Shown: positions 1 through 32,000 of the stretch, one piece after another
Layout of the letters: each line of letters opens with the position of its first letter
Position numbering within the stretch: the first letter of the stretch is position 1
Assembly: GCA_030614005.1 (NCBI GenBank)
Contig: JAUWKS010000019.1
Span: forward strand, 1 to 32,000
Length of the DNA stretch: 32,000 nucleotides
Direction of reading: 5' to 3'
From: Candidatus Heimdallarchaeota archaeon
GTDB taxonomy: Archaea; Asgardarchaeota; Heimdallarchaeia; JABLTI01
Notes under the pieces: generated by a model
Told to the model about the DNA's origin: nothing
Seen by the model: the letters and a program-made list of their open reading frames with translations, nothing else
Database searches by the model: none
Made by a program: the position numbers and the translations under genes

Positions 1-126
1 AGAGACCATCTTATGACCTATTGGTGGATGCCTACGTGGCCCGCGATGATGATATTCATTACCATCTTCGGATTCAACCTTATGGGAGATGCACTACGAG
101 ACGCATTAGATCCAAAACTAAAATAA
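1..126 (+). CDS. 3' end of an oligopeptide/dipeptide ABC transporter permease (DppC/OppC family), partial
   Basis: Frame 1 reads [41 protein letters not shown]. [14 protein letters not shown] is the typical DppC/OppC C-terminus. Confidence 0.9.
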
Positions 127-285
127 TAGAGTATTGTAACAACGAATAGACTCAATAATTTGAGCTATTCTTCCTTTTTTTTAATGATTATTTCTTTAGT
201 AGAAGCAATTAATTTATATCCAAGCTATTTTTGTTCTAAATCATTAATTAATTAATAATAGATTATCACTAAGAAGGTATTACAT

Positions 286-1911
286 TTGGCTGAAGAATTT
301 GATTTTGGAGATGACTCCGACGAAGTCATTGGACGAGGTACTTGGATCGATAAAATAGCATTAAATGTTATTGAACGTAAAGATAACCTCAAAGGTAAAC
401 ATCCTGAACTTGTACGTACAGAAAGCGGATTAGGTGCTTCTGGTTTCCCACACATTGGATCCTTTGCAGATGCGTCTCGTGCTTATGGATTTAAATTAGC
501 ATTAGAAGATCTTGGCCGTAAATCAGAATTTATTGCTTTTGCTGATGATATGGATGGTTTACGTAAAGTACCTGTCGGTACGCCTCCAGAACTAGAAGAA
601 CATCTTGGTAAACCTGTTTCTCAAATACCTGATCCTTGGGGTTGTCATGACAGTTACGGACAACATATGTCATCTTTACTTATTGATTCCATTAAAGAAG
701 CAGGTATTGAAGTAAATCCACAATCAGCTCGCAATCTTTATAGCTCTGGTATGATGGCACCACAAGTGAAAAAAGTGTTGTCAAACGCTAAACGTGCTGG
801 AGAAATCATTAAAGAAACAACAGGTCAAGAAAAATATATTCAAGTTCTGCCATATCATGCAGTTTGTGAGAAATGTAAAAAAATCTACACAACAAAAGCA
901 ATTTCCTTTGATGCAAAAAAAGGCAAAGTTGAATATAAATGTGTAGGCGATGAAATTCGAGGCAAAAAACTTGAGGGCTGTGGTCATCATGGTTGGGCAG
1001 ATATTTCTAAAGATGATGGAAAATTGACTTGGAAAGTAGAATTTGCTGCTCGTTGGGATCTTTTACAAATTGACTTTGAAGCATTTGGTAAAGATATCTT
1101 CGAATCAGTCACTTGTAATGATACTATTAGTAGTGAAATTTTTGGTTACGAACCACCAACTCATGCCAGATATGAAATGTTCTTAGATAAAGGCGGCTCT
1201 AAGATCTCCAAATCTACTGGAAATGTTTTCACTCCACAAACATGGTTCAAGTATGGGTCAACTCGATCTTTAGCATTATTAACATACAAGAGAATGACCG
1301 GAAGTAGAACTTTATCTGTAGAAGATATTCCCGTTTATATGAAAGAAGTGGATTTTCTTGAGAATGTTTACTTTAAAAGAATAAAAGAACCAAATGCAGC
1401 TAAAAAAAGAAAACTCAATGGCCTGTTTGAATATTGCTGTCATCTCAAACCACCTGAAAAATCATCACTTCAAATTCCATACAGCTTGTTGGTAAATTTG
1501 GTCTCAGTTGCACCAAAAATATCTCGAGATGAATTTCTAGAAACTAGGTTACAAGAATACGGATACTTACGAGAAGGTTCAACAATTGAAGATGTAAGAG
1601 ATAGAATTACTTTTGCTACAAACTGGGTAAATGATTTCAAGTCTATTAAAAAGAAGAAAATTAAACTCAATAAAGAGCAAAAAGCAGCAATAAAAGCTTT
1701 GATTGAAAATATTGAGGGTTTGGATGATGCAGATTCAATTCAAAGCACTATCTTTGAAACTGCAAGAGCAAGTGAAATTAAACCTCGAGATTTCTTCAAG
1801 CTTCTTTACCAGATACTCTTAAACACAGACCGCGGCCCAAAAATTGGACCATATATTCACACCATTGGTATTAAGCACGTAATAGCTTCTCTTAAGAAGA
1901 ACTTGAAATAG
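286..1911 (+). CDS. lysS: Class I lysyl-tRNA synthetase
   Basis: GLGASGFPHIGS (HIGH-like) and KISKS (KMSKS-like) motifs, LTWKVEFAARW, Cys pairs, and C-terminal GPKIG anticodon-binding region. TTG start. Confidence 0.97.
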   Translation: MAEEFDFGDDSDEVIGRGTWIDKIALNVIERKDNLKGKHPELVRTESGLGASGFPHIGSFADASRAYGFKLALEDLGRKSEFIAFADDMDGLRKVPVGTPPELEEHLGKPVSQIPDPWGCHDSYGQHMSSLLIDSIKEAGIEVNPQSARNLYSSGMMAPQVKKVLSNAKRAGEIIKETTGQEKYIQVLPYHAVCEKCKKIYTTKAISFDAKKGKVEYKCVGDEIRGKKLEGCGHHGWADISKDDGKLTWKVEFAARWDLLQIDFEAFGKDIFESVTCNDTISSEIFGYEPPTHARYEMFLDKGGSKISKSTGNVFTPQTWFKYGSTRSLALLTYKRMTGSRTLSVEDIPVYMKEVDFLENVYFKRIKEPNAAKKRKLNGLFEYCCHLKPPEKSSLQIPYSLLVNLVSVAPKISRDEFLETRLQEYGYLREGSTIEDVRDRITFATNWVNDFKSIKKKKIKLNKEQKAAIKALIENIEGLDDADSIQSTIFETARASEIKPRDFFKLLYQILLNTDRGPKIGPYIHTIGIKHVIASLKKNLK

Positions 1912-1923
1912 AAATATTCTAAG

Positions 1924-1947
1924 CTGTTGTCCTTTCAACAGTTTTTT
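1924..1947 (+). terminator. Hairpin plus T-tract after lysS
   Basis: CTGTTG-TCCTTT-CAACAG followed by TTTTTT. Confidence 0.5.
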
Positions 1948-2001
1948 CTTTCTAATAGATTTATAACTTTGAAGACTCTAATATTATTTGAGGAAAGCTT
2001 A

Positions 2002-2356
2002 ATGAGTTATGATCACATTCTTGGCAAAAAAGCAATGACTAAGGATTCTATATATATTAGGAAAAGTTGTTCGAATCGAACAAATGATGGGAAAAACAGT
2101 TAAGAAAAACAAACCTTTTGCGATTATTAGAGTGAGTCGTTTGTTTAAGAAGAAAGTTATGGTACCAATAGATTTGGATAAGTTTCTGGAATTAAAAGAG
2201 GATATTGCTCGCTTCGATATTTCTCACCTCGAATTTGATAAAGAAATGAAAAGGATTCAAAGAAGAACAATTGCAAGAGAAAGATACAGCGAATATCCTC
2301 AATCTTCTGCAAGAGTGAATACTGGTGTAAGAATTCCGAGAAAAAGAGGAGACTAG
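2002..2356 (+). pseudogene. PRC-barrel-like protein split by a frameshift near 2049-2057 (ORF track shows only 2084-2356)
   Basis: ATG 2002 (after GAGGAAAG) gives MSYDHILGKKAMTKDSIY. The +1 frame continues LGKVVRIEQMMGK...FAIIRV...VMVPID. Joined, this matches the PRC-barrel pattern LGKxVxTxDGxxLGKVxxI. Confidence 0.6.
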
Positions 2357-3336
2357 ATTATCTTTTGTGGATGTTTGCCATTTGAAAGGATAACTACTTT
2401 ACTTTCTTCCATTTCGAAAATTTGTTTATATTCAGGTAATTCTTCTCGAATAGCATCTGTAAAAGGTTGAATATCTTCGATATAAGGCATATTATCTCGA
2501 GATACCCGATATTGCGAAAATCCTACAGGAACAAATCCCTTAACCTCTATGAAGGTAGGATTTGCTTTTCTTATTAATGGTACATAATCTTTCGGTCGAA
2601 TCATATTGATTTTCTTTGCTACAGTTAACCTTGTTACTGTTCGACAGGTCATTTTTGACATTATTTCCAAGCTTCGATTAATCCGTTCCCAACCATCAAC
2701 AATTAATGGTCTGCAAGTTTTTTTGTAGTCAGCTTTACTGGGAGCAGGAATCGTTGTGTATAATTGAGTTGGATAAATATTAGTGTCAATCATCTTCTGA
2801 TATACTTCAGGACTGGTTCCATTAGAGACAACGAATGTTGTTAATCCTTTTTCTTTTAATAAAGTGAGTAATTCTAAGAGATAAGGATAGAGCGTAGGTT
2901 CTCCGGCCAAACTTAATGCAACATGTTTTGGAGTAGCTGCTTCCTCGAATTTCTCTTTCGAAACAACTGGTTTGTAGCCAGAAATACATCTTTTCCATCC
3001 CCACAATAATCCTTTATAGACTTCTTCCGGAGTATCAAAATCAGATTCTTCCGCTTTCCAAGTTGGTTTTAATCCAATATCTTTTTCCATTAATCGCCAA
3101 CAAAATAAACATTGATGATTACAGAGCAATGTTGGTGTTGCTTGTATACATCGATGACTCTCAATTCCATATGCTGATTTATAGCAATAACGATCTTCTT
3201 TCAGATAGTTGTGTGTCCAAAGGCATTTCTTTACTGCTACTTGTTTTCCGTATAATTGATACCCTTGTTTAGCAAGTCGTTTCCTTATTTCTATATTAAT
3301 GACAGAATCCGGATTACTTTTTTCAAGAGACATCAT
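2353..3336 (-). CDS. taw1: 4-demethylwyosine synthase (radical SAM, Taw1/Tyw1)
   Basis: VKKCLWT, YGIESHRCIQATP, CNHQCLFCWR (CxxxCxxC), ALSLAGEPTLYP, FIEVKG. Confidence 0.95.
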   Translation of the reverse strand: MMSLEKSNPDSVINIEIRKRLAKQGYQLYGKQVAVKKCLWTHNYLKEDRYCYKSAYGIESHRCIQATPTLLCNHQCLFCWRLMEKDIGLKPTWKAEESDFDTPEEVYKGLLWGWKRCISGYKPVVSKEKFEEAATPKHVALSLAGEPTLYPYLLELLTLLKEKGLTTFVVSNGTSPEVYQKMIDTNIYPTQLYTTIPAPSKADYKKTCRPLIVDGWERINRSLEIMSKMTCRTVTRLTVAKKINMIRPKDYVPLIRKANPTFIEVKGFVPVGFSQYRVSRDNMPYIEDIQPFTDAIREELPEYKQIFEMEESKVVILSNGKHPQKII

Positions 3337-3362
3337 TTCACCGCAAAAACATTTTCGTTAGT

Positions 3363-3938
3363 TTATGGTTTTTTCCAAACAAAACCATAATACTTGATTT
3401 CATTATTAGAAAGAATTGTTGCTATAACATATTTTTTCCTAACAGATGTTGCGAGTCTTCCAGCACGCACAAGTTCAATTGCAGTTAGTTTTGTTCCTCT
3501 TGATCTAGCGGTAATAACGTAAGGAGAATGATCAAGTCCTGGTCCTTTATGATAGACAGCAAAATCTGCACCAAACTTTAAACCCGGTCTGGGTATCAAT
3601 CCTCGTCGTCGAATATCCTCATAAATAAGCATTTTTTCTTCAAATAACTCAATTTTAGATTTGCTAATTCTAAACAGTTCTTTGTAAGTAAATTCTTGTG
3701 ATTTATCACTATTAATAACACGAATTCTTTTTGCTTTCAGCAAATAACAAGCTTCAAGAAGAGAGAGCTCAACAGGACGATCAAATTCATCTCCTTGTGG
3801 CTTTCGAATGCCCACAGGTTTGCCAAAAAAACCAGAATTATACATCTTTGCTCCTTGAGAATGATTCCAAATCATCACCCTATCATCAATTAGTTCTGTG
3901 ATAATTGCTCGCGGTTTTTTGGAATCTGAGGAATTCAC
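3363..3938 (-). CDS. endA: tRNA splicing endonuclease, catalytic subunit
   Basis: LSLLEACYLL and PGLKFGADFAVY...PGLDHS...RLATSVRKK carry the Tyr/His/Lys triad. GTG 3938 is preferred over 4082 because the upstream extension looks non-native; the start is uncertain. Confidence 0.92.
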   Translation of the reverse strand: MNSSDSKKPRAIITELIDDRVMIWNHSQGAKMYNSGFFGKPVGIRKPQGDEFDRPVELSLLEACYLLKAKRIRVINSDKSQEFTYKELFRISKSKIELFEEKMLIYEDIRRRGLIPRPGLKFGADFAVYHKGPGLDHSPYVITARSRGTKLTAIELVRAGRLATSVRKKYVIATILSNNEIKYYGFVWKKP

Positions 3939-4082
3939 GTGGTACCAAATCCAATTGCTTTTTGAATAAACTAGATAATTTTTCTTCAACTGAAAATTAT
4001 TCTTGATAGTCTTATACTTTTTCATTGCTAAAGCCAATTCTGAGTAAATTAGCCAATAGATTAAGAAAAATTGCAATAGCAA

Positions 4083-4850
4083 TTATCTTGACATTGCATA
4101 AATGCGAATATTTGAAGAACTATCACGAACTGCATCAATCATATTTTCAATACGATCAACGGTTTCTCTTAGCATCACGTCAGTTCCCTTAGGAGCTTCT
4201 AATCTAGCTAGTTCAATAATGATAGCTCTGTAATTTGCATCAGCTTTGTTCTCTATAACTTCAATTTTTTCAGCTATCACGATAACACTATCTAGACTTT
4301 GGTAGAGTGCTCTAATAAGATCAATTAATGATTTTGTTGATGAAATCATTCTTTTGGAGAGCTCTTGAAGATTCGAAGTAATATTTTCAGGTGGAATCCA
4401 TTCGCCGTCAATTTGTTGCAAGAAGAATGCTGCTCCTTGTGCAAGATCAATAATTTGATCGATATTTTTGCTAATTTTTGTTAAATCTTGTCTAAATAAT
4501 AAGGAAGGACCTGCATCAGCAATTTCTTTTACTGCGCTCTTTTTCATTCCATTTGCTTTTGCTTCTAATTGATCCAACTTTTTGAAATTTCTATTGAATT
4601 CTTCACGACCAGTTGTTTTACAACAATCTAAGAGAGTAGCTAATACTTTGGAGCCGTCGTGAACTATACGTGCGTGGTCTAATATTATATCAAGCACTTT
4701 TTTTTCTACGTTATTTCCGTTGCGTTGTTGATAAGTCATTTTTAATACATCCTTAGCTGATATATCTGAGCGTTGTTTATTTCTTGCTAGAATTCGATAG
4801 GACTTTGTTTTTAACCTTTTAGGTATTCTTTGTTTATTCAAATTTGACAA
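4083..4850 (-). CDS. DUF47/PhoU-like phosphate transport regulator
   Basis: Two helical repeats: LEAKANGMKK...DL..I...IDQIID and IENKADANYR...IE..ID. Start uncertain (ATG 4739 is possible). Confidence 0.8.
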   Translation of the reverse strand: MSNLNKQRIPKRLKTKSYRILARNKQRSDISAKDVLKMTYQQRNGNNVEKKVLDIILDHARIVHDGSKVLATLLDCCKTTGREEFNRNFKKLDQLEAKANGMKKSAVKEIADAGPSLLFRQDLTKISKNIDQIIDLAQGAAFFLQQIDGEWIPPENITSNLQELSKRMISSTKSLIDLIRALYQSLDSVIVIAEKIEVIENKADANYRAIIIELARLEAPKGTDVMLRETVDRIENMIDAVRDSSSNIRIYAMSR

Positions 4851-4973
4851 AAAAAATATGCAAGTAATATCAGTAATTTTAAGATAGAACCGTTTTAAAC
4901 AAACTAGATGAACTTATATAAGACAATTGATAGAATATTTCCAAGTTCGTGTGAATTCATTAAGTGATCTCGA

Positions 4974-6182
4974 ATGTTTACTGGTACTTTTACTGATTTG
5001 GCGGAAATTGCTTCAAAAAAATATGATAAAACTGCAAGAGCAGAGCTTGAAAAGCAGCTTAGCTTTTTCTCGAAGAAATATTCGAAAGAATATATTAAAC
5101 AACTTGGGTTACCACAAGTACTAATGTTTCTCTCCGCAGCTACTGCGAAAAGTAATGCACATAAAAACATCGAATCAGAAGATGTTGTAGAAGCTTTCGC
5201 ATTTTTGCGTTTTCTAATTTCACGAGACTTTGTTGAGGAAATAATGCTCAAAGGTAATTTTAATCTTGGCCTACCTTTAAGTGAAAATCTGAAAAACAGA
5301 TTGAAAAATCTCCTAAATGTAAAGGGTGATATGAGAACAAAAAATAATCTTAATGGGAAGGTTAACCGTTTAGTCTCTTTTCTAAAAGAACAGAAATTGG
5401 ATCATAAACATATAACACGAATAGAAATAGAAATGCGTGCAATGATTCTCTTATTGGCTAGATTAATTGCAGTTAGTAAAGCAAAACCTGAATTCAAAGT
5501 TTCAAGTGAAGCAATTGATACAAGTTATGATATTGTTCGTCATCTGATCTTTAAATTAGACACTACAATGTTCAAAATTTTAAACAACTTATATTCAATA
5601 GATGACCAAAAAGTTTGGAACAAAATACCTCGGATTGTATTTGAACAGTCAACTCATGACCATCTAAGTAGCACTGCGTATGCAGAGTGGGAAAGCAATT
5701 TACCGGAATCATTTGAATCAGTGAAAAAGCATTTGAATTGTTCAATACGACCATTTATCTCAGCAATTCACGGTTTCTGTGAAATCTATGGTGCAAAAAA
5801 AGACCTTACTCGAGTGAGCTCTCAAGAATTGCTCTTTATTTTAGAAGATTTTGAACGTTTCATTTTCGGAAATAGTAATCCATTACTAATTGAAGATTAC
5901 ATAAATAAAATTTCATTCACTCCGGAAAGTCTAGAATTATTGGCAAGCATATCGAAATGGGTTACATCAATTATAGTGAATAAATTTGGCAAGGATGAAT
6001 TTGTGATGAATTTTTCATCAACAGTTCCACGACAAATTTCATTACTATTCTTTATCGCATTAGTTGAACAAGTAAAAGCTTCAGAGCAAAAAATAACAGT
6101 TAAACATGTAGCAACAGCAATTGCTAAATGGACAAGTCAACTAAAAGTTCTTAAAACTTTAACAAGGGACTCATTGCCCTAG
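4974..6182 (+). CDS. Hypothetical helical protein with four lid-like repeats
   Basis: 402-aa open frame with no P-loop. Repeated ends of the form LxxAxAx..xVxxEDVxxA (see findings). Confidence 0.8.
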   Translation: MFTGTFTDLAEIASKKYDKTARAELEKQLSFFSKKYSKEYIKQLGLPQVLMFLSAATAKSNAHKNIESEDVVEAFAFLRFLISRDFVEEIMLKGNFNLGLPLSENLKNRLKNLLNVKGDMRTKNNLNGKVNRLVSFLKEQKLDHKHITRIEIEMRAMILLLARLIAVSKAKPEFKVSSEAIDTSYDIVRHLIFKLDTTMFKILNNLYSIDDQKVWNKIPRIVFEQSTHDHLSSTAYAEWESNLPESFESVKKHLNCSIRPFISAIHGFCEIYGAKKDLTRVSSQELLFILEDFERFIFGNSNPLLIEDYINKISFTPESLELLASISKWVTSIIVNKFGKDEFVMNFSSTVPRQISLLFFIALVEQVKASEQKITVKHVATAIAKWTSQLKVLKTLTRDSLP

Positions 6183-6201
6183 AACTTTGGATTGTCTTAC
6201 A

Positions 6202-7050
6202 ATGGTTAGAATTTCGATTATTGGTATAACTCACATAGATCTGGAGAGTCATGAAAAAGTAACTCAATTCCTAAAGAAGGAAAAACCAGATGCGGTTTGC
6301 TTGGAACTTGATCAAATCCGTTTAGAAATGTTGCAAGAAAATCAGCAAGTATTTTCTAGAGATTTCATGGATAGAGACACTAGTGATACGATTGAGAATA
6401 ATGAAAGAAAAATTGAATCCTCAGATAATTTGAGGAAAGATGATCTGTCGGAACCTTTTGAGTACTCTGGTTTGTTGGAAGATATCGGTCTTTTTGAAAG
6501 TAAATTAGCTGGAATAATCCAAACTGAACAACCTGGGCAAGAAATGCTAGTTGCATATCAAGTTGCCAAAGAAATTGGTGCAGAGATATTTCTTATAGAC
6601 AAATCAATAAATGATATTAGTAGATACATGGAAGAAGAAGTCTCCAAAGAAGAAGGAGAAAAATTCCAAGATATGATAGACGATCTTCTCTTCGAACAAC
6701 GGATTGTAGTAAAACCAATAGATAGTGAGAATAAAGAAAAAAATAGCCAATCTTTACTCGAGGGATTAAACAATTTAGATGAAAATGAAGATATCAATCT
6801 AAATGAAGTTATTGAAATTTTCAAAGATGAAGATTCATTAGGAGAAATTTTATCAATCTTTAATCAGAATTTTCCAAAATTGTATTCGATTCTTCTAGAA
6901 GATAGAAACAGCTATATGATCAAGCAAATAATAGAAATTTCACAGAAATTCAAAAGAATAGCTGTCGTAGTTGGATATGGACACGTAAAAGAAGTTGTCG
7001 AAGGCTTAAAAGAAATTGAAGGAGATTTTGAAATCAAAATCATCAAATAA
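6202..7050 (+). CDS. TraB/PrgY (TIKI-like) family protein
   Basis: IIGITH, PDAVCLELD, PGQEM, IFLIDK, LLEDRNSYM, VVVGYGHV. ATG 6202 is preferred over TTG 6187. Confidence 0.9.
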   Translation: MVRISIIGITHIDLESHEKVTQFLKKEKPDAVCLELDQIRLEMLQENQQVFSRDFMDRDTSDTIENNERKIESSDNLRKDDLSEPFEYSGLLEDIGLFESKLAGIIQTEQPGQEMLVAYQVAKEIGAEIFLIDKSINDISRYMEEEVSKEEGEKFQDMIDDLLFEQRIVVKPIDSENKEKNSQSLLEGLNNLDENEDINLNEVIEIFKDEDSLGEILSIFNQNFPKLYSILLEDRNSYMIKQIIEISQKFKRIAVVVGYGHVKEVVEGLKEIEGDFEIKIIK

Positions 7051-7065
7051 CGATTTCAAAGTTTC

Positions 7066-7845
7066 TCATCGAATAACTCTATCCTCTACTTGAAAATCTT
7101 CGCCACCTTGCCAAATCAATTGTAGTTTCCCATAAAGAGTATCTATGTTGTAGTTTTCTTTGGCACTAATTGCAAAAGTTTCTGGGAATAATTGCAAATC
7201 ATCAATTGTTCGAGCAAGTTTGAGAGCCATTTCTCTCGGTTCTCCTTGAACACTATTATTTAAAGCGTCTTCAAGTAGATAGATATCTTCTATCCAAGTT
7301 TGTAATTCTTCTTCTTTTTCATGAGTGAGTAAATCACTCTTGGTGATAATATTCAATTGAGGGAAAAAGAATCTCATTTGAACACTTAAGGAAAGAATCA
7401 TGGAATTAACTAAACCATAAGCTGTTTTACATAAATTAGCATCCATAAGATATACTAATGCATTTTTTTCCCCGCCAAATTGGGTTGCTGCAAGAACACC
7501 TGTTGGACGAAAAGCGAATAATTCCATTTGCCCAGGTGTATCAATTAACAAAATATCTGGAGAAAGTTCATTTATTTCCTGAATGATTTCCCCTGATTGT
7601 GCAGTGATCAAATCAACTGCAGCAACTAAACCACCATTTGGCCCTAACTCAAATTCAGTCATTATTTCATCAATACTAATAGAATCTCTTACATCAATAT
7701 CGGGTGCATAAGGCAAATGTAATACTCCGGGGTCAAGGTTAAGAGTTCTAACATCGATTTCATTTGTTTGTAAATAGTGAACCAAAGTTGCTGTTAGAAA
7801 ACTTTTGCCAGAACCAGCAGTACCAACAAGAAATGCAGTGTACAT
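7066..7845 (-). CDS. GPN-loop GTPase
   Basis: GTAGSGKS, NLDPG, GPNGG, DTPGQMELF, TKSD, ISA. Confidence 0.95.
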   Translation of the reverse strand: MYTAFLVGTAGSGKSFLTATLVHYLQTNEIDVRTLNLDPGVLHLPYAPDIDVRDSISIDEIMTEFELGPNGGLVAAVDLITAQSGEIIQEINELSPDILLIDTPGQMELFAFRPTGVLAATQFGGEKNALVYLMDANLCKTAYGLVNSMILSLSVQMRFFFPQLNIITKSDLLTHEKEEELQTWIEDIYLLEDALNNSVQGEPREMALKLARTIDDLQLFPETFAISAKENYNIDTLYGKLQLIWQGGEDFQVEDRVIR

Positions 7846-7877
7846 TTTTTTTTCTCCTTTATTTCTTCCATTTTTTT

Positions 7878-8726
7878 TTAATTACTTATTTTATCATTAT
7901 TTTGAAGAGTTATTTTTGGTTTTCTATCTGAGGTACCCTTCATAGTTTTAATAATCTTTACTATTTCCTCTTCTGCTTTGTTCAAATTAACGCTTTCTTC
8001 TTCTGAACAAAGAGAAGTTATGTGGATTTCCACTTCAATCATTCCTTTAGCACTCGCTCTTGAACTATGAGGATGAGTTTTGACATAAATCGTTGTGTAC
8101 TTTTCACGTATTTCACTAATAGCTTTCGCTAATTCACTTTCAGGAATATGATTTACTACTATTGATCGTTCAAAGAATTGTTTGGTTGGATCGAGATTAA
8201 AATATTTAACGATTTCATAATCGAAAATAGCTTTCATTTCACTTGGAACACCAGGGACAGAAAAAATTTGAGTGTCATTTTCCTTTACGATAACACCAGG
8301 AGCAGATCCAGCACGATTTTTTAGCACTGAAGCACCTTTTGGAACCATAGCCATCCCTAGCCTTTCTTCTGTTAATTCCAAATCCAATCCCCTTTCTTTC
8401 TGAAGTTTGTCCAGTCGTTCTTTAATAAATTCCACAGCTTGTTCGTTTAATTCTAATTCCCTATTTAGAGCTTTAGCAATTGCAGCAAGAGCCATATCAT
8501 CAAAAGTGGGTCCGAGACCACCTGTTGTTATAATCACATTTGGTTTTCGTTTTAATGCTTCCCGAACAACTCCAGCCATTTCTTCAAGTTCATCACTAAT
8601 AGTAGTTACTCTTTGCAATTCTGCTCCAAGCATAACTAGCCTTTTTCCTAACCAATTTGCATTCGTGTTAATTGTTTTTCCAATAAGCAATTCATTGCCA
8701 AAACAGATTATTTCAACAGTAATCAT
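7878..8726 (-). CDS. CinA-like molybdopterin-binding-domain protein
   Basis: GNELLIGKTINTNANWL, TTGGLGPTFDD, GSAPG, PGVPSEM. ATG 8726 follows AAGGT. Confidence 0.9.
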   Translation of the reverse strand: MITVEIICFGNELLIGKTINTNANWLGKRLVMLGAELQRVTTISDELEEMAGVVREALKRKPNVIITTGGLGPTFDDMALAAIAKALNRELELNEQAVEFIKERLDKLQKERGLDLELTEERLGMAMVPKGASVLKNRAGSAPGVIVKENDTQIFSVPGVPSEMKAIFDYEIVKYFNLDPTKQFFERSIVVNHIPESELAKAISEIREKYTTIYVKTHPHSSRASAKGMIEVEIHITSLCSEEESVNLNKAEEEIVKIIKTMKGTSDRKPKITLQNNDKISN

Positions 8727-8771
8727 ATTGTTACCTTCTTTAGATAATGAACTATTTTTATGTATGTTCAA

Positions 8772-9836
8772 TCAAATTACCACAACATCGGCAACCATTT
8801 GCCATTGCCTTGGTGCGCTCATCCTTACTTTACGAACTTCAAGCACAGAATCGATCTTTCTACCATTTTTTTCTATTTCCCGAGAAATGTCTTCTACAAT
8901 AGTTTTCTCCGGATTTTCTCCACCAACAAATTCGAAGAAGTGAATAATTCCGCCTTCTTTTTTCAAGGTTTTACAAGCAACATCTACAAAATCAACAGCA
9001 TACCCAGGAAGATTCATAATTATCCTGTCTGCAACATTCTCAAGATTATGCTCATCAACAACTTTTCGACAATCTCCACAATGAGGAGTTATTGTTCCAA
9101 GTAATTTGTTTAACGTGATATTTTCTTTAAGTAATGCTATAGCACCAGGGTTAATGTCAATCGCATGAATTTGAGCATCAACTTTTTTGGCAATCGGTAT
9201 TGCAAAAGGGCCAATGCCACAAAACAAATCAACAATTGTTTCATTATCTTTGGATCTATTAGCTATCCTTGAATGTTCCTCGCTTAATCTAGGACTGAAA
9301 TAAGCTTGAGTTATATCTACTACTAACCTTACACCATGTTCTTTGTAAATGGTTTTTGTTTTCTTTTCTCCAGCAAGAAATTCTACTGGACGAATTCTAT
9401 TTATCCCATCTACTTTTCCAGCTTTTGCATAAACTGTTTTAATACTAGAATGAGCAGTGAGTAGAGCATTACCAATAATTTCTTTTTTATCTGCTAATTC
9501 CTCTGGGACTTCAATTACAACAATGTCCCCAATTGTATCAAAACTTCGTGGAGTTAATTCCATTTCCTTTTCGGAAAAAAATTCTTGCAAAACATCAAGG
9601 TGTGATTTTGGAGTAAATTTAGTTGGAAGCAAAGTATCACTAAAAGATTGTTCTATTGTTGAATCAATTTTAGAGAGAGAAGTTAATTCTTTTTTTGTCA
9701 ATTCTCTATTTACAGGGAGAATTAAATGCGTTTCTTCTGCTTTAATTCTAAATAACCCATTAAGTAAATCTCTTCTGTCTAGCTCTTCTCTAATTAATTC
9801 ACCATATTTCTTTAGAGTAATTAGACAGTGTGGCAT
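8772..9836 (-). CDS. trm5: tRNA (guanine37-N1)-methyltransferase, Trm5 family
   Basis: SFDTIGDI, YFSPRL, DLFCGIGPFAI, AIDINP, RIIMNLP. The NLP motif favours the Trm5b/c type (from recall). Confidence 0.9.
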   Translation of the reverse strand: MPHCLITLKKYGELIREELDRRDLLNGLFRIKAEETHLILPVNRELTKKELTSLSKIDSTIEQSFSDTLLPTKFTPKSHLDVLQEFFSEKEMELTPRSFDTIGDIVVIEVPEELADKKEIIGNALLTAHSSIKTVYAKAGKVDGINRIRPVEFLAGEKKTKTIYKEHGVRLVVDITQAYFSPRLSEEHSRIANRSKDNETIVDLFCGIGPFAIPIAKKVDAQIHAIDINPGAIALLKENITLNKLLGTITPHCGDCRKVVDEHNLENVADRIIMNLPGYAVDFVDVACKTLKKEGGIIHFFEFVGGENPEKTIVEDISREIEKNGRKIDSVLEVRKVRMSAPRQWQMVADVVVI

Positions 9837-9955
9837 ACTTATCAACTTACAATATTTATCAATAAATAATATTCAACAATAAAAGAATACTTCGACGTCG
9901 ATTAAACATCATTAAATTTCTTTAGGTTATAACGATTTAATAAAAAAAAGAGAAT

Positions 9956-10204
9956 TTAAACAGAATCATTTTCTTGTTTAGTAATTCTCCGCCACAATGC
10001 TTCAATATCGTCTTGTATTGTTCTCTCACTACTTCCGCGTTCGCCTAAAGTCCTTACTTTACGTAAGGCGTCTTGAATAAATTGACGAGCATCTCTAAGA
10101 TCTTGTTTAGCTCCTTGTAGGTCACCAATTTGCATCTTTTCATGTGCACTTTTCTTTTTGGTTTCCGCTTTTGTTCGTAAAGATCTTTTTTGGCCCGAAA
10201 TCAT
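9956..10204 (-). CDS. Small helical protein, possibly MIT-like three-helix bundle
   Basis: 82 aa from ATG 10204, with three amphipathic helices separated by GD and GERGS turns. Confidence 0.6.
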   Translation of the reverse strand: MISGQKRSLRTKAETKKKSAHEKMQIGDLQGAKQDLRDARQFIQDALRKVRTLGERGSSERTIQDDIEALWRRITKQENDSV

Positions 10205-10445
10205 TTGAGATTTTCTTACTTTTTCCGGTATCACAATCAAATCCCCAAAGTAAGTAAAGGGTGTCTTTAATTAAAAAGGATTCGAATTTATAGTAAGCAA
10301 ATTAATTATTTGAGAATACAAATTAGTAAATACATTCATTGCTAGAAGAATAACATTATTTTTTCCAAATTTTATGGCGGCAAAATTTACAAAATGAATA
10401 ACAATCTTTTTTATCTTACTTGTAACACACTCTGAATGATGAGCA

Positions 10446-10700
10446 ATGTGTTTAGCAATACCAGGTAAAGTTATAGAAGTAGTCGATGACGATACACTCC
10501 AAATCGATTTTGGTGGTGTGATCCGACAAGTAAAATCTACTTTACTAGAAGAAAAACCAAAATTAAATGATTATGTACTTGTCCATATTGGCTATGCAAT
10601 GGCAATTGTAGAGGAAGAAGATGCATTAGAAACTTTGAGACTCTTAGCTGAAATTGAAAGTTTCAATGTTAATGTTGAAGCTCTTTCAAAAACAGAGTAA
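10446..10700 (+). CDS. hypC: HypC/HupF hydrogenase maturation chaperone
   Basis: MCLAIPGKV, DFGGV, DYVLVHIGYAM, A.ETL. Confidence 0.95.
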   Translation: MCLAIPGKVIEVVDDDTLQIDFGGVIRQVKSTLLEEKPKLNDYVLVHIGYAMAIVEEEDALETLRLLAEIESFNVNVEALSKTE

Positions 10701-10715
10701 CAAATAATCTTTCAT

Positions 10716-11252
10716 TTATTTCTTTTCTAATAACAATTCCAGATAGGATTTTCGAATTGAATCCTTGGGTTCAAAACCAAAACTCAGAGCTATTTTGAAT
10801 AATCTATCTTGTACTTCTTCGTATGATAACATAGAATCAACTTCTTTCTCAATTTCAAGAAAACTCCCCAAAGAATCAACTTGATCTAAGCAGAAGATAA
10901 ATTCTTTGTACTCGTAGACTTTCCGTTCTTTTAAGACAATAAACTCCTTAGTAAATCCAAGCATTTCCAAAATCTGTATCATATTTTCATTACTGTCTAC
11001 TCCAACTTGCACCTCAATTCTCGTCTTTGATTTTCGATCAAATTTCGGTCCTTTGTATGTCAAATAGGAATCTTCTCCTGCTTGTCGAATTCGTATTGCT
11101 TCATCGGTTTTGCTAAAATCTTTATTGGGATGAGAGAAATACAGATCTCTTTGCTTTACAACCTCTTTTAACATAGCTTTTTTCTCTACTAATTTATATT
11201 CTAGTTCAGTTAAATCTTCCACTTGGAATTTAGCTTCTACTTCTACGACCAT
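10716..11252 (-). CDS. CYTH-domain protein (class IV adenylate cyclase, CyaB-like)
   Basis: EVEAKF, QRDLYF, IRIR, LTYKGPK, KER, DQVDSLGSFLEIE, SYLELL. Confidence 0.92.
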   Translation of the reverse strand: MVVEVEAKFQVEDLTELEYKLVEKKAMLKEVVKQRDLYFSHPNKDFSKTDEAIRIRQAGEDSYLTYKGPKFDRKSKTRIEVQVGVDSNENMIQILEMLGFTKEFIVLKERKVYEYKEFIFCLDQVDSLGSFLEIEKEVDSMLSYEEVQDRLFKIALSFGFEPKDSIRKSYLELLLEKK

Positions 11253-11340
11253 TTTTTTCACGTTCAAATTAACACTTTTACAATCTAATATTAGTAATTA
11301 TCCAAAAGAATTTTTAATCAGATAAGAACAAAAATCAATT

Positions 11341-11675
11341 GGTGAGGATTAAACGGTTTCCGGGTGCTCTCGTTAGCATCTGAGGAAGGTCCTTTCTTCC
11401 AGGCTAGCGATACAGTGAAAGCTGTCAAGCGGAATCTTGGCTCTGGGAATAGAAACGATACGTGAATACGGTCTAACAATGATACACGGCGTCTTCGGAA
11501 GCTTTGTTGAGGTTTACGTATACAAAGCGTTGAAACGACCCATCATCGCGGAAGCAAGCTCAAATTGGCTTCAATGACTTGCCAGGAGAAGCGGGTTGAG
11601 CGCGTAGATTGATACCGTGAGAGGAGCTCATCGCAAGGTGATCCTCGAAACAGAAAGAGGACTATTATCCTCTCC
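11341..11675 (+). ncRNA. rnpB: RNase P RNA, archaeal type A
   Basis: P1 GAGGAT/ATCCTC; P2 CGGTTTC/GATACCG; P4 GAGGAAGGTCCTTT with ACAGAAAGAGGACT; P5 CTTCC/GGAAG; AGAAAC and TGAAAC loops flanking a long P12 (ATACGTGAA/TTTACGTAT); P15 GCTCAA/TTGAGC; P16 TGGC/GCCA; P19 with a GCAA loop. Confidence 0.95.
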
Positions 11676-11692
11676 GCTTTTTATTATTGTTA

Positions 11693-12149
11693 TTAATAAT
11701 TATCTGAATATTGACTAAGATCTAATTTGAAAATGGGGGAATGTCCATTTTTCTTTCCTGTTTTCTTAAATCCGGCTTTAACATACAAGCTCGTTGCTAA
11801 TACATTTTCTTCCGAAACATCCAAAAATATCTCTGAACAAGAATATTTTTCCTTCATTTATTTGAAGAGTACTTTTAAGGCCCCTTTACCATATCCTTTT
11901 CCTTGGGATTTTTGATCTATCATATATCTAACAATCCAAATACTATCATCTTCGGGATTTTTTCAAACGCTGAAAAACCAACCATTGTTTCTTTCATATA
12001 AATGCCATAGCATTCAAGAAAGTATGAAATTTCGATTGGGCTATACTTGCTGCATTTGAAGCTACATAATTTTCTTGATCATCTTTCACCTTTAATTTGA
12101 GCGCTTGAAACCAGTTCTCTGCGGTTATTTCTTTAATTGCAATACTCAT
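11693..12149 (-). pseudogene. GNAT N-acetyltransferase (spermidine/diamine type) pseudogene
   Basis: MSIAIKEITAENW...VASNAASIAQSKF / ECYGIY..MVGF / IWIVRYMIDQKSQGKGYGKGAL...K*MKE...N..A..LY.K.GF. Two frameshifts and one in-frame TAA. Confidence 0.9.
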
Positions 12150-12249
12150 GTAAACACCAACATTACTCAATATAATATTTCATTCAGTGGTCACAATATT
12201 AGAAGGAGATGGTCAAATACAGCTAGATTCTGACCAGTGAGAATAATAT

Positions 12250-12693
12250 TCAGCCAATGCTATATCCCAATTTTTGTTTTTCTTCAATAAACCGAATTAT
12301 ATTAATTGTAATATCCTTATGTGATGAAATCTCCAACGCTTTTTCTGGTTTAGCCCAACAATATTCTACATGTTCATGAGATAATCTGACTGACGATTCA
12401 TTTGTTTTGCACCAATATGTTACCCAAATTCGTTCTTGAAATCCATCAATTTCATAATTATGAAAAACGCCTAGCATTTTTATTATTTCAAATTCTTCTA
12501 TCCCTGTCTCTTCTCGAATCTCTCGGGTAAGAGCATCAAAGGGGTTTTCAAATTGCTGTATCCCTCCACCAACAACATCCCAAATGTTTCCTGGTGAATT
12601 ATCAGGACTTCTCTTAATGAGTAAAATTTCACCTTCAGAATTTTCTATTATAGCACCAATAGCGAAATTGAACCTGCCTTCCTCATTATCCAT
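12250..12693 (-). CDS. NUDIX hydrolase
   Basis: Nudix box GGIQQFENPFDALTREIREETGI and LSHEHVEYCW. ATG 12693 overlaps the upstream stop (ATGGATAA). Confidence 0.92.
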   Translation of the reverse strand: MDNEEGRFNFAIGAIIENSEGEILLIKRSPDNSPGNIWDVVGGGIQQFENPFDALTREIREETGIEEFEIIKMLGVFHNYEIDGFQERIWVTYWCKTNESSVRLSHEHVEYCWAKPEKALEISSHKDITINIIRFIEEKQKLGYSIG

Positions 12694-13186
12694 GAATAAT
12701 ATCCCCTTTTGTATTTTCAAAAATGACTTTTTCAATTTGTTGTTTTTCAGCCATTTGTATTCTCAAATATTTCATTAAAGCAGGATGATCTGTTACTTTA
12801 ATTGCATCTTCTGGAGTTAACCATTGATAATCTGTATGTTCATTTGAAAGAATAACCTTAGATGTTCGGGTTTTACACCAGTAAGAAATTCCGATTAGTT
12901 CATTTTCTTTTTTCTTGATATTGTTTCTAAATATATGAAATACAGTTAACGGTTTTACTATTTCTATATCCACAATTCCTGTTTCTTCTTTTATTTCTCT
13001 TCTTAAACCCTCTTCCGGTGATTCAGATTGTTTTAAGCGCCCACCAACATCTTCCCAACAATTAGGAAATTCGGCTTCTGGACGTCTTTTAATTAATAAT
13101 ATCTCACCTACATCATTTTCAATTATCGCAGTAACCGCTACCATAAAATTGGCATTTTCCACATACATCACCAATAAACTAGACAA
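12686..13186 (-). CDS. NUDIX hydrolase
   Basis: Nudix box GRLKQSESPEEGLRREIKEETGI and LSNEHTDYQW. Start may be a few codons downstream. Confidence 0.92.
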   Translation of the reverse strand: MSSLLVMYVENANFMVAVTAIIENDVGEILLIKRRPEAEFPNCWEDVGGRLKQSESPEEGLRREIKEETGIVDIEIVKPLTVFHIFRNNIKKKENELIGISYWCKTRTSKVILSNEHTDYQWLTPEDAIKVTDHPALMKYLRIQMAEKQQIEKVIFENTKGDIIHG

Positions 13187-13749
13187 GAAGTAATGCTAAA
13201 AACAGATTTTATTAATTTACCTACTTCTTAGAAAGCTGTTATAGATAACTAATATATTTCAACGTTTAAGAAATACAAGAAAAAATAAACAAAATAGCAG
13301 GATTTACCCCTGAAGGATTAGAAGAACGACGTAGATTATTGAAACAAAGATTTCTACGGTTATGTGAGAGAATGAAAGAAGATGATTCTCTCAAAGATTG
13401 GGAACGAGAAAAGTATGCTTTACAAGTTCTATCGCATAGATTTTCTAGGTATTCCAGTTGGAAACTTAATAGTTTGTTGGGTATAGTATGAGAAAAATAA
13501 AACATAGATTAATTAATTTTTGTGAACTTATTTATGAGTGAGGAAAGAAAAGAAGGTATTAAACAAGAGAGCATCTTGGGAGAACCAATTCTTAGAAAAA
13601 CACCCTTTCTTCTTGCGTATTCTATAAATAACAATACGTTGAAATTTAAGAGACTCAGTAAAATGGATTATTAACAGCTAACGATTCCAAATCACATCTT
13701 ATACAATAAGTATATTAGAAATGTCTTTGAAATGAGTTAAGGGAATATA

Positions 13750-14274
13750 ATGGTTATCTACTCTACACATCTTTGTATTCTAATTTATGCACAAAACAAT
13801 TGGAAAGATAAGGATTATGAACAGTTTAGTGATATGACTTTAGTTGATTATCTCGGAAAAACTGAGCATTCTGATTGTGAAGTATGTCTAACATGTCCTG
13901 TGTGCCGTGCAGATTGGGAGCTGTTTGATCCTGAGAATCCTGGTGAATATGTTCAATTTTGTGAATACTGTGAGGTGTTATTACCACTTCTTAAGGAACA
14001 CCTAACAGGTGATGGTTTTATCCTGTTTTCCCATAGATTGGTAAAATTAGATGCATTGAAGCAATTCATTGACTTTACTCTTTCAAATAAGAAAATTAAA
14101 AAGGTCTTTGTTATTCAACAATATGATCCAAATAGGAAGCCTGCAAAAGCAACCAAAATGCTTGGGCAAATTAAGCATCAGGAGCTCAAACAATCTGAGT
14201 TTCTTACCTTGATAGAGGCAGAAAAATTCGAATATAATAATTTATATGAAGTTTTCAAGGACAAATACTACTAA
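13750..14274 (+). CDS. Hypothetical Cys-rich putative metal-binding protein
   Basis: 174-aa frame with CEVCLTCPVC and CEYC. Confidence 0.7.
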   Translation: MVIYSTHLCILIYAQNNWKDKDYEQFSDMTLVDYLGKTEHSDCEVCLTCPVCRADWELFDPENPGEYVQFCEYCEVLLPLLKEHLTGDGFILFSHRLVKLDALKQFIDFTLSNKKIKKVFVIQQYDPNRKPAKATKMLGQIKHQELKQSEFLTLIEAEKFEYNNLYEVFKDKYY

Positions 14275-14306
14275 TTTTCCTTCGTGGAATTTTCCAAAAA
14301 ATAAGT

Positions 14307-14355
14307 TGGTGCGTAGATCGGGATTTGAACCCAGGTTCCATACTAAGCAAGCATA
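14307..14355 (-). pseudogene. tRNA 3' remnant (positions 27-76), Gly-like
   Basis: Minus strand: TATGC-TTGCTTA-GTATG-GAAC-CTGGG-TTCAAAT-CCCGA-TCTACGC-A-CCA, then TTATTTTTT. No adjoining D-arm or 5' acceptor strand. Confidence 0.8.
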
Positions 14356-14591
14356 CTTTCGTCTCCCATTGATTTTCTTTGAAACCACTGATTGATTTGA
14401 TTCCAATGCTTTTCACCATGTTAATTTTCGACAAAGGTGCTAATAGATGTATTTATTGACCGTTGTACCATGCTTGTTATCAAAAGCAGCTTCTTAGAAA
14501 GACATAAAAAGCAAAAGTTTTCACACAATACAAACTAGAATTTATTCTAGCAAATAATCCTTTACCTAGATGTCGCTAACGCGGAATTGGT

Positions 14592-14598
14592 AAGGTGA
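14592..14598 (+). promoter_or_regulatory. Shine-Dalgarno site of rpl15e
   Basis: AAGGTGA 6 nt upstream of ATG 14605. Confidence 0.6.
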
Positions 14599-14604
14599 AC
14601 AATT

Positions 14605-15183
14605 ATGTATAAATACGTTGGAAAATTTTGGAAAAACAGAAATAGCCCTGAATTTAAGGCTTTACAACGCAGTAGATTAATTGTTTGGCGTAAAGAAAGT
14701 ACAACTGTAAGAGTTGAAAAGCCAACAAGAATTGATCGTGCTAGAGCTTTAGGTTATAAAGCAAAGAAAGGCTATGTTGTTATTAGAATCAGGATTAGAA
14801 GAACACGTTTAAGAAAAAGCAGACCAAGTCAGGGTAGAACTGGCAAGGGTCAAACTGTTAGAAAAGTCCAACCAGGCAAAAGCTTCAGATGGATTTCAGA
14901 AGAACGTGTTGCTCGCAAGTACCCTAACCTTGAAGTACTCAACTCTTATCCAGTTGGCGAAGATGGAAGATTCAAGTGGTTTGAAGTCATATTAGTTGAC
15001 CCACATAGTCCAGTAATCATCAAAGATCCAAAGATAAATTGGATTTGTCGCCCCGCTAATAAAGGCAGAGTATTCAGAGGCTTAACCAGTGCAGGCAAAA
15101 AATCAAGAGGTCTGTCTAAGAAAGGTACAGGAACTGAGAAAATTAGACCATCTCTACGAGCACATAAGAGAGACGGTAAATAA
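14605..15183 (+). CDS. rpl15e: 50S ribosomal protein eL15
   Basis: EKPTRIDRARALGYKAKKG, YPNLEVLNSY, EDG.FKWFEVILVDP, RVFRGLTSAG. Confidence 0.98.
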   Translation: MYKYVGKFWKNRNSPEFKALQRSRLIVWRKESTTVRVEKPTRIDRARALGYKAKKGYVVIRIRIRRTRLRKSRPSQGRTGKGQTVRKVQPGKSFRWISEERVARKYPNLEVLNSYPVGEDGRFKWFEVILVDPHSPVIIKDPKINWICRPANKGRVFRGLTSAGKKSRGLSKKGTGTEKIRPSLRAHKRDGK

Positions 15184-15187
15184 TCCA

Positions 15188-15210
15188 AGATTTCGACAAT
15201 TAGTCGATCT
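15188..15210 (+). terminator. Hairpin plus T-rich tract after rpl15e
   Basis: AGA-TT-TCGAC-AATTA-GTCGA-TCT followed by CTTTCTTTATCTTTT. Confidence 0.3.
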
Positions 15211-15261
15211 CTTTCTTTATCTTTTATTTTTACTTATTGCAAATCTCTCATTTAGGAGTCA

Positions 15262-15738
15262 ATGTCTTTGTCATCAGAAAACACTATCAAAATAAACGAT
15301 ATTAGAATTTCTTGTAGTGCACATGCTACTGAAGACCTTGAAAAAGTCAAAGAGGCTATGCTATTCTTTCTTCCGGAAAAATTACGAGTAATGGAAGAAA
15401 TAACTGATCTTGATATTATTGGTCATGCCGGGCATCCTATCCATCTCTTAGAATTAGTTGTTAAACATCGAAGAAAAATACTCGAAACGGTAAAATATCT
15501 TGCTGAGCTTTTAGATGATGCAGATAAAGAATTTCTTTTTGATGAACTAGATAGTCATTTAGGGAAAGATAATTGTTTGTATATTCGAGCAAACAAACAA
15601 GATGCGCTAAATGAAACGTTTACTTTAGATGAGAAAGATAATACAATTAAACTAGTTATTAAATTGATAATATATCAACGCAAGCCACAGTTAATTGAGG
15701 AAACACTTGAAAAATATGGGTTGATAAAGAAGGAATGA
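15262..15738 (+). CDS. RNA-binding-domain protein (DUF54/UPF0201-like)
   Basis: HATEDLEKVKEA, GHAGHPI, LYIRANKQDA, plus its usual position between rpl15e and rpp30. Confidence 0.88.
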   Translation: MSLSSENTIKINDIRISCSAHATEDLEKVKEAMLFFLPEKLRVMEEITDLDIIGHAGHPIHLLELVVKHRRKILETVKYLAELLDDADKEFLFDELDSHLGKDNCLYIRANKQDALNETFTLDEKDNTIKLVIKLIIYQRKPQLIEETLEKYGLIKKE

Positions 15739-15745
15739 TCCATCG

Positions 15746-16870
15746 ATGATCCCTTTCGTTGAACCAACAGTATATGCCGATGATGAGAAATCAATGCTTG
15801 AATTTGATGCTATTGCTTCACGCCTAGGTATAACTGGTTATGCAGTTTACAATTTTTCAGTTAAAGAAGGAAAAAACACTATAGTGCAAGAGACAGTGGA
15901 ACATTTCTCAAGAAAAGATATTAAAATTACAAATCTAAATAAGGTACGTAATTTCCTTTCAAAGGAAAGAAAGCAATGTGAACTGTTGAGTATAACCACT
16001 ACAGATGCAAAAATCGCTCAGTGGGTAGTTAAGGATAATAGAGTTGATATTCTATCAATTCCTGTTTCAAAAATAAAAGAGATTATAACTGAACAATTAG
16101 CCAATGTTGCTGCTGCAAATCAAACTTTTCTTGAAATAGACTTAAGCTCAATAATACATTCTGCAAATAGGAAATCGATTATTCTACACAAATTAACTAG
16201 GGTTATGAGATTAATACTAAAACAAAGAGCACCTTTTGTTTTTACTACTAAAGCAAAAAATCCATTCGATTTAAGAGATATGCGCTCAATTATTGCACTA
16301 GGCAATCTTATTGGAGTTCCGGAACTGAGAACCAAAGATTGTATGAAAGCATTTTATGAAAGAATTCACCTGAACAAGAAAAAACTCAAAGATGAATTCA
16401 TTACAACAGGTATTTGGAAGAAAAGCAAGAATCAACTACCTAAAGAAACAAAGAGCAAAAAGAAAAAAACATTAGAAGTTGAGATTGATTCGGATGATTT
16501 GTCAGTAGAATTTATTAAACAGTCAGAAGAAAAAAGAAGGTTGGACAGACAGAGATATATTCTCTTTGAAATTCTTTCAGAGAAGAAATCGAAGTTTGAA
16601 AAGAAACATATTGAAGATTTAATATGGAATGAAATTGGCAATCATTTTGGATCTGTAGGTAGTTCTAGAATAGGAATGTTTTTCTCATACTTTAATTTAG
16701 AGAAGCAATTTGGAATTATTCGTTGTACCAATCATTCATTACAATCAATCAGAGCAGTCTTTTCATTCATTACTGATATTGAAGATGAAAAGGTTCTATT
16801 TCATATTATGAAGGTCTCAGGTACTATTCGTTCTTTAGTTAAAATAGCAAAGAAGAAAGAAAAGAAATAG
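15746..16870 (+). CDS. Fused RNase P protein subunits Rpp30 (aa ~1-225) and Pop5 (aa ~264-374)
   Basis: Rpp30-like RVDILS, FLEIDLSSII, PFVFTTKA.NPFDLR, FITTGIW. Pop5-like RQRYILFEI, FGSVGSS, GIIRC, KVSGTIR. One continuous frame. Confidence 0.9.
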   Translation: MIPFVEPTVYADDEKSMLEFDAIASRLGITGYAVYNFSVKEGKNTIVQETVEHFSRKDIKITNLNKVRNFLSKERKQCELLSITTTDAKIAQWVVKDNRVDILSIPVSKIKEIITEQLANVAAANQTFLEIDLSSIIHSANRKSIILHKLTRVMRLILKQRAPFVFTTKAKNPFDLRDMRSIIALGNLIGVPELRTKDCMKAFYERIHLNKKKLKDEFITTGIWKKSKNQLPKETKSKKKKTLEVEIDSDDLSVEFIKQSEEKRRLDRQRYILFEILSEKKSKFEKKHIEDLIWNEIGNHFGSVGSSRIGMFFSYFNLEKQFGIIRCTNHSLQSIRAVFSFITDIEDEKVLFHIMKVSGTIRSLVKIAKKKEKK

Positions 16871-16907
16871 CAACTTTGTAATTTAGAGAGTTAGAGTGTT
16901 CAAGTCA

Positions 16908-17522
16908 CTATTCTTGTAGTTTTTGATTGTTAAACATGGTAATTTTCCAAATGTCATTTTCAGAACCCCTTTCAAGGATGTTTATCATGCAACTACCAAA
17001 CCATTCATCTAATTTTGTTGGTAGGAGATTTAAGATTCTAATTAAAATATGATATAATGTACCGCCATGACCAACAAGCAAGATTGTAGAATCTTCAGTG
17101 TTATTTTCTACAATTTCGAGAAATGCTTCTTGTATCCGCACAGTCATATCATAATTACTTTCTCCACCAGTAATTTTCTCTTCTACATTTACTAATGTTG
17201 AATCAAGATATTCTCTCTCTTCTTTTGTTATATCTGCTGATAACCTTCCTGTGAAATCTCCTGCATCACCTTCTCTCAATCTTTTATCGAGAATAATCTT
17301 TTCAATCCTAAGTTCATCACAAATTAGAGAAGCAGTTTCTGCAGCTCTTTTCAAATCAGAGGAATATACAGCATCAAATTTTAGATTATTTTCTGCTAAC
17401 TTTTTCCCCAAAGATTGAGCTTGTTCTCTCCCAAATGTTGTTAATGGTGTTGCTCTATGACCAGCTATTACTTTGTTTATGTTATCTTTACTTTGACCAT
17501 GCCTAACTAAATAGAATCTCAT
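16908..17522 (-). CDS. Histidine phosphatase family protein
   Basis: LVRHGQS, SSDLKRAAETA, LREGDAGDFTG, GGES, LVGHGG. Confidence 0.93.
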   Translation of the reverse strand: MRFYLVRHGQSKDNINKVIAGHRATPLTTFGREQAQSLGKKLAENNLKFDAVYSSDLKRAAETASLICDELRIEKIILDKRLREGDAGDFTGRLSADITKEEREYLDSTLVNVEEKITGGESNYDMTVRIQEAFLEIVENNTEDSTILLVGHGGTLYHILIRILNLLPTKLDEWFGSCMINILERGSENDIWKITMFNNQKLQE

Positions 17523-17638
17523 AACGTAACCTCAGATTATCTTATGGGAGATTTTTTTCAATATAAAACTCTTATTTTCATTTTAATTTGTTATATTTCA
17601 TTCTAATAAAGTAAAATAAAAAATAGAATGTAAAAAGA

Positions 17639-17714
17639 GGAGTCAGTTCGTCGCATGCTCATCATTTTTATGGCGTGGAGGCCATCAGGCTGGGGCGCTG
17701 TATCGTCATTCTCC
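17639..17714 (-). ncRNA. Box C/D methylation guide sRNA
   Basis: GGAG-A-ATGACGA(C)-TACAGCGCCCCAGC-CTGA(D')-TGGC ctccac GCCA taaa-ATGATGA(C')-GCATGCGACGAA-CTGA(D)-CTCC, followed by a T-rich tract. Confidence 0.9.
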
Positions 17715-17770
17715 AAGTCAATTATTCTAACATATTGCTAAAAGGTTTTGTATACAATTTAAAAGAATAA

Positions 17771-19267
17771 TTAATCTAGAGAAGGATCACCAACGGTAAT
17801 ATTTTTATCAAGAACAAAAGGTTCCGATGATTTCTCAGATTCAGAGGCATCATCAAAAATGTCATCGAAACCATCAAGTGCTCGAGAGGATTCTTCTTTT
17901 TCTTTTGCTAATTCAGCTATTTTCATATTGATTGAATCATCCAAGTGTCTTGCTGGTGTAAAGAAGTAAATTGCTATGAAAATAATTGCACCTAAAGCTC
18001 CAGAAACAGCAAATAAAATTCCTATAGGAACATATTCTCCAATTAAACCCGCTAAGAACATTCCAATCGGAGATATGGCCATTGACATAAACATTGTTGT
18101 TGAACTAACTCTGCCCATTTTTTCTTTCGGAACAACAAGTTGTAAAGAGGTACTAAAGCTTACATTTGCCATCGGATTGGGTACCATCCCAATAAAAAGA
18201 ATCAAACCAATAAGCCAGAATCTAATTGGCAATGTAGTTGGTACAAATACAAGTGCAATTTCCGCAGCAAATAATATCAACACACACACCAAAACAGCTC
18301 TAATCTTATTTTTGAATCCCTTGAAGAATGTCATAAAAAGTCCACCAAGAATTACACCAACTTGCATAAACCCTATAACAAGTGCATAACTCGCTTCTGT
18401 ACCTCCGTGAACTTTGCTAACAAATAACGGTAATAGAGTACTAATAGGAGAAAAGAAGAAATTGATTAAGGTAGCACCAATCATTATCGCTAATAATCCT
18501 TTAATGCCTTTAATTACACTGAAACCTTCTTTGAACTGAGCAGAGAATTTTGGTCGATTGCTTTTTTCTTTTTGAACTGGTGAAGGTATTTTAATCAATA
18601 GCAATGGAATGACTGCAATTGCGAAAGTAATAGCATCAATCCACATAGTTAAACTGACATCAAATATGTTCAATAACAGCGCTCCCAAAGCGGGACCTAT
18701 AACTTGAATTACACCGCTTACAAGATAAGCTACGCCATTCATTCTACCAAGATGTTTTTGTGGAACCATTGTTGGTATTAATGCACTGACAACTGGAGAA
18801 TGAAATGCCTGCATCGCTCCTCGCAAACCTAACGTGATAAAAACACTTACAATTAACAATGTTTTATTCGAAATTTGAGTTGGATCTGCAGGATTAGGAG
18901 TATAAAATATCATAAAAATAATTGTAAGCATAACAGTGAATAGAGCTTGAATGGTATCAACAGTAAATAACAAAGGTTTTCTTTTAGCTCTATCTGCAAT
19001 TACTCCAGAAAATGGTGCTACTAAAAGAAAGGGACCTAAACTGGCTAGTGCAGCTAAACCTAGCATTAGTTCACTTTGGGTTGTTTCAGACATCCACCAG
19101 ATAAGAACAAATGATACTACTGATGAACCTAATATCGATATCTGTTGTCCTGAAAAGAAGAAGATAAAATCTCGAAATCGCTTTTTCTCTTCTTGCGCAA
19201 TTTCTGCCTGACTCGCGCCATTTAATTCTAATCCCTTATCAAACTCTTCAGGATTGCCATTAACCAT
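17771..19267 (-). CDS. MFS transporter (MefA/DHA3-like efflux)
   Basis: FFFSGQQISILGS, motif A GVIADRAKRK, LIPTMVP..HLGRMNG, LQLVVP.EKMGRV, about 12 hydrophobic segments, acidic tail. Confidence 0.92.
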   Translation of the reverse strand: MVNGNPEEFDKGLELNGASQAEIAQEEKKRFRDFIFFFSGQQISILGSSVVSFVLIWWMSETTQSELMLGLAALASLGPFLLVAPFSGVIADRAKRKPLLFTVDTIQALFTVMLTIIFMIFYTPNPADPTQISNKTLLIVSVFITLGLRGAMQAFHSPVVSALIPTMVPQKHLGRMNGVAYLVSGVIQVIGPALGALLLNIFDVSLTMWIDAITFAIAVIPLLLIKIPSPVQKEKSNRPKFSAQFKEGFSVIKGIKGLLAIMIGATLINFFFSPISTLLPLFVSKVHGGTEASYALVIGFMQVGVILGGLFMTFFKGFKNKIRAVLVCVLILFAAEIALVFVPTTLPIRFWLIGLILFIGMVPNPMANVSFSTSLQLVVPKEKMGRVSSTTMFMSMAISPIGMFLAGLIGEYVPIGILFAVSGALGAIIFIAIYFFTPARHLDDSINMKIAELAKEKEESSRALDGFDDIFDDASESEKSSEPFVLDKNITVGDPSLD

Positions 19268-19535
19268 TTTCTTATCTTCCTTGAACTTCTATGTTATATT
19301 TAGGTGGTCACTCTATTTTTCCCAATTGGGTAGGAGTGACCAGTAAGAAAATCAAGTTATTTAATGAAAATTGTGGGATTCGTTCGCATCATAGCACGCA
19401 TTTCAGCAGTGTTTTTCTCTTCAAGGGAGTTCAAGTATGCTCGTGCAGCTTGAACTAATTTTATTTTTAGCAGTACTATTTCTAAAAGTAAAAGATAATA
19501 GAAGAATTAATAATTGAGTCATCCAAAAATAGCAT

Positions 19536-20312
19536 ATGGACGAACAATTACCTCTCACAGAGGAAGAAAAAGATCTATTGTCATTAAAGAAACAACAAAC
19601 AATAGAAGCAGCACTTTACTTAGCCGGAAGGCCAGTTCAACTTCTAGAATTAGCACAAGTAACAGATATTGACACTTCTGAAATCGGTTCGCTAATTAAA
19701 GAATTACAAAGTAAATATCGGCAGTTTTTCAGCTGTTTTGAGATAATCGAGCTACCAGGTAAGAAATTCGTTTTTCAAGTGAAAGCTGATATTGGGGAGA
19801 TTGTTAAAGAAATAACTTTGCAACCTATTCTTACAATAGCTGAATTACGAACATTGGCAATGATTGCTTATCAACAACCAGTAATGCAGTCCACTGTTGT
19901 TAAGGTTAGAGGGCAACAGTCGTATAATCATATCAAGAGTCTATTAAGAAACGGTTTTGTTAAATCGGTTCGAGTAAAACAAACTTTAGAGCTAAGAACC
20001 ACATCTATGTTTTCTGATTATTTTGGTTTATCGCAAGAAGCCGGTGTGCTTAAGAGACAACTTGGCTGGAGAACAAAACGAATAATTCGAAAGAAAAAAT
20101 CAGAAAGTCAAAGAGATTCTCATTCAATTGATAGCTTTATTCAACAAATTGGTTTGGATGGTCTAGCGGATAAATCACCGGATGAATTAGAATCACGTAT
20201 TTTGATAGATAAAGATGATGCGAAAAAGGCATTTCCAAGTATGCTAGATGATTTAGAAGGACCTGATCCTTTTATAGAGGAATCAATAGATGATTCTGAA
20301 GAAGAAGAATGA
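19536..20312 (+). CDS. scpB: SMC-Scp complex subunit ScpB
   Basis: IEAALY.AGRPV, ELRTLAMIAYQQPV....V..VRG, TT..FSDYFGL. Confidence 0.9.
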   Translation: MDEQLPLTEEEKDLLSLKKQQTIEAALYLAGRPVQLLELAQVTDIDTSEIGSLIKELQSKYRQFFSCFEIIELPGKKFVFQVKADIGEIVKEITLQPILTIAELRTLAMIAYQQPVMQSTVVKVRGQQSYNHIKSLLRNGFVKSVRVKQTLELRTTSMFSDYFGLSQEAGVLKRQLGWRTKRIIRKKKSESQRDSHSIDSFIQQIGLDGLADKSPDELESRILIDKDDAKKAFPSMLDDLEGPDPFIEESIDDSEEEE

Positions 20313-20328
20313 TAAGGAAATTATGCAA

Positions 20329-20355
20329 GATAAGCTTGATTGAAAAAAGCTTATC
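20329..20355 (+). terminator. Inverted repeat after scpB
   Basis: GATAAGCTT-N9-AAGCTTATC followed by a T-rich tract. Confidence 0.45.
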
Positions 20356-20655
20356 CAGTCTTACTTTTTCTGATGTTTTTCAAATACTACTATTTCTGTT
20401 AACAAGCTGGAGTGTATTGTTTTTATTTCTAGATAATAATGAAGGATAAGTGGATTTGTATCACTAGCATTTTTACAAGCAGCAGCAAAACCATCTTAGA
20501 CTAACAAATATTGAAATTGATTTCTTTCAAAAATCTTTTATTTAAAATAGACAGCGAATAAAACGTTTGAAAAAACTTAGTTCTCTATGAAAAGAACTAA
20601 AAATCAAATTATTTGTTAAATATAAAAAAGACAAAATAATAAGGAGTCTAGTCAC

Positions 20656-21810
20656 TTGGGTCTTTTATTAGAATTCGAAGGGAAAAAAGTTTTCAAAGAA
20701 GTTGGAATACCAATCCTCCCAGGCTTAGTTGCTTATAATTTACAAGAAGCAATAACTGCAGGGGAAGAACTTGGTTATCCTGTCGTTGTCAAAGGACAAA
20801 TCCTACACGGTGGTCGTGGCAAAGCGGGTTTAATCAAAGTGGTCAAAGATAAGAAGGAATTGGAGGAAGTAACTCCTAAAATTCTTAAAGGAACAATCAA
20901 AGATATGAAAGTTCAGAATGTCTTGATTGAAAAAGCTGTTAAAATAGTCAATGAATTATACATCAGCTCAATGTTTGATACCTTCTCTCGAGAGATTATT
21001 TTCATCTTGAGTACAGAAGGTGGAGTGGATATTGAAGCAGTTGCAGCTGAAACACCTGATAAAGTAAAGAACGTTCGATTCGAGATTGATTACGAATTTT
21101 CAATTAAAGATGCTACTGAGTTAGCAGCAAGCTTGGGATTCAAAGGAACAGAACTGGATCAACTTGCTGACATCCTAGTGAAAATGTGGGATGCTATGCA
21201 TACAAGAGATATTCAATTGGTTGAAATAAATCCAATGGCTGTTCTTGAAGGTAAGAAAATTATTGCTTTAGACTCTAAAGTGATAATTGATGATAATGCT
21301 ATTTATAGAAATCCCATCTATCAACAATTCATGGAAAAACGTATTCCTGATGATCCATTAGAAGATTTGGCACAAAGTTATGATGTCGCGTTCGTAAGAT
21401 TGGATGGCGATATTGGTATCATAGGAAATGGTGCAGGATTAGTCATGGGCACTGTTGATCTCATTGCAGAATTTGGTGGTCAAGCAGCAAACTTCCTAGA
21501 TCTTGGTGGTGGAGCAAATACTGAACGAGTTCTTAAAGCCCTAAGCATCGTTAAAAAAGTTGGTGAATCTGGAAAACCTATTGATGTTTTGCTGATTAAT
21601 ATTTTTGGCGGTATTACTAGATGTGATCATGTCGCAGAAGGAGTATCACACGCTCGCAAAGAACTTGGACTTGAAATGCCTTTTGTTGTTCGATTAGTTG
21701 GAACAAAACAAAAAGAAGGCATGGAAATACTCGAAAAAGCAGGAATGAATGCTTTTACAGAGATGGAACCAGCTGTTAGGAAAGCTGTTGAAATTGCTAA
21801 GGCAAAATAA
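20656..21810 (+). CDS. sucC: Succinyl-CoA synthetase beta subunit
   Basis: L.EFEGK, VVKGQILHGGRGKAG, EGGVDIE, EINP, GNGAGL, ANFLDLGGG, NIFGGITRCD. TTG start after AGGAG. Confidence 0.93.
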   Translation: MGLLLEFEGKKVFKEVGIPILPGLVAYNLQEAITAGEELGYPVVVKGQILHGGRGKAGLIKVVKDKKELEEVTPKILKGTIKDMKVQNVLIEKAVKIVNELYISSMFDTFSREIIFILSTEGGVDIEAVAAETPDKVKNVRFEIDYEFSIKDATELAASLGFKGTELDQLADILVKMWDAMHTRDIQLVEINPMAVLEGKKIIALDSKVIIDDNAIYRNPIYQQFMEKRIPDDPLEDLAQSYDVAFVRLDGDIGIIGNGAGLVMGTVDLIAEFGGQAANFLDLGGGANTERVLKALSIVKKVGESGKPIDVLLINIFGGITRCDHVAEGVSHARKELGLEMPFVVRLVGTKQKEGMEILEKAGMNAFTEMEPAVRKAVEIAKAK

Positions 21811-21825
21811 GGTTGGTGTAAATTA

Positions 21826-22695
21826 ATGAAGATTCTTGTAAATAAAGATACTAAAGTTATCGTTCAAGGAATTACTGGTAATCAAGGAACTTTTCATACA
21901 AAAGCAATGTTAGACTTTGGCACAAAGGTTGTTGCTGGTGTTACTCCTAAAAGGGGTGGTCAAGAAGTTCATGGCGTTCCAGTTTATAATTCTATCAAAG
22001 AAGCAAAAGAGAAACATGAAATCGACGCTACAGTTATTTTTGTTCCAGCAAAGTATGCTGGTTCTGCTCTCAACGAAGCAATTGATAATGATATTCAGCT
22101 AATCGTTTGCATTACAGAAGAAGTTCCAGTATGGGATGCTGCTAGAGCGGTCAAACGTGCAAAAGCAAAAGGAATTACTATACTCGGACCCAATACTCCG
22201 GGACTTGTATCCACAGATGGCTGCAAAATCGGTATCATGCCCAATTCTATCTTTGAACCAGGTAAAGTTGGTGTCGTTGCTCGAAGCGGTACATTATCCT
22301 ACGAAGTTATTCGCAATATTAAAGTTGCAGGACTCGGTCAAACTGTTTGTATAGGCATTGGTGGTGACCCATCACATGGTCTTGGTTTTCTAGAAAGCTT
22401 AGAAATGTTTGAGAAAGATCCAAACACAGAAGCAATTGTTCTCATCGGTGAGATCGGTGGAACAGAAGAAGAGCATGCCGCTGCTTACATCAAAAAACAT
22501 GTGAAGAAACCAGTGGTTGCATTTATCGGTGGACGCAATGCTCCTCCTGGCAAGAAAATGGGCCATGCCGGTGCTATAGTTTCCAGTGGTAAAGGTACTG
22601 CTGCTTCGAAGATCAAAGTTTTGGAAGAATCTGGTGTAAGTGTTGCTCGTTTACTTAGTGAAGTTCCAAAATTAATTCTAGAAAGACTGAAATAA
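21826..22695 (+). CDS. sucD: Succinyl-CoA synthetase alpha subunit
   Basis: VQGITG.QG.FH, GPNTPG, RSGTL.YE, IGIGGD, GEIGG, and the phospho-His motif KKMGHAGA. Confidence 0.95.
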
Positions 22696-22702
22696 TTTTT
22701 TT

Positions 22703-22730
22703 AATGTTGGATTAATTTTCCAACATTTTT
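22703..22730 (+). terminator. Hairpin plus T-tract after sucD
   Basis: AATGTTGGA-TTAATTT-TCCAACATT-TTT, flanked by T runs. Confidence 0.55.
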
Positions 22731-23261
22731 ATTCTATTTTTCAAGTTATCCAATTTTGTTTTTTAATAGTATATTAACTATTTATTTTGTAACATCAATT
22801 AGAAAAAAGATTATCTAAGGATAGATAGTAGCACCTAAAATTACTCGGTATTTTGGGCATACTAAGATAGTTGTTCTTTTCTTTTTTTAAGTCTAAAACC
22901 TACAGGTTCAATATTTTTGTGTTTTTCAAGAATTTCTGTTATTGTTTCATCATATTTGGGACAAACCATATTTCACTATTCTTTCATTAGCTAAAGAGTC
23001 CAAATTCATAATATATTTTCTCCTTCAACAATTATCAACTACAGAAATTTTGATAATAAAAATGTATTCAAAAAAAGAAGATCCTTGAATGATAGACTGA
23101 ACATTCAAGAACTTAGCCTTCTTTTTCTACGTATAAAGATTAGTGCCAAAGTTATCATCTGTACCACTTTTTTTGTCAGAGAGAAGCTTTATTATCAATA
23201 TTAGTAAAGTCTTGTTAATTATTAGATGAATTATTCGAATGTAATAAGCGAGTTGTTTAAA

Positions 23262-24117
23262 ATGAAAAAAATATTTAATTTTGGAATATTACTTCTTATC
23301 ATCGTTTATGTTAACGAGCACAGCACTAGTAAAGTCTGATTATAATGTTTCAATTGGAGCAGAATTCACATATGATGTTGTTGAATCCTCCCAAACTGTC
23401 ACTGTTGGTGAAGATACTGGTGGTGGAGAAGGTTTTCTCTTTAAGGAAGATGCATTTAATGTAGGCGAACAAATTTTTGTAGAAGTTACAGATGCATCAA
23501 GTACTGAAGTAAAATATAATGTCACAGTAGGTTCTGTTATTAGGTCAACTCAATCAAATGGACTTGAAGATGCTGGAAATTTGTTTGCGGACTTGCAAGG
23601 TTCCTTGGATTACATCAGTAGTTTTGATAAATGGATTCAAGATGAAGTTGATGGTGGACCACGATTATTTTGTGATTACTTCATTGATCCAAATTTTTGT
23701 AACGTATTTTCTTTATATACAAATGAAACCTTAGCAAGAACAATTTTTCCAGATACCGCTGAAATCACATTTACTAAAATTGCTGGTCATTTCGATAACA
23801 GCTCTACCATTGCAGTATTTGATTGGGCTTTTGATTTTGAAATGAAAAACACAACAGCTAATACTGACTTTGTAGGAAAATACCTATGGAAATATTCTTT
23901 TGATAAAACCACAGGAGTGGTACAAGGATGGAAAGTAGCTATAGAATGCTCTGGTACTATTTTAGGTATTACTCAGTCATTTATTATGGAACAATGTGTT
24001 GAAATTGAGGGTTATAACATTGGCGAATTCTACTCTGAAGCAATTGGTTTTGAATGGTTAATTGCCATCCCTGCTTTAGCAGTAGTTGTTGGAGTAATAG
24101 CAGTAAAAAGAAGATGA
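23262..24117 (+). CDS. Surface/secreted protein resembling the Asgard choice-of-anchor S family; signal peptide frameshifted
   Basis: DYNV..G.EFTYDVV.S N-terminal pattern and C-terminal GFEWLIAIPALAVVVGVIAVKRR anchor. ATG 23262 (MKKIFNFGILLL) is out of frame with the main ORF (23281-24117). Confidence 0.65.
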
Positions 24118-24377
24118 CAATAAGCGAAGCGCTGAGTTTATACTCTCGTCTTTTTTTTTCTTTTTCAGTCTTTATTTCAATAAATAACTTCTTTTACTCG
24201 GAATATTAACTTTAAATATCCAAATAATTTAAATTAGATAATTTCAGAATAGAATTTGTTCTAGCAAAAGATTTTTTGCTTATGAAACAAAACAGTAGTA
24301 TACAGTTGAGTAAATAGTAAGAAGAATAGATTTATCAATTGACGTTGTTATTACATATTTAACTAAGGAAACTAACT

Positions 24378-24383
24378 AGGAGA
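24378..24383 (+). promoter_or_regulatory. Shine-Dalgarno site of the pilin-like gene
   Basis: AGGAGA 7 nt upstream of ATG 24391. Confidence 0.6.
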
Positions 24384-24390
24384 CATAAAA

Positions 24391-24882
24391 ATGGCTTCAG
24401 AATGGGTTATGTACATTAGCGTAATTGCAATTGGAGTAATTGCTATAGCTGGTGTAACTATGACTTTCAACATGATTAATACAAACACAATCGAAAGTAC
24501 CGTTGAAGTAGGACTTAATGATGTGCTGAATACTGTTGCTGAAGAGCTGAAAAATGTTCTTGAGCTAGGCATGGGCACCGATCCTCAGACTAGAGTAGCA
24601 ATCAACCGAACTCTTAGTCTCCCCATTGACATTTCAGGTCATCACTATGAAATCTCTTTCAAAGTCCTCCCAGGTGCGAAGCATTGGTTTATGGTAGCCA
24701 TTGACAATTCAGATGCATCCATAAGCGAAATTCCCTTTGAAACTACCGTTCCTTGGCAAGATGTTTCATTAGTAAATAAAGCAGGAACTGGATTGCCTTT
24801 GTTAAGTAGTGATAGCTTCCAACAACATATTGATTTTATCCGAGCAGCAGGATCAAATACCTTTACAATATATATTTGGTAA
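24391..24882 (+). CDS. Archaeal pilin-like protein
   Basis: N-terminal ASEWVMYISVIAIGVIAIAG hydrophobic helix, then LxxVxxxVAxEL and RTLSLPxDISGxxYEI, as I recall from archaeal pilin-like families. Lies directly upstream of a secretion ATPase. Confidence 0.65.
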   Translation: MASEWVMYISVIAIGVIAIAGVTMTFNMINTNTIESTVEVGLNDVLNTVAEELKNVLELGMGTDPQTRVAINRTLSLPIDISGHHYEISFKVLPGAKHWFMVAIDNSDASISEIPFETTVPWQDVSLVNKAGTGLPLLSSDSFQQHIDFIRAAGSNTFTIYIW

Positions 24883-24903
24883 TATTAATAGGTGCAAATA
24901 AAA

Positions 24904-26454
24904 ATGACAGAGAAAATCCCAAAAGATGAGGAACAATTCAAAACGGTTTCCTCCATTGAATCAGCTCCATTGCTTGAGGAAACGTATCCACTCATCCCTC
25001 CTTTTAGTTATTGTTTGATTCAGACCGATCCCATCTCTAATAGAACACAATACATTGTAGTCGAAGTTCCTTTAGAACAGAAAGAGGAAGAGAAATTTAA
25101 AACAATCAAACAAATCCTGATAGAAGAATTAGATGTTGATTTCTCGCTCTTAAAAGAGAAGGATCGTGCAGCTGAATATCTTCGTAGAAAAGTCTACGAT
25201 ATCGTTAAAGAGTATTCACTAAAATTGAAGGAAGAATCATTCGATAGAATTCTCTATTATGTTCAGAGAGATCTTTTGGGTTTTGGTAAAATTGAACCTA
25301 TATTAAAAGATCATATGATTGAAGATATCTCCTGTGATGGTGTCGGAGTACCTATCTATGTCTGGCATAGAAAACACGAATCAATTCCTACAAACATCAG
25401 TTTTGATGACGCAGAAGAATTGGATTCATTTGTTATTAAGCTGGCCCAAAGATCAGGCAGACACATTAGTGTAGCCAATCCAATTGTAGACGCTTCCCTT
25501 GCAGATGGTAGTCGTATCAACATTACTTATGGAAAAGAAGTAACTCAAAGAGGGTCAACATTTACCATCCGTAAATTTAAATCAGATCCAATGACAATAA
25601 CGGATCTAATCCTTCTAAATACTCTTGATCCATTGATTGGTGCCTTTTATTGGTTTGTTATTGAAAACAGACACTCCGTTATGATTGCTGGTGGAGTTGC
25701 CTCAGGAAAAACAACATTACTCAATTGTATTTCAATGTTTATTCTCCCTGATGCAAAAATAGTTTCTATAGAAGATACTGCTGAAATTAACCTCCCCCAT
25801 GAAAATTGGATCCCCGCTGTCGCTAGATTAGGTTTCGGGGGAATAGAGAAAGATGGTAGAAAGCGTGGAGAAATATCCATGTTTGACTTGCTGAAAGCTG
25901 CCCTCAGGCAGAGACCTGACTATATCCTTGTCGGTGAAATCCGTGGTGAAGAAGCATATATGTTATTCCAATCGATGGCTACCGGTCATCTTGGTTTATC
26001 AACAATCCATGGAGATTCAGTAGAATCAGTAATTCATAGGTTAGAATCAGAACCAATGAACATTCCTAGAACACTCTTACGTTCTCTCGACATCGTTGCT
26101 GTACAAAGAAAAGTACGTTTGGGTGGTAAATTTATGAGACGAACTGTTGAAGTCACTGAAATTGCAGGAGTTGACCCTGTAACCAACGAATTGCTAACGA
26201 ATCCAGTGTTTAAGTGGAACCCCAAAGAAGATAACTTCACTTTCTATGGTCGTTCTTACATTGTCGAACGAATCCGAGATGGTCTTGGCAGTTCTGATAA
26301 AAAATGCTGGGACGAAATCAACCAAAGAAAAACTGTTCTACGATGGATGGTTAAAAAGAAAGTCAGATACTGGGAAGATGTCAGCACTATAGTTCGAGAA
26401 TATTATAGCAACCCCGAAAAAACATTTGAACGAGCACGAAGAGGACTACAATAA
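24904..26454 (+). CDS. Type II/IV secretion system ATPase (TadA/FlaI-like)
   Basis: IEDISCDG, FTIRKF, Walker A GGVASGKTT, SIEDTAE, ALRQRPDYILVGEIRG, MATGH..LSTIH. Confidence 0.95.
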   Translation: MTEKIPKDEEQFKTVSSIESAPLLEETYPLIPPFSYCLIQTDPISNRTQYIVVEVPLEQKEEEKFKTIKQILIEELDVDFSLLKEKDRAAEYLRRKVYDIVKEYSLKLKEESFDRILYYVQRDLLGFGKIEPILKDHMIEDISCDGVGVPIYVWHRKHESIPTNISFDDAEELDSFVIKLAQRSGRHISVANPIVDASLADGSRINITYGKEVTQRGSTFTIRKFKSDPMTITDLILLNTLDPLIGAFYWFVIENRHSVMIAGGVASGKTTLLNCISMFILPDAKIVSIEDTAEINLPHENWIPAVARLGFGGIEKDGRKRGEISMFDLLKAALRQRPDYILVGEIRGEEAYMLFQSMATGHLGLSTIHGDSVESVIHRLESEPMNIPRTLLRSLDIVAVQRKVRLGGKFMRRTVEVTEIAGVDPVTNELLTNPVFKWNPKEDNFTFYGRSYIVERIRDGLGSSDKKCWDEINQRKTVLRWMVKKKVRYWEDVSTIVREYYSNPEKTFERARRGLQ

Positions 26455-26471
26455 TTCCTTTTCAGCTCTAA

Positions 26472-26510
26472 TTTTGCAAAAACAACAGTAAAGTTTGCTG
26501 TTTTGCAAAA
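26472..26510. repeat. Two perfect TTTTGCAAAA palindromes in an imperfect inverted repeat
   Basis: Copies at 26472-26481 and 26501-26510. Confidence 0.8.
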
Positions 26511-26564
26511 GCACTAAAATTTAAAATAGAGAACGTCTAACAATTAAAGAGGAAGGAATATCCT

Positions 26565-27431
26565 ATGAGCAAAACATTTAGAAGAATAGCTTATCTTCGT
26601 GTCGGAAGATTAGTAGAACCACTATTACCTCGTTTTGAAAATCTTGGAAAATCATTAAGAAAAGCTGATATGGGCGTAAGTTTGCGAATGTATCTCGCAT
26701 CTGCTGTAACGATTACATTTATCGCAGCTTTAGTTGGTTTCCCTATAGCTGTTGGTATTGTCTATTTGTTCGCAAGCCAATTTATTTGGTGGGTATCAAT
26801 TTTATTAGGGATTTTGATTCCATTGACAACTTTAACTGGATTCTATATCTATCCTAATTATATCGCAGGCAACCGAAAAAGAGCACTCGAGTCTTCCCTT
26901 CCTACGGCATCTTCATTTATCGCTGCAATGGCTTCTGCAGGAGTTGCTCCTGATAAAGCATTCTTAGCATTGGCTAATGAAAATATTAAACTTGAAATAG
27001 CTAAAGAAGCAGAAAAAATCACTCGAAATATTGAAATCCTTGGGTTTGATTTACTTAGTGCACTAGAATTAGCAGCAGAAAATTCACCTTCAAGAGTATA
27101 TTCAAGTTTCTTAGAAGGATTAGTTTCAGTCGTTATCAGTGGTGGAGATTTAACTAGCTATCTCACTAATGAAACGAAAATGTTAATGCGCGAAAAGGTT
27201 AGAGAAGAAAAAGAATTTATTGAAAGTTTAGGAGTTGTTGCTGAATTATTCTTAGTTATTGGAGTTGTAACTCCTATCTTCTTTGTAATTATGCTCGCAG
27301 TTCTAGCAATTATGAGCTCTGAATCTGGAGCACAAGGAACAATCCTAATGGCTTTGCTTACTTATGTTTTAATTCCAATTGGAATGACAGTTATTATTGT
27401 CTTAATAGATGGTATGCAACCAACAGATTGA
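26565..27431 (+). CDS. Type II secretion system F-family membrane platform (TadC-like)
   Basis: L.KSLRKA.M, two N-terminal TMs, LESSLP.A..F.AAMA.AG, G.DLLSAL, SGGDLTSYL, C-terminal TMs. Confidence 0.9.
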   Translation: MSKTFRRIAYLRVGRLVEPLLPRFENLGKSLRKADMGVSLRMYLASAVTITFIAALVGFPIAVGIVYLFASQFIWWVSILLGILIPLTTLTGFYIYPNYIAGNRKRALESSLPTASSFIAAMASAGVAPDKAFLALANENIKLEIAKEAEKITRNIEILGFDLLSALELAAENSPSRVYSSFLEGLVSVVISGGDLTSYLTNETKMLMREKVREEKEFIESLGVVAELFLVIGVVTPIFFVIMLAVLAIMSSESGAQGTILMALLTYVLIPIGMTVIIVLIDGMQPTD

Positions 27432-27450
27432 TCTAAAAATAGAATACTAA

Positions 27451-27478
27451 ATGGTAGCTTTAACTAACCAACTACCAT
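27451..27478. terminator. Inverted repeat between convergent genes
   Basis: ATGGTAG-N14-CTACCAT followed by TCTTTTTATTTT. Confidence 0.4.
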
Positions 27479-27508
27479 CCTCTTTTTATTTTCCATTGAA
27501 TATAAAAC

Positions 27509-27889
27509 TCATAATCTTGCTATGAATTTTTCTTTATTGACAATATGTCTTTCGTGTGTTCCTTCCCCGATTTTATTTTCTCCTTCAAAAGCTTCAACAT
27601 CATAAATCAGATGCTTATTCTCGAAGGATGTTAATTTAGCTTTGACGGAAACTTCAACACCTTGTTTCGATGCTCGTAAATGAGAAATACATACTTTTGT
27701 ACCGACAGTTATCCAACCATCTGGTAAATGCTCCTGCGCATGGTTCATTGCTGTATGTTCCATCATTAATATCATTGAAGGAGTTGAGAGAACAGCTACC
27801 TTCCCACTACCAAGCATATCAGCTATGTGTTTTTCTTCTACGGTAAATTTCTCGACGTGAGTTGTATCAACAGGTAAATCAAATTCCAT
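27509..27889 (-). CDS. Hot-dog-fold thioesterase (fluoroacetyl-CoA thioesterase FlK-like)
   Basis: GSG.V.VLSTP.MI..ME, TVGT.V.I.HL, IGEGTHER.IV. ATG 27889 follows GGTGA. Confidence 0.9.
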   Translation of the reverse strand: MEFDLPVDTTHVEKFTVEEKHIADMLGSGKVAVLSTPSMILMMEHTAMNHAQEHLPDGWITVGTKVCISHLRASKQGVEVSVKAKLTSFENKHLIYDVEAFEGENKIGEGTHERHIVNKEKFIARL

Positions 27890-27995
27890 ATTTTTCACCA
27901 ATGTAAATCAAATTGCTTCATATTAAAAATTTAACAAAAGTTGTTAAAAGGAATACTACAAATATCTAGAAAAGAGTAAAACTAAGGAGAGAAAA

Positions 27996-28265
27996 TTAAG
28001 CTTCAGTTGAAGCTCTGTTTGTCTCGATAATTTGTTTTCTAAAACATTTGGTACAAAGATAACCACCATAGGGTCTATTGGTCTTGGTGTGACTTTTAGT
28101 TGGTTTAGTGTTATCTTTCATTAATCGTTTCTTGGTGCTAGTAATTTGTTTTTTACAAACAGCACATTTTCCTAGACCAGACTTTACAGGTACCTTATGT
28201 CCTACAGAATCTTTTTTGGGTGGTTTTCGCCAAACTTTCTTGGCAAAACGTTCACTTGGTTTCAT
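27996..28265 (-). CDS. rpl34e: 50S ribosomal protein eL34
   Basis: KCAVCKK and TNRPYGGYLCTKCFR. N-terminus divergent. Confidence 0.88.
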   Translation of the reverse strand: MKPSERFAKKVWRKPPKKDSVGHKVPVKSGLGKCAVCKKQITSTKKRLMKDNTKPTKSHTKTNRPYGGYLCTKCFRKQIIETNRASTEA

Positions 28266-28570
28266 TAGCTTCACTATTCCGGCATCTATTTACTGAACCA
28301 TATCGTTCGCTATATCGCGAAATTTATTTATCCTTCTTGAATATTGTGTTTGCAATGAAGATTTAAGTGTTACCTTCTTAATGAAAAGTTCGATTTTATA
28401 TACACTCTATTACTCTTATTGAGTAGGTAAGTATTAATATTACTCTTTTCTATTTCTCTTTCAGAGAATAAAACAAGGCATTTTATCGAATAATAAGAAA
28501 TCTTTTATTAGATTAAATATGCTTTCTTATCCTAAGAAACAATAAAATAGCTACATAGGAGAAAAACACT

Positions 28571-29149
28571 TTGGGTTGGTTAAGTTTCCTTGATCCTATT
28601 GGAGTATGGTTTAGTCACATCTTTGAAGCCATTGGAATATTATATTCTCCAGGATCAACTTATTTCATAATTTTGTTTAATATAGCAATAGCGGTGCTAA
28701 TGAGTCTACTAACAAAGGCACTTGTAGATGTCAAGAAAATCAGTAGACACCAAAAAGAAATCAAAGTTCACAATGAAAATAAGAAGAAAGCAATGGATTC
28801 TGCTGATAAGAAATTATGGCAAAAAGTTCAAAGAAGAGAAGATTATATTAAGAAAATCCAAAGTGAAATGATGATTCAAAATATGAAACCAATGCTAGTT
28901 TGGTTTGTTCCTATTACACTTATTTTCTTCCTGATGAGATCAGCCTTTGTCAATATTCCTATTGCTTGGATGCCTTTTAGATTCCCTGAAATACCTATAA
29001 TTATACAAAATGTAAAGTATCTTGGTAATATAACTTGGATGGGGTTCACTGGTTGGTATTTCCTAACATCTATTGGTTTGGGAAATTTCGTTCGGCGCTT
29101 TATGGGTGCTACTCCAAGTGCACAACGAGCAGCTGCTACTACAACATAA
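28571..29149 (+). CDS. DUF106/EMC3-TMCO1 (Oxa1-superfamily) membrane protein
   Basis: TM1, coiled coil, MKPML, TM2, GWYFLTSI. TTG start after AGGAGA. Confidence 0.9.
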   Translation: MGWLSFLDPIGVWFSHIFEAIGILYSPGSTYFIILFNIAIAVLMSLLTKALVDVKKISRHQKEIKVHNENKKKAMDSADKKLWQKVQRREDYIKKIQSEMMIQNMKPMLVWFVPITLIFFLMRSAFVNIPIAWMPFRFPEIPIIIQNVKYLGNITWMGFTGWYFLTSIGLGNFVRRFMGATPSAQRAAATTT

Positions 29150-29347
29150 AATGAAATTTGTCCACGAATATTGTGGACAAAAAAATTCTTTTTCTTATTT
29201 TAGAGACAAAAACAGCTTTTTTGCTCAATTAAAATGTAGTAAGAGGTTATTTTATTAGATAACTAATTTAAAGGTTAAACGATTTTTTCCATTGATAACG
29301 AAAATCCTTTTTAGAAGAAACATTCTGCAATTAATCTTGAAAGAACA

Positions 29348-30283
29348 ATGACCAAAACATCATTCCTCGGGAAGAGTTTAGTGTCAATTCGGGACCTCAC
29401 TAGAGAGCATATTGATCTAATATTAGATGAAGCCGAAAAGATGGATAAAATTATTGAATCAGGGAAAAAACCTCTTGAAGGCAAAGTAATGGTCTCTCTA
29501 TTTATGGAACCAAGCACAAGAACTCGTTTAAGTTTTGAATCTGCGATGCACCGGTTAGGTGGTGCGGTTATTAGTGTATCTGACCCAAAATCTTCTTCTG
29601 CTGCAAAAGGTGAAAGCCTTTCAGATACAATCCGAACAGTAGCTAATTATGGTGATGTGATTGTAATTCGTCATCCAATGGAAGGATCCGCACGGTTAGC
29701 AGCAGAGTTTTCCAGTGTACCGGTGATTAGCGGTGGTAGTGGTGCAGAAGAACATCCAACACAAGCACTACTTGACCTTCTTACCTTAAAGCGTGAATTA
29801 AAGGAAATAGAAGGAAAAAGAATAGCGTTAGTAGGCGATTTGAAATATGGTCGAACAGTACATTCCCTTGCGTATTCTTTAGCAAAATACAAAGATGTGA
29901 TAATAGATTTTGTATCTCCCCCCTCATTAAAAATTCGGGACGAAATCAAAACTGACCTTGAAGAAGCAGGATTAGAGTTTCATGAAGAAGAAAGTCTAAA
30001 CGAAGTAATCTCGAGAGTAGATGCTATATATATGACAAGAATTCAGAAAGAACGATTTGCTCAAGAAAGTGAATACGCCAAAGTTAAAGATGCTTATGTT
30101 TTAACTAAAAAAATAATGAAAAAAACAAAAGGTCCAATACCTGTTTTACACCCTCTCCCACGATTAAATGAAATCGATTATGATATGGATGAAACTGTTC
30201 ATGCAGTATATTTCAAGCAAACATTCAATGGAGTATTAACAAGAATGGCACTTCTGAATCTAGTACTTGGGGGAAAAGCATAG
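29348..30283 (+). CDS. pyrB: Aspartate carbamoyltransferase catalytic subunit
   Basis: FMEPSTRTRLSF, KGESLSDT, EHPTQALLD, GDLKYGRTVHS, TRIQKER, HPLPR. Confidence 0.98.
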   Translation: MTKTSFLGKSLVSIRDLTREHIDLILDEAEKMDKIIESGKKPLEGKVMVSLFMEPSTRTRLSFESAMHRLGGAVISVSDPKSSSAAKGESLSDTIRTVANYGDVIVIRHPMEGSARLAAEFSSVPVISGGSGAEEHPTQALLDLLTLKRELKEIEGKRIALVGDLKYGRTVHSLAYSLAKYKDVIIDFVSPPSLKIRDEIKTDLEEAGLEFHEEESLNEVISRVDAIYMTRIQKERFAQESEYAKVKDAYVLTKKIMKKTKGPIPVLHPLPRLNEIDYDMDETVHAVYFKQTFNGVLTRMALLNLVLGGKA

Positions 30284-30310
30284 CAATATTATCAAAGGAT
30301 TTGATGAAAT

Positions 30311-30814
30311 ATGAGCGAAAAAACAACTGATAAAAGTGAACTCAAAGTTTCAAAGATTAAAAATGGAACAGTGATTGATCACATAGCTGCGGGAACAGCG
30401 TTACTTGTACTTGAGATGCTGGGGATTACAGGTAGAGAAGGAACAAAGGTAACACTTTCATTAAATGTGCAAAGCAAGAAAAAAACGAAAAAAGATATTG
30501 TGAAAGTTGAGAATAGGATTCTCGATAAAAAAGAAATTAATCAAATTTCACTTATTAGTCCAAGAGCTACAATTAATGAAATAAAAAACTTCACTGTTGT
30601 TAACAAATTCAAAGTAGAGTTACCTGAAGAAGTTCATGGATTTCCAAAATGTATCAATCCAAAATGTATTACAAATGCAAGAGAACCACCAAAACATTCC
30701 TACTTTGTTAAAAGCAGTGACCCATTGAAAATTAGATGTAAATATTGTAACACTAATATGAACAAGCAAGATATTGTTAAAATGTTACTAAAATATCAAG
30801 GGTTAACAAAGTAA
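30311..30814 (+). CDS. pyrI: Aspartate carbamoyltransferase regulatory subunit
   Basis: L.VSKIKNGTVIDHI, KDIVKVE, KCINPKCITN, RCKYC. Confidence 0.97.
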   Translation: MSEKTTDKSELKVSKIKNGTVIDHIAAGTALLVLEMLGITGREGTKVTLSLNVQSKKKTKKDIVKVENRILDKKEINQISLISPRATINEIKNFTVVNKFKVELPEEVHGFPKCINPKCITNAREPPKHSYFVKSSDPLKIRCKYCNTNMNKQDIVKMLLKYQGLTK

Positions 30815-30862
30815 CAAAAATAGCAACGACTAAGCTGTATAAAAGAAATTGAAAATTAGAAT

Positions 30863-30888
30863 GTGAAACTGGAAAGAATTCCAGTCAC
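30863..30888. terminator. Inverted repeat between convergent pyrI and rpl38e
   Basis: GTGA-A-ACTGGAA-AGAA-TTCCAGT-CAC followed by TTTATTATTTTTTT. Confidence 0.5.
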
Positions 30889-30903
30889 TTTATTATTTTT
30901 TTC

Positions 30904-31098
30904 TTAATAATCTACAATTGGTATAGTGATTCTTGCTCGAATTGCTTCGGCCTCATTGACTGGGACCTTAATGGTATAGAGTTTGTGTTTGGTTCTGAAT
31001 TTTAACTTAACTTCGTCACCTACTCTTTTAACTCTACATTCAGTTGCACGAGCAATGATGTCATCTAATTTTGAAATGTCTTTGATTTCCTCGGGCAT
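30904..31098 (-). CDS. rpl38e: 50S ribosomal protein eL38
   Basis: MPEEIKD...RVKR...VKLKFRT.HKLYT matches the eL38 pattern MPxxIxD...KxKxRxxxxLYT. Confidence 0.85.
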   Translation of the reverse strand: MPEEIKDISKLDDIIARATECRVKRVGDEVKLKFRTKHKLYTIKVPVNEAEAIRARITIPIVDY

Positions 31099-31206
31099 TG
31101 GTTTTCACATCATTTGTTTTTTTATTTCTATTTGATTTACAAAATGGACGAGTATTTAAGAGTTTGTTTAAGAAAGAATTTTAGAAATAGTTAAAGCTGT
31201 TGCTTA

Positions 31207-32000
31207 TTACAACAGCTGTTGACCATAACTAATATCTTGCATAACAAGACCAGAAATCATTTTTGGGTAGAAATCAGTTGATTTTTGAGGCATTCGTTCA
31301 TTGTTCTTAGATGCATCAAGTACTTGTGAGGCTTTTGTTGAATTCATAATTACTGCAATAGTTGCTTTGCCATCATCAACTTTTTTCAAAGCATCGTCTA
31401 ACCATCGAATATAGAAGATACTTTCATTTATTTTGAGGTTTTTTGTTTTGAGGATACCATTGAAAATAAGTTCACGAACGATTACAACATCTAATTCTTT
31501 ATAGGAATCTGCATGTTCTTCTTTCAAGAATTTGTCAATAGATTTGGTGTCTTTCAAAACTAAACCATAGGTTTTACCCTCAGTGTAGATAGTGAACGCA
31601 TGCTTTTCATATGAATCCATAAAAGCTTGAATTTTATCCTTTTCAATGGATGAAACTTCAAAATAGTCTTTGATTTCTTTCCAAGCTTCTTCTGAAACTT
31701 TGTATCCATCGAGAACTCTGTGAGTTGGTAAAACAGTTAAACCTTCATCTTGAACTGCAACCAATAAAGTCATTCTGAAATTAACTGCATCATCTTCGGA
31801 CCAATTTGAGCGAGTGTTGCGAATTGTATCGCTATACCCACAAGCAGTTTCATAACGATGATGTCCATCAGCAACAACAATTTGTCCAGGGGGAATTTCA
31901 AAGACTTCTTGAATAATCTTGATTTTATCTGGGTCTTCTAATTTCCAAACTCTATTGCGAACACCCAAACTGTCAATAACATCCATTATCGGTTCTGATG
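31207..32000 (-). CDS. DUF1015 family protein, 5'-partial
   Basis: ADGHHRYETA, LPTHR, MPQKSTDFYPKMISG. The frame stays open past the window edge. Confidence 0.9.
   Translation of the reverse strand, partial: SEPIMDVIDSLGVRNRVWKLEDPDKIKIIQEVFEIPPGQIVVADGHHRYETACGYSDTIRNTRSNWSEDDAVNFRMTLLVAVQDEGLTVLPTHRVLDGYKVSEEAWKEIKDYFEVSSIEKDKIQAFMDSYEKHAFTIYTEGKTYGLVLKDTKSIDKFLKEEHADSYKELDVVIVRELIFNGILKTKNLKINESIFYIRWLDDALKKVDDGKATIAVIMNSTKASQVLDASKNNERMPQKSTDFYPKMISGLVMQDISYGQQLL

Follow-up and report, generated by a model that had tools for sequence, protein, structure and literature searches.

Archaeal RNase P consists of an RNA and the proteins Pop5, Rpp30, Rpp29, Rpp21 and L7Ae. Pop5 binds Rpp30 tightly and at a ratio of 1:1, and the complex is a 2:2 heterotetramer both in solution and when crystallised (PMC3227427). 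This heterotetramer occupies the centre of the dimeric RNase P holoenzyme of M. jannaschii, where it sits on the catalytic domain of each of two RNAs (PMC6565675). The tails of both proteins have roles in that enzyme. The C-terminal tail of Rpp30 docks as a beta-strand on Rpp29, and the N-terminal tail of Pop5 helps to form a basic cleft for CR-IV of the RNA (PMC6565675). The genes that encode these proteins, rpp30 and pop5, are adjacent in archaea (PMC4919917). A survey of archaeal RNase P proteins in 127 genomes describes the adjacency of rpp30 and pop5 only, and a structural paper of August 2026 on Rpp30 and Pop5 treats them as separate proteins throughout. No published description of a natural Rpp30-Pop5 fusion was found in the full-text literature on Pop5, Rpp30, RNase P and Asgard archaea. 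An earlier note on the DNA studied here had likewise cited none.

The window that was analysed is a stretch of 32,000 nucleotides from Candidatus Heimdallarchaeota archaeon (contig JAUWKS010000019.1), and all coordinates given are positions in it. At 15746..16870 (+) it contains a fused rpp30-pop5 gene, a single open reading frame that starts with ATG, encodes 374 amino acids plus a stop and includes both Pfam domains. The fused gene sits in the archaeal rpp30/pop5 string, after the genes for L15e and a PF01877 protein. The gene for ribosomal protein L15e (14605..15183, +; Pfam E 5.4e-76) starts this conserved string. It is followed by the gene for a PF01877 RNA-binding protein (15262..15738, +; Pfam E 1.5e-24), whose stop lies 7 nt before the ATG of the fusion. 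The order L15e, PF01877 and fusion recurs in L053, the fused locus that diverges most. The gene for an archaeal RNase P RNA, the expected RNA partner of the fused protein, was identified at 11342..11674 (+; 125.3 bits to Rfam RF00373, whose gathering score is 84), 4.1 kb upstream of the fused gene and on the same strand. The earlier note had placed this RNA at 11341-11675, in agreement with the 125-bit match. In every resolvable locus of the family, an RNase P RNA gene lies 1.7-4.3 kb upstream.

The 374-aa frame had been read as an Rpp30 domain and a full Pop5 domain, and both Pfam domains are indeed above their cut-offs. RNase_P_p30 (PF01876) was matched at aa 49-201 (E 4.3e-29, 101.9 bits, cut-off 35) and RNase_P_Rpp14/Pop5 (PF01900) at aa 270-364 (E 6.5e-23, 81.3 bits, cut-off 23). 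Two NCBIfam models, RNase P component 3 (NF046111; aa 9-223, E 5.7e-24) and RNase P component 2 (aa 267-366), were matched below their equivalog cut-offs. Given two independent domain E-values and the conservation in relatives, the Rpp30-Pop5 match is far above chance.

The Rpp30 module covers aa 1-230 (15746..16435, +) and includes PF01876, a TIM-barrel-like fold and a C-terminal F-I-x-x-G-I-W-K tail. The FITTGIWKK with which this part had been said to end was found at aa 218-226, and G222 of the tail is near-invariant across the fused family. In Foldseek, the AlphaFold2 model of the module matched M. jannaschii Rpp30 (6k0a_C) with a TM of 0.82 and an rmsd of 2.7 over 228 columns. Other fold matches were 2czv_A/B and 1v77, and the TIM-barrel-like (PHP-type) fold of solved Rpp30 is present in the modelled half. 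The Pop5 core covers aa 266-374 (16541..16867, +), from an invariant RQRY motif, and is supported by PF01900 and by PDB and Foldseek matches. Its sequence matches in the PDB are 3wz0_C (E 1.4e-19), 2czv_C and 2av5_A (about E 1e-19). The core model gave a TM of 0.83 to 3wz0_C and 0.81 to 2av5_A (rmsd 1.5-1.7), and the RRM-like alpha/beta fold of solved Pop5 is present in the modelled half. In the alignment, L266-D267 of the fused protein correspond to residues 13-14 of P. furiosus Pop5 (2av5_A).

The whole 374-aa protein was predicted by AlphaFold2 with a pLDDT of 81.9 and a pTM of 0.81, and aa 228-259 fell below a pLDDT of 50. For P0044, the member that diverges most (32% identity), the pLDDT was 83.2 and the pTM 0.79, and the equivalent segment was again low. 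Since these are two-domain chains, pTM values of 0.81 and 0.79 imply that the Rpp30 and Pop5 halves are placed confidently against each other in the models.

The GTDB family of the window's genome consists of two genera of Heimdallarchaeia. In a six-frame search, a stop-free full-length match in a single frame was found in 10 of the 12 species genomes of this family, with 36-86% identity to the query across the matching genomes. The contigs of the remaining two (G002 and G006) end 3 and 278 nt past the RNase P RNA gene. As this is just upstream of the expected gene, the locus is simply unassembled there. The close relatives are therefore fused, not split. A collection of 5.8 billion proteins contains about 36 distinct clusters at 90% identity, of 361-381 aa, that possess PF01876 and PF01900 in one protein. 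These fused public proteins are 36-98% identical and were obtained from NCBI, JGI, ENA and Logan. Candidatus Heimdallarchaeota or Asgard group is the label of most of them, and also of the genome records in which the locus is found.

The organism occurs in cold-seep and marine-sediment samples, and none of the sequencing runs listed for it is of RNA. Independent support over the linker comes from assembled Logan contigs. Contigs from other studies span 16340-16870 and 15749-16870, and they differ by substitutions only, with no indel or stop in the linker. The commonest Logan variant has 22 substitutions, of which 10 are in the 32 linker codons, and its frame remains open. In six genomes of the family, one PF01900 match and one above-cut-off PF01876 match were found per genome, and they were always in the fused frame. 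The fused gene is the sole source of Rpp30 and Pop5 in these six genomes. The central claim of the earlier note, a natural single-chain fusion of Rpp30 and Pop5, is thus sustained, as the fusion is conserved in relatives and is the only gene for both subunits where tested.

The fusion appears to be restricted. A phmmer search over 1.84 billion cluster representatives gave 625 matches. Among the best 150 of these, proteins longer than 300 aa were present in 11 clusters only, all of them from the fused clade, and the rest were free Rpp30 (~200-290 aa) or free Pop5 (~100-140 aa). No stop-free full-length match was found outside the fused family among 399 Asgard genomes of 33 families. Open frames of 358-431 aa in other families were considered as additional fusions and rejected, as one or more in-frame stops lay between rpp30 and pop5 in all 15 loci that were read. 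A profile search for other long Pop5-containing proteins, in which 8000 candidates were scored, gave just two members of the same clade. In the ESM Atlas, which consists of clusters with at least 50 members, a search by features and by shape for the fusion gave single-domain clusters only. One possible exception is a metagenome contig of 1,082 nt that carries P0047 (JGI sample 3300042731). There, a separate gene of 143 aa was annotated for the Pop5 half, and an ORF of 81 aa lies 39 nt upstream and shares its frame. This locus may be a split or broken relative. A domain-architecture search across archaea had been proposed for PF01876 and PF01900 in one protein. Such proteins do exist, and those that were found belong to one clade of Heimdallarchaeia. 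As far as searched, within the 399 Asgard genomes and the 1.84 billion representatives, the fusion would be confined to this clade.

The origin of the fusion can be approached through a tree built from both Rpp30 and Pop5 sequences. In it, the fused forms fall into a single clade with a support of 100/100, and the same tree gives the fused clade no settled sister group. A single clade at 100/100 indicates that the genes were joined once, at the base of the family, and that all fused forms descend from this event. An unfused genome of family f7 (G089) was considered as the sister of the fused clade and rejected, as its branch is long and its placement in the tree is poorly resolved.

In other Asgard lineages, rpp30 and pop5 abut. 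Among the first 20 non-fused Asgard loci, seven have the two genes in the same frame with one TAG, TGA or TAA between them, and in these same-frame loci pop5 starts 3-9 residues ahead of the RxRY motif. An excess of same-frame loci as a sign of programmed read-through was considered and dropped, as 7 of 20 is close to the third of loci that chance would give, and one genus contributes four of the seven. The distance from the C-terminal Gly of Rpp30 to RxRY is ~10 residues in f2, ~19 in f3 and ~34 in G089, and in the fused family it is 38-62, with a median of 41. Two fused genomes (G004 and G005) read ...QQMSSVKDKSERQRY, in which a Met is kept at the ancestral start position of Pop5. This is a close parallel to the start of the free Pop5 in the unfused G089 (*AMSVTAKGKERQRY, with the asterisk for the stop codon).

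The same-frame neighbours with a single stop and the relic Met make stop loss the simplest origin. The loss of a stop between same-frame neighbours is likeliest, and by this account the stop codon between rpp30 and pop5 would have been lost in the ancestor of the family. The earlier note had argued the opposite from the absence of an ATG between the domains. It was correct about the absence, as there is no Met from M201 to M312. However, the same-frame loci with one stop and the relic Met point the other way, and the ATG is likely to be missing in the window's species because a start codon is no longer needed after fusion.

The segment that joins the two domains appears to be composite. It would consist of the old C-terminal tail of Rpp30, a new connector of ~23-40 aa and the old N-terminal tail of Pop5. 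In the window's species, the profile of the family aligns to M. jannaschii Rpp30 (6k0a_C) up to chain residue 231/232 at profile position 230, and a segment that matches the free Pop5 N-terminal tail in the alignment to 2av5_A is found at aa 254-265 (16505..16540, +). As the Rpp30 module ends at about aa 230 and the Pop5 tail is aa 254-265, the new connector can be assigned to ~aa 231-253 (16436..16504, +). It has low pLDDT and low column identity. It is Lys-rich and then acidic here, just as the earlier note had described it (basic, then acidic). That note had given a 38-aa linker. The linker is present (aa 227-263), and the sequence as typed has 37 residues rather than 38.

Among 37 full-length members, 38-62 aa separate the anchors G222 and R268, and all differences in length are whole codons. 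Mean column identity falls from 0.60 in the domains to 0.35 in the linker, and the inter-domain segment carries a net charge of between -9 and +7. In four species pairs, the dN/dS of the linker is 0.18, 0.18, 0.30 and 0.18, which resembles that of the flanking domains (0.12-0.29). By these values the linker evolves as translated and selected coding sequence. Many members are Lys-rich in the first half of the linker, and a semi-conserved E-[LI]-P..L...K-K-L-E pattern is found across the family in the segment from the Pop5 tail.

Three other readings of the locus were weighed. The genome of the window is a MAG of 3.6 Mb in 126 contigs that is 90% complete, and A-rich runs, where indel errors tend to occur, are found in the linker. 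A sequencing or assembly error that deleted a stop, or a pseudogene decaying in one MAG, could be put forward to explain the open frame. The probability of such an artefact is negligible. It is refuted by the same architecture in 10 species genomes and ~36 clusters from unrelated projects, by the independent contigs that have no indel or stop and by the dN/dS values, which indicate purifying selection on both domains and the linker. The frame could also be truly fused and still yield two proteins, either through an internal start or through proteolysis of the connector, which is predicted to be disordered and so accessible to proteases. The TTG that had been noticed near 16499 is present (L252), and a second TTG is found at 16541 (L266). 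In the window's species either might, in principle, act as an internal start. In 4 of 10 family loci a TTG is located one codon ahead of D/E-RQRY with purine-rich sequence before it, in 2 more loci (from sister genomes) an ATG is located 8 codons ahead of the motif, and TTG makes up only 14% of the Leu codons in these genes. However, the four TTG cases represent just two independent lineages. In a relative that is 83% identical (G010), the 48 codons ahead of the motif include none of ATG, GTG and TTG, and three others (G009, G007 and G011) have no start-capable codon within 10 codons. As these codons are not conserved, internal initiation is not a property of the family, and no independent start of Pop5 is shared across it. 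The connector is also under purifying selection as translated sequence and is kept at 38-62 aa throughout the family, which an untranslated spacer would not need. Two separate proteins are thus improbable.

The third reading is compatible with the main explanation of a single chain. It holds that the linker is more than a tether and is a new functional element that contacts the RNase P RNA or Rpp29. The dN/dS of 0.18-0.30 is in its favour, as are the semi-conserved E-[LI]-P..L motif, the basic K/R cluster right before RQRY and the many members that are Lys-rich in the first half. The alignments and the roles of the tails in M. jannaschii suggest that both ends of the linker are derived from functional tails (PMC6565675). 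These observations are offset by a charge that varies from -9 to +7 and an identity of 0.35 vs 0.60, so that no general basic, RNA-binding character is kept. In addition, the central part has no confident predicted structure in two members, and the constraint could reflect only the needs of tether length and solubility. A functional linker is a possible reading that we consider unlikely. The suggestion that a Lys-rich linker may add RNA contacts does not carry over to the family, as lysine richness is not a family trait.

The preferred reading is a genuine rpp30-pop5 fusion that is fixed in its lineage, that originated once by stop loss and whose single chain acts as the Pop5-Rpp30 unit. This is very probably correct. 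From the sequence, we infer that the full-length 374-aa polypeptide is present in cells. The chain would fold with its halves packed together like free Rpp30 and Pop5, and two chains would pair through their Pop5 halves to give a homodimer that is equivalent to (Pop5)2(Rpp30)2. A two-copy structure prediction of the fused protein gave a median of 0.38 vs a mark of 0.42. The proposed homodimer would take the place of the heterotetramer on the RNA's catalytic domain and organise the holoenzyme. The gene fusion would guarantee 1:1 stoichiometry and co-folding, and Rpp29, Rpp21 and the RNA would stay separate gene products.

The genes that were found for the other components agree with this. Rpp29 is encoded by a separate gene on another contig of the window's genome (C89, in the region of 16905-17171), and 9 of the 11 other genomes of the family have a gene of its own for Rpp21. 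In the window's own genome, a 90%-complete MAG, no Rpp21 was found above the cut-off. A weak Rpr2 (Rpp21) match there is below the cut-off and falls in an ORF of 316 aa whose N-terminal sequence is HTH-like, and it was rejected as spurious. RNase P RNA, Rpp29 and Rpp21 are all present in the genome or the family alongside the fused protein. The remainder of the family's RNase P, with Rpp29 and Rpp21 separate, looks canonical in its gene content.

A bolder version of the single-chain reading can be put forward. The fusion could be one element of an RNase P that was rebuilt in this family, whose lineage lies near the eukaryotic stem. The selected connector of ~23-40 aa would then be a working part that reaches Rpp29 or the RNA, and the covalent 1:1 link would impose an obligately symmetric, dimeric holoenzyme, the reverse of the asymmetric arrangement in eukaryotes. 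The RNase P RNA gene would have been brought into the neighbourhood of the fused gene, and the RNA would be co-evolving. The RNase P RNAs of the family score lower against the archaeal model than those of sister families, which is a hint of co-evolution of the RNA and the fused protein. We regard this version as doubtful.

Fusion of adjacent genes for interacting subunits is common in evolution. The single chain of Rpp30 and Pop5 is real, lineage-wide and useful, and it is unsurprising in kind. It varies a well-known enzyme modestly and leaves the understanding of how RNase P acts unchanged. As a natural 'Rosetta stone', it also confirms that Pop5 and Rpp30 are partners, and it offers, ready-made and in a single chain, the subcomplex by which the catalytic domain of RNase P RNA is activated. 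The fused protein could be a handy reagent to reconstitute or solve an Asgard RNase P, as co-expression is unneeded. It is an experiment of nature that asks whether the enzyme needs its 1:1 stoichiometry to be fixed and its 2:2 unit to be symmetric, and it provides a clean shared derived character of one family of Heimdallarchaeia. There is an annotation problem as well, in that NCBI records name the fused proteins after one half only. The automatic names of JGI list both domains of the fused proteins. As far as we can tell, the fusion architecture is visible in databases yet undiscussed.

Among the systems closest to this one are the two-gene loci of other Asgard archaea (families f2, f3, f7, f14, f19, f20, f29 and f32). 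The genes are orthologous and in the same order, and the spacers between them are tiny or absent. These loci possess a stop codon and a start codon for Pop5, whereas the fusion has no intervening stop, and the inter-domain distance is shorter than in the fusion (~10 residues in f2, ~19 in f3 and ~34 in G089). The archaeal (Pop5)2(Rpp30)2 units of P. horikoshii (2CZV), T. kodakarensis (3WZ0) and M. jannaschii (6K0A/6K0B) contain the same two domains. The gene neighbourhood of L15e, PF01877, rpp30 and pop5 is common to both (PMC4919917), and binding to the catalytic domain of the RNase P RNA (PMC6565675) is expected for the fusion as well. The heterotetramer is made from two polypeptides and two genes. 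The fusion is one chain, with Rpp30 N-terminal and Pop5 C-terminal and with 38-62 extra or re-used joining residues, so that the heterotetramer would become a homodimer.

Lineage-specific remodelling of this subunit pair is also known from the type T Rpp30/Pop5 heterodimer of Pyrobaculum (PMC13462272). The Pyrobaculum proteins are shrunk and separate (PMC13462272), whereas those of the fusion are full-size and joined. In eukaryotes, the corresponding module is Pop5-Rpp14/Pop8-(Rpp30/Rpp1)2 (yeast 6AGB, human 6AHR). Its folds are homologous (6agb_E, 6agb_I/J and 6ahr_E/I/J), and its position on the RNA is the same as that of the archaeal unit (PMC6565675). There, Pop5 was duplicated to Pop5 plus Rpp14/Pop8, which gave an asymmetric module and a monomeric enzyme. 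The Heimdallarchaeial family appears to have taken the opposite course. Only one PF01900 domain is present in the window's genome, and this single Pop5 domain is covalently tied to Rpp30, an arrangement that would favour a symmetric 2:2 unit.

The fused Rpp30-Pop5 gene is linked to the RNase P RNA gene, which occupies 11342-11674 (+) in the window. In all seven loci of the fused family (f1) with enough flanking sequence, the window and six others, the fused gene lies 1.7-4.3 kb downstream of the RNA gene on the same strand. The linkage can be followed through loci L042, L045, L046, L049, L050, and L053 and contigs G010:C24, G005:C22, G009:C44, G011:C194, and G008:C15. Two sister families, f2 and f3, differ: their complete or large-contig genomes have the RNA gene and the protein genes 0.28-1.9 Mb apart or on separate contigs. 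The distance is 6.8 kb in one genome of a further family, f4 (G072, C302). Opposite-strand genes separate the RNA gene from the fused one. Thus, the two share a neighbourhood and are not part of a single transcript.

This neighbourhood is retained over a long range. Synteny from 8772-9845 (-) to 22695 in the window is kept in L053, the most divergent of the fused loci. The order common to both is Trm5/TYW2 tRNA methyltransferase, HypC, CYTH, RNase P RNA, NUDIX, L15e, PF01877, the fusion, ScpB, and the beta and alpha subunits of succinyl-CoA ligase. Relative to L053, the window has two extra minus-strand genes between the fusion and ScpB, a histidine phosphatase (16908-17522, -) and an MFS transporter (17771-19267, -). 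It also has two NUDIX hydrolase ORFs (12250-12735, - and 12686-13186, -) where L053 has one. These ORFs lie in tandem, with the RNase P RNA gene on one side and the L15e gene on the other. Their listed coordinates have 50 nt in common, and the downstream one probably starts later than its listed TTG.

Judged by its lower scores against the archaeal model, the RNase P RNA itself is more divergent in the fused family (107-141 bits) than in families f2, f6, and f7 (137-191 bits); that of genome G089 reaches 191 bits. This divergence could reflect either co-evolution with the fused protein or merely AT-richness.

In public records of the fused protein, NCBI product names give only one of its two domains. 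Some of these records (P0009, P0031, and P0032, and locus L050) bear taxonomic labels that do not fit the relationships of their sequences, namely 'candidate division Zixibacteria bacterium', 'Candidatus Thorarchaeota archaeon', and 'Candidatus Bathyarchaeia archaeon'. The oddly labelled records are probably mis-binned or mislabelled MAGs. A possible relative was found on a 1,082-nt contig of JGI sample 3300042731, where the Pop5 half (P0047) was called as its own 143-aa gene. P0047 carries the family-typical ...KRLERQRYLLFEV together with 33 linker-like residues, and an 81-aa ORF is present in frame 39 nt upstream of it. This arrangement may mark a split relative or a pseudogene, or it may stem from an error in sequencing.

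In many other Asgard lineages, rpp30 and pop5 share one frame, with just one stop codon (TAA, TAG, or TGA) between them (L015, L018, L019, L021, L028, L029, L032-L039, and L041). This arrangement was seen in 7 of the first 20 non-fused loci, and about one-third would be expected by chance; there is therefore no sign of programmed read-through across the stop. The free Rpp30 proteins of f2 are 281-290 aa long (L015-L022, L025, L027, L028, and L035). Since the match to the window's fused protein (P0001) begins only near their residue 100, they are extended at the N-terminus by about 50 aa, which the fused family lacks.

Another subunit, Rpp21, was not found above the Pfam cut-off in the window's own genome (G000), a 90%-complete MAG. 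An Rpp21 gene was found in 9 of the 11 other fused-family genomes. The sole weak match in G000 (C57:15779-15979) falls inside a 316-aa ORF (L052, 1366-2316) whose N-terminal sequence is HTH-like, and it is probably spurious. The true gene was probably left unassembled.

Family f4 belongs to the same class as the window and, from its gene content and RNA, may possess a reduced RNase P. None of its 12 genomes (G014, G018, G022, and G072-G080) gave an Rpp21 (PF04032) match. When P0001 was used as the query, 7 of the 12 were matched, with at most one match per genome; the two matches listed were both to Rpp30. The RNase P RNAs of f4 are also markedly shorter, at approximately 265-294 nt compared with 315-365 nt in sister families.

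Follow-up and report, generated by a model that had tools for sequence, protein, structure and literature searches.

Ribose methylation of the P-loop guanosine G2251 of 23S rRNA (E. coli numbering) is among the very few rRNA modifications common to bacteria and eukaryotes, and its makers differ: a dedicated protein in bacteria, a snoRNA in eukaryotes. In E. coli the protein is RlmB, a protein-only SPOUT enzyme. In yeast the equivalent Gm2619 is guided, together with Um2724, by snR67 (PMC5699541), and the counterparts of E. coli Gm2251 are given as Gm2620 in Arabidopsis and Gm4196 in humans (PMC11542601). C/D-guided methylation of the equivalent nucleotide has already been predicted in three archaea, including Methanopyrus kandleri sR13 (Dennis et al., 2015; PMC4644070). 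One further archaeal candidate was set aside: a review table equates Gm1950 of H. marismortui with E. coli Gm2251 (PMC11542601), but the primary analysis places it at E. coli 1909 (PMC2584109). A literature search for C/D sRNAs of Asgard archaea found no paper.

The locus described here, from a Heimdall-group member of the Asgard archaea, encodes a real and conserved box C/D sRNA with two guides. It resembles the archaeal sRNAs of Dennis et al. (2015; PMC4644070) in RNA class, in machinery, and in target nucleotide (their alignment position G2520 corresponds to E. coli G2251), and the prediction logic—an antisense guide combined with the +5 rule—is alike. The partner targets differ, being alignment G2490 or U2544 in those sRNAs and U2460 in helix 89 here, as does the guide employed: G2520 is entered for M. 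kandleri sR13 in the second column of targets, which is taken as the D guide (PMC4644070), whereas the Asgard sRNA uses D'. Those sRNAs belong to other lineages.

Eukaryotic C/D guide genes are nucleolar and often intronic, and those of snR67 and U31 are longer than the Asgard sRNA gene. Both snR67 and the U31/SNORD31 RNAs of plants and animals address the same universally conserved P-loop guanosine with a guide upstream of D' (PMC5699541; PMC11542601), and share the core CGCCCCAG with the Asgard sRNA. The second guide distinguishes them: that of snR67 is directed to Um2724 (PMC5699541) and that of the Asgard sRNA to the U2460 equivalent, which would lie near yeast 2829, judging by the offset from Gm2619. 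RlmB acts at the same nucleotide with the same product as predicted for the sRNA, though as protein alone. Halobacterial C/D sRNAs also have a long D'–C' region, of 19–21 nt (Grosjean et al., 2008; PMC2584109), compared with 17–22 nt in the family of this genome; here, however, the linker folds into a hairpin that covaries and has a conserved loop of CUCCAC type, and the boxes lie near consensus.

Architecture and genomic setting of the sRNA

The stretch of DNA analyzed, referred to below as the window, is 32,000 nt long and represents contig C82 of a 3.6-Mb assembly that is 90% complete. An earlier note, made from the sequence alone, had described a 76-nt unit of boxes, stem, hairpin, and T-tract here, and all of the elements that it named were found where it had placed them; it gave no strand, and while its coordinates stand, the unit sits on the minus strand. 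The note's guess at a probable Asgard archaeon as host also holds. Read on that strand, the order is GGAG-A-AUGACGA-UACAGCGCCCCAGC-CUGA-UGGCCUCCACGCCA-UAAAA-AUGAUGA-GCAUGCGACGAA-CUGA-CUCC (Table 1). The arrangement is that of an archaeal box C/D sRNA, with terminal C and D boxes (AUGACGA and CUGA), a short closing stem (GGAG/CUCC), and internal D' and C' boxes (CUGA and AUGAUGA) that are conserved within the family of this genome. The deviant fifth position of the C box is C, U, or A among orthologues in the sRNA family alignment. The hairpin that follows D' is likely the canonical stem of the internal C'/D' K-turn.

Table 1. Features of the sRNA locus, in window positions
Feature	Position	Strand	Evidence or remark
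Whole box C/D sRNA, 76 nt	17639..17714	minus	covariance model R1 90.2 bits, R2 67.7 bits; orthologues in 10/12 family genomes
Terminal stem 5' arm, GGAG	17711..17714	minus	pairs with CUCC 17639-17642; covaries across families
Single A between GGAG and C box	17710	minus	sequence read
C box AUGACGA (consensus RUGAUGA)	17703..17709	minus	one deviation, position 5
D' guide UACAGCGCCCCAGC, 14-nt spacer	17689..17702	minus	3' nine nt pair with 23S P-loop
D' box CUGA	17685..17688	minus	invariant in own family
Hairpin UGGC-CUCCAC-GCCA, directly 3' of D'	17671..17684	minus	folds in all 10 orthologues
UAAAA linker	17666..17670	minus	sequence read
C' box AUGAUGA	17659..17665	minus	sequence read; conserved in own family
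D guide GCAUGCGACGAA, 12 nt	17647..17658	minus	pairs with 5' strand of 23S helix 89
D box CUGA	17643..17646	minus	sequence read; G001 orthologue has CCGA
Terminal stem 3' arm, CUCC	17639..17642	minus	pairs with GGAG; covariation
Promoter-like element ACAAAA-CC-TTTTAG	17738..17751	minus	TTTTAG ends 23 nt before first G of sRNA
T5 and T6 tracts, just downstream of sRNA	17618..17636	minus	sequence read

Spacers between the boxes of archaeal C/D sRNAs usually have about 12 nt. The D spacer has 12 nt; the D' spacer has 14 nt in this sRNA and its two nearest relatives, as opposed to 12 nt in the remaining orthologues. In vitro, archaeal sRNPs work best with 12 nt between the boxes, and the longer D' spacer could reduce activity at that guide.

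The sRNA is intergenic, flanked by minus-strand ORFs for an MFS transporter (17771-19267) and a histidine phosphatase (16908-17522), and has a GC content of 55% compared with 33.5% for the genome. The ACAAAA-CC-TTTTAG element is a putative promoter of TATA/BRE type, and the T-tracts likely serve as an archaeal transcription stop, both assignments being drawn from sequence. A strict four-box regular expression run over the whole genome matches this locus alone, a result that says nothing on other sRNAs, and shuffled sequences are predicted to fold about as stably as the real one (z = −0.76), which is expected for guide RNAs and constitutes neutral evidence. The DNA of the locus is also matched in cold-seep and marine-sediment metagenomes; no RNA data set is among the matches listed.

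Guide–target pairing and the methylation machinery

The genome has one copy of the 23S gene (G000:C95:25794-29052), and this contains GCUGGGGCG at LSU 2353–2361, forming nine contiguous Watson–Crick pairs with the D' spacer. The P-loop pairing proposed in the earlier note is thus borne out in the host's own rRNA, except for its suggested extension into GUA, where the host 23S reads GCU. The fifth guide nucleotide from D' stands opposite LSU G2357, which alignment to E. coli 23S equates with G2251, the second G of UGGGG, as had been predicted by the +5 rule. (The annotated E. coli 23S, of 2903 nt, is 1 nt short; canonical positions are annotated positions plus 1, as checked on the GGGAUAACAGGC and CUGGGGCGG landmarks.) The same register, with +5 at G2251, is held in all nine genomes compared with their own 23S, that is, this genome and eight others.

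Taken alone, the D' pairing is borderline, 5% of shuffled guides attaining a 9-bp run in the LSU (p about 0.05). The comparative data are strong. Within the family, the core CGCCCCAG is unchanged and the D' spacer varies in its unpaired 5' portion; the conserved D' nucleotides coincide exactly with the paired ones in the family alignment. Across the nine genomes, P-loop guides read CGCCCCAG, CCGUCCCAG, CCGCUCCAG, or similar, and CCGUCCCAG and CCGCUCCAG, which occur in other families, still pair via G·U. Opposite the invariant CUGGGGCGG, the guides of the nine genomes differ by C/U only, keeping G–C or G·U, with the exception of one mismatch in a genome of family f6 (G036). Family f3, represented by 22 genomes, has kept only the 5' half of the RNA (C box, ACCGUCCCAGU, and CUGA) and has a 3' half of unrelated sequence, with poor matches to the C' and D boxes (e.g., G033:C11:3977-4039). 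This retention of the 5' half alone points to the P-loop guide as the constrained part. The loose pattern CGYYYCAGNCTGA—used for family f3 only, and not specific enough in families of higher GC, in which the controls give similar counts—matched 7 of 7 genomes there, six of them with the exact CGTCCCAGTCTGA among the matches listed.

In the LSU, the D guide matches best at helix 89, with whose 5' strand (LSU 2564–2574) it forms eight Watson–Crick pairs, one A·G mismatch, and two further pairs; its +5 position falls on U2567, the equivalent of E. coli U2460. Both guides therefore show complementarity starting beside their box that is of the size usual for the class (about 8–12 bp), with 9 bp at D' and 8 + 2 bp at D. 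Between 3% and 14% of shuffles, depending on the measure, attain the D-guide match. The paired core CAUGCGACGA is invariant within the family, and the conserved guide A opposite G2465 is a mismatch throughout it. Across families, guide and target covary: at rRNA 2458, C or U occurs with guide G or A, and the same holds at 2463, while 2464 is A opposite guide U in this lineage and elsewhere G opposite C or U. The +5 position falls on U2460 in families f1, f2, f8, and f18; in family f6 the register is off by one and points to G2459, not U2460. Given the weakness of the single-sequence match, it is the comparative data, including the recurrence in the family and the stem covariation described below, that decide that the sRNA is more than a chance resemblance.

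The 23S genes of several relatives (G009, G005, G016, G012, and G118) carry insertions of about 190–390 nt directly 5' of AACAGAG, at about E. coli 2450, which are probably rRNA introns. The helix 89 target of the D guide starts a few nucleotides downstream of this insertion point. At the same point, the 23S of the present genome has no insertion.

The proteins of a C/D RNP are encoded by the host: fibrillarin and Nop5 by adjacent genes on contig C124, and L7Ae on contig C30. An RlmB-type enzyme, the alternative that the earlier note had raised along with this machinery, was not detected in the genome, the sole SpoU protein being TrmJ-like (TrmJ/YjtD subfamily; 209 bits against TIGR00050, cut-off 167; 43 bits against the RlmB model, cut-off 160). 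None of the 151 Asgard genomes searched has an RlmB equivalog at the cut-off, which 10 of 14 named control genomes pass. Three genomes of family f14 (G187, G108, and G181) have SpoU proteins near it, with 141–150 bits vs. 160. The sRNA model mostly finds nothing or weak hits in this family.

In the mechanism that we propose, which follows what is established for C/D RNPs, the C and D boxes would form a terminal K-turn closed by GGAG/CUCC, and D' and C' an internal K-turn with the small hairpin as its canonical stem; L7Ae would bind the K-turns, and Nop5 and fibrillarin would assemble there. The nine 3' nucleotides of the D' spacer would pair with the equivalents of E. coli 2247–2255, and fibrillarin would 2'-O-methylate the nucleotide opposite the fifth guide position, G2251 of the P-loop. 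The D spacer would likewise pair with helix 89, on its 5' strand (E. coli 2457–2467), and U2460 would be methylated. Because the two sites border the peptidyl-transferase center, the RNP may also hold both segments together during 50S folding. Transcription, RNP assembly, and both methylations are what we infer from the computational analysis. With good confidence, although from sequence, we regard the locus as an archaeal box C/D sRNA gene with transcription of its own, guiding methylation of G2251, a nucleotide methylated almost universally, and of U2460; the RNA would most likely install Gm at the former and Um at the latter equivalent position of 23S rRNA.

Paired guides of archaeal sRNAs may serve as folding chaperones. 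It could be argued that the C/D RNP acts chiefly in this way, tethering helix 80 (the P-loop) to helix 89 with weak or absent methylation; this reading is compatible with a methylation guide rather than exclusive of it. The two guide targets lie about 210 nt apart in 23S and meet at the peptidyl-transferase center, around which archaeal methylation sites cluster (Dennis et al., 2015; PMC4644070); the D' spacer of this species is longer than the usual 12 nt, and in several relatives a probable rRNA intron interrupts the 23S just upstream of the D target. A pure tether, however, would not need the +5 register on G2251 that is kept in all genomes checked, and G2251 carries the methyl group in both bacteria and eukaryotes (PMC11542601; PMC5699541) while no protein enzyme for it was found here. 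We therefore consider a chiefly chaperoning role improbable.

Rather less probable still is that this is a C/D sRNA whose true targets lie in 16S rRNA, tRNA, or mRNA and whose 23S matches are fortuitous. The single-sequence statistics are weak, as noted above, the assembly is without a 16S gene, and one perfect 10-nt match to the D-guide core occurs elsewhere in the genome (contig C116). Yet 16S rRNA from two relatives of the same genus forms at most 7–8 pairs including G·U, with no conserved register, and nothing above 8 pairs was found among 34 tRNAs. Moreover, the guide–target covariation in helix 89 and the C/U-only drift opposite an invariant P-loop would be hard to explain by other targets.

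Orthologues and covariation among Asgard archaea

The predicted dual methylation guide is recovered well beyond this genome. For orthologues, whose existence the earlier note had left to a search, BLAST, pattern search, and covariance model (scores of 85–96 bits) each give a single copy per genome in 10 of the family's 12 genomes; the two genomes without a match are 69% and 84% complete. A pattern of C box, GCCCCAG, N, and CUGA likewise matches 10 of the 12, with 0 hits for the reversed control pattern. Family members are identical in their boxes, in the terminal stem, and in exactly those segments of the two guides that pair (CGCCCCAG and CAUGCGACGA), while the linker varies. The internal hairpin, in turn, is preserved by compensatory change, its stem reading UGGC/GCCA, GGCG/CGCC, UGGU/ACCA, GACG/CGUC, or GGG/CCC among the 10 orthologues.

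Upstream of the sRNA, a motif ACAAA-N2-TTTTTAG stands 23–24 nt before GGAG in 9 of the 10 orthologues (it is not evident at the G011 copy), and is retained despite different flanking genes. In a synteny comparison, the flanking genes are common to the closest relatives only, which argues that the sRNA is a free-standing gene and not a cis or leader element of its neighbors.

Within the closest orthologue (G001:C209:414-489), the D box reads CCGA alongside the C box AUGACGA. This combination would put C·C at the third K-turn pair.

The hairpin loop CUCCAC (17675-17680, minus) is conserved, with the variants CUCCA, UUCCAC, and CUCC, while its stem changes. It repeats the 3'-terminal CUCC and could alternatively pair with the 5' GGAG. 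As an LSU-pairing element, the loop was considered and rejected: it has complements at LSU 841 and 2180, and such counts of a 6-mer are expected by chance.

Beyond the family, weak hits of the first covariance model proved to be compact homologues of 58–70 nt, those of 58 nt in family f2 missing the internal hairpin. Structural covariation was evaluated on an alignment of 17 sequences from three families, in which the changes count for only some three independent lineages. In all 17 sequences the terminal stem is fully paired (100%); it has four pairs altered on both sides and appears across families as GGAG/CUCC, UGGC/GCCA, and GGAGC/GCUCC. The K-turn geometry is likewise maintained: the GA dinucleotides, which allow tandem G·A pairs, are invariant, and the Watson–Crick pair that C-box position 6 makes with D-box position 1 covaries, changing from G–C to U–A, with A–U in family f6. 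Overall pairing is 97.7% compared with 30–49% in slid controls, and 0 of 500 shuffles attain the observed score. A second model, R2, built from the 17-sequence alignment, finds matches in 89 of 151 Asgard genomes at E <= 0.1, spanning more than 20 families, many of them at 1e-8 to 1e-17. The box C/D sRNA reading offered in the earlier note thus holds computationally, in its boxes, stems, covariation, and machinery.

That there is no stand-alone RNA, and that the motifs are a chance constellation or an L7Ae-binding K-turn in the 5' leader of the histidine phosphatase gene—which lies on the same strand 116 nt downstream, L7Ae being reported to bind K-turns in mRNAs (PMC5539422)—is scarcely credible against the conservation of the sequence over more than 20 Asgard families with different neighbors, its own conserved upstream motif and T-tracts, and the zero matches of the reversed control pattern.

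Relation to eukaryotic guides and neighboring features

The type of RNA and its target are known from other archaea, and to this extent the present result is an advance at the level of annotation. What is new is the phylum-wide family, the helix 89 partner guide with its guide–target covariation, and two traits specific to this lineage, the hairpin and the 14-nt spacer. The occurrence of a guide throughout the Asgard phylum, together with the absence of the bacterial-type enzyme, supports an RNA-guided route to Gm2251 that is older than eukaryotes. For cultured Asgard archaea, equivalents of Gm2251 and Um2460 are predicted.

The earlier note had named snR67 and U31 as eukaryotic counterparts, a comparison with which both the guidance of yeast Gm2619 by snR67 (PMC5699541) and the top sub-threshold Rfam hits agree. 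The best hit of the sRNA is snoU31b (RF01285), with 21.1 bits (E = 0.077) vs. a threshold of 37, and one Asgard homologue recovers snR67 (RF01177) with 25.2 bits vs. a threshold of 55; the scores thus fall below the gathering thresholds of these families. The alignments rest on the boxes and the CGCCCCA guide. A common target would itself impose a common sequence, so that homology to snR67/U31 is unproven and descent is not distinguishable from convergence on these data; the link is functional, and common descent is possible. It is tempting to see in the Asgard-wide P-loop guide family the direct forerunner of eukaryotic U31/SNORD31/snR67, a proposal that we consider doubtful. If true, one methylation guide gene would have passed from an archaeal ancestor to the first eukaryotes, with the D' P-loop guide kept and the second guide exchanged.

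Across the window, Rfam at gathering thresholds reports no C/D family; the one RNA that it finds is an archaeal RNase P RNA (RF00373, 125 bits; 11342-11674, plus). About 4 kb downstream of this gene, a single ORF of 374 aa (15746-16870, plus) contains both an RNase P p30 domain (residues 49–201) and an Rpp14/Pop5 domain (residues 270–364), and resembles a natural fusion of two protein subunits of RNase P, which usually are separate partners in a complex.
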